A stretch of DNA of 61,183 nucleotides, counting the filler, from Rhabdomonas costata (taxonomy: Eukaryota), in NCBI GenBank assembly GCA_019059605.1. It is 16 parts of 16 records of this genome, joined end to end, with 100 filler letters (N's around TTAATTAATTAA, not from the genome) between each part and the next. Parts side by side here need not be neighbours in the genome. Positions count along the whole stretch, not along the records: positions 42,219 to 45,936 come from JAHMHO010000579.1; 15 more parts are not named here. One strand, 5' to 3'. The notes under the pieces were generated by a model, which was not told the origin of the DNA, did no database searches, and worked only from the letters and a program-made list of their open reading frames with translations. Shown here piece after piece: positions 1 to 61,183 of the stretch. The position numbers were made by a program, and so were the translations under genes. Position 1 is the first letter of the stretch; every line of letters starts with the position of its first letter.

Positions 1-112
1 GACAGTAAGACATCGCTTCTGAGCTTAAATCTCAGTACATCGGTCATTAACTTGGGTTCACGAAAGAGACTCGAGCGTGTCCCTCCCCTGCGAGGGGATC
101 ACGGGGGGCTAC

Positions 113-276
113 CCTTTGTCTCATGCTCGGCCTTCTTCATGGCCTCGTTGGCCTTCATGTCGTTGTCCTTGAGGAAGTCCTCAAACTTCCGTATGGTCTC
201 CTCAAGCTGCTCCTCCTGTGCCTTGACCCGCTTCTCGGCCCGCTCGGCCTCCTCCTCTAGCTTCCGGATCTCATGG
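113..276 (-). CDS. CFAP100: Internal exon of CFAP100/CCDC37 (DUF4200 coiled-coil ciliary protein), partial
   Basis: tgcag| acceptor before 276 and |gtagcc donor after 113. Translation HEIRKLEEEAERAEKRVKAQEEQLEETIRKFEDFLKDNDMKANEAMKKAEHETK matches the EIRKLEE...F(D/E)xFLKEND...EAxKKAE pattern of CFAP100-type DUF4200 proteins. Confidence 0.7.
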
Positions 277-2037
277 CTGCATCCCCACCCAACCCGAAGG
301 CAACATGCGTGTGTGATCACGTCACGTGCTCTGTGCTCTGTGCTGGGCAGGATGAGTGCGTGGTTGTCTGAAGGAGAACGAAAAAACGAGCATCTAGATC
401 GAGATTTGGACAGCAGTGTGGCGCATGAGCGGTCCAAGGAAACAGCGGAAGGGGAAGAAGTGAAGTCACCGGAAGAGGGGAAGCATGCCGGTCGGGTGGA
501 AGGCGGTCGCGGGGATGGGGCGGACATCGTGCGGGACAACTGATTAACCACTCTCCCCAATTTGGGACAAGCAAGCTGTCCTTCACTGCCACAATAGATT
601 GGTACATACATGCCCTCGAAATGGGCAAGTAGTGGTATTTACTGCAAGGGGGCTCGGCTCCGGTGGCTTCGCCATTTAAATTACAGAATCAAGTGCAGAA
701 TCGGCAAAATCAAATTCAGGGGAGCACCGCGGAGATGGACAGACGGATGCCTGGATGCGTTGCGTGAGCTTCGGTGCCGTTGGAAGCCTGTCCTGGGAGA
801 CGGGCGAACACGTGGAATGGGGTGTTGTGCGGGGAGGAACAGGTGATCTGGCTCAAAGTCTGATGCCGGATTTCGATGCAGTTGCAACGTAAGCGTATAT
901 GTGTGGGCTCGGCACCGCTTCGTGGAGAGGGCCATTCGGGTCAATCCCATCTCCCTCTTCTTCGCAATGAAGTCCTTCCATACATCACGCCATCGGCCAC
1001 TGCCGGCCCAGCCAGTGGCCGGGCTGCGGCTTTATCCCTCATCCCTCATTCAAACCTCATCCCTGGAAAGGTGTCTCCTAACACCGCACTGACACCTGAG
1101 TTTTTTAATGGGATTACTTGTGGGAGATGGGGAGAGCGCGAGACAAAATGCCCTTTTCGGGGTCACTTCCTTTTCTTTCGACCATATTTTGCATTCGCGT
1201 TCACACACGCTCGCAGCCGCTTGCCCACCTCTGACATCCAGCGATGCTACATCTGCTACCTGTGTCGATTAATGACGATTTTGCGTGCTGCCCACATCTC
1301 GAGGTCCTTTGTACCCAAAAACGTTAAATTCTTTGAGAAGCTGGTCGGGGCGGCGGAGACATGAGATGTAGAAATGTCACCAAGTGTGTTGACACCGAAA
1401 ACGGATGCAAGGGAAGTTGCCCAGAGAAATCTGATTTGTGGAAAGTAGCGCTCTCTTGTCTTGCAACTTCCGCCCGTCCTGTTTTCAATTTGACATGAGA
1501 GTTGCTGCCCATCTCGCGGCTCTGTTTTCTGGCAACTCGAGTTAACAAGTGTAGCAAACATCCAAGCATGTTTTCTTACCTGCGGCATGTTGCCGAAGCG
1601 AAAATGCTGTCTTATGGATGCTTATCATGTGTTTATGTCTGTTTATTTCTGGATAATTTTTTTCGGTGGGCGCAAAACGTCTGACATCGCTGAACGGCTA
1701 TTTTTTTCAAACAAAGTTACAAAAAGTGGAATTTTTGAACGTTGAACTTGAGAGTTAATTTTTATGCCCCTCCCCCAGTGAGTCGTATCAGCTCATGCTC
1801 CCGTCTATGCTGCGGCTTCGGCGTTCGCCCTAAACTTAGCATGTCCCTCTTGTGTGATAGTATCGAGAAAAAAAATAGTATGGAAAAAGATGTTTAACGC
1901 TCTCTCACACGCCACCATCTTAAATACATTTGTCCTTATCTGTGAGCTCATGAGTTTTGATAACGCAGCCCCAAAGCTCTCTTGATGAGCCTTTCAACGC
2001 CTCATAGCGGTGCCTTTTGTTGGTTGCTCCTCGACCA

Positions 2038-2816
2038 ATGGTTGTGGATGCCCTTGCCTCGAGTGCATCCTGTGGCGTGAAAGCTGCAGTGGCTGCGCTT
2101 CCAGACGACTGCCTACGGAGTGTCTTTTGCTTTGTAATATCCCATCAATCCGTGTGCTTAGTGTGCCCGCGGTGGGCACGCTTCACCACCACAGGTTTGT
2201 GCTTATCAGCCCTGAGAACAGCGAGGGTATTCTGAGCACCAAGCAGTGGCATGTCTTGTTGAGTCCAGCTCCTCTGCGAGTTAAGGTGCATCTCTCCCGT
2301 GATCTCTCCAGGAAAGCTGCGACGGAGCTTCTGAGAACACTGGCGTCTCGCCCTACCCCTTTTCAGTCGCTGGTAGTGGAGAGGTTTCCTTCCGATGTGG
2401 ACGTGGACTTCTGCTGTGCCATCGGTGCGCTTGGGGGCGTCCTGCGGTGCACTTCCCTCGCGTTGGATTTTGACGCTCCTCTCCACAACGATAGCTTTGA
2501 AGAGGAATGCTGCCCTTCCGAGGAGACCTGGGTGCAGCTGCTGAGGGTTCTTAGCTCAGCCGGACTTCAGCACTTTAGCCTGAAGCTCGGCACAGCTAAG
2601 CTGACGATGGGATGCTCACCAGTTTTAAAAGAAATTGCAGCACGGGTTCCTTGCACGCTTGGAGTAAAAATTGACCTTGTGAGCGTTATATTGGATGACG
2701 AGGTGCATGAATTGCTGAAGCTCTTGCAATCCCGAGGAGCGGAAGTGGTGTTCTTGCCCAATGCACAGTCTGATTTGGATTTTGACTGGACTTGTGGGGG
2801 CTTGTACTGCACTTAA
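2038..2816 (+). CDS. F-box protein, 2 exons (2038-2194, 2269-2816), 234 aa
   Basis: Exon 1 encodes LPDDCLRSVFCFVISHQSVCLVCPRWARF (F-box signature). A 74-nt GT-AG intron (2195-2268, phase 1) joins it in frame to the long ORF ending in TAA at 2816. The C-terminal part is leucine-rich. Confidence 0.65.
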
Positions 2817-3733
2817 TGACGTTTTGTGGTTCCTGCATCGATCAAGAGTTCGTATCAGCAGCTTTACTTTGTGGGAGTCCTAGCCATTTATCTCAACGCA
2901 GGGAGGCGTGGTCTCTCAGCCATCTTTTGTATTGAATTGTATTTGATTTGGGGAGGAGATCACGAGATGTATGATTTGGGGGATGTGATTTTGCCGTGAT
3001 GTGCATCTCCCTCAGATTATGTGTATCGCACTCTGACCCCAAAAAACCCTGGACTATGTCAGGACAGCACCGGGCACATTTTTGCACTTCACTTTGTTTT
3101 TAGTGCCTATCTTCAGATTTCCTTAGTTTGAAACTAATTGCTCTTTTGAGCCCTGGTGGCATGTTGGTAGGTGGGGGGTGTTGGGGAACGTGGATGGGCT
3201 GGAGGAAAATATTCCTAATGGGGCGAAGGGCGTCTCGTTGTGGAATGCTTGTCGAACTGGATCCTGGCGATGGGTGCGGGTAGTCCGAGATGTTGGCAGC
3301 TGTAACATCTGTAACATGCAGTAACGGCCACTGCCTCTCTCTCTCCTTGCAGGGATACGAGCGCTTTAAACACCCCTTTCGTTTTTAATTGAGGAGACAG
3401 AGGGAGGGAAGGAGGATGCCCCTGCACAGGAAATATGAAGACATTTCCTTTGTAATCGCAGGAACAAAACGAAATTCCAGCGTCACGGTGCAGAGCAAAG
3501 AAGGATGTGAAAAACGAAAAGGACCATGAAAGGATCATGTGAATGTCCGAATAAGGAGAGGGAAAGGCAAGCTTCTCGTGGATACACGATAGAACTCCTC
3601 GATCAATCAATGAGAAGGGAGGTTAGAAAATGCATGTGTTCGCGATTGCTGTGCGCGCTGTGACCCAGAGGGGGCCCAGTAAATTGGAGAACGCTACATG
3701 GTAGCTACAAAAGACTTGGTTTATCAGTGAAGA

Positions 3734-3833
3734 NNNNNNNNNNNNNNNNNNNNNNNNNNNNNNNNNNNNNNNNNNNNTTAATTAATTAANNNNNNNNNNN
3801 NNNNNNNNNNNNNNNNNNNNNNNNNNNNNNNNN
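3734..3833. other. Artificial contig linker (44N-TTAATTAATTAA-44N), first of 15. The others start at 7565, 11399, 15230, 19062, 23006, 26830, 30654, 34480, 38303, 42119, 45937, 49750, 53561 and 57373.
   Basis: Identical 100-nt spacer with stops in all six frames, recurring about every 3.8 kb. Confidence 0.98.
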
Positions 3834-4039
3834 GGTGGGTGGTTCGCAGGTGACCATTTTCGTTTCGAATAGATTCAGTAAAAAAAGGGCATTCCCGGCG
3901 TAATTAGCTGACTGCATCGAGCCGCTATTACTTCCACCGCGCATCCAAAGAAAAGCTCCGGGAGAATCAGAATTGCAACAATGCGGCCCCCTCAATATTC
4001 ATGTAACAGGGGAGAACAGCTTGAGTATCGGACCTCGGC

Positions 4040-7030
4040 TCGAGACGGGGACCCGCAGCAGCTCCGCAGGGTCAGGAAAAGGCGAAGCAGCACAAGCAGC
4101 CCGGGCCAGTCCACAGACTCCTTCAGGTGACGGCTCAGCTTTTCCTGAAATACAGGACAAGGAAACCCAGACTGGCAGGTTTAGAGTAGTCTGAACTGGC
4201 GCTCAACGTTGGGTCAGCAGCGCAATGGTTTACAAAGAAGGGGAAACCGCGCAAAGGCGAGCACCCACCAGAACGAGAGCGAGAAAGGGAGACAGTAGAG
4301 AGGGGAGGGAGAGGCCTGGAGATAGAGCTGGGCGTCCCCAAGCACGGCGCTGATGACGGCATCGCCGCGGCTCTGGGGGCTCAGAACGGCTGGGGCGGCG
4401 GCAGAGGATGCGGAAGCGCTGCCCCAGCACCACGCCCCGCCCAGAAAGAACTCTACTGAGAACTCCGCCTCTTGCACTGCGGTATTGAAGTACAGCACGG
4501 CCATCCTGGGGGCACCCACGCCCAAAAGCCCACATCTAACCCCTCACCCCCACCCCAATTCCGCAACCGTTACCATACCGCTCTCCCCAAATTTCTCACC
4601 ATCACTATCACTAACTTCGTCAGTACCAATGCAACTGCAAGAGAGGGGGAGAAAGGGGGTTGGGAAACATTACCTACTTTCAAAAAAACCACATGTCAAT
4701 TATATACGCAAATGAAGAAGCCTTGTAGCTGGACGTCACCAAGGAGGAAGGCAGGATGGGCACAGGATGGGCGCGCATGGCACGCCTCGTGCTTGTGCCT
4801 CTATGCATTTGCTCATGAACAAGCACGGAACTAGATCAGCACCATATTTTCATTCTGCTTTGCAGTTCGCGAATGAAAATACGCCAGAACCAAAGCCAGC
4901 GTACAGACAAGGGCTGGACACGTAGGTGGTGGGTCGAAAGAGAGAGTATGAACACATTTGCTTGCCAGCTTGCTTGCTTGTGAGTGAGTGATCACAGAGC
5001 AGTGCAGTTAGTGCATTTGAGGGACACATACTGCGTAAAGATCTCCGTGAAGGTTGTCAGGGCTGTGGTGGCGACCACCGCCGCAGGGTCCAGGACAAGG
5101 CGGCATCTCTGCTCGTCGCGGCTCAGGCCCTGCAGCAGTCTCATCCTGGACTGCAGAGCTGTGACCCACGGAAGGGCACAATGCCACATTGACACGGACA
5201 CGCAGAAACCAGCAGACCCGGAAAGCAGCAGCACTAAAGGTTCTGAACAATAAAACAGCCCCCCCCCCCCATTTTCCAATCTGATGAGCTTTCGGTTCCT
5301 CGGTGGTGGGGATCTTCCAAAAATCGCGTCGATCCCAGCAACTGCACGATAAAAAACAATTACACAGACAGATAGACAGAGACACACACACATTTTTCGC
5401 GCACAAGGCATGGTTTTGGTGGGGACTTTTCTTCCTCCAGTGGACTTTTGAATACTCTCCCGCTGCCGCACACAAAGCGAGACCATGCCGCGTCATTTTG
5501 ACAGGAAATTATGAAATCGCGACATATACAGAACCAGGAAAGAGAGGGAAAGAATAAGAGAGCAGGCGGGGCCACACTTCCGAGGGGCAGTCCGCTGCTG
5601 CCCCGGCGGAACTCCCGCGCCTTCTTCGGATACAGCAGCTGCTCTGTGACGAAGACAAGAAGAGTCCAATTCGCGCATTGCCCTCCTGGCTGCCCCCCCT
5701 GCACCCTCAAACCCCTCAAATCCCTCACTCGCTCAGTGTCATTTCGAGAGGATTCGCCACCTCACCACGTCATATGACCTTACGAACGCGTTATTCTTTC
5801 AGCAAGCCCCTCCCCTCCACCCGTCCCTCACGTGGACCGTACTTGTCAGTTTAATAATGGATCAAAGAATGAGGGGGCGGGGGGTCCCACGTAGTGAATT
5901 GAACGCAGAAAAATTGACGCGGAAGAACCACACTCGCCGGATGGGGCGGTGCATATGAAGTGTGTATGCACAGGGACCCCACCGCATATGAGGGGTGTTT
6001 GCAAACGTTTCGCTCCACCCCACAGTGCCACTTTCAGGTAAGTTACTTTCCGAAACTTAGAGTTTAGCACATGTATGTTACGAGCTTCCAAGTAAAGTTC
6101 TGAAACGCTCCAATTGCAGATGGGCTTCCGCAGGCGCACACGTTTTTATTTTTTCTGGCGAAGGATCCAGCGCGCGCAAAAAGCTCGCACGCCTTTGCTC
6201 ACCAGGAGCTCCAGCTTTGTGGGCTGGTGCAAGGAGGCGGCGAGTCCCTACCCCGCAAAGGGTGCACATTTTCAAAAGAAATCCAACAAACGAACGAAGC
6301 CCACACGTTAATGCAAACACTACATGCTGAATCACATTTTAAGCGTTAATCAGAGAATTTGATGGGATTGTCAAGCAGCCCCAAGCCTTACACAACGCCT
6401 GCGCTCTGCAACCCGTTGCAGCCTAAAAAAGGAGAATACTGATGGGTTGTCATGCCGAAGTGAAAGAGTTTGAGAGTGAGAGAATGTGCAACGGAATGAA
6501 GCAACACACTTGGCTGTGACTCAGTGGTGATGACCTCCAGACCTTTCTCAGCTGTGCCACGTAAGCCTTTGACATCCTATCCACGTACTGCGCCTGAAGC
6601 TGCCACACAGAAAAAACCTCGCGAATCATAAATCCAATCAAAACTAACACTAGAAGAAACCAACCGGCCGGTGGTGCACACAAAAGTCAGGGTGGGTCTG
6701 CGGTTTTCTTTGTGAACTTGTGTAACGACTTGAAAAATATGCTAAAATTCACGGCAAAACAAATCCACGGCATGTGAGTACAGCTTTCGTGTGCCTTCCA
6801 AGGTCGTGGGGATATGCCAAGGGCTGGGGAATGGATTCATAGCTCGTGTAAGGAGCATAGCTTGTCCAATCCCCGCAGACCTCGCGAGCCAAGGGCTCGG
6901 AATGAGTCTGGAGGAAGTCAAAGCAGAACCGGTACCGCGCCAGCACGTTTTGCTGAAGGATGCGGACATTGGTTTGCGGCTGCCCCATGGGCTCCAGCTT
7001 GAGATCCAAAAAGCTGCGCACCTTGCCAAC
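4040..7030 (-). CDS. Probable multi-exon gene fragment, possibly a membrane protein; product unknown
   Basis: Several GC-rich open segments flanked by minus-strand pyrimidine tracts, including a hydrophobic helix plus helical tail (FLLVLVLIGFMIREVFSVWQLQAQYVDRMSKAYVAQLRK, ~6535-6660). Exon boundaries are not resolved. Confidence 0.3.
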
Positions 7031-8811
7031 CTCCTGCACCGCCCCCGCCCCAGTCACCCAGCCAACTATAGGACGGAGGCTATAAGTTCCAGTCTCAGAT
7101 TTTTGAGGTGCAAACCCAACTGCCGCCGGAAGTGAGTGGGGACGGAACCCCCCCCCCAAAAAAGTGGTCTTTAGCCGCAGAACAACGGGACAAGAATGAC
7201 TGCGGAAAATACAGTAATTGCCGGTGAAGCGTAGGGTAATTGGTGAATGACCGGGACGACGTTCTGGGTAACCCGTGGTTATACTCTGAAGCAACCGGTG
7301 GACCCTTGCATCCGCCCTGCCTCTTCTCGAAATCTCGAAGATCCGACATCAGCACCTCATTCCTTGAAAAACACACCATTCAACGGTCAAAAAGGCAGAA
7401 AACTTGCCATTTGGACCCTGGGGCCTCGCTAGAGTCTTATCCCTATGCACAGGGCGACAACACCCAGAAATCCGCCATTCCAACCCTCTCCCCTACCCAG
7501 GCTACCCTACACATACCCTACTCCAACACAGCCATCCCAACCCCACCCAACCACACCCACCACANNNNNNNNNNNNNNNNNNNNNNNNNNNNNNNNNNNN
7601 NNNNNNNNTTAATTAATTAANNNNNNNNNNNNNNNNNNNNNNNNNNNNNNNNNNNNNNNNNNNNGGTGTTGTGGAAATCATCACCATTTTACACCCGATA
7701 ATGTCAAAAACTGGGGTCCGTTTGGCCCTCCCCCCCCCCGATAGCACAATAAGGGTGACAAAGTCGATTTTGGGGCGTTACATTTCGAACCAGAGTCGAA
7801 AGAGGAGTGATTTTGCCTTCATCATCGTATTTAGTCGACCACGCCGAGAAATGGCACTTCCGACCAGTGTGGGCCACCCAACAGCACATTAAAAGGTTCA
7901 GGTTCGGTACACAGCAGGGATACCCAGGGTCAAAATTTTTGACCGTCCGGTTTTGATTTATTTTGTTCCGGAATGCAAAAAAACTGGTTGGGCATCTCCT
8001 GCGTGACGTTTTGTCCTCTACTACCTCATTCTATGCGCTATGGAACGGATTATGGATGCACCCCCCTACACACACAAAGGCCAGCATACAGCGGCAAAAT
8101 ATGCCGGCACATGGCAAAAAACCCCATGTTGACAGAATTGGAGGACCTGCTCGTAAAAGGTGGTTCCTGTTTTAGGCTGCAGAAATGCAATAAGGACCTC
8201 CGAAGCCTTGGTATTTCAATTTTAAATCCAAAAAAGCCGAAAATATGGCCACCAAAGCCCTGCTTGGGGCTGTTTTGGTTGTCCTGGCTTGCTTCACAGG
8301 TTCCAAAGAATCGCCCCCCCCCTCCCACGGAAGTGTGTTTCTCCCTGATTCAGGATCGACAGATGGGAAATTTTGGGTTTTCAAGAAATGTTTTCACGTC
8401 GAGTTATGACCCATCTCTCCACGTGGCAGCCTAAGTTTCTCAAAGGTCCGACGATAAACGATGCTTCTGTTCTGACTTTGTGCTTGCATTGCAACAGCAG
8501 AAAAGAAGCCGCTCCATGGAAGCAACCCCAGTGTTGTGGTCGCAGGAAAGCCAGAAGTATCAACCCACGATAAGAGTTCTAACTTTAGCTAAATCAAAGT
8601 CGGTACCACTTTGCTGCAATGTTTTGCAAAACTTTCTGTGACAAATCGATATGTGAACCCACACGTCATGAAGAAAAAAATGAGCTGAACACAAACATCG
8701 CCACATCGTGCTTCAACTCTCCACCCCCATAACACAAAACCCGGTAACCCTTTCTAGCACGCATCCCTTCCTGGTACCTGACGCGGTATCAGAACATCTC
8801 TCCACCGAAGA

Positions 8812-9533
8812 TGTCATGGCGCACCCCAACTCCCGGACATGTGTCCCGTCCTGGTTTGCCCATGATAATAAGTAAGAGAGTAAGAGAGAGAGTGTGTGTG
8901 TGTGGTTGGTAAATTTGGAATTAGCAGTGGAATTGCTACGGCCTGTAGGCGGACCATTTCACCCCATGTCACCCCTCCGAGTTTGGAGGTGATGCAGAAG
9001 ACCCCGCCAACACGAATTAGTCCCAAAAAACGGCGGATTCCTCAGGAAATGTGAAGCTCCAGGCGCGCGAGCAAGTGAGGTTGTTAAGTGGAATGCGGTT
9101 TATTCCCCTTCCAAGTGTATCGGATCGAAGCAAACGCGGTCAAGTCCACTTCGATGGGAGGTGTGGCGCGCGGTCGGGATTTTGGCGAATTAAGACGAGT
9201 TGCGGAGCGCATGTGGTTAAGTCCCCTTCGGAGGAGTTTGAGAAGCTACCTAGAGGGTTTGAAGGAGTGGCAGGTTGCGACAGAGAGTCGTCGACCAAGA
9301 TTCCACAGGCTTGGGCAGATTCAAGGAGTAATTGCGGCCAGGCTCTTCCCAGCCCTCGGCTAAAGCAAGGCCAACCAGGTGAAAAGAAAGTCTCCCCTCA
9401 CCTAGGTGAGTTTACAGCGCTCACAAAGCGAAATCTTTGTCGGGAGGACCACTGAGGGAAGCGTATCGAGTGGGCTACGCGCGTAAGTCGAAAGAGTCAC
9501 GTAATTGTTCCGAACACGCAGTGCCGTATGACA
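8812..9533 (+). mobile_element. Putative 5' LTR (~722 bp) of an LTR retrotransposon
   Basis: Begins TGTCATggcGCAC and ends GTGCcgtATGACA (imperfect terminal inverted repeat, TG...CA), followed after 2 nt by a PBS. Confidence 0.65.
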
Positions 9534-9535
9534 GG

Positions 9536-9549
9536 TGGTAGCAGAGGAT
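9536..9549 (+). promoter_or_regulatory. Primer-binding site complementary to the 3' end of initiator tRNA-Met
   Basis: TGGTAGCAGAGGAT immediately after the ...TGACA LTR end; the TGGTA(G/T)CAGAG pattern is the standard tRNA-iMet PBS. Confidence 0.7.
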
Positions 9550-9677
9550 TTGAATTCAGGGGTGGTGAAGTTTTGGTTTATGGCTACGACTGACAGGTGG
9601 TCGCAGAGTTTATTCTATGTGTTGTTGGTTAGGCGCACTGACATTTATTCCAGTGGGAAAAGTTTGATTTTGTTTTT

Positions 9678-11398
9678 TTGAGAAAAAAATTACCAATCCG
9701 GGACACAGCCAGCCCCACAGAGTGGGCACATGTACAGTCCAAGAGATGGCGACTGTACTTCCGGTTCCACCGGTGGGTACGGCGCGAAGCCCATTGTGCT
9801 AGAGAATTGCTGGTGAAGTTGGCAGAGGCCTTGCAATTGATGAATCAGAATCAGGTGGCGACAATTCAAGTGATGAAAAGAGCTCTTGAAAAGTTGAAAG
9901 AGAGTACGAACCCATAGGGTGCACGTCGAGATACAGTAGAACTGATGAAATTGCAGGAAGTGGACCCAGAGTTCCCACCCTACGATGGTAACCCGGAGAA
10001 TCATGCTGTTGATAATCACGGTGGAGGAGAAAAAGATGAACCTGCGTCTTCCTGACCAGGGTTAAATCACCTTTGCGCTCGGAGCGATGGGACCGCACGC
10101 CAGAGGCACAGTGAGGGACGTTAAGGCGTTTGAGACGCGGGAAGAGTTTGTAGCTTGCTTGAAGACAGGTTCTGTGTGGACACATTTGAGTACAACATTT
10201 TGTGTAGATTAGATAAGCTGAGAGTTGACAGCTAATAATCTGACAGTTTTTTCGTGTCTAAATTCACACTGGGAGCCAAACTACTGAGAGGTTGTCATTT
10301 GTTTTACGACTTACACCTGACTTACCTTTTCATTCAATGGTTTGAGGCAGACATGAAGGCTGAGATGATGACGAAAACGCTGTTTAGTTTGCAAGAAAAC
10401 GTTGACGCAGCCTGTGAGTTCCACAGGAAACCCAGAGCACCACCTAAGATTATTGTGGTCGACAGCGACAGCGACAGCGACAGCGAAACCGACAGGAATG
10501 GAGCTGGATGAGATGCGGCAACTCGCCGTTTGGAGTGGCGCGGTACTTTGACCAAAAACCCGCTGGAATCAAATCACACTGTTCAGAGAGTGCTGTGGTG
10601 GTCAGTGCAAGCTCGAGTGGTCTGAGTGGGATGTCGGTTGACGTAGGTTAGGACTACATGACGTCAGGAACATTTCTTGGGGCGATCGCGTAGCCGCCCA
10701 GAGGGGTGCTGTATGAGGAACTTGCAGAGGCGCAAGCCAAAGCAGTTATGAACCAGTCACTTAATCCCCCATCTCCAATGACCAGAGTGCACCCCAAGTG
10801 GGGAATAATTTTGGGCAGAGGAAGAGGAGGATTCCACAGAACCGTTTCACCTGTTAGAGACGGGTGGTACATAGATCCAACTCGCAGAGGTCACTGGCGA
10901 CAACAAATGCCACTAGGTTTGATTGGAGAACCACGTTTGAACAATCACTGTTGAACGTCGCGGTGCAGCAACTGGTGGCGCTGAGGTGTTTTTACTGCGT
11001 GTCGCAAGGCCAATTCATGAAGGATTGCCCGGAAATCATGTCGAGAGCGGGGCAACCCGCACCAACAACATTTTCAAGAAGCACACTGCCCCCTTCAAGA
11101 AGGAAAACCCAAAATGAAAAGGTTTGGAAGCAGTTCGACTCGAACACCCGACATTGAGCCCAAGAGTATTCATCGATAGTTTGTTCCAGAGAGTGGTGGA
11201 AGTGTGTTTTCAGTCGAGCAAGAGGGAGAGTGTGGGAGCAATTTGGACTTGCCGTGGTTTTTGGATCAAGCTGTAGGCCAGAGATACAAGGAGTAATGTT
11301 GTGTGGTGAGCACGTTTGTCTGCAAGCAAGTGATGAAGGTGACCTGTAAGAAGAGCTGAGCACACAACATTACTCCTTGTATCTCTGGCCCACAACCC
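9678..11398 (+). pseudogene. Decayed gag region of the LTR retrotransposon
   Basis: Stop-interrupted gag-like segments (FPPYDGNPEN, ~9970-10000) and a mutated CCHC knuckle CFYCVSQGQFMKDCP (10987-11030, His replaced by Gln), downstream of the LTR and PBS. Confidence 0.6.
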
Positions 11399-11699
11399 NN
11401 NNNNNNNNNNNNNNNNNNNNNNNNNNNNNNNNNNNNNNNNNNTTAATTAATTAANNNNNNNNNNNNNNNNNNNNNNNNNNNNNNNNNNNNNNNNNNNNGT
11501 CAGGGTTGTCCTTTACATTGGTTACCCACCCGTGTCCGCCAAGCCCAAGCCCAAAGTCAGGGGGCCGAGGGACGCAGCGAGCGGTAGCCACTTCGGTGTC
11601 GTACATGCGCGAGAGGACCCGCCCAGGCCGAATGCAGATGCGACCAGGCGCGAGCAGCAGGGTGTGACGGAGAGGTACGGTAGACTGGCCATAACGTCG

Positions 11700-12866
11700 C
11701 CGGTCAAATTGTGTTTGGCGAGGGAGTCAGCGAGACGCTGTGAAGCTGCTGCCAGGGTTCCTCAGGGGCAGTCATGCTCAGCAGGGGTGTAACCTTCCAG
11801 GACGCGACGCGAGGTGAGCAGGGCAGCTTGGTGGGCTATTATTATCCACTATATCAGAGCCCGATGGTTTGACCAACCCATCACCCAGCATGACGCCGGT
11901 GTTGTCGGCTACCAGGCAGATAGACCTATGGCGCTCCCGCACCAGTTCCACGGCAGACGGGAGACGACCCAGCCACTCAGCGCTCCAGGAGGAGGCATCT
12001 TGAACCAACGTCGACGCGTAGGTGGCACAAAGGAAACCACGGTGAGTGACGAGCACGGCGGCAAACCCAACACGATACCCGTGACGGGACCCATCACTGA
12101 ACTGACCACTAGGAAGGGCCCCTCGTCATTGGCATCTGCGATTAGGAGACTGAGTGGATCACGGTGGGCGGCAGCGTCAGGGGTGGATCAAGAACAAGAT
12201 GGAGATGACGAGAGGGCACTATTCATGGAACAAGGTGATGCAGAGGCGTTAACCTTCACCAGGTGCGGCAGGCGGAGAAGACCTTTGGTGAGCTCCGGGT
12301 GTAGATACTATGACAGGTGGAGGCTTCTTTAGTCACGAGCAGCCGGCGATACCTGAGGCGCAGCACCAGGTCCGGATACCCAAGGCCACCGTAGCGCAGT
12401 GGGAGCGCAAGATAACACCGGAGAAACCAGGCCGGGAGGCCTAACACCGCACGGCAGATCCGTAGGGCACGAGCCCGCAATATGCGCTAAAACATGTAGG
12501 CGCCCACTCCCATGCTGTCCCCCTAGGGCGCCACCTTGAGACATTTGAGACGGTTTTGCTAGCCCAAATGGCGTTTGGAGATAGACTCGAAATGAGGAGT
12601 AGAACCAGTCCACCCAGTTTGCGCAGTTGATGAGCGGGAGCACGTCATGCAGCGCACCGGACAAGTCAGACCGATTAAGGTTACAAAAGGCATTGCTTTC
12701 GTCCCAATCGGCAACAAAAATACAGCCACACTATTGGGGCTACACACACATTGTGTAGCCCCAATATGCGACTGCCCAGCAGGTGAACAGCACCAGGTGG
12801 AGCGGAGTGACCTGCTTGCGGTAAGAAAACACCCAGGGATCTATCAGGGGTGAGACACCTAGACAC
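11700..12866 (-). mobile_element. Decayed, internally deleted non-LTR retrotransposon (RT + RNase H) upstream of the dynein exon, probably intronic
   Basis: In order on the minus strand: ADWDESNAFCNLNR (RT motif 3), SQGGALG/DSMG (QGD-like motif 4), LPLRYGGLGYPDL (post-RT motif), SDGSRHGYRVGFAAV...SAEWLG...LVADN (RNase H). Frameshifted, with no YADD motif. Confidence 0.7.
12732..12766. repeat. Perfect 15-bp inverted repeat with 5-nt loop
   Basis: tattggggctacaca-cacat-tgtgtagccccaata. Confidence 0.9.
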
Positions 12867-12972
12867 TCAGTGTCGTGAGGGTTTTGCATCTTCTTTTACA
12901 GCACATTGCAAAAGGTTTTCGAACGCTTGCATTCGAGCTTGTGTGTCACATTGATGCACCCTGTTCTTCCAG

Positions 12973-15229
12973 GTTTCCGACGTTTTGTTCGCGATGCTCG
13001 ACGAGTCGGTCGTAGAGCAGTACTTAGTCTTGCTGTCGGATATATTCCTTCCCTGCTTTCGGAAGCAACGTAACTGGGGTGTGTCGCTGTTTGGTGTGGA
13101 CAAGTGTGCTTTGGCCTTTTCTGAGCTTCTAACGTCATTTTCTCTTGTCCTGCATTCTTCAGGGAAAGCGTTGCATTCCCAAGGAGAGGAATTTGTGGGC
13201 TTGGTAGCCAAATTTGCTGAAAACCTTGGAGAGCTGGTTCAGCAAAACCCACACATGATTGTCGTGCATCAGCCAGATGAAAAGCTCGTTGAAAGCCTTC
13301 CTGTGGGTGATGCCCAAGCCATACGGCGGCTGGGAAGCGATGTTGTTGCTCGGTTAGATGACATTGTGGAAAAATGGATTGGATCAGTTGACCAACTGCT
13401 CAAGTCTTTGCATGAAGCCCCAGTGGAGCCCCAAAACATTTCCGAAGAAACCGGGCCTTTAACCGAGCTGGACCAGGCAAAGGCCCAATTTCAGAGAGTA
13501 GACTCTGTTATACAACAGCTGTCTTCTCGCGGCTGCAAGGCTGTGACTGAAGTACTTTCGTCCACTCGTTCAAAGACAATCAAAAAATGGAAGCAGGTGG
13601 ACCCTCTGCTTCAGGAGGCTTTGACCGAAACCAAAGAAAACCTTAAATACCTGAGCACGCTGGAAAAGTACATGGATCCCCTGTACAACGGGACGCCGCT
13701 GCAGATCATGGAGATCTTGCCTGGACTTATGAACTGCATAAAGATGATCTTCATCATTGCGAAGTATTACTCGACTCCCGAAAGAATGACTGGGCTCTTC
13801 ATCAAGATAACGAACCAGCTGATCTGTAATTGCAAAGCCACATTGAAAGGACCCGGTTTGGGGAAGTTGTGGGACCAGAGTGGACCCAAGGAACTTCCGA
13901 CCTTGCTTCACAATCTGCGATCGTGCATCAAGCTGAACAACGTTTATCAGGAAGAGTACTTGAAGTGCAAAGAAAAGCTTGGGCAGCAGCAGTCAGGGAG
14001 GCAGTTCGATTTCAACGGCCTGCACATTTTCGGAAAGTTTGAGCTTTTCTGTAAGCGCATTCAGAAGCTGATTGACGTTTTCCTCACCATTCAGCAGTTC
14101 ACGACTTTGCAGAGCCACAATATCGACGGGATGGAGACCCTAATTCAGCAGTTTTTCGAACACGTTGAGGAACTTAAACGAAGGAGCTCAGACCTTCTGG
14201 ATTACACCAAACCTGCCTTTGACAAAGAGTACATCGAGTTCAACAAAAAGATCCAGGAGCTGGAGTCCTCACTTCAAGTCTTCATCAACTCCAGCTTCGA
14301 GAACATCACTAGCACAGAGAATGCCCTTTCTCTTTTGCGGAAGTTTCAGTCTATTCTGCAGCGGGAAAATCTCAAGTCTGACTTGGACAGCAAATACATG
14401 GTCATTTTTCACAACTACGGACTGGATCTGGAAAATGTGCAGAAAACCTACGAGAGGCAAAAGACCCATCCCCCGATGCTCCGCAACGCGCCACCGATTG
14501 CCGGAAGGATAACATGGGCTCGTCAGCTTTTGCGCCGTATCGAGGAGCCGATGAAGCAGTTTCTGCAAAACAAGGTTATCATGACCAATCAGAAAGAATC
14601 CAAGAAGATCATCAAAACTTACAACAGGGTTGCGAGTGCCTTTGTTGAGTATGAGCAACTTTGGCTCAATGCCTGGTCGAAATCTGTCATGAATACCCGG
14701 GAGGGTCTCAAAGCAACCTTGATTGTTCGTCAAGGCGAAAAGTTGTTTGTGAATTTTGACCCAGAGATTTTGCTGCTGATTTGTGAAGCGAAATGGATGC
14801 AGAGAATGGGTATTGATATTCCTCCTGCCGCCGCCTCCGTTTTGATGCAGGAAGCCAAATTCAAGCGTTTCAATGCGGAACTCACGTACACGCTGAAAGA
14901 ATACGAACGCGTGTTTTCCAAAATGGTCCCCATCACGAAAGGGCTGATGCAGCAGAGTGTCGATGAGCTTGACAGCCTTATTCGTCCCGGTGAGACTGTT
15001 TTGACGTGGACGTCGATGAACATCGATGGTTATCTCGCAAAGGTACACAAGGGTTTGCAGAAACTGGACGATCTGGTGACGCGCGTGAACAGCATCGTGG
15101 AAAATCGAATTCAACATAATTTGAAGCTGATCAGCCGAACCTTGCTGGTGAATCTTCCTGATAATCAAGCATTTTCGCTCGAGCAGTTTGTGTCCCTTCA
15201 GGAAAAGCTCATAAAGCAGCAAACCACAA
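12973..15229 (+). CDS. DNAH5: Axonemal outer-arm dynein heavy chain, DNAH5/DNAH8/Chlamydomonas gamma type; N-terminal tail (DHC_N1) exon, partial
   Basis: Uninterrupted ORF from a ttcttccag| acceptor. Motifs ETGPLTEL, KYLSTLEKYMDPLY, YYSTPERMTGLFIKITNQLI, PPIAGRITWARQLLRRIEEPM and LTWTSMNIDGY are typical of DNAH5-type DHC_N1. Runs off the contig end. Confidence 0.9.
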
Positions 15230-15329
15230 NNNNNNNNNNNNNNNNNNNNNNNNNNNNNNNNNNNNNNNNNNNNTTAATTAATTAANNNNNNNNNNNNNNN
15301 NNNNNNNNNNNNNNNNNNNNNNNNNNNNN

Positions 15330-17400
15330 GTGGTGGGGTGGGAACAGGAGCGTAGCAAGTGTGACAATCAAGTGTTGAGAAGGAACAGGAGCAAAGCGAT
15401 TATGACGACAGAGTGATAGAGTAGTGGAGGAACATGAGGAAATTGCGCAGAGAGAACGATTGCGATGACTGAATTGCCTATGTTCCTGCGGAGCCTTGAA
15501 GTGGGATACTTTCATCACCATGACTCAAGTACAGGTAACAAACACGTGTCACCTTGCAGCAGATGTTGGTCTAACGTCACCACCACGCATCCTGCAATCG
15601 TACATTGATGGCGTTGGTTCATGCTGTTTTGGAGTGCCAACATGCAGTACTTTGCTCATCTTGTAAGATTATGGTAGTATTCACCCGCTCAAGGTGCATG
15701 CAGGGCTCCGCTGAACCATACCACCATCCACTGCAATGTGGCCTGGGATGCCTATGGATGTTGACATCGAGGCATAGTGTTGACGCTACACCGTGACATC
15801 ACGTAGTGTGAAAGGAGTGACGCTGAAGTAAAGTATCTTGCATGTTGGTATCGGCGACCTCCACTTAGGCACATCGACCCCAGAGGCATTCCACCACCAC
15901 GTGACACCATAGCATAGAGTACACGCATGAAGAAGGTGAAGTTGTTCAGATGACGAGGCTAATGAACACACAGCAGTACTGACACCGCTGATTCACGGAT
16001 GCCAAGCTGTGCACTCCACTTCGACACCCACATCACGACATAGACATCCACACATCCACGTTCTACAACTAGGGTAAGACACATCTGGGTTGGAAGCGTG
16101 GAGGAGTGGATTCCCTACGCCAAGATGCCAACACCACCACCTAGGAAGAGAGTGAGGACGTGATGATATACCAAGATGCTTATGAGGTGATGTTGGGAGT
16201 AGCAGTACAGCGCAAGGACTAACACACGGGTTAATGTGATGCCATTAACAGCACCACGACCTCCAACGCTACCACCACCAATATCAAGGTGTAGCATGAC
16301 GCGTAAAACACTACTTATAGGGTAAAACACCCTGAGTTAATGACATACAAGCCATGTGTCCTCCATAGATGCCCATGGATATGGTTAAGAATGTTTGATA
16401 TGTGTAATGTCCGGTAGCTGATGGTGTCACAAGATGTTCTGTCAGTAAGTCCGAGCATTCAGGAACCTTTCAACCATTACGACCATACACATATCCACCG
16501 CGTGATGGTCTACTAACTGGGTAAATATGCCTCAACGTTGGACCACAGCACGATGACCACATGTTCGTACCCACACCAAACACTACAGGACCTTCTACAA
16601 AATGTGTACGACCTGCGAAGTCAACTTTGAAAGGCAGATAGCTTAAATGCAGACACCGCGGTCGTAGGCACAAAGAGCTGACAGCACCCTAGCTAATGTT
16701 GGAATGACCCACCTTCTCCACCTGGTTCCAACAACAAACCTGTTCGCCATCCACGAACGCACTCCATCACAACCAGCTGTCTCGAACTGGTATGAAAATT
16801 TACTATGACGTTGAGTGGACGCCATGACACCAAAGCTGAAACAATGTTACCGGAAAACATTCCAAACCAAGAGAGCTTTGCCACCACATCAATCGCCGTG
16901 GCTTTCACCCTACTCTACTGGATCAGTGTGTGTCTTAGTTTTGGTGTACGCTCCACTATCACGTCGCAATAAGGACAACAAGAAGTACTAGCAAACAACC
17001 AGCACCGACGTGACAGCAGAAATTGCGGATAGGAGCTGAGATGTTACAAGCTGGACGACATAATCGCCTTAACAGGTGACTCGCCTCTCAGTTTACCAAC
17101 CAGGGCATCGATGGTCACATGGATCGGATACTTTACCGCCACAGACGCTCCTGTGCACTTACATCACCGCGTCCCCACCACATGCCCACATTTCCTCCAG
17201 CTCAAGCAATGTCAAGATCACGGAGTCTACGCACAACCATAGCATATCACTCCCATTCCAAACCACTTCCAATGTGTTCATGCCTCAGCTACTGACAGAT
17301 AGTGCCACCCATGCCTCCCACATGGCCGTCCAGTTCCACCTACACGCAACATTCTATGGACACACCCACATCTATTTCGACCAAATAACAACGTAAAGTC
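15330..17400 (+). mobile_element. Possible highly decayed non-LTR retroelement remnant
   Basis: Weak motif echoes only (YHHPLQCGLGCL ~15720-15755; MKIYYD ~16793; LANN ~16990). No long ORF. Confidence 0.25.
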
Positions 17401-19169
17401 ACCACCCTTGCCTGAAGAGCCAGAACCAAAAGCCCTACGCATTTACCGCTATCTAACCATTAGCCCCACTACGAACACGTGCATTGACACGAGAACCAAA
17501 CCAAGATACGCGAACCCGAACCCAAACACAAACCAGGAAGCACAAGAAGAACCAAAACCGAAACACTGTCTACAAAACACGGCTATCATCACTGGAATAG
17601 GCGTTCCATCCACTAACCAAGGGCATTACCGTCACACTACCTGCGCCCGCAGAACCAAAAGATAAATGCCGAACCCCAAAAGCAAAGACCGAACCATGAT
17701 ACCCAACCTCCAGAACCCGGAAACCAAATCATAAATGCAAACCCCGAAACACAAATACCACACAAAACATTACTTTGTGGTTGAAATTGACACAAAGCCA
17801 TGTCAAGCGTAACAGGACATGTCGTAGTAGTGTGTAGGATCGTGCTACCTCGGTATGCTTGTTGTTCATTGGCCTGCCGTAGTAAGAGGTTATGACCTGG
17901 TGGCCGCTGCCCAGAGTCATTCTTTTTCACATGGTAGGGTAGTAGAATACGCATCTAAAACCTCTCCCTTTTTCCATCCAGTCATCTAGCAGTAGTAAAT
18001 GGCGCAGGACATGAGGGTATGCGTACGGTAGAGTGTTGGAATAATGCGTAATGTGAATGGGTGTGTTGGCATCGGCGGCCTCCGTTTCGCGTCTCCCACA
18101 CCACCTTTGGCCTCAGATGTGATCCGAGAGAATATGTCCCGCAGAGAGGTTGTCAAAATGCACACAATCACCCAAGTCAACGTCAACGTCAACGTCACAC
18201 CCACCGTTCCACTCCACTACTCCACGGCACTACCCCTCACACCAGCAACACCAACAGTATCCTCCACAGCATCCACACAAACAACGACACCAACAGCATG
18301 TTTCACCTCCACAACCACCATCAACATCCATCGCAACACTCCACTACAACCACTCTCCGACTCCAACACAACCATCGCACCACTTACCATCCATTCCACT
18401 CCAACACAACCACTGACTCCTACACCAACAGCAACCACAACATCTACTACGCGTAACCACAACAACAACAACACTACACACACAGCTACAGACAATAGTA
18501 ATAGTCACAGTCACAGCCACAGACACATTGACACCAAACAAACAACTTACACACAACTGTGTAACTGTGATGCCAAGCGGTCCGTTTGATACCACCCCAC
18601 CACACAAATTAGCCATGGGACACACAACAGAACCAATGGTTGAGAACACTGTAAGCAACGATCCATTTAGCCACACCGTAAAGCTCAACACGGACAGCAG
18701 ATCAAGGAATGTGATGCCCAACCTGTAAACTGACACCACTCGTAACCGCCACCTGCGTACTCACCATGACAGATTCAGCCACCATGATGGAGTCGATGCT
18801 GTGTACCACAAACGGCCACAACACCAACAGGTCCACTAGCACCCACTCACTGCATAGGCTGACAGCAGAAGCACTCAAATCATGGCCAGGGGTCCAAATT
18901 ACTCGTAACTCCACCACCAGAGCCCACATAAGCAGCAACTCAACCATGGTAGTGAGCACACACCATGAACCACCATCGGTCACAATGTACATCTTTACTT
19001 CACAGACTACTGCCCAATACACTAATACCTACTACACACACTCTACCATAAATAACACACANNNNNNNNNNNNNNNNNNNNNNNNNNNNNNNNNNNNNNN
19101 NNNNNTTAATTAATTAANNNNNNNNNNNNNNNNNNNNNNNNNNNNNNNNNNNNNNNNNNNNGTGGGGGG

Positions 19170-22100
19170 GTGGTTGCTGACTGAAAGAAGCACATCAAGG
19201 TCCAGTGGTGGGTCACTCCATAAGCCGTCACTCCGGACAACCTTCATTCCTTGGACCGTAAGCGGAGGATGCGCAAAACGACTGGTTTTCAACTCTTAGT
19301 TCAGCCGAACAAGAAGGCGAGGGAAATGGGGAAAGGGTTCGGAGTACGGTTGAGGAGGGAGGAAAGGCGAGCTCGAAGAGTGAGAGGCATGGTGGAACCA
19401 CGAGTGTGAAAAGGAGAATCCCCTACCCCATTGAACCCAACCCAGACAACCACTCCAGAGTGGCCTGGAGACCTGGTCTGCGAAAGGCAGCACTGTGCCT
19501 TGGATCTCATTGTAATCATTGGAGCGATAATGCCGGAACCGCTCGGGAGGCAGGTTGAAGTCAACCTGAGGGGAATGCAATTACACTGTGTTATCCGCAA
19601 CGGAAGCTTCGCAGTGGTGGGTGGGAAGGTGCATTTAGGCTAATCCGTGTATAAACCGATGTGACACATTCTGACAGCTGGTGTCATATTCAAGTTACTC
19701 TCATAACAAAAACGCTGAGAAGGATGCCCTAACTCTATCAAATACTTATGTCAACCTGTTCCCCGTCATTCATCGGCATCATCCTGTTGTCATACTTTCT
19801 AATCTGGTGGTTGCTTCCACAAAAAATGCGAGCGCAAGTGCAAAACAAGTAGGCAAAGGGTACTTCGTCGGCAAAACAAAACCTGCAAATTGGAACAACT
19901 TTAAAGAAGAGCATGCGCAATCGGTTTCTGTCCCCAGTCCACACACGCCCACGGGCACACAGACACACACTCTTTTCCCACATTTTTTTTTGTTTTGAGC
20001 ACTCTTGTATGAATACTCTTCCCTCTTCCTTTGCACCCGTGCCTCTTAAGGACAGACAATCGAACAGGGTATCTCTGTGCTGCAGAAGAGGCTCTGTGAG
20101 AGACTGTCGTTCACGATATGCACCAATACAGGGCATGCCTCAGTTGCGGTGGTGTACGGGTCTATATTCGCAATGTGCTCCCGCAGTCCACGGGGGAGAT
20201 CTGGGTTGATGTTTTGAGCAAGAAGTTCATAAAAGGTACCGTACTCGACCACCATGAAGAAGTCGGCACTGTTTGAAAGCTGTCGGCAAAAAAGAAGAAG
20301 AAGCGCAGAAGGCCGCGCGAACATAAAAACGCTTCAATATTTATCTGAGAAAGACAGAGCAAAACCCGGGAAAAAACCGCACTCAATTCGCAATTACCGT
20401 AATAAACAGCGAATCCCAGGTCCTTGCTGACTGATTACTCATAAAAATTCAGAAAATAGAATTCAGTGCTTTTGTTAAACATTTTTTGCCCCAACATTGT
20501 GAGAGGACGAAGCCGAAGCAGGCCCGGGGTATTTTGAATATACAGTGAACCTCCCAAAAGCGGCAGTACCCACCCTGGCCCCTTAAAGAACTCATATTCT
20601 ATGAAATATTTGTTGTCCTACCAATGATTATTCATCAAAATAGCATGTTTTTTTTGTTTCCGCAACGGGTGTTCAGTGACGGCAAAGCAACCGAAAGAAC
20701 ATCAGAATATCGTCTAACAACACCAAAAAAAGCATACCAATGGAGCATAGTAAAGACGTAAACCCAAAAGTTACAAGCACTCAACCTTTCCTCGAGGGGT
20801 TCGAACAATCTCCTCAATGGTCAGGACCATGTTGACCGCCAAAAGTTGACGACCAGGCCTGAGCAAGAAGACAAAGTGTGGGGATGTTCGTGTGTGTGGA
20901 GGGAGGGTGAAAACCAGAGTGATGAAGCCATGCTGGCAAGTCAACGTGGGACCCGAGGAATGCGCAAGGAGAGTCATGACAGCAAGCAGACAGGCATGAA
21001 GGAGCAAGACAGGAGGCATAGAAAATCCAAGATCTCGCCTTGGCAACTTCGTGCATGAATAACGAAATGCCAAAGTTGCAGCACNNNNNNNNNNNNNNNN
21101 NNNNNNNNNNNNNNNNNNNNNNNNNNNNNNNNNNNNNNNNNNNNNNNNNNNNNNNNNNNNNNNNNNNNNNNNNNNNNNNNNNNNNNNNNNNNNNNNNNNN
21201 NNNNNNNNNNNNNNNNNNNNNNNNNNNNNNNNNNNNNNNNNNNNNNNNNNNNNNNNNNNNNNNNNNNNNNNNNNNNNNNNNNNNNNNNNNNNNNNNNNNN
21301 NNNNNNNNNNNNNNNNNNNNNNNNNNNNNNNNNNNNNNNNNNNNNNNNNNNNNNNNNNNNNNNNNNNNNNNNNNNNNNNNNNNNNNNNNNNNNNNNNNNN
21401 NNNNNNNNNNNNNNNNNNNNNNNNNNNNNNNNNNNNNNNNNNNNNNNNNNNNNNNNNNNNNNNNNNNNNNNNNNNNNNNNNNNNNNNNNNNNNNNNNNNN
21501 NNNNNNNNNNNNNNNNNNNNNNNNNNNNNNNNNNNNNNNNNNNNNNNNNNNNNNNNNNNNNNAAAACGACAATACTTTCTTGAACCAACCACAGCACAAA
21601 GCATAGTTTTCACCATACCACATACCACCATACCCAGCAAGCCACGAATGGATGACACCTTCGGGGAAGGAAGGCGAACGTATTTTTGTTCGAAAAGAAA
21701 ACCCAGAATAGTGTGCACCTCTACTTTCCATACCAAAACGGCTGCGCTCTTAATCAGTGCTGAAATCCATTCCGAAGTCCGGGGAAAAATGGGGGACGGG
21801 AGGAACGCGGTCAGAAGAAGCTGAGTTTCGTTCCGAGGGACAGATGAACGGCAGGCAGATGGGGGATGAAAATGGTCAGTGTATTTGCACATAATAATAC
21901 AAAGGGATAACAAAGGATCTGGCACGTTTTGTTGCAGCTCAGGACACTGAGTGGTGTTTGGTGTGTGTGTGTGTGTGTGTGTGTGTGGCAGCCATACAAG
22001 GAAAAGGAGACAGCAAGAAAAGTAAGGGCGTGGAGGAGAGAATGCGAGAATATACCTCTATGCTCACAGCGATTACATCCGAGGGACTGAGCATCAGCTG

Positions 22101-22815
22101 CCGGGCAAGAATCTTTGATATTACCACCTGAAAGTAGTTCATTGAGCAGACATGGCATGAGCAAAATGTCCAGGGGCAGGCGGAGGGTCTTGGCCTGTTG
22201 TCTGGAGAGCCGGCACCCCACGTCTGACAACAGTGCTATAGGACCCTCCGTGCGAGCACCCAGGCTGTGCGAGTTAGGTTAGGGGCAGCTTTTCCTTTCA
22301 TCATCACTCTGCATCACGTGTGCGTATGCGTGTGCGTGTTTCCTTTCCGTCTTTTCATCGCTAGACATACTCAAAAGGCAAACAGACACACAAAGAAGAA
22401 AGTACAGGTTGCAACTAGGTTCTGAACACAAACTTCTGAATGAAAAGTTAACAACAATCAGCGCCAATGAATGTCCAGCTTCAAAGGTTCTCCACATAGA
22501 ACCGCCGCACAGAAAAAGAAAAAATGGAGGCGGCAGCAGCGGTCTGAATGATTGCTATTGCTATTGCTATGACAGTTCCAGACGCTGAGAAAAAGAGAGA
22601 AAACAACGCTTCGTAATCAGCAGCATCCAAGCCCCGACCCACAGTCCCGAAAAAATTCTGAAGCCACACCTTTCCCTTTGGAATGGGGCCTATCCCCCAC
22701 CCCCTGCCGTAGCCCATCCGTTCCTCCCTTTCCGTGTCGACCGCCATGAGGTTCGCCACGCTGAAGCCGGGGCAGTAGTGTCGGAGGCACAGACTGGGAT
22801 GGATGTAGCGGCCTA
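19170..22815 (-). CDS. Multi-exon gene fragment, unknown product
   Basis: AG/GT-bounded segments join in frame as RPGRQLLAVNMVLTIEEIVRTPRGK|LSNSADFFMVVEYGTFYELLAQNINPDLPRGLREHIANIDPYTT..|VDFNLPPERFRHYRSNDYNEIQGTVLPFADQ. The region spans a scaffold gap. Confidence 0.45.
20503..20545 (-). repeat. 43-bp dispersed repeat, copy 1
   Basis: Reverse complement ctgtatattcaaaataccccgggcctgcttcggcttcgtcctc aligns without gaps to 36831-36873 and 44901-44943. Confidence 0.8.
21085..21562. other. Scaffold gap (478 N), not a linker
   Basis: Pure N run without the TTAATTAATTAA core. Confidence 0.95.
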
Positions 22816-25800
22816 GCAAGGGAATCCAGCCGTGGTGGAATGAGAAGAGATTGTGCCGGGGCGGATCTTCCTGAACCTCGCGGGTTCACGCAATGCAAGA
22901 CAACAAAAACTTCCCCCCCCCCATAGCTAAACGATGCCCTCAAAAAATCACGAAAAAAAGGAAGAGCTTCACTTCCATCCCACAACACCCAAACACACCC
23001 ACCACNNNNNNNNNNNNNNNNNNNNNNNNNNNNNNNNNNNNNNNNNNNNTTAATTAATTAANNNNNNNNNNNNNNNNNNNNNNNNNNNNNNNNNNNNNNN
23101 NNNNNGTTGGTTTGGAAAAGGAAACAGAAAACCGTGAGGGGCACGACATACTCGCATGCAGGACCTGAGGGAACAGGGAACCCGGGATACAGGGAAAGCA
23201 GGCAAATAGACGACAAATGTCTCCACGGATGCCAATAAACCGGTATACTGGCCGAAGCTGATGTGAGTCGGGCTGCGGCTAAAGGGATGCTCACCGAAGA
23301 GCCAGACACACAGAAGTACAACTGGCGCCGACATGCGGATACCATGGCATTTCGCGGGGAAGAGAAAGAAACGCCGACGGGCAGTCTCTCGGAGGGTAAC
23401 AGGGGGAGAGGGTTTACTATGGCAACGTTCATCACGACTGGCGCTGACTTTCACTTTCCGTACTGAACAGGTAGCAAAACAACGCTCCCACTCAAGCTCA
23501 AGGCAACGGTGCGTGGGAGGGAGATGCACCCCATGCAATAGAACGCGAATGGGGTGTGACAGCAGAGGCACCAGCCCCACAGAAAGGGCGCGGTCCACCT
23601 GCCCAAGCGTCCCAAGGCAATGGTGGCCCAAAAATGGATGGGAGAGAACACAGGACGCCGGAAACATGGAGGGGGCACAAACCCGATGGGCTTGAGAGAG
23701 AAATCAGCACGCAGGGGCCCAACGTCGAAAGAAACAAACCGCGGGGTGTGTGAATGGGGGAAGAAAGGCAAACCCGCAGGGCGCAGGTTCCACCTCAAAC
23801 CCCCCGCGCACTTGCCCTGCGTCCTTCCAAATGACGAAGGGAAACAGAAAGCGAGAAAAACCTCACTCACGTGGCCACCAGCGGCTGGCCTCTCCTTTGT
23901 TTTATTCCTCCTTTTGTCTCACATACTCGAGAAGACGACATAGACCGGGCGCAACTGGGAGGAGGATAGGAAGACAGCAGACAAAAGACAAAAAGATGGG
24001 TTACACGAGAAATGAGAGGGGGGATCGAAGGGTTGCTGAGAAAAAAATTCCCGCTACCAGTGCCCACTCACTGACACTGTCCCGGTCACTGTCATTTCAG
24101 GATTCCCCGATGCCTTCGGTTCATTCAGTTCATCGGTTGCCCATTCTAAAAGGTGCGCGTTTTAAAGAAACGCATTAGAGGCAGATGTTATGCAGTCAAT
24201 GCGGCCTTTGAACACTTCATTATCGTTAGTTTGTGCACATTCACTTCACCGTGCAAAGCTGCACCAAGTTTTTTGCCCATGATGCTCATAATGGAAGAGT
24301 TTACAAACCCTTTTTTTTGTCTTTTTCAGACATGCCCACGTGGGATTCGGTAAATGGGCACAGTTTCCTATTGGGTCCCGTCGAGAAAGGAGACGAGGAT
24401 GCGCCTCATATGTACAGAGAAGACATTGCGCGGCCCCAGCACGCCCCGAGCGTTCGGTTCGTGCAAGGTGCCTCGCTGCGAGGAGAGAGAGAAAGGTGGA
24501 GAAAGGTGGAGAAGGAAACAACACGTCACAATGGCAAAACGAGACTCCGCTCAGCCTTCTCTTCGAGAGGCTGAGGCGAAAAGTGAATGCACATACACAC
24601 ACAACAAGGGTTTTGGGGAGAAGACTCCACTAGCACCGCGTACCCACTCGGGGGAAAACATGTGGTCCATGGACCACCTTTTTTTTGGGTTTTGAAGTTT
24701 TCTTTTTTTTTTTGCCTCCCGAGGTGAGTTTCACCTCTCTATTCATGTGAATTAGCCAAACACACCGGGGGGAGGGGGAGAGGGACTACAGAAACGGGCC
24801 TGGTGTCATTCCAGGATGGGAAGGGAGGAGTGGGTTCTCCCTCCCTCTTATTCTCGATCGAAAACCCCTTCTTCACTTTGTCGATGGATAGTCCGCACGC
24901 AACGGCACAAAGGATGCGGGCTCGCCACCCGCGAGTTATTCTGCACTCAAGGGGGAAAAATCAAACATGGGGGGCCGTAAACTAACTCGTCTTGACCATT
25001 CCACCCTCTTCTTAATCAAAACAGCTCAGCAGACCCTCCACGTCGAGAGAGAACTGCGGGAAGGTGTTCCGCCACTCCATTTTCACACTCAGGGGGCCCG
25101 CTTCTAAACGGAGCACACACACACACACAAAGCCATGTGACCGAATGTTCTTCCACTGGGGCGCCAATCAACGTTAATTCCACCTTTGCCACAAAGACCA
25201 ATGAGACAACTCATGGACATCATGGACAGCTACGGCAGCTTCCAACCCAAGCATTCTGGACCACTCAAGAGAATACAACACACTGATCGCAGGGATGAGA
25301 GGGCGATTCGTTGGTCCCGAGAGATTTAACAACCTCACTCCGCAGCCCAAGAAATAGACCCTGTTGCCCAACGGGTCCTGTCCCCATTTCCGGGCTGAGG
25401 AAGCGGAACGCAAGAACGGTGGAATTCATGCTGGAATGTAGGCCAGCCTTGTATAGTTTTTTCTTGCGTTCTGTTTAGGGTTTTTGTTCGACCTATTTCC
25501 GCCAATGAATCAAGTCAAGGGAATCAACGCACGTCCAGACATTGGCAAGGTCCAGGTTCAAACGAAGAAGGGAAACAAGCCACGTGCAAATGAGCCCTAT
25601 TTAAACGGGGTACGAGAGATGAGGAGAAATGGGAAGCAACACTGTAGTGGTGTGGGTGGTTTAATGTTCCAAAACCAACGTAAAAAAAACTCGCCCATTG
25701 CTTCTTGCTATGCTCAAACCCTTACTTTTCTTCTATTCCAACAATACTTTTTTTTAACGCTGTTTTCTCTTGGTAGGAGGGTAGGAGGGGGGTCAACGAC

Positions 25801-26735
25801 GCAGGTAAATGAGGTACCCCTCTTCTCTTTGGAAATGGGGAAGTCGGCAGGCTCGGGGTAGGCCTTCGGGCCATCGCTGGAGGATGCACTCAGGCCAGGG
25901 GAGGGAGGCGGAGTGTCCGAGGCGGAGCTCTCGCTGCCTGCACCGCCGCCGCTTTCCACGAAAGCCGCGCCGACGCAAGAGGCCTCTGGTGCATCTCCCA
26001 AGCCCGAAGAAATCGGCAAGGGGGTCCAGTCCTCAGGAGAGCGGTTCCCCCTTTCCTATAGAGAGAGTCGGGCGTGAACACCAAGGGTTGAGTGGGGGTT
26101 TGTCCGGGGAGAGGGAGTCCTCCCTCTCCTTCCCCGCCCAAATGGCCCCAAAAGGCCTCACGAGAAACACCAGAAGAGCAGCATAGCGGTGGGGTAGCGG
26201 TGAGGAACCGATGCAGCCAACTAAGAAGCGCACACCAAAGCGGGTCAACGACGGCGAAAAGAAAGAGCACCAGCGCGTTTGTTGAGGATGGGTGGTGGTG
26301 AGGTCACGAGCAAAGCGTCATGGATGCAAGCGAAGCCACCCCACATAGGCAGGCACAAACATTCGCAGGCGGGTTCATACCACATTGACAGCTGTGGCGA
26401 GGGCAGGCGGCACTTTCTGCTTCACTTTCAGGGTTCCACGAAGGTGCTTCAACCGTTGCGAAAGTGTCCTGGTGAAAAAAGCGCCACAGACCCACTCGCC
26501 CAATACCCGCAACGCTACTGCACCGCTTTGTTTTCACACTTGAAAGTGGAAATTGACGGTCAGCCCGGGATGGATGGACGGCAATACAAAACGCAGCACT
26601 GGGGAGGCAAGGGTTTATATTGTCCGCTTCGCTTCAAAATTCAACTGTCCAATAGATGAGAGCGTTTCGGAGTTGATGGAAACCCTTACCCTGTCCGCTC
26701 CGTCGCACTGAAGCTTCCCATGTTTGTTTTGTTGC

Positions 26736-26824
26736 GTTTGGTTTCTAAATTCTAACTTTTCAAATGAAGCGGGCCATACTTGAGGATGTGCTTCATTTGA
26801 AAAGTTAGAATTTAGAAACCAAAC
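26736..26824. repeat. Perfect 35-bp inverted repeat with 19-nt loop at contig end
   Basis: gtttggtttctaaattctaacttttcaaatgaagc (26736-26770) and its exact reverse complement (26790-26824). Confidence 0.9.
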
Positions 26825-27524
26825 CCAACNNNNNNNNNNNNNNNNNNNNNNNNNNNNNNNNNNNNNNNNNNNNTTAATTAATTAANNNNNNNNNNNNNNN
26901 NNNNNNNNNNNNNNNNNNNNNNNNNNNNNCTGGCGGGGGCGCCAGTGGCGTCAGCGGGGAGATCCATAGGCGGTCGTTCGGGTCGCTGAACAACCGCAAA
27001 CAGAGCTTCATTTCCATTCTCCCCTCGTCTCAGGGAGCCACTGAGGCGGATCGAAGTGTGCCCCGTTTCACACAATGCTTCTACCCAGTCCCAGGATGGG
27101 TTCTCTTGCGTGGTTGGTTGTTCGGGACATCTTTGGGTCTCCCATTTTTGCAGGCTGGTTCTTCTGTGCCTGCAAGGTTTTGCGGATTGAGCGGGGCGAG
27201 CACCTTTCCCCGCGGGAGACAATGTCCAATTATGACTTCCTGCATTATGAAGAGGTCCTAGGGTAAAATTTTTCTCCCGATTATAGACAGTCCGTGGATG
27301 TGCTCTCTTCATCCTGGCACGCCCTGACTTGCAACACCAATTACCTTCTTGGCTGAAAAGCCTTAAACGCTACTGAGGCAAAAACTATGAGCTGAGTATT
27401 CGTAACAATATTCATATAAACCTTCTCTTCGACAGTTCTAAGGAATTAGCTGCAAAATTCTCTGTATGTGTTTTGAGCATGCGGCATCCTCTTCTTTTTT
27501 TCCATTCTCTTGCGCATCACACAG

Positions 27525-29607
27525 ATGAGTTCTCCAAAAGTCCTGGATCACTCCGGCGCAAAGGCTCTCTCACTGCGATTCGGTTCGCTTCGCTCCGCAC
27601 CCCCCGTGCCTTGGCCTCTGCCGCAGTCCTAGGGCGGTGGCTGGCCCCCAAAGTACTCTCTGTGGTGGCTGTGGAATGGCCCGGGTTCGCAGAGTTCTGC
27701 CGCCGCACCTCGGACACCCCAGAGATAATCCTGCAGCTGCACAGCGAGTATATCCATGCGCTGACGGGGCTGGCGGGGCAATGCAAGGGGCTGCTCAGTC
27801 GGTTCAACGGCGACGCTGTAGTGTTGACGTGGAACGGGGCGACGCCGGCGTACAACCACGCCACGCTGGCATCCACGGTTGGTCATCTGCCACCACTGCT
27901 TTCACTCTATCTGACTCCCTACATTTTTACATGGGATGCGAAGGTGAATGATCCCCAAATCGGCCGCTTGATGCTTCGATCCTGGCTTTTCGGATCGATC
28001 AACTTTTTGCGTCTTGCTTCCCAGGCCGCACTGTCTATGGCGGAGGTCATCTCCGGTATTGGCGTGAATTACGATGGCGAGCTGAAAGCGGTGCACGTCG
28101 GGGTGGCGTGTCGGCCCACCCTGGCTGGGAACATGGGCTGCGAGACCAAGGTAGGGTTCTGCGAGCTTGGCGGGGTGAGCGAGCTGGCGCAGGCCCTGTG
28201 CGGACTAAACCGCAAGCTGGGCACCGCAGTTCTGGCGTGCGATGGGGTGCAACGGGAGGTCGCTCACAGCGTGACTATGCAGTGGGTGGAGCTTATGGAG
28301 CTGAGTCTGGCGACGCGACCCACTCTTGTGAACGTCTACGAGCTGAAGGTTTGTGGGTTTGTGCGTGTGTCTTTGCATGCTGCTTACGGCATCCCAGAGT
28401 CCCTGCGGAGATAACGTTGTACTTGGCGTGAATGAGGTTTGTGGGTATAACTCCTGCCAAAAGTAGAGTTTTCGCTCACGCCTTGCTACCATACGCTGCC
28501 GGACAGTAATCCGGAGTATCTCTCTCTCCGCATGGTTTCGCGGCAGTGTACTCTAGTACACCGTTCTTCGGGTTTGTGCGAGTAACGTGGCATTTCTTGT
28601 TGACCCTGCCTGCTCGCATTTACGTCTTTTTCTTCGCTCTTTTCTGTGAAGGTCGGTCTCTCTTCGCTCTCAGAGCCTCATTCGAAACCAGGGATCGGCC
28701 CAGGCTTCGCAGAACGAGGTGTTTGGGCCGCTGCCTCTCTCTCCCGTTCACTCGTGACGCTCTTGGGCAGCCTGTGAGAACTTGTGAGCCCTATTTGGGG
28801 CGAAGCACGCATATTTTACGCTCATTTTAGCCTCTCCATGACGTTTCACTTTTCCCTGCGCTTCTTGCAACATTCTTTTTCAAAATACTCCTGACGAGTC
28901 TGGACATCTCCAGGACTCACTCCCGTTGCACCGACATGGGTTTCCACCCATAATATACGCCGAACAACAGTTCGATGTTCGCCACGGCCACCCTGACACA
29001 TATCGCCAAAAGCGAATGACAAAAACGCAAGCACCGGAAGCATCCTGCCACGTAGTTTACATTGTGAGATGTTTTCTTCACCTCATACCACAATCTGGCC
29101 AGGGGATGATTCATGGCCTTTCCATTGTTGATTTCTCTCGCGTCTTTCAAGGAGTGGATGTACGCCATTGCTGCCGTAGCGGCCGTGGATCCATACCGCG
29201 ACCACAACGCAGCCGCACTGCAGTACCGCGACGCACAATTCGAGCCCTGTGCGACGAAGCTGCGGCAAGTGCTGTCCCGGCACGCCGCCTGCTCATCTTC
29301 CTCCTCTTCCTCCTCCGCTCCTGGGCCCTCGCCCCTCTCTGAGCAAGAGCTTCGGCACACGCGGCGTCTGTTACAGCGCGTGGAGGCGCTGGTGCGGCCG
29401 CACTCCGGGGGCAGCTCTGTTTCCGGGGAGGGGGCAGCGGTGCCCCGTCTAGTGCTGTCGTGGCGGCTTGAGCCTGAAGTGGCTGGACAGCAGAGGGATG
29501 GCACGGAGAGGGACAGCTACCTGGTGACCGAAATTTTGGAAGAGGCTTCCGTGCATGAGAAGCCATCCTTTCCAAGATCTGCTTCGGGGTCGGGTGGGCA
29601 CCGCTGA
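27525..29607 (+). CDS. Class III nucleotidyl-cyclase-like protein (degenerate), 3' part; exons 27525-27877, 28025-28348, 28674-28718, 29152-29607
   Basis: SVVAVEWPGFAEF...SRFNGDAVVLTWN...VHVGVACRPTLAGNMGCE...LGGVSELAQALCGLNRKLGTAVL...VYEL, then NE|EWMY. All joins are GT-AG and phase 0. Confidence 0.75.
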
Positions 29608-30753
29608 CGCTGACGGGTTCCCGGTGGTCTTACTTACCCGTGATGCAGTGTTGCGCAGAGCGGAGTTTCATTTGCCAGTGGAGTATTTGTATTATTGTTT
29701 TGCTCACAGACCCGTCTTTCCCCTGTTCGTAAGTGTGGTTTAATGGGCGTTTGCGTTTGCGTTCCGTCCGAATGTTCCAGATCGTCACAGAGGAGCTCCT
29801 GCGATTCGCATCATTGCCAATTGGCCCGACATTAGTGATTGCGAATGGAATTTTATGTGTTTCGTACCCCTACCCGCGCCTTGGCGTTCCATTCCGGGAT
29901 ATGTTGGTGAGTAACTCCAATACTGCAAGAAGGGGGTCGAGGGGAGTGATGCCATGTGCTGAGGTGAGGGGGCGTGAATAGGGAAAGCCTTCGAGCCTCT
30001 ATCTGTGTGAATGCAACACAACAGCAGCAGGTCTGTCTCAGGCTGTACGTCTCTCTCTGGATTCCGCTCGTGTGCCCTGCAGCTTCAGGCCACACCATGT
30101 TTTTTCTTCGGGTCTTCGGGTTTTGTGGGTTTCCCTGAGCGTGTTTGCTTGGACTGCGCTGGACTTCTGTTGTCCGAGTCGGTCCTGCACTTAGCATGCC
30201 TCATCATCATCATTAGCTTAGCACCTGTTTTCCCTCGTGTGACTCACCCAGGCTTTCCCACTTGCCGGCTTCTTAGGCGCCGAGCTTCCTTGTCTCTTTC
30301 CACAGCTGCAACCCTTCGGGTGGCTGGAGCGGTGAGCACTCGCTTCCGCTTTCGCCTCTCATTTTTTTTCACTGCCTAGGTTGTCTACGTGCCTCTTTTG
30401 GAACGGCGCTGGGCAGGGTTGCCACTGGCGGTGCAGCAGATCAGGAGATTCTGTCTTGCCACCCTCTTTCGGTCTCCAAGTGCATACCCTCAGTGTTTTA
30501 CTTCCTGACAGTACTACTTGTTGGTTTTGGCGGTGGCTGGACAGGATCCCTTTGCGGCTGGTAATTCAGTTGTTGTTTTGAGCTGCCGGTATCTGGAGGA
30601 GGTTCTCATCAAATTCATACGCATGTCACTAGCTCCAGTCTCCCCGGTGTTGANNNNNNNNNNNNNNNNNNNNNNNNNNNNNNNNNNNNNNNNNNNNTTA
30701 ATTAATTAANNNNNNNNNNNNNNNNNNNNNNNNNNNNNNNNNNNNNNNNNNNN

Positions 30754-33700
30754 TGCCCGGGGTTGGCTCAAAGCAAAGCGACGACGCCGTACGCAACGAA
30801 GTGGTACTTTTTGCTGCCAATCTATTGGATCCTTTTTTTCTCATGTAAAAGCTTTATTTTTGAAATGCCCTATCACGAAGTAAAAGAGTTTCAATAATTT
30901 TAGATCTTTTCTCCGTCACTGGCATACACGGCATCCGCCGCAGCCCGACCAGCGGACAACTGCTGATCCATTCGATGTACCCAGAATCATACCACACCCA
31001 AAATGTAACAAATGATGATTTCCCCGCTCGGGCCTATCAGCACCTACGTTACCGTTTGCAGGCTGTTTATGCGTTTATATAATGTTTAGAAACTGAAGCC
31101 ATACGGAAGTCGGTCCCCCACCACCACGTATGTTTGTACGAGTTGATTGGTTCGGGCTCCGTTGGAAACGTTCCATTTTTATCATCAATCGTGTCTGTCT
31201 TGATTAAATACTATATATAAGCGCAAAATATCTGCAAAAAATCGGATTCGGTCCACTGGTGTGCGGAGAGGCTTGACGGGACTAGTATCGGCGCCAGAAA
31301 TTTCCACCCGTCAATTCTCTTATTTCATTTCTTGCTTTGCGCTTCGCGGATTAGGTCTTTGCAAGAAAACACTATTCTGCCAACTAGGCGCGAAGCTCGA
31401 TTGCTAGAGTTGATTTCTCTTGTTCTTTGCGGAGCTTTTGGTGCTTTATAGTGACGCATAGGCAAATGTGTTGCTCGCAATCAATCCGAAGCGCACTTAG
31501 ATGAGAAGAATACTGAGGAACACGAAATATGATGTCATATGGAAAATGTGGACATAAACGTAAGCAACCTTTCATTTGTATTAGCAAATTAGACATCACA
31601 ACATCTTAGCTGTGGTCGACACATCATATTTCCAGAGCCGTTTCCCCCTCTTATCGTTTAATAGAATTCAAAGATTTCCAGAAGCATTACATGAGTTTAT
31701 CTTCTTCCAACGGTATGAATAAACTACTTACTTACTTGCCTTGAAATGTGATGGAAAATGTAGCAAAATTGTTTTGACTGGCTTGCAATCAAATAAGATG
31801 AATGAAAGCAGCGCACGAAATTAAGTGCGCCGAACGTTTTATTGTAACACCTGTGAGTTTTGTTTTACAACCACCATCCTGTGTCATATGTGAGCATCCA
31901 GCATCTGGGTTTCGAACAGATGGTTCCGCATAAAACGAATCCAAGTCATGCTAGTGGCCTCAAATGCATTTATTTAAAAGCAATTATGCACCACCTCCAC
32001 AGATTCAGAAAAATGACTGCGACACAATCACAAAGATGACACTCAAAGATGAGTAATTGTAATTTCCTTAAATAATTTTAAATAGAAAGCGAGCAGTAAG
32101 AGTGGAATTTTCATGTTCTCAGAGTTTCAAAGCCCCACCACGTTACTGGGCTATATTTGCACCATTCACTTTATATTTCAAAGCAGCATCCACATCGTGG
32201 CACGCAAAAAATGCGGCGAAGGACGTTTTTAGATGGTTTGCTTTTTGAATCTTTCCTTAAGACGCTAGACTATGTATCACTGATTTAAATCAATCAAAGA
32301 AATCTGTTTTTGCATCGAAATTAAGTCTCACTTCATTCAAACGTAACATTGACACTTACAAAAAGGGAATCTTGCAACAGCGTGGCGCGGAGACCTGTAT
32401 GAATAAATTTAAGGACGTTGAATGGAATAAATAGGGCATGAAGAAATGGAGTTGCATACAATGGACGCTTGACACAAAAGCGACTGCAATTCCCTTTTCT
32501 GCCCTCTTTCGGTCAGCTGCGTCTTTTCTAAGGAAAAAACGATTTCGATTTCGACGATGGGGATCCTTATTCGGAAAGGTTTTGTAAAAATTGTTTTGCC
32601 AAAGTATGGGGAAACATACGAGTGTAATCATTATCATTGGTCTTGGTTTTGCTTTGGCTCTTTCATTTTTTAATTTGCTTTGCGGCGGCGGCGTACATGG
32701 CTGGGCAGATTAATCTATACAGAGTGGGCATTTTGTTGCAGAAACGTTGCTCTCCTGCATATTTGGAGTTTGACCTCGCGCTTGCGTTATTAAAATTGTT
32801 TTTAAAAGTTTCGTTCCTATGGCATATGGTCTTCTCGTATTTTTGTGTTTGGTTTGCAACGTATTTAATCTGCTCCCGGGCTTCCTTCCTGAGCTTCCCA
32901 TTTTCTTCTTAGGGTGGCTGCGGCCAACGCGTGGCTGTTCTGATAGGTATATTCCGCCCAAACAAACTATGGATTGTTTGATGATTTGGTGCTGGGTTCC
33001 GGCTCAAATAAAAGAATACCAACCGTTATATTTTCTTAATCCGGTTTCCAGACACACACACCCGCTGCACACCCATGACAAGAGAGAAAATACCAAATCT
33101 CCTTTACACCAGTTTTCCATAAGCCCAAGGCAATAATAAAGAAGGAAAGAATGTACACAACCAGGTGCACCAAACAGATTCAGCAACGGCAAGGCGAGCA
33201 AAAACAAAGCAAACAAGCAAACAAGCACCAATGACAGTGCAATTTCATACATTCTTCGCATCATATTTGTTTCTTGGTGTCTTTTTATTCCATAATCTGC
33301 TTCTGTGTGTTGTTCGCTTCAGGATCATTGGATTCACCGTCAGAATATTACTTGTAATTACTTCATCAAAACACTGGTAGGGACTAAGGAAACGGCCCTT
33401 GTGTCCTACGATTTTGCCTGCCGGCTTCCCTGGAGTACGGTAATCTGCCACGGGACTTGCCCAATAAGACAAACATCGGGCGCTCTTATGTTCTGACGTT
33501 ACCAACATCAACGGGGGGCAACTGGCACACCCATGGCCTGAACTATGCCCCGTTTGCACCAGGAATGAGCAGTACGCATTCCCTAAAACGGAACGCAAAA
33601 AACATGGCAACGCCTACTATTCTTCTTTGCCGTGTTGCCCCTGATAAATTAGCAGCGTTCCAAGCGACCTGTGATATTTAGCACTTGGTTTTGTTTGCCT

Positions 33701-34479
33701 GCGGAATGGGTGCCTGCCGCTGATTTGAACCCTTCGCCCCACGCGGCGACCGGCGCGGCCTTTGAAAACTTAGTAAAAGAAAGGGGTTCAATTTCAAGGG
33801 TGCTTTCGGCGTTGGGATTTTGCGGGGAATGATTGTGGACTACCCGGCTGTTAGCCATCAATGCGCTTCCGTCAAGTCGGTTGTTCACCGCGCGCCAACG
33901 CGGTATGTATGTTCTGGGCTCTCGGGTCCATTTTCACAACAATTCTGGCCCCGGATGTTGCTACCGCCGTTGTTTTTACTATATGATTGGAGCTGGCGGT
34001 TGTGTTTGGCCTGGATCCAGCCAAAACGGGCCGCGTCCGCCGCCCGGAGCTCCCACGGCGAATGGCAGTTGAAACCTTGTGTCCAATTTTCAGGGTTTAC
34101 GTTTATCTTCTGAAACGTTTTGCGTTTCTAAAAGATGATGGCGGTATACTGGTGCAAATAGGGTCCTTATTTTAAACAATTTCTTGGTTGCGGGTCCGAT
34201 GGTCATTAACATGCCGCGCCGCAATAAAGTAAACTAACGTTCCAAATGGGGCATTGATGGCCTTTGGTTATGGTTTCCCGATGTTTGCCGTGTTTGGGTT
34301 TGACGTGCTGCAACGTTTACATTGTATGTGCCATCCTTTGTCAATTACCTTCTGCCCGGGGTTGGCTCAAAGCAAAGCGACGACGCCGTACGCAACGAAG
34401 TGGTACTTTTTGCTGCCAATCTATTGGATCCTTTTTTTCTCATGTAAAAGCTTTATTTTTGAAATGCCCTATCACGAAG
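30754..34479. other. Contig with an identical 127-bp terminal direct repeat (30754-30880 = 34353-34479): a 3,599-bp circle or collapsed tandem unit
   Basis: Exact end-to-end overlap. No G/T primer-like ends, visibly more AT-rich than the other contigs, and only short ORFs. Confidence 0.85.
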
Positions 34480-34964
34480 NNNNNNNNNNNNNNNNNNNNN
34501 NNNNNNNNNNNNNNNNNNNNNNNTTAATTAATTAANNNNNNNNNNNNNNNNNNNNNNNNNNNNNNNNNNNNNNNNNNNNGGGGGGTTTTATTAAAGGATG
34601 AAGAGCATTGTCCTTTTTAAGGTCCAGAGTTGGCAGTCCTTGATCAATTTTTCGAAGATCCAAATTTGGATTCACAGAAAAAATTGGATCGGATTTACAG
34701 AAAAAATTGAATCATTATTAATACCTTTACTGTACCTGGTAGCTCGGCTCCATAAAACTTCACTTAACTCCATTTAGCGCCGTTTCGGCTTGAAGCCGAC
34801 ACTGCTAAATGGGGGCGATATCGGTTAGTGGTTCATTCCCTGCGCAATGGCAAAGATTGAACCATAAACACCTGCCCTCACGTTCCCCCTTTTTTTTTCA
34901 AACGCTTAGCGGCTGTCGCAGAGGTACAGTGCCAGCACGCCACCACCGCTCCGTCTGCATAAAC

Positions 34965-35555
34965 CTGGTAGGCCCCCTCGGGATTAATCCTGGCTGACAT
35001 CCCAGTGAGGCACCAGAAGGCGCCCAAATCGTACCCCGGCAGGTGGCGGTCTGGCCCGGTGGCGCCCCACGCGGAGAGTGAGGCGTACACCAGGGATGGG
35101 AACTTCGCATGCAGCTGCCACACAGATTGCGCAGGAAAGGAGATAAAGATAAAAGATAAAGATAATTCTCAGGTATGCAACAGACACAAAATGCATACTT
35201 AACCAACCGAAGCGCCGGGAAATTCGAACTTCTTCCTCACCACTTACAATGACCTCTGCCTATGAAGACAGCTGCCTGAATGCATTCAGACATGTCAGTA
35301 AAACTGATAACACAGAGACACCCCCAAAGTCACAATTACCGCGTCGTAGTCGAGGCCCAGACGCTTCAAACCCTCCACGCGGACGTTCGTGACGAAGACA
35401 TCGGCGGTGGACAGCAGCCTCAAAAGCTGTTGCAAGCCCTCGGGTGTCTTCAGGTCCAGGACAACGCTGCGCTTCCCCAGGTTCACGGCGTCGAAGGCTG
35501 CGCTGAAGTCTCGCTGGGGCTCAAACTCAAGGAAAAATTTCCGCCAGTAATCCCC
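34965..35555 (-). CDS. CoA-transferase family III (CaiB/BaiF), internal exons 35340-35555 and 34965-35114
   Basis: GDYWRK...FDAVNLGKRSVVLDLKTPEG...ADVFVTNVRVEGLKRLGLDYDA|LHAKFPSLVYASLSAWGATGPDRHLPGYD; GT-AG, phase 0. Confidence 0.85.
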
Positions 35556-35970
35556 CTGCAAAAGATAAAAGTGCAGATGCGCTTTCACCGCTCTGGCCAA
35601 GAAAGGAGCATTTTCGCCCCTGACCCGGGGATCCTGACGCGAGGCCCCCAGGGCCCAGAAGCGCCCCAAGCCGGCACACGGGCACGGGCGGGCCGAGCCG
35701 GAAGCGCGGGTGGGATGATCGCCCTCCCTGGGTGACGCTCCTCGGATACTAAGGGGACGCCTCCCTACTCAACGCAAACTCTTTCATTCCACAAAAACTC
35801 CTTGAAAAATCTAAAAATGGAGGTGCAGTGGGAACCTACGATGCATATTATGTGCGAGAATGCAAGCGGAGCCAGGTCACAGGCAGTCAGACAGGGTGAG
35901 TTGGGAGAGCATTCCAGAGGGCTACTGGTCACTGGTCACTCCCCCCCTCCTTCCCTCGCCGTTAAAAAAC

Positions 35971-38241
35971 CATTTCCTGGCAGGTCCTTCCCAACAGCTC
36001 CTCCGCTGCGCGAGCCTTCTCATCCGCCGCAGCCCGAAGCGCCTGCCCCACCGCGCTGGCCTCCTGCAGCTGCGCACCCATCTCGCACAGCATGTCCTGG
36101 AGTCGAGCTCTCTCCGCCTGTTTCCAGGGTAAAAAAATGGAGGAGACTCCCGAACAGACACATCACAATCAAGGCCAACGAATATCCAGCGTCAAAGGTC
36201 CTCCACATGGAACCGCCGCACAAAAGAATGCTAAGGAAAAGATAAGGATAAAGACGGAGGCCTCAAGGTGCCGTCGATCTGATCGCTTCTTAAAGAGAAA
36301 AGAGGGAGCGCGTATTCACTCCCAACTAACCCTCTCCCCCTGCCTACCCGGTCTGTCCCCGAGCCCTCGATTTCGTTTTGTCGATTTTTTTTTGGTGTCG
36401 CGGAACCTGCAACGCGGTCCCTGCACCCTGAATAGTGAAGCGATACCCTCCTTAAACCAAAGCAAGGGAAATCAATTCCGCCGGGGTACTCACAGACTTC
36501 ATACCCAAACCCCGGCCGGAACCATTTTCGGCATTGAAAAGCTGCCATAGCCGCAATCGCGGCCATGAAAACTGTGCATAGGAGCAGTCACACTCACCTC
36601 GGAATCCTTTCTCAGAGTCTCTAGGTCGCACTGAAGCTGAGCAACCCGCACTTCAGCGGGGGTGTACGCGGGGCTCGCGTAGGCGGGGCTTCCACAGGCC
36701 TCGCCCTGCGGAGCAGACAGAGAACAGAAAGACACCCTAAAAAAACAGACAGAATTAAAATAGTATGAGTGTAAACCAAGAAAATGATAATGAATACACC
36801 ATGAGCTGCCACGTATTTTCGGAAAGCTCGCTGTGTTTACGAAGGACCCCAGGCTTGCTTCGGCCTAGCGCTCTGAATTCCAGCTTCTTGAGGAAAAAGA
36901 ACTCTGTGCGTGTGTATTGAGGTTCTGGACCGAAATCTGCTCGTTTTGCGGTGTACTCGTTTTCCGGGGGTCGGAATGTCGGACTCTACCTCTGATCTGG
37001 GGGCATGCTGACCCTGCACGGCTTTCACGCCGACTCTCCTGATGGGAAAACCAGAGTAGGGTTCGCTGTTACTCTCTTTGTTGTGTGCGTGCGAGCCTGC
37101 TAAAGGGTTCGAATCTGCCGAAGAAAACCACACGCCACGGCAACACTTACCATCTGGTCGCATCCACGCACGAAGGAGTACCACCCATCGAATCCAAAAC
37201 TACAAACGTGAAAAAATGCCAATGAGAGAGACAGCGTGGAAGATGAAGTAAGTAGTAGGAGGCGTGTGCCTCGCACACAGACATCCGGTGGCGGCGGGAG
37301 GGAGCGGAGACCGTGCGCTTCTGTGGGGTTGCGGACTCTGAGTCTCCGCGAAGGGTGGGCAGGCCGGCAACCCGTGGGGGAACCCCCGGCAGCTTGCGGA
37401 AGGGCGCTCCCGGGGAGCCCCCCTTAAGCTGCTGAAGGGCCTCCTCGTGCTGCCCTCGCAGGGCCCGGAGCTCCTCCTGCAGAAAACGATGCACGGGGAG
37501 TGTTCCGTTGTGCCTTTTCTTTTCCTTTTGTGTGTGTGGTCAAAAGCAGGCCCCGACTTTCCAGCCTGGAGTGCGTATGTGTGTGTGTGTGGAGATCACC
37601 TCTGCATCCGGAATCCTTGTGTGGTACCTCGCCCCCTCAAACCCAATGCTGAAATGTTTGCACCCACCTGATTGTGCGCTGCATTCAAGCCGCTGCTATT
37701 GACAGAAACCAACATCCCTCAATCCAAGAAAACAAAACTCATGAACACAAACACGACGGGCCTTTTTAATCGGAAGCCCAGACCACTCCCCAGGGGGAGG
37801 GACCAGCACCTTCGTTTTCTAAGCTTACAACACAGACACGCCCACACCTGAGCAATGCCAAGCGCGGTCTCCAGCTCCTGTGCTCGGCACACTGCCCTCG
37901 CCATTTCCTGTGTTCGCGCGCAAAACCGTCCTGCTGAGGAATACGGAAACACAAAAAGAAAGGTCTCCCTCCTTCCCTCTTACTTCCACTTCTGCCACAT
38001 CCATCACAGCCCACAAGAGAGAGAGAGAGCGTCAATGACAAAGACGAGTCTATCCTTTCCACCCAGTCGCGACTGTTGCGTGACGAGTGATGGAGCCACA
38101 CACCGGAGACTGGGGCTGAAGTCTGGGACTCCGAACCTGCTCCGTCGGGGGCAACGGCGCGGAAGAGTTGCTGTCGCGGGCCTTGCTCCTCGGATCCTGG
38201 CCCTGCAAAGCTGCCAGGCGCTCTCGCAGTTGGCCAACTTC
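35971..38241 (-). CDS. Coiled-coil protein exons (including 37279-37476, 36598-36705, 35971-36117), partial
   Basis: Phase-0 GT-AG exons give EVGQLRERLAALQ.., EELRALRGQHEEALQQLK.., and RVAQLQCDLETLRKDSE|AERARLQDMLCEMGAQLQEA... Confidence 0.6.
36831..36873 (+). repeat. 43-bp dispersed repeat, copy 2
   Basis: ctgtgtttacgaaggaccccaggcttgcttcggcctagcgctc. Confidence 0.75.
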
Positions 38242-38412
38242 CTGAAAATAACATAGAATTTCAAACACATCAGCGGTTATCGCTGCCGGTGTACCCACAC
38301 ACNNNNNNNNNNNNNNNNNNNNNNNNNNNNNNNNNNNNNNNNNNNNTTAATTAATTAANNNNNNNNNNNNNNNNNNNNNNNNNNNNNNNNNNNNNNNNNN
38401 NNGTTTTTGGGT

Positions 38413-38622
38413 ACAGCTTCTCATTTCAACTGCTCAGTCTGAGAAAAGGAGAGAATACCAACAAAGCGGCTCAAAAGCGATTCCCCCCTCCCTCGTCTTT
38501 TTTTGTCCGTGCGATAAATTCTGGGGCCGCAGGCCCCAGTCTCACAGTGGGAAATCGCTTTTGAGCCGCTTTGTTGGTATTCTCTCCTTTTCTCAGACTG
38601 AGCAGTTGAAATGAGAAGCTGT
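38413..38622. repeat. Perfect 70-bp inverted repeat with 70-nt spacer containing an inner 8-bp hairpin
   Basis: Arms 38413-38482 and 38553-38622 are exact reverse complements; the inner hairpin ctggggcc-gca-ggccccag is at 38521-38539. Confidence 0.92.
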
Positions 38623-39699
38623 GCCCGCCTCTTCCACACCGTACTCGGATGTTTATCAGATCGAAAGCCGTCGCACTGGCGCAGTTTACGTGCCCGCTAT
38701 TCTTTTGAAATGTGTATGGGACACTCAGTTTATAACGTCTTTTACAGTCAACTTTTTAAACCTTTTGCTGTCATTCAACGGCCACTGCGTGTCACATCTG
38801 TCACATATTGACACGGCGCTGTGCTCGAAGCACTGTCATCCAACACTGTTAATCTCTGCAGCGGCTAAATGCTGCACGACGACTGGCGGGGTCGGTTTCC
38901 GTTGTGTGCTTGTTGTGTCATCTGGCGCAAGCATTCTTCACACAACCCGATATTATCAATAATATATTCTTTCATCGCTGCAAAGCGGTTAGGGCAACTA
39001 GGAATGACTGGCGATTTAAACTCAAATGCACAAAGAGGGAATTGCATAAAAGCTATCTGCAGAGTGAAAAACAATCTCAGGAAGGGAGTTTTGGAAAGTA
39101 TATTGGGTTTGTTTTGACCAATTCCATCATTCGCCTTGCGCACACATAATCTGATTAATCTAACATTGCCATTAACTTATCCACCCACTCGTCCACCAGG
39201 GGCACTGCTTCTCCCCATTCCCGTCCCCGTTTCTGAGATGAATTCCGAGCCTTCCTTCCGTTCTTGGGCTCCCGTTCGCTTATCGCTTTTCCCACCTGTC
39301 TTCCTCTCCCCTCTGTGTAAATTCGCTTTTCGTTTGTTTTGTTCGTGTGCTGCCGCTGTATTTAGTTTCACTGGATATCCATATCCAACAGTTCAGGGAG
39401 GATCTCTCGCAATGTCAATTTGTTGCACTTTCTTTTCTTCTTTGAAGGTGGGTGCGTAATATTCCTATCGGCTTCGTTGCAGTGAGATCTCCGTGGCCTT
39501 CTCCCCAAAGAATGGCCCTGGCCTCGCGCAAAGTGAAGCTCTTCAGAGGGGGTCCCGGTTGGGGGTTCCTTCCGTTTTTATGTTTTGGTGCAACAGTGTG
39601 GCACTGCTTTCCCCGTGCAGGGCTCACCACTGTTCCTCTTTGTTAGCGTCGGTCTTTTATCGCTGAACGGACGGAGGAAGCAAGGAATGGAAGCTTGTT

Positions 39700-42065
39700 A
39701 ACGACTGGGAGTCTGGGAGTGGAGACGTTTTTTTGTTGATTCGTTGATCCATCTGGCAGAAGTCATGAACAGCTCCAATCAGGGGGTATACGTGCATCAA
39801 CACCCCCCGCTCCCGGAATCCCCCCTGGACGAACCTGATTATTGGGCAAGTCATCCAGAAAAGGCTATTCCCTACCTTATTCATGTATAAGAATCCCAGG
39901 CCCTCTAACTTCCTTCGAAGGGTTGTATCGGATAGAGTGTGGGACGCTGGCATTCTGTGACTCTCCGGGCAGCCCACCAGCCGATGGGGTGTTCTTCATA
40001 CATGATTGCTGAACGCGCACCCCGCACGCACAAAACCCCCCGGCATGATTAGGGAGAACTCGCATGGTTATGGAGCGTGCATCAGTGTTTTCGAAACATA
40101 TGTATTATGGTATGTATTATTGTATGTATTATGGTATGGTATGTTCGGGGGGAAAGGCTCTGAGATGTATTCGACTCTGCCGTCAAGCTGTGCACTCCTC
40201 ACTTTCCCGTGTGTACCCCCCCGCCCTCGTTCACAGTTCTGCCCTCCGCTGTATAGTTTCCCCCAAAAAATGCCTTTTTCCCCTTCGGCAACAGGGACGG
40301 CAGATCAAAAGGCATCGGGTTTGGGGCCTTCTTGTGGTTTTCGTGCTCTTGGCCACCATCATGCAGCCAGCCACGGGTGCTCCGCAGCTTCCTTGTTCAC
40401 TTGCGCGTAGGCTGTGAACTGTTATTTTGGGAGTGGTAAACGCATAGCGGCATTAAACATTGGTGTCGTTCAATCGGAACGTTAGGGGTAGAGCACCGGG
40501 ATGTCTCATGAAGGTTACGTGCGAAAACATAGCCCCCTCCCCCTTTTTTCTGAGCGTCTGACACCGTCCTCTCTGCTGAAGGATGTTATGCTTGACGGAT
40601 TGGAGTTCGAACATGCCAACGAGTCATGAAGTACGAAAATCTTTCAGGTTTTTGTTAGCGGTTGAATGGGGCTTTAAACCGAGAGAAAAAAGAGCGTGCT
40701 GTGGGGAGTTTATGAGATCGAAATAACATATAGCAAAATTGTGTGCGAAGGAGGCTTTTGGGTCAGGGTTCGGTAGGTATTTCGGAATGGAATGCCTGAA
40801 TTGTAGCAGGCAGTCTTTCATCTCAACCGTTGGACAAGGCAAGATTTCGGCTGAATATCAGGAGGAAGGCAAAAACCAAATAAATCAATTGAATCAATTG
40901 CTGGGGATTGCCGATGATGCGCATTTTTTGAAGTCGCGACCTGCTTTTGCTTGGCTACAGGTTGCGACACGCTCTCCTCGGACTGGCTCGTCACCAACGT
41001 CACCACAACGCCCTCCCCAGGCACGGCCTGTGTAACGTCGGGATCGCACACAGTGACGAGCTCGGGCAAACTTCCTGTGAGCTCAAGGTAAGTAAAACAG
41101 CATACCAAATCCTCCCGTCTGACTGCTCTCTTTTTGTCCCTGTCTTTGCGTTTCATAAGATGATGTTCCCGTTTCAGTGAGGTATCGGTTAGATTGAGGA
41201 ATGAGCATTATACGGGTTTCCCGCGCAGTTGGCCTTCTGTTTGGTTGGTTGGTGGTCCAGCGATGCTTGGGCTGCCGATGCGGAGCTTGCGGTGCTTAGG
41301 CTGAAACTCGTTCGCCCCCGCCCCTCCTCCTCCTCTCATGGGGAGCCCACGGGATCAATGAAGGGCTGAGGAATGCACGACGTGCAAACGTTGGGATGGG
41401 TTCCAATGCGTTGGGGTGGTGCTGGCGCCCTTCCTGTTCGCCGGAATGGAGGATTTAGGAATGGATGCGGCCGTACCGTGCTTGGGTGTTGTAAACCTGC
41501 CTGGGTCCACTGAACCCGTGCATTCTGGCGAAGTCTGGTGCTGCATGTCACTGCAGTTCAAGTGCCTTTGAATGATCTTCCGTTTTTGTGTTTTAGGGCG
41601 ATGGTGCAACAACCGGGTAGTGGATCAGTTGGCCATGTCATGGGGCTTGGCCTCAGCTGAGCGCCGAAGCTCGCAGACACCGCCAGTTGTTTTAGTTGCT
41701 TTTCTTGGGAGAGTGCAGCTCACCAGGAAATTGTCTCCTGGATCTTTTCGACCCGCAACTCGCACACCTCGCACACAAGCCCCTCCTCCCACTTGCCCCC
41801 TTTTTTTAGCATGGTGTTCACCTTTATGGGCAAGAAGTATAGGAGCAGCTCTGGAGTCCTGGTGATGGCCCGAGTGAATAGCATCAGCAGCACCCGCCGC
41901 GGTGTGGCGGGGCTAATGCTTGCCTCCGAACGGAAGTCCACCTCGGCATATCCAGCATAATGGCAAACTCGCAGACATCGGGCATCTTGCTGAGCTTTTC
42001 GAGCTGCCAGAACTCCGGGCCCACCACCTGCTCCAGCACCACCGGCCCCACGAAGACGCTTCCCT
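39700..42065 (-). CDS. Probable multi-exon gene fragment, unknown product
   Basis: Open segments ending at GT donors (..TPRRVLLMLFTRAITRTPELLLYFLPIK|gtgaac; DTTLRRKLEGLGFLYMNK|gtaggg). Structure unresolved. Confidence 0.3.
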
Positions 42066-42373
42066 ACTGGCTGAAGCTGGAGGTGGTGAACGGTGGGTGA
42101 ACGTGTCGCACACCACCCNNNNNNNNNNNNNNNNNNNNNNNNNNNNNNNNNNNNNNNNNNNNTTAATTAATTAANNNNNNNNNNNNNNNNNNNNNNNNNN
42201 NNNNNNNNNNNNNNNNNNCCCCTGACATCCCTAAAGCAACACACTCCCCCTGCTCCCCTCCTCACCGCAAGCAAAGTCACACAAAAGTGGGGTCCACTCC
42301 CACCTTCCTTATCCATATAATCCCACACATGACACTTCGACATTGGGGCCCGAGGAAGAGCACCACTGCTCTC

Positions 42374-44639
42374 CTACTTCCTCACCCACAGCACGGCCAA
42401 GGGGTGCAGGGCGTGCGTCTCCGCGCTGACGATCTCGAGGTACTCCACCTCTTCCACGGGGGCGACCTGGAACGCGTACCGCGTCGCCACCCCCGCCACA
42501 TGGGTGTCCACCGCCCCGTTGAACAGCGGCTTCCCAAAGAACTTCGAGAAGCCGTACATGTCGCGTGGATCGGCGTACGCCCTGGCTCGGGTGACGGGGT
42601 AGGCCAGCCCCACCGCCGCCGCGAAAAGAATCACGGGCCAGCACCCCTCCGCGTTCTTCGGCCTTGGCCCTATCTCGCCGAGCTCCCCGCTGGCATACAT
42701 CGCGGCGTACTCCAGGCTGGGGGTTGTGTAGCAGCCATACCTGATGGACAATTAAATCCAAAACGGAAAAACACGAGCGGTGAAAGGTGAATACAAGCCC
42801 CCTACAAAATTAGGCTCGATGGTGGAAAACAAGGCAAAAAGGAAAGAAGAAGGAAGAATGGAAGCAACACAGTTTCAACCGTAGAACTCGCAGCTTCCCA
42901 TGAGAATCGGAAATGGGAGAGGCTCGAGGAGATGGAAGAACGCGGACTTCGACACGGTTTTTTATACAGGGATTATTCTCTGGTTCTGTCTGTCTGTCTC
43001 TCTCTTTCTCTCTCTCTCTCTCATCATTGCACGCTTTCTTTCATTACCCGAAATAGCCCTCGTCCTGCCGACAGAACTTCTGCAGCCCCGCGCAGAGGAT
43101 GTGCTCCAAACCGTCCACCCCAGTGCCGTGGAAGGTCAGCAGGACGTTCGACTGGCGATTGTGGGTCACAAACATTCCCTTCAGCTCGCCCACAATCCGT
43201 AGCATTTCCGTGTCCTCGCTCACCGCGGTCTCGGCTTGCATCACCTCCCGCGTCTTGGTCGACCGAAGATTGTCGAGTAATCCCAGGCGTGCCTGTAGGG
43301 CCTGAAGCGTCGCGGCGCTGCGGTCGACGATATCAATTCGGTGCACTTGGAACCCCGCGACCGGCCTTCCCACCAAACCGCTGCGATAGGAACCACGGCT
43401 GGCCATCAGCTCCTCCACCAGCTTCTTAACATCCGCAGGGCAATCCGGAGATTGCATCAAAAAGCTTGGGCGGGGGCCCATACCGAAGGGCGGAAAACGG
43501 GCAATGTTCCACGAGTATGGGGCCAGGGGGTCGAAAAGGCTGGTCTGCAGGGTGGTGATCTGCTCCCGGAGCCGTGAGACAACGGTATTCGCCGAAGAAA
43601 GTTCCGTGCGCAGCCGATCGTTGTCTGAGCGTAGCTCCTCGACACTCCCAACTGAAACAGAGAGCTCTGAGGCAACTTCAGATGATGTTCCACTGCCAGG
43701 GGGCGGGGTGAAGACCTCACAACGGGGAGAACCACTGGTGCGGTGCCAAAAGTTACACAAGTCGACCTCTCGTATCCTCCCCCCAAACACAAAAACACGC
43801 CCGTCAAGGGCAACAGCGCAGGCATCCCAACGACTGTTGCACATTGCCCTGGGGAGCATAGTGAACGTTTTGTTGCTGGGGTCGAACTCTTCGCAACTGG
43901 AGAGGATGGATTCATCGGAAGCAGCGGTCTTGCCCCCAAGGACGAAAATGCGGCCCCTATGGGCGACTGCACAGGCCCCCCAGCGCTTGCTGAGCATTGG
44001 TCTGGGAAGCATTGTGAAAGCTTTGGAGATCGGGTCGAACACTTCACAGTTGGAGAGGTACGTGCAGCGGTCAAAAAATCCCTCCCGGAGAGATTCGAAC
44101 CTGCTGCTGTCTGCCCCCCCATACAGGAAAATTCGGCCGTCATTATGGGCGGCGCCACAGGCACGGAACCGAGGGGTGCACATCGGCCTGGGAAGAATCG
44201 TGAAGGTTTCGCTGCGGGAGTCAAACACTTCGCAACTGGAGTGGGACGTGCTGCCGCCGTACCCACCAAACACAAAAATCCGGTCTCCCAGGGCGACCGC
44301 GCAGGCACCCCAGCGCTTGATGGACATCTCACACTCCAGCATTCGGAACGTGTTGGTACTGGGACTGAACACTTCGCAGCTGGAGAGGGCAGCGTTGCCG
44401 TCATGCCCTCCGAACAGAAAAATCTGGTCTCCACAGGCGGCCGCACAGGCGCCGTCGCGCCTGCTGCGCATCGCGTTGGGGAGCATCGTGAAGGTGTGGT
44501 TGCTGGGATCGAAGACTTCGCTGGTGGAGTGGGTTTCAAAGTTGTGTCCCCCAAAAACAAAAATTCGTCCTCCATGAGCGACGGCACAGGCGCCGGCGCG
44601 TCTGTCGCGGAGTTCTGCGTGGAGTGAAGAAAAGCTCAT
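42374..44639 (-). CDS. Kelch beta-propeller (6 repeats) / coiled coil / PARP-like ADP-ribosyltransferase protein, 652 aa; exons 43048-44639 and 42374-42740
   Basis: Six R.GAC.V...RIFVFGG...CEVFDP repeats, a coiled coil (EELRSDNDRLRTELSSANTVVSRLREQITTLQ), then FHGT...EGYFG|YGCYTTPSLEYAAMY...YLEIV. A 307-nt phase-2 GT-AG intron (42741-43047) restores the GYFGxGxY motif. A pyrimidine tract and AG precede the ATG. Confidence 0.85.
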
Positions 44640-44900
44640 TGTAAGGGTAGATTTCGGCGCTGAAAGGGCAACGCCCACAAAAAAAAAGCAGCCTGTGAGA
44701 AAAAAGGAGATGGCGAAGGAAGCGACAGGTGTGCGGGTAGTGGGACAATTTGCGTAAGCTCTCCGGCAGGGAGCATTCAGGGGTCGAGCCACCGATCTCC
44801 AATACGGGAGACACTTGTATTTTATTTTGCGTGTGTGTATGTGTGTGTGTGTGTGGGGGGGCGTCAAACGGACCGGCCACGCAGCGTTTCGGGAGGCCTG

Positions 44901-44943
44901 CTGTATATACAAAAGACCCCAGGCCTGCTTCGGCTTAGCCCTC
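44901..44943 (+). repeat. 43-bp dispersed repeat, copy 3
   Basis: ctgtatatacaaaagaccccaggcctgcttcggcttagccctc. Confidence 0.8.
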
Positions 44944-46173
44944 CTTGGTTCATTCAGGAACGTTTTACATGGCTAAATATCCGAACCGGACACATTTTTG
45001 GGATGTTGCTGTTAGGGATTTCGTAAACAGCAACAACTATCAAATGCATTTACTTTTATTATGACAAATGGGGTTAGGTATGCTGTTTTTTTACCTCTAC
45101 AAAGACATTATTTAATTTGTGGGGGGTTACGAAATTAATGACCGTTTCGCAGTGCTAAACGTTTACCCCCCCCCCCTCAGTACAATATTGAACAGCGACA
45201 GAAAAGTTCTACAGGTTCAAGAAACGAAGCAGGCGATGGGAGGGGTTACCGGGAAAACCCCCATTAGGGAGTGGGGTGGGAGGTTGGGCCCCATCATTCC
45301 TTCCGAGACATGTGAATTGCGTGTGTATGATTGCGAAACGCTGAAGTGCTGCTGAATCTTTCTTAAATCATAGCAGAGCTTCTGGGACAGAGGCCAGCAC
45401 TGCGATCTGAGCGTCATGCACGTACAAAAGGAGTGTCAGGTCAGCAGGACAAAAGTGAACTCTCCATCAGCCAAAGTTTCTCTGTGTTTAGGAAGGGGAC
45501 CGAGTTGGTATTTGGGCCCGGAGTCGCTGGGTCGGCACTCGCTACGTCGGCACCCTGACGTGACCCCAACCCCGGAGCGCGGCTTCTCCCAGCCCAGTCG
45601 GAGGCTGAGGCGTCCACTGTCCCCGTTCTTTTTCAGGGACTCCACCGATGCTGCTCCCATGACAGCTCCCTGTCTGGTGGTTTTCATGAGCGACGAAGAA
45701 GGCGTGCACTCCGCGGGCAAACCTTTGCAGACCTTTACCAAACAACTGCCCTCGGAGGCGTGCACTCTGCAACCATACACAGACTACCCCCAAGGAAGGC
45801 GCGTCCTGGCCCGCTCGCAGAACATGGGCGTGTGCTGTGCGGGGCTCGGGACCGAGAGAGATCCAAGGCGGTTCACAACCGCTCGACCCACACAGACTAC
45901 CTAGCATATTCACCCTGAGGGCGTGTACCCAACAAANNNNNNNNNNNNNNNNNNNNNNNNNNNNNNNNNNNNNNNNNNNNTTAATTAATTAANNNNNNNN
46001 NNNNNNNNNNNNNNNNNNNNNNNNNNNNNNNNNNNNTTTTTTGGTGGGAGCACTGCGCTCCAATCACCGGCATTGCTGTTCGGTTCCCGTAGTTCAATGT
46101 CGTGATTTTGTAGCGTGCTTCTTGGAGGGTTGGGTGTGTTGGGAGTGTTTGCCTGGTCGGTGGGTGACGACAG

Positions 46174-48688
46174 GATGGGGGACATCATCCTCGCGGTGAA
46201 CCCATTCCAGAGGATGGAGTACAACGATCCCAAGCACATGCCTGAGTACTTCGACGAGAGCAATGGAGCCCCCCACTGCTGGCAAGTGGCCCATGATGCC
46301 TTCCGGAACATTGTGATTCGGGTATCCCGTCTCTCTCTGTCACCCCGCACCTCGCACTTCCCATCTCAGAGCCTGTAAAACCTGACCCGTGCTTCGGTTT
46401 AAGATTTGAAGGGTCTCACGAAAGGCGACATTAGTCCCAAGGAATACCTTGGTGTTAAACTCGCCGGGGTCGAAACCCCAGTCACTCTAGTTAGTCAGCT
46501 GCTTACCTCAGAGTTTACCCCTGTGATACTGATGTTCCGACACATTCTCTTCATTTGTGCTTTTCCCCTCGTGACTCGAAGCTAGGGTCTCTTCATTCTG
46601 TTTGTCACCGTGTTGTTACCTTGTGAAGGTCCGGTGCACATACGGGAGTAGCACAGAAGAAATGCTCTTCTTCTTTTTTGTAGTGCGCAGGGAAGGAAAG
46701 AAAGAAACGTCCTGCTTTGGATCTTCCAGTAGCGGGTTATCGGGTCAATGGCAGTGTCGATGACAGTTTTGCGTCACTCCTATTCGCCTATTTGGCCCGC
46801 CATCCATTCGCGGTTGCCTAGCCACTACGGTGTGCTGGGTTGCATCTCCCCGTGGTTCCTGCCATTATTCGCACAGGACCTGAACAATCAGTCCATTCTC
46901 ATCAGCGGAGAAAGTGGAGCTGGAAAGACTGGTGTGTTCTCCAAACTTTTCCTCTCCGCCTCCCCACCCTCAATAACATGGATTAACATGGAATAACATG
47001 GATTAACTCGGCATTTTTTGTGTGAAGAAAAAATGGATCATTAAGAGATGGATGAAGAAGTGGCCACCTCCGGACCAAACTTCAGACTACTGAGAGAGTG
47101 GAAACAATGGAACAAAAAATGGATCGTCCCCGCTGATCCATTGATCCATTGTGTATTTGTACCCAAATTTGCGCTCAAATTTGAACCTTGAACCTTGAAC
47201 CTTGAACCTTGAACCTTGAACCTTGAACCTTGAACCTTGAACCTTGAACCTAACCTTTATCCCCTTATTCAATGGTAAGATTGAACTTTGGACTGGTCAT
47301 AATGAAATTTTCATAATTGAACTTTGAAATTGAACTTTGAGGTTGGTCGAGCTCGAAACCCTGCAGATGATTCAGTTATGAAATACCGCTCGACCCCATA
47401 ATCGTGTCCATTATTCAATCAGGTCTCGCTGGTGACCGAAAAGTTTGTGTTTTTTTATGCAAACTCGGATCTCTGATTCTGTGCCTTCGACGGGGGTGGT
47501 GTGGTTCTTTGCGTATTGTCCCGTCCCGGTCCCGGTCCCGGTCCCGCTTCCGGTCCACGCAGTGATGCTCGTTTTTGTTTGCGCTCTGCAGAGACGACCA
47601 AGATGCTGATGGACTATCTCGGTGTGAACCGCTCTTCTTGTATTTTTCTGAGGCTGTTGATTATGCAGTCTCAACCCTCCCTCAGCTTTTGGTCGATCAT
47701 GCCAGCGCTTCAGCCGTCTATCTTTGGAAGCCACTTCGTGTTGTCGAGCACCCTTCGATCACAAGGGTCACCCCGGATTTAAACTCTCGGCACTTGCATG
47801 TTGGTGGGTGCGATTTTCCTGTTGGAGTTCGTTTTGGGACTGCTACTACTTTTCACACCCATCCGCTACATGGCATGTAACGGGAATAATCAATGGGTTT
47901 GTTTTTCACAAGATTTTTTGATTTAATTAATTTTTTTTTGCAAATTTTTTTTTTTGCATTTTTGCATTTTTTTGCAGGGGCCTTCTCGCAGCACAACTCG
48001 CGGCACCCCATGCAGCAGGAGACTTGCGCCAGGGTGGCGCAGAAGCTGCGCGACTCCAACCCCATCCTGGAGAGCTTCGGGAACGCCAAGACCGTCCGCA
48101 ATGACAACAGCTCCCGCTTCGGGAAGTACATCAAGGTCATTGTCCACCCTGCTCTCCCTCCAGCATCCGCCGTTCATTGGGGTTTCAACAACCTCAAAGC
48201 TCTCAGCCATCCGCACCAGCGCCTATTGCAAGCCCCACCTTTCCTAGTATCCCGTTCACGTCGCCCGCCGCGCCTCCAATTCTCCTCCAATATTCGCGCC
48301 TCGCCTCCAATATTCTATGACCACTTCGCTCACCTCTATTTCTGCGCCACGAACCCGCGCGGCCAAGCGTAGGTATTTCCGCTCAAAAATCCCCCGAAGC
48401 TCAAACAAAAAAAGCACCGGCATGTGGTTGCTCGTGAGCGCCGTGTTTATAACGGGAAATTTGTGATGCTTCAAGAAAGCTTCTGATACTTTCTTTCCAC
48501 ATATAGATCGGGAAAGTTCGACTAGAATTTTGTGCCGAGACTTTTTCCCACCTCCTTCGTCATTTTTCTTGGTTGGAATAATCGCCTCGTTTCTCCCTTC
48601 ATAGCTTCACCTTGAGGCAAGGTCGGGTGTGATTGTTGGCGCCGAGATGGTGACCTATCTCTTGGAGAAGAGTCGAATCAGCGTCCAG
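46174..48688 (+). CDS. Myosin motor domain (resembles kinetoplastid myosin XXI/Myo13), exons 46174-46321, 46877-46931, 47592-47621, 47978-48135, 48605-48688; partial
   Basis: [52 protein letters not shown]|..[27 protein letters not shown]|..[13 protein letters not shown]-loop and switch I are intact and all GT-AG phases are consistent. Confidence 0.92.
47181..47250. repeat. (TTGAACC)10 tandem repeat in a myosin intron
   Basis: Ten perfect 7-mers, with degenerate TTGAACT copies downstream to ~47340. Confidence 0.95.
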
Positions 48689-49943
48689 GTATTCATATCC
48701 TTGCGATGCACTTGATAGGACCGCGGGCGAGAGGTTCTGGTTGGTGGAAAAGGAGGAAAAATATAGACGACAAAACTGGAAGGATAGCACCCTACTCCTT
48801 CCGAGAAAAGCATCCCCCACTGCAATTTTTCGGTTGATAAGGCTTTCACCTGTCATCGGCGCACACGCATTCATTCACTCACTCATAAACAAACACACGA
48901 CCGCATTTTAAAACCCACGGTATGCCTTCACCTTCACCTTACCTTCACCGACACCACAAATTGCGCACATCTTTTCCTCATACAGTGGTGCCAAACAACC
49001 GAAGCAATCGCTTTCTTTTTGGTGGGTGCTTTTTTTTAAGGTTGGTGCCGCACGTTGGGTACGCACGTTGGAGGTTTTTGCATATCCCGTTTTTTCCCGA
49101 GTTATAAATACGCTCCGCGTGATTTCAAGGTTAGTAAGGGCGGGTAGATACACCCGCCCTTTCGAGCCGTAAAACAGAGATTATTGTGTTTTGGTGATTG
49201 GGCTTGTGTCCTGGTCCAGCTGCATTTTCTTGCCTTATGGCGTGGAGTGGTTGGTCCAGCAATGCAAAAGCTCCTCCTGGTACCAGCCATTCCATGAAGT
49301 CAGGTGCCATAAGTAAGGCTCCTGAACGAGCTCTGGGGCTCGATTGGTATTCTCATGTTATCCTTGTGGTGAGCCGGCCCCCCCCGCGGCACCTGAAAAT
49401 GCTATAGGATCCCCCATGTGAGCACTAGGTGCGGAGTCTTGACAAGGACCTTTTCTTTTCTTCCCCCTTGCTTTCCCGTTTTCCCCTTCTCCTCCGTCTT
49501 TTTCTTCGCACAAGCATACAAAAACTTATCTCAGTCGCTCAAACCAAAAATTATGAGCAGCACTTCCGCAGCTGTGGGTGAAGGAGGCTGGTTCGTGCTG
49601 CCTATCCTCTTGTAACTCAGTTGGCTTTGTGCTTTTCGTAATAAATTGGCGCAAATCGGGAAAGTGACTTAAGTCTTGGGGACCTTGGGCGCTTGGGAGA
49701 AGGGGGGTCCGCATTTCCCTTTTTGGCGGGAGATGCGGACCCCCCAAAANNNNNNNNNNNNNNNNNNNNNNNNNNNNNNNNNNNNNNNNNNNNTTAATTA
49801 ATTAANNNNNNNNNNNNNNNNNNNNNNNNNNNNNNNNNNNNNNNNNNNNGTGGGGGGGGGAGCCGGCAGGACAACAGGCCTGCTTCTCTGCTTCTCCGCT
49901 TTCCTCATTTCGGTTGGGGTGTGATTTTTTAAAGGCCTGGAAG

Positions 49944-52900
49944 ATGCCGGGGCTCAGCCAGCTGCCGCGGTTCCTGCAGAAGGACCCCTACACGGGGATT
50001 GGCCAGGAGGCCCTGTGGGGGCTCACCCCTGCGCTGAACTTGCTTGAGGCCCTGCCGTCCGAGGCCTTGGAGGACGCTTCGGGTGGGCCACTGACCCTGG
50101 TACTCACAGGGATGAGCGATTGCAGGCACCTCTTGCGGACGCTGGCCAGGTCGACCCTACACACTACTCCATCGCCAACAACACTCAGTAACAACCATCA
50201 GCAACCGGGGGGCTGGTGCCCTGGACCTCTGTGACCACCTCAGATAATAAACAACCGAAGTTATGTTTCGCCATGGTTGGGTTTGCTTTTTTTTTTGCGC
50301 TGTGCAGTTGTTTCCCTGAGACTTGGGTTACCGTGTCTTGGTTGACGTTGACATCGTTTGCCTGCTGGTTTCGGGGTCCATTTGCGTCAATCTGCCACGA
50401 CCGACTTCTGGGACCGATGTGACTGAGCCATTTATCGCTGTAGACACCGGGATTTCACCCATTTTGTGATGCAATGATTTTGGGGTAAATTTGACAAGCC
50501 AGTGAGGTTGACCAATTTCTGGGTGGAAGAAATAAACGCGTCTTTGGCGATAAGTGAGAAGCGATGTTCCAGCTTTTCCATTGGACCAACTTTGCAAAGA
50601 TTCTTGACATCTTAAATGAAGTGCAGTGTTTGCACACGTTGGCTTTCAACTGGTATCATTACTGTTTCTCACAAAACCCCAGTTAGCTCCTAAGGGACCC
50701 AAAGGGAAGTCCTGAGATGCGACACTTCCGACCTTTGGGCAGCAATTCTAATCGCTCGAGAGGATACCAAGATATCGCGGTGGACACTTTTATTTGAGAA
50801 TTTATGACGCTCTTATTTGGTGTCTTATTTGGTGCTTTTTTGTCCAAGAAAATAAGACACTTTAGGACTCGCTAGAGGTCTTTCGGGAGGAGAAAAATCT
50901 ACACTGTGCTGCAAAATGGCGGTGACCTCTATTTGTTCTGTTAAGAATATTACCAAAAAAAAATTGTCAATCGAGCTCGTTGGTAACCCGAAGCACCTGA
51001 ACTTCGCCCGTATTTTGATTTGAGTCTCTTTTCAAGCCATTTTTAACAATTTTTTGGTCTGAATTTGGTGGATTTGGGTTTTCCAGGGGAGAAACTGGTG
51101 TTTGGTGCACTAGTCACAATCCTCTTTTTGAGTTCACCAAATAAGAGTTTCCACCTCGATATCAACGCGGTTTGAGCGCAGGTGAGAAGTGCGGTACAAC
51201 ACACAAATTGCAAATTAAAGAGGGTCTGTGCAAGGACAGAGAACAGGGATTTGTGACGTGAGTGGCAACCGCGGGACAGTGGTTTCCACCCCACCAGCCA
51301 CTTTGATCGAGTTGCTCCTTCGTTCTGAGCTGACGGAGACGCTGCTTTTTCTTTGTTCTGGGTTGTTTTTTGTATTTTAGGGCTCGCCGGCTGACGCAGA
51401 GGCCGTTGAGGATCTACCTTCACGAGCCCAACCTCCGGATTTACTGCCGTCATCTGCTCTTTCTGCATTTCCTGCTGGAGCTGGATTCCCACGCGGACCT
51501 CGACGAGAGCACGCACTTGTTCCTGGAGGTGTCTTTGGGTGTGGATATGGGTGTGCACATGCGCACTATGGGTTGCGGGCTGTTTACTGTAACCTTGCCT
51601 GGCTCGCCTCCCTCAGCTGGCTCCCATAGGCGATGGGATCCACGCACACCTCCGAGGAGGACAGGAACTCATCATGGTCTGCACCTCGGGCTCGCCACAG
51701 TGACCCTCCCCAACACCGGAGGGACGGAAGCAATGCAGTAATGGGGAATAGTCCACCAAGAGGGAAGAAATACCAGGAGAACTGTCCTGAAGTAACAACT
51801 TTTGCACTGGTTTTTTTTGGAGACGCATACATCGTGCCTGCACTCACTACTCCTTTCTGAGAGCTCTGCGTACTTTCTTGAATGATGGAAACGTTCCCGA
51901 GTGACTCAGTGACAGGGATATTCCGACTTATTTATGTACATGCGCAGATGAAGCCTTAGGTGCTCACCTAGGGGCCTGCGTGCTTAGGGGGTGCTTGGGG
52001 GTCGTGTTACAGGTTTTTGGGAACTCCAAGGTCCGGGAGACCACCCACAGCTGGATCCGCGCTGCCGCACAGAAGATCGCACGCTTTCTGGGTTTGCGAA
52101 CCAGCAGAGGAGGAGAGCGGTCAACGGTCGATATGGACTGAGTTACTTCGTCCAGTGGCTGTCAGTGGCTGGGTAGAACAATGCAATTTCGGTAGTGGAT
52201 GAATTTAGACCCCCCACGCTCATGCTGCTCTCTGTAGGCATTTCAGCGTGCATTGTGCCGTCAGGATGCCTAGAATGCCGGGGGATGGGGGTGTTCGATG
52301 AGAAGAGAGTTGTGTGAATGATGGGTCAGATGATGCCGATGCCCTGGCCTGGTCGTGTAGGGTCGTGTGGGCCTCCCCGCTCAGGTTACGGGGATGGCCC
52401 CCTGGCGCAGTGCGTGAGCCTGGACCACCTGAAGAGCAGCGAGCGGGACTGGGTGGAGCAGCAGGTGCAGTGGTGGAAGAGCGACAAGGTGCTATCGGTG
52501 GACGTCGACGTGGCCTGGGACACCCGGATGCGCTCCGACCTGGGCAACCGCTACGACTCCAGGGCAAACATGGTAGGTGCAGGGGTCACCGCGTGGGCAG
52601 AGGGGATGACCGCTTGCCGTATTGAGATAGAAAAGTGGCCAATGCAGCACAAAACCATCACCATACACAAGTCCTTGTTGTCAGATAGTCGGTCCGACGC
52701 ACTACGTGGAGCGTTTAAACCGATAGAGAAGGGAAACTGGGAACAAGGTTCGTCTCAAGATTTTGAAGGTTGGGTCAAAAAGGGAGTCAATGAAAAGACC
52801 ACAACACCGAAAATGGATCCTCCTTTCCTCCTACTCCTCCCCCTCTACCCTGAGGGATGGGGTTGGACGAGTGTTTGATTGCAGAGTCAAGTTTAACCGT

Positions 52901-53550
52901 GTGCTATGTAAGGAAGTCGGTGAAGTGTTGGGGTGGCGCTGCGCAAACGAGCAAGCGAACAAGTTGGGTGCACCAACAATTTCAATCAGGTCTGCAATGC
53001 AATGCCCATCCGTCGGTCGATCGTTTTGATATCGATCCTGTTTGGAGATACCCGCCGCGTATTGTGACCACGTAGTGGCACCCAAGCATCGTTCGATGGC
53101 CCAATTAATTTGTTGCAATGCCCTTAACTTCCCGTGATTCGTTTCCTTCCCTCAGTCTGTCTCTTAAATGGGACTGACGAAGTCGTTTCTCATACGCACC
53201 ACACTAGCTGATGCTCGAGAAAACCTGTTGTCAATGGCAAAAGTCGAGGAGGAGGAGGAGGAGGAGGGGTGCTTTAAGTTTAACGCCGTTATACTTTTTG
53301 GGACCATGTGGAGGGATGACGGATGAGGCATCATGCAAAACTTCAGGCGGTGCTAAATGTTTAACGGCCTCCGAGATCTCCAATGACCCATCCTCATCCC
53401 TTAACTCCCTTCCGCCTCCTTTTGCAAGATTGACTGGGACTACCACATGATGCTGGGCGACCTGGCCCCGCTGGTAAAGTTCCCGGAGTACCGCATGTTT
53501 CGCAACAAGGGCCATAGCTTTGATTACGATGTGGTGCAGCCCCCGTACCC
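49944..53550 (+). CDS. DNAAF3: Dynein axonemal assembly factor 3 (PF22), 5' part; exons 49944-50149, 51381-51528, 52013-52091, 52385-52572, 53429-contig end
   Basis: LWGLTPALNLL...DCRHLLRTLAR|..IYLHEPNLRIYCRHLLFL..LFLE|VFGNSKVRETT..|..WDTRMRSDLGNRYDSRANM|IDWDYHM..EYRMFRNKGHSF matches DNAAF3 (DUF4470/4471). All phases are consistent. Confidence 0.88.
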
Positions 53551-53660
53551 CACCCCAAAANNNNNNNNNNNNNNNNNNNNNNNNNNNNNNNNNNNNNNNN
53601 NNNNTTAATTAATTAANNNNNNNNNNNNNNNNNNNNNNNNNNNNNNNNNNNNNNNNNNNN

Positions 53661-56600
53661 CAACCCCCTGCGATGTTCAGGAATGAAACGCGGGCTCTTC
53701 TGAACCACTACAACAGGTTGATGTTCAAAGCCATTCTTACCACGACGACCAAATCGCTCAATTTGATCAAGAAAAGGGTGGGAACGCGCAATCGCAAAGG
53801 TTTCATGTTTGTGGATCGACCTTTTTTCGACGTGAACGTTGAGCTCCATGTTCCGAATGTGCTATTAAATCCAAGTCTGGATGAAGTTCAGAACGCCATC
53901 AACCGTTGTGCCACGGCTGTTTTGCGGTGCTCAAAATTTATCGGAGCTTGGTCCGAGGTCGAGGGCGTTGGTTCCTCTGGCTTTTTTGAGGAGGTCGCTC
54001 GGAATAAAGAGATCGTCAAAGTTGTGCTTCTACTTACGGGAGGTATACATGGGCTGAAGAAGCAGGTTCTTGATTACTTGAATTCGTTCAAGCGCTACGA
54101 GTATCTGTGGGTCAAGGACAAGCAGGAGGCGTATGAGGAGTTTGTTTCGGGTAATCCCACTCTTGAAGATTTTGAGAACGAGCTGAAGAAGTGCATGACT
54201 GTTGAACAAGAAATCCTGTCGATCACCCCGTGCTATACAATTGGTTCACTCTCTTTGGACACTTCCATCTTGAAGCAGGCTTTGCGCAACGAAGCGCAAT
54301 TATGGAAGCAGCAGTATGCGCGCAACCTTCACGCACAAGCGCAAAAACAAATGGAAAAGATCTTCTTTGACATGGAAGAGGCTGGTCGCAAATTATCCAC
54401 AGAGATCAGCAATAACCTGCAAGACTTAAGAGTTGTGATGGACACATTGCGCGAGATCCGAGATCATGAGTCTGAAATCGATTTTCAGTTTGGTCCTGTT
54501 GGAGAAATGTATCAGCTGTTGCACCGGTACGACGTGGCTATTCCCAAAGAAGAATTCGACCGAGTCAGTGAGATGCGGTACAAATGGAGAAAGCGCAAGC
54601 AAGTTGCCAACGAGCGCAGTGATGAAATCAGCAGTCGGTTGCAGTTTCGTTTCAAGCGGGAGCTTATTCACGCAGTTCACCGCTTTGGTGTGGATGTCGT
54701 GGCCTTTCGCAATGATTTTGAAGCGAATGGTCCGATGGTGGAAGGCATCAAGCCCCAGGAAGCGATGGAGCGGCTCAAAAAATACCAAAGACTTTTCGAC
54801 GACAAGGAGAGGAAATGGGACACTCTTTTGGCTGGTGAGCAGTTGGACTTCCGGAGCACCGCTACCCTGAGCTAACGAAAACCAAGAAAGAGCTCCAGCT
54901 GCTTGAGAAGTTGTATTCCCTCTACATCACAGTCTGGCAAAAAATCAACGATACGCGGACATTCTGTGGAGTGAGCTTGACTTCAAGGCCATCACGGAAG
55001 AAGTCCTGGTTTTCCAGAATCAGTGCAAGCGAATGCCAAAGCAGCTTCGAAACTGGGATGCTTACCTTGAATTGAGAAAAACCGTGGATGATTTCCTTGA
55101 GCTGCAGCCCCTTCTGGAGCAGTTATCTCAGAACACGCTTCGCGAGCGACACTGGAAAGAGATCATGAGAATCACTGGGGTGAGCTGGAGGTTGGACCCC
55201 GACATGTTTCGTCTGGGGAATCTCTTGGCAGCGAATCTACTGTGCTTCAAGGAGGACATCGAGGACATTGCTGTGTCGAGCGTCAAGGAAGTGGACATTG
55301 AAAACAAAAAGAACGCCATTGCAGCCGACTGGGAAGACCGTGAACTTACCTTCGCCGAGTTTAGGCACCGAGGCCCCATTATTTTGAAAGGGGATGAGAC
55401 AGCCGCTGTCAAGGAGCATCTGGAGGAGTCCCAACTGGCTTTGGGTTCTATGTTGGCCTCCAGATATGTCGCCCCGTTTCGAGAGGAGGTGAACGGCTGG
55501 CTGGCCAAGCTTTCGAGCGTTTCTGAGATTCTTGCATTGTGGCTGGATGTGCAGTCCACGTGGATTTACCTGGAAGCAGTTTTTGCGGGAGGAGACATCA
55601 TGAAGCAGCTCCCCGCGGAGGCCAAAAGGTTTGGGCAGATTGACAAGCAGTGGGTGAAGATAATGAGCAAAGCATTTGAAGTGAAGAATGTGGTCGGGTT
55701 TTGCTACAACAACGAGCTTCTCAACGCCTTGCCGTTTTTGCGAGACCAACTGGAGCTTTGTCAGCGGCAGCTTACGGCGTATCTTGAGCAGAAAAGAAAT
55801 TGCTTTCCCCGGTTCTACTTTGTCTCAGACGGTGTTCTGCTGGAGATTCTTTCCCAGAGTTCTGATCCTCAGGCTATCCAACCCCACTTGGTGTCTATCT
55901 TCGACGGACTGGCTCAAATCACTTTTGAGAAGGGGCGCGGGCTGGAGAAGGGTTCCACCAACATCACAACAATGACATCTCCTGAGGCTGAAGAAGTGAA
56001 GCTGTGTGAGGAAGTTCTGGCTCAGGGAAATGTCGAGGAATGGCTGGAAAAGCTAGAGCACCAGATGTGTCGCACCGTTCTGTCCAGAATTCGGGATGCT
56101 GCCGTGGAAATAGCCGCAATGGAAACCAGCCTTGGCAAGCTGAGGCGCTTCATTGAGGTGTTTCCCGCGCAAGTCGCTCTTCTCGGGCTACAGCTGATTT
56201 GGACGCATGACGTTCAGGCAGCTCTGAGTGCCTCCAAAGCCGAACAGAAAAAGGCCGTGGCAGATTGCACAAAGAGGATCGGTGAAATAAAAAAGGAACT
56301 CACGGAGTTCACCAACTCAGAACTTTCTGCTCAGAAGCGTATCAATATTGAGACTTTGATCACAATCCAGGTATTGCTTCCCCCATTTTTGCACACACTG
56401 AGAAAGCATTATTAATGTTTGCTGCTTATTGGTATTGTTGCGTCAGAATTTTTTTTACACCTTTTTTTTTGCCCGATTCAGGTTCACCAACAAGAAGTTT
56501 GGGAGGCTTCGGTGAAGCGAGTCCGCGATCCTACCTCCTTTGAATGGCAGAAACAAGTTCGCTTCTACTGGAGACCAGAACGCGACTGCTGCATCATCTG

Positions 56601-57362
56601 CATTGCAGACACAGAAACGGAGTACTGCTACGAGTATTTGGGCTGCAAGGAGCGTCTCGTGGTGACCCCCCTGACAGACCGCTGTTACATTACGCTCTCC
56701 CAAGCGCTGGCCATGTATCTGGGAGGGGCCCCCGCAGGCCCCGCAGGTGATTCTTTCCCCAGTTCTCATTGACTAATATTAAAGAGTTCACTTGACTGAA
56801 CTTCCTTTCGGGCGGACTGTTCTGAGGATTTTCAAAGAAGACCTCCCCTCCTTGGTGGTAAATCGGCAACCCTAGTTGATGGAGCTCATCATGATTGCGG
56901 TACCAGTCAAGATGAGGCATGGGAGGAGGTAATTCCTGGGAATCCGCTGGCACCAAATCTTGGAACAAGGCCTGATCCAATCGATTCTCTGGGGCAAACC
57001 AGTCCCCAGTGTTGTCAAACGATGGAGCCTTGAGATAGTTCTTAACGTTCGCTTGATTGTGAATTTGGCACCAAACCAATCCCCATTGTAATGTGATTTC
57101 CTGCCTCGCGCACTCACAGGCACGGGCAAGACGGAGACTGTGAAGGACCTGGGCCGTACCTACGGCAAGTATGTCGTGGTGTTCAACTGCAGTGACCAGC
57201 TGGACTTCCGCGCCATGGGGAAGATCTACAAGGGTCTTGCTCAGGCCGGGGCCTGGGGGTGCTTCGACGAGTTCAACCGGATCGACCTTCCCGTGCTCAG
57301 TGTGGTGGCACAGCAAATCTCCACTGTGCTTCACGCGATGAAGCACAGTGGAGATTTGCTGT
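53661..57362 (+). CDS. DNAH5: Outer-arm dynein heavy chain (DNAH5/gamma type), tail, linker (DHC_N2) and start of AAA1; exons 53661-56370 (two frameshifts near 54844 and 54950), 56482-56746, 57120-contig end
   Basis: [61 protein letters not shown] (P-loop split by an intron) and [14 protein letters not shown] introns at 56371-56481 and 56747-57119. Confidence 0.92.
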
Positions 57363-59499
57363 ACCACCCCACNNNNNNNNNNNNNNNNNNNNNNNNNNNN
57401 NNNNNNNNNNNNNNNNTTAATTAATTAANNNNNNNNNNNNNNNNNNNNNNNNNNNNNNNNNNNNNNNNNNNNGGGGGGGGTGCTCTCTGTTGGCGTGCCG
57501 GTGTTTTTGTGCGTCGTCTTTCTTGCTTCTGTGTGTGGTGTTCTCCCCGTGCGTTGCCGTGGTGGGCTTTGGTCTTTTCTCGCTGCCAGCGCCTGGGCGA
57601 AAAACTTGCGGCTTCCCCAACTTTTGCCCGCGCCACGCACTTTTATCCCCTTCCCTGCGTCTCCGGCTTTGTTCCCCGTAACGCCTTCCCCCCCAAACTT
57701 CTACCTCTATTATCTCGTGTCCTTTTTGTGCTTCCCTGTTTTCATCCTCCCGCCCTTGCCGCTGCCCAATTGGACGCACAAATCCTTTATACCGACCCTC
57801 TTCAAAAGACGCCCCTCTCGCTTCTTTCCTTCTTTCCCTTTCGTTCCCCCCCAAACGATCCAGGACGCCAATGGTGGCGAATTCTGACAAAGTTCAGCAC
57901 CTTTTTCCGCAAAGGCCGAAGAGAAAAAATTACACCCAAACCAAACCTCATTGATCGCATTGGGCTCTCCTTTGGAAACTTTCACGGACACCGCAAGCAA
58001 CCAGGAATCAGACATGGCCGGACTTATGTCCGAGTAGTCTGGGGCCGGGCTCGTGGCTTCAAGGTTCCCCGACCCGGCCGGTGCGGCCACACCAAGACGA
58101 GTAGCCCTTCTTGGCTCCTGGTTCCCGCCCGCCGCTGGTGTGAAGCCCAGGCGGGGTGGGCAAAGGGCCGTGCGGAGCAGCCTCTGCGGATTCACGAGCG
58201 GAGCGGAGTCCGTAACAGAAACCGTTCGAAAAACAAGGAAAGCGAACTATGGCAATTCCAAATTCCTTATTTCCACACCGGTGCTTGTGGTTCATCCCCC
58301 AACCTTGGAGAACGGGGCCTGGACGGCCGGGCTGAAGGTACGGCGCCTTGCGTGGGGGAAAAACGGCCGCCGCTTCTGCGGCAGCCTAGCGGTTCGGACT
58401 AGCGCGCTCAGAAACTAAAACATCCCACTTTCAACCTTTTGGGGTCGTGAGGTCTTTCGCCGCTGCTACTGCCTTGGGATGCCTCTGGGGTTCCTTGGCT
58501 TCAGGCTTCATGGGCTTCGTGGTCGTCGTAATCGCGGCGGCGGCCGCCGTGACCAAGGGAACGGCCCTTGTCCCTTTTTATTTCGCCTTGGTCTTCTCAT
58601 TGGCATCCACCTGGCCAAGCCGAAGTAAACCGACGTCAACGGGGGCAACGGGCACACCTTTGCCACCAGCCCTGGTCTGACTCAAGGGGGGCAATGGGCA
58701 CACCTATGGCCGGAACCAGGCCGGTGCGCGACACTTCTACTGGTAGTTTGGGGGGAAAGGGTCTGGTGAATGCGGGGGCTTAATTATTGTGGCATGGGGC
58801 AACGTACGGGACTGCGGTTGTGCACTCATTTTTCTCTGTGGGGTTTTCCTTCACGAGAATTTCTTCTTTCTGAAAACCTGTGAAAACAGTAGAAATAAAC
58901 AAAACCATTCGAAATAAAGCCCAGTCGTTACCAAAAACAAAGAGACACAGTCGCGTGGAAGGGGAAAAATGCAATTCACAATGGTGGGGGGTGGATTGCA
59001 CCGATACTCTGCTACCGGGTAGGTGGGCTCGGTTACCCTTACCCTGTGCTGGGCCCATGGCCCGGTTTACTGATACTTACTTTACAAAACCTGACTAATT
59101 CCGGTAGAAAGTAGTTTTAAATCCCCGCTTTAGAATAAACCAAAAACATACAGTGTAACGGAGGGTTCCATTTGGACGGAGACAGAAAATCGATAAAAAG
59201 GCTAAAAGTGTGGGAGGCAATTGCGAAAAGAATGTCAATTAGTTGCAAAATTTCATTTGCGGAAGTTTTTCAGGTTTTTGTGATCAAATCCGGTAGTTGT
59301 ATCTGGATTGGTCGAGCAAAAGGGGGTTCATTTTAGACTGCTTTGGTTTTGGTCGTATATCAAAACAAGCCGGTCGGTAGAGCAAACAAAAGGTCCGCAG
59401 TGGAAAGGCGGTACTAAGGAGAACCAAAGGCATGATAAAAGTACAAAAAAGACAAGGGGTATTTTGCAGGGAAGGATGAATCAAAGTGTTTATCTGAAA

Positions 59500-61183
59500 T
59501 GGACTAGATGCGTATCGAGACCTTGCCTACCGTCGCAGTGGCGCTCTCGGACATACCCACAGGATGTCCATAAATTGCACCGCCAGTTGCGGTGTTATCA
59601 AATGATTTGCAACACTTGCTCTGTTAAACTTTGGCGGAACCAAAAAAGCATGTGGCTGTATCGCTTAAATCAATTTCACCCTATGGTTGGGAAGTTAAAT
59701 TTACCTTTGGTGAAGAAGTGCCACAGCACAGCACCACGCCCTGATGCCTTTGCTCTTTCTGCAGGTTGCCGTAAGAGCAAAGACTCATTTTGCTTTGCTG
59801 AACTCAGGAGCCTCGGAATCATTTATTATTGCAGACTTAGTGAGTAAACATGCTACAAGCTGTTCCCTTTGAATTCCTCCCTAGGTGAAAGTTGCCAACA
59901 GTCACACTCTGATGATGACGCAATACGTCCGCCTTCATGGCAGGCTTCGTGAGTTACCAGTCAGGATGTTCCTGCGGGTTATCTCTACGCCACTTTCCAT
60001 CGTGCTATGTTACACCTTCCTAAAAAAAAGATTAGAGCAACACTCACATCAAGGAAGACAGTTACTTGCATACTATGGAGCCCGAGATTGTCCATCCCGT
60101 TGCTGCGCACTCACTTTTCACTACTGTTGAATCACAACTGCCAGTTGCAAGTTGTTCTGAGACTGACAGGTCAGCGGAGATCTCTTGTATATCGTCCCCT
60201 ATTCTTTTCAGTCAGTTGCACTGAGTTAAGTCCGCTTGTTGAGGTTCCTTTGGCTTCGCCAGTGGCGGACATCTCGTCCACACCACACTCCGTTTCCGCC
60301 TTTCGGGAAGCGGTTATGAACCCTCATTGTGCATTACTGTCTGACCATTTTGTCATACACAGAACCAGATATGTATTATCCAGGAGCGACAAGACAACAG
60401 TTGTGATGTTGCCCCAGAGTAAATTTGATGACAAGGTGTCATCTAAACGCAGGCAAAGGCCCCGCCCAGGATGGTGGGGGTTGTGCATTCACCGTTTAAA
60501 GGTCATATCCATAGTCTGAATGCAGTGAACGCGTTGGAGTTCACAAGTTCTGAGAGAAAAATTGGGAAGCGCAAGAATCTGTCGACACGTAAACTTGAAT
60601 CCGGTCACATGTGGACCCCTTTTTCAGACATCCCAAGTTCCTCCGCAAGTTCTGAAGCCCAACGAGTAGTGCAAGGATTTTTTTCGTGAAAAGCTGCCTC
60701 AAAATTGTTACCATTACGTCCCACGTTGCATTGACTTTCCTGAGAAGTAGGGTAGCGATTATGCGGAACTGCAAAGACCTGATGGACAACCAATAAATCA
60801 AAGAGGTCACCTCTACATATGACTCAGTGATATATTTTATCCCGAAGGCCATTGTAAAGCTGCCGCATGGTGGTGGACAACCGGACCATTAAGAAGATGA
60901 CCTTGATGGACAAGTACCCCTGAACCGTATCGACAAAATGCTTGAATAACATCAACAATAACATCAACAGTCGTTACTTCTCCAATCTTGACTTGAACTC
61001 GTGATTGAAATCCTATTCATCAGGACCATGTGGAGCGTACTGCATCTGTACCTTCCCGCCCTGTAAATGTCCACTGGCATCTGTAATACCATGAATTTTA
61101 TCTTCCAGAACATGCTAAAATTTGCTTGAGCCTAAATAAACGACATCTTGGTATACACCAAGACCATGGAGTACCACACACCC
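59500..61183 (+). mobile_element. Decayed Ty3/gypsy gag-pol (knuckle remnant, protease, RT)
   Basis: Protease FALLNSGASESFI (~59788-59826, catalytic Asp replaced by Asn) and VKVANSHTL..IVLCYTFL. RT motifs RMVVDNRTIKKMTLMDKYP, RYFSNLDLNS and *INDILVYTKTMEYH (decayed YIDD), with stops and frameshifts. Confidence 0.85.

Follow-up and report, generated by a model that had tools for sequence, protein, structure and literature searches.

A spliced gene from the Rhabdomonas costata assembly joins a kelch propeller and a coiled coil to a divergent PARP-type ADP-ribosyltransferase domain

The enzymes of the PARP/ARTD family (tankyrase 1/2, PARP10, PARP15 and PARP1-4) carry an ADP-ribosyltransferase (ART) domain with HG[ST] and G-x-Y motifs, a second tyrosine and a glutamate at their C-terminus, and tankyrase, for example, is laid out in the order ankyrin-SAM-ART. 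More than 100 PARP types are noted in the accessible part of Perina et al. 2014, and a new fusion on its own would thus be a modest surprise. A lysine at the position of PARP1 Lys903 is linked to poly-activity, and a leucine or tyrosine there to mono-ADP-ribosylation, in the accessible part of PMC7955679. Among kelch proteins, the ligand residues of Keap1 are spaced by 17 (363/380, 508/525 and 555/572) and by 5 residues (525/530 and 572/577), according to the accessible part of PMC12266349. The fungal HNWD/NLR-like proteins (Podospora HET-E family) are non-self receptors with four selected positions per repeat, and the high-conservation repeats of fungi are held to a criterion of 85 % identity (accessible part of PMC4986451).

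A gene combining features of these systems was found in a window of 61,183 nucleotides, which is the whole stretch of DNA that was analysed and consists of unrelated contig parts of about 3.7 kb each, separated by N spacers. The gene lies on the minus strand, wholly within one contig part (42219-45936), and its neighbours in the window are uninformative for it. The assembly surveyed comprises 97 Mb in 104,289 contigs and is that of Rhabdomonas costata, a free-living osmotrophic euglenid. Other contigs of the window (12955-15282, 53661-56412 and 46100-48400) hold dynein heavy-chain exons, as identified by Pfam, and myosin-motor-like exons recognised by eye, which are unrelated to this gene. The spliced product of the two exons has 652 amino acids, and its features are collected in Table 1.

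Table 1. Features of the kelch-ART gene in window coordinates, with residues numbered along the spliced product
Feature	Position	Strand	Description
Exon 1	43048..44639	-	ATG at 44639; 1592 nt = 530 codons + 2 nt of Gly531; kelch propeller, coiled coil and first ART half
Intron	42741..43047	-	307 nt, GT-AG, phase 2, splits the Gly531 codon; position common to paralogs
Exon 2	42374..42740	-	second ART half; ends with a TAG stop
Six-bladed kelch beta-propeller	43707..44639	-	residues 1-311; variable sites R+1, GG+1, GG+5 and GG+6 in each blade
Long helix	43536..43685	-	residues 319-368, of which 333-368 are predicted to pair as a parallel, in-register coiled-coil dimer
ART domain, exon-1 half	43048..43469	-	residues ~391-531; His504 at 43130-43128; DxGYFG loop
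ART domain, exon-2 half	42374..42740	-	Tyr535 (42730-42728), Tyr542, Tyr546, Asp609, His611, Glu633 (42436-42434)

The initial annotation had proposed that a single intron, joined at 43048/42740, links six kelch repeats and a coiled coil to a C-terminal ART domain, and the splice is borne out by several observations. The spliced junction is carried by the EukProt protein P0003, which is named Rhabdomonas costata and reads DEGYFGYGCYTT across the join, and all 121 residues of exon 2 are identical in this protein. P0003 differs from the window at three places in its first 154 residues, which are in another frame, and at one kelch position (N256S), while a shift of frame within a run of G near 44120 leaves its first 151 residues garbled. 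These differences indicate that P0003 is an independent sequence, not one predicted from this contig. Both ends of the intron occur on seven contigs of the genome, with lengths of 219-492 nt and in the same phase, and across 32 loci examined (some duplicates) the distinct donors are GT in ten of ten cases and the distinct acceptors AG in ten of ten. Splicing improves the PF00644 E-value from 0.19 for the exon-1 part to 1.7e-4 for the spliced domain, and the intron has a GC content of 0.45 as against 0.59 and 0.67 in the exons. The paralogs share an MSF-type N-terminus with this gene, and a crude hydropathy scan of the protein showed neither a signal peptide nor a hydrophobic N-terminus. The observation of a real spliced gene, probably from the free-living euglenid, is confirmed. 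Two pyrimidine tracts ending in CAG precede the start codon by 20 and 54 nt (window 44660-44712, minus strand) and are candidate acceptors for trans-splicing or for a 5' UTR intron.

The proposed domain order also held, with support from Pfam, AlphaFold and a two-copy fold. Six Kelch_1 stretches are recognised by Pfam (E 5e-56), the AlphaFold model of the propeller has a pLDDT of 89, and its six GG-bearing blades form a closed propeller, as in the kelch repeat family (PF01344). For most of the Foldseek rows listed, the propeller superposes on SAKe6 and on the KLHL3/12/17/20 and Keap1 kelch domains at an rmsd of 1.0-2.5 A. The natural domains among these superpose at 1.3-2.2 A, while the designed symmetric SAKe6 proteins are the best structural matches because the blades are ~60 % alike, a trait that sets this propeller apart from those of KLHL proteins and Keap1. 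It differs from them further in being N-terminal and joined to an enzyme; the protein begins with the propeller, and no BTB or BACK match was obtained with Pfam at E <=1. For the helix that follows, folding two copies gave a score of 0.35, against 0.01 for the best of three controls, with run agreement of at least 68 % and pLDDT of at least 74. This is barely above the mark of 0.32, which was reached by 17/29 eukaryotic pairs and 0/30 single chains, and by only one of seven pairs without an older solved relative. The model thus leans towards a helix that pairs two chains, although any amphipathic helix may pair in this way. The order of repeat domain, oligomeriser and ART would parallel that of tankyrase.

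The FHGT, GYFGYGCYTT, AAMY and YLEIV motifs lie where the initial annotation had placed them, and the C-terminal domain in which it had read an H-Y-E triad folds as an ART in AlphaFold, Foldseek and VIA comparisons. The model of residues 391-652 (pLDDT 92, pTM 0.90) has a Foldseek E-value of 8e-9, and PARP-family domains fill the first 17 rows of its VIA comparison (Z 11-16). Tankyrase 2 is aligned over 188 residues at Z 16.0 and an rmsd of 3.4 A, followed by PARP10 (Z 15.4), PARP15 (15.0) and PARP1 (14.8), and the described PARP/ARTD enzymes as a group share the fold at Z 14-16 over 168-191 aligned residues. The domain had been assigned to a combined diphtheria-toxin-like/PARP class, of which the PARP part stands and the diphtheria-toxin-like part does not, with a VIA Z of only 7.1 to diphtheria toxin. 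The H-Y-E triad and the ART core are shared with diphtheria-toxin-like toxins, but no secretion signal or translocation part was seen and the present gene is a nuclear, spliced one. As to GIG2-like antiviral ARTs, none of the searches returned a GIG2 profile or structure. A search of PDB sequences gave non-significant matches to PARP15 and to macrodomains (E >=0.19), the latter being rejected after the fold searches.

Several features nevertheless distinguish this domain from the described PARP/ARTD enzymes, to which it is only 14-20 % identical. It has an alanine for the usual serine, a tyrosine for Lys903 and the motifs DxGxFG, EYA, YPxT and DxH of its own subfamily, while kelch and coiled coil take the place of ankyrin, SAM, macro, WWE and WGR domains. 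Pfam analysis of the 652 residues found only kelch, a weak coiled coil and PARP, and none of the partner domains of PARP clades 1-6 (WGR/regulatory, ankyrin-SAM, VIT-vWA, macro, WWE and CCCH). The spliced ART scores 21.6 bits against PF00644, below the curated gathering cut-off of 26.7, though many of its relatives exceed this cut-off and 63/69 aligned members of the subfamily match the profile at E <=0.05. It belongs to a divergent subfamily of the PARP fold and not to the curated PF00644 set.

The residues expected of an enzyme are well conserved among the aligned relatives, with His504 retained in 130/141, Gly505 in 139/141, Tyr535 in 146/149, Tyr546 in 139/150 and Glu633 in 133/135, and the triad H504-Y535-E633 is intact in 117 of the 131 relatives that cover all three columns. 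Residues particular to the subfamily lie beside the catalytic strands, namely Asp609 (124/142), His611 (135/142) and Tyr578-Pro579. At the PARP1 Lys903 position the domain has not the lysine of polymerases but Tyr542, which is kept in 144/150 aligned relatives and, in the PDB sequence-search alignment, aligns with a tyrosine of the mono-ART PARP15; the genome's own PARP1-like gene (L033) has a lysine at the equivalent position. A tyrosine at this site suggests mono-ADP-ribosylation. On these residue patterns the domain is likely to be catalytically active, and its activity would probably consist of mono- rather than poly-ADP-ribosylation. That the protein is a scaffold lacking catalysis, or else a poly-ADP-ribose polymerase from one of the known PARP clades, is very improbable; the score below the PF00644 cut-off and the presence of Glu633, as in polymerases, would suit such readings, but the triad and the NAD-site glycines are conserved across the subfamily, the Lys903 position holds a tyrosine, and Pfam detects no WGR, regulatory, ankyrin or SAM domain.

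The census of paralogs suggested by the initial annotation places the gene within a family of about 14 copies. Among the scored candidates on the genome contigs, 20/22 match the exon-1 half of the ART and 16/19 match exon 2; after merging of overlaps about 14 distinct exon-2 copies are obtained, with 75-84 % DNA identity to this gene, and all these counts are lower bounds. The equivalent of Glu633 is kept in all 14 distinct exon-2 copies that reach the site. On nine contigs, kelch blades continue into the coiled coil and the first part of the ART region, and one further locus (L071) has the coiled coil and ART start without kelch in open frame. Frame breaks occur in exon 2 of two copies (L012 and L028), much as would be seen in birth-and-death families. 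With the PF00644 profile, 26 further matches were found in the genome (L033-L058), none of them on the kelch-ART contigs. These include the PARP1-like gene, L034, which encodes WWE and PARP domains together with a macro-like N-terminus, and a set of H-Y-E PARPs that resemble one another (L035-L040, L042, L044 and L052). A more distant similar ART is encoded at L051:363-1853 (G000:C3951), with HQT for HGT and a PF00644 score of 33.9 bits; its N-terminal region appears receiver-like by eye, and Pfam names no such domain there.

The blades of the propellers are on average 61 % identical within genes and 58 % between genes, with very high variability at positions R+1, GG+1, GG+5 and GG+6. A codon analysis with in-house code, covering 35 codons in 54 of 57 blades (three were dropped as misaligned), yielded 2dL values of 28.0 for M8 against M8a and 31.6 for M2a against M1a, with omega of ~2.2 at R+1, GG+1 and GG+5 under M8. 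These three sites all lie at or beside the ligand face, while GG+6, the best Keap1-equivalent site, has an omega of ~1 in the full set. The ART, in comparison, is under purifying selection, with omega values of 0.15 and 0.14 for its two halves (2dL 0 and 3.8). In 69 null simulations, of which 47 included recombination, the maxima were 7.5, 22.2 and 22.2, all short of the comparable 33.9 from the real data, though negative null values reflect imperfect optimisation and these maxima may be underestimates. Using F61 frequencies lowers 2dL to 19.0 and half-samples yield 4.9-19.4, values that the worst recombination nulls also attain, in repeats that are short, recombining and fairly diverged; R+1, GG+1 and GG+5 recur in six of six half-samples. 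The seven closest blade pairs differ at ~90 % of the selected sites, as against 10-13 % elsewhere. For ten of 54 blades the nearest blade belongs to the same gene, where 3.5 would be expected, a pattern suggestive of a degree of within-gene homogenisation.

The spacing of R+1, GG+1 and GG+6 (17 and 5 residues) is that of the Keap1 ligand residues, onto which we take these blade sites to be in register. The propeller is likely to be a binding domain, with its ligand at the top face. The top-face residues of ordinary kelch proteins differ between blades too, and one burst of change after blade duplication, without an arms race, could leave the same signal. Such fixed differences would be expected of a housekeeping or signalling mono-ART family in which the propellers each bring in one unchanging host substrate (cytoskeleton, pellicle or turnover pathway), like the KLHL adaptors or tankyrase, and the variable sites changed once after duplication. 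This reading, which we regard as rather unlikely but the strongest of the alternatives, accords with the closest solved folds, which are substrate-recruiting KLHL kelch domains and tankyrase, with the strong purifying selection over most of the protein and with variable residues that are retained in some paralog pairs, some colinear blades of L063/L066 and of L018/L070 keeping the same residues at R+1 and GG+1. The almost invariable differences between the closest blades at the selected sites argue against it, as do the copy number, nucleotide identity and broken members of the family, and the nearest relative in the ART tree bears WD40 repeats, not kelch, which is not easily reconciled with a single conserved pathway.

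Like the HNWD proteins, the kelch-ART family is multi-copy, with an effector fused to propeller repeats that are alike save for a few surface positions, and positive selection was found at three sites per blade with omega of ~2, subject to the recombination caveat. In contrast to HNWD proteins, its effector is a PARP-type ART, the order is sensor, coiled coil and effector, blade identity (58-61 %) lies below the repeat criterion of >85 %, and Pfam finds neither NACHT nor NB-ARC in the complete protein of 652 residues. By the features tested, the kelch-ART proteins fall outside the KLHL, NLR, polymerase and diphtheria-toxin families. By analogy, they would work like a PARP-fold mono-ART with a KLHL-like propeller and evolve somewhat like an HNWD receptor.

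A profile search recovered 338 relatives of the ART at E <=0.001, including a protein of Mastigamoeba balamuthi, and the best 150 of these were analysed, with the best five Pfam families considered for each protein. Within this set the partners are WD40-type repeats (7), kinase (4), DUF4116 (3), SAM (3), NHL (2), ARM (2) and Roc-COR (2), with ankyrin, WWE, PH, RRM, vWA, F5/8, ricin-B and SPRY in single proteins; 61 of the 150 are shorter than 300 amino acids and may be fragments. In 118 of the 143 domains that are complete, no more than 15 residues separate the end of the ART from the C-terminus. It is thus a promiscuous module with many N-terminal partners, of which kelch represents one fusion among many. 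In a tree restricted to members of the ART subfamily, the genome's canonical PARPs being aligned over too few columns, the query falls in a clade of six proteins (support 0.99) that includes the WD40-bearing P0004, which indicates that propellers have been exchanged among close relatives.

The initial annotation knew of no characterised kelch-ART protein, and the combination of kelch and ART is not a common annotated family. Kelch was absent from all 150 relatives listed, both by Pfam and with a profile of the gene's own blades, and none of 45 kelch relatives has an ART of this subfamily. A word-based search with the exon-1 half of the ART returned P0003 alone (1/807 candidates), and no longer form of the protein was found among 7999 candidates, which is weak evidence. 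No description of a kelch-ART protein was found in the literature outside supplements and subscription papers, and an architecture list may mention the fusion. The word kelch does not occur in the main texts, as far as accessible, of the PARP surveys PMC4245714 and PMC2964712 (Perina 2014; Citarelli 2010) or of PMC9503650, nor in the main text of PMC7955679, and the accessible part of PMC4986451 contains none of kelch, PARP and ADP-ribos. In the EukProt protein P0157, the N-terminal 30 residues resemble the tail of a PARP domain (a hint of 26 residues). Behind them come a helical stretch, an Ig-like domain and six kelch blades that are homogeneous but variable at R+1, GG+1 and GG+6; the protein may be a separate fusion of kelch and PARP with the order inverted.

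None of 42 pattern matches to the ART in viral contigs was confirmed, and viral structures match it only as generic PARPs, at 11-14 % identity. One of ten pattern matches in prokaryote genomes passed (E 2e-4) and was rejected as an off-frame match within what is presumably, from its sequence, an outer-membrane assembly gene. PADLOC gave no match for P0003; of the four proteins submitted three were unmatched, and one had a WD40-driven match.

Genes of another eukaryote provide a parallel to the kelch-ART family, with several intronless genes encoding WD40 repeats, a helix and an ART of the same subfamily (L078:742-3657, L079:2207-4546, L080 and L081:222-2834). The WD40 repeats of L078 and L079 are 73 % identical and have four hypervariable positions, as in HNWD proteins; in the codon analysis the repeats reach a 2dL of 5.1, which is marginal. 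L079 and L080 represent one locus that differs between them in its number of repeats, either through polymorphism or through collapse in the assembly. An XPG gene adjoins the WD40-ART locus in this eukaryote (L078-L081).

The diversity of fusion partners bears on a different role for the propeller, that of a trigger whose ligand switches on the ART, leading to NAD+ hydrolysis or to modification of nucleic acid or a fixed host target, with growth stop or cell death as the outcome of a one-chain, NLR-like effector. Very different partners suit a fixed output of this kind, as do the subfamily's own conserved residues by the catalytic strands and the 6 SIR2_2 and 19 WWE matches in the same genome. 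Such a trigger is, however, improbable, since the fold is PARP-like and far from DarT (Z 4) and from the RES-type NAD-consuming toxins (Z 6-7), there is no NACHT or other switch domain and no sign of autoinhibition, and the SIR2_2 and WWE match lists share no contig, so that no WWE-SIR2 fusion was seen.

The reading preferred here, by a narrow balance, is that of a cytosolic and probably dimeric mono-ART with a diversifying recognition face, used in non-self defence. The protein would combine sensor and effector in one cytosolic enzyme, as a member of a euglenid family that has expanded. A ligand, most likely a protein or peptide, would be bound at the top face of the propeller, and the coiled coil would pair two chains. 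The PARP-type domain would then use NAD+ to place single ADP-ribose units either on the target held by the propeller, on the enzyme's own chain or on a host protein further downstream. The paralogs would keep one enzyme while varying the binding face through blade duplication, blade exchange and point changes at a few positions, which would provide a range of specificities like that of immune receptors. The conserved enzyme, the diversifying binding face and the birth-and-death family are best fitted by non-self defence, with viruses, endosymbionts or other invaders as conceivable targets; a defence role for the family is slightly favoured overall. The initial suggestion of a conflict or immunity module gains support from the selection on the propeller, as a putative role. 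More tentatively, and with less confidence than is placed in defence by this family, it may be conceived that protists have undescribed one-chain immune receptors in which a variable beta-propeller and a coiled coil precede a dedicated PARP-type ART. These would have arisen more than once (with kelch here, with WD40 in L078, L079 and P0004, and with NHL in P0026) and would diversify like HNWD proteins without a NACHT switch, and in euglenids they may write an ADP-ribose signal read by WWE- or macro-bearing SIR2 effectors.

To our knowledge, almost nothing is known of how free-living protists detect invaders, and the kelch-ART family is a testable candidate, in which a conserved enzyme that would use NAD is coupled to propellers varying at defined positions on their surface. 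The PARP-fold subfamily to which it belongs comprises at least 338 clusters with an unusually wide set of fused domains, many of these clusters falling below the Pfam cut-off and therefore being unannotated. Even if the propellers serve fixed housekeeping substrates, this would still be a new kelch-targeted ADP-ribosyltransferase. The interest of the family rests more on the selected propeller face, and on its repetition with WD40, than on the fusion itself.
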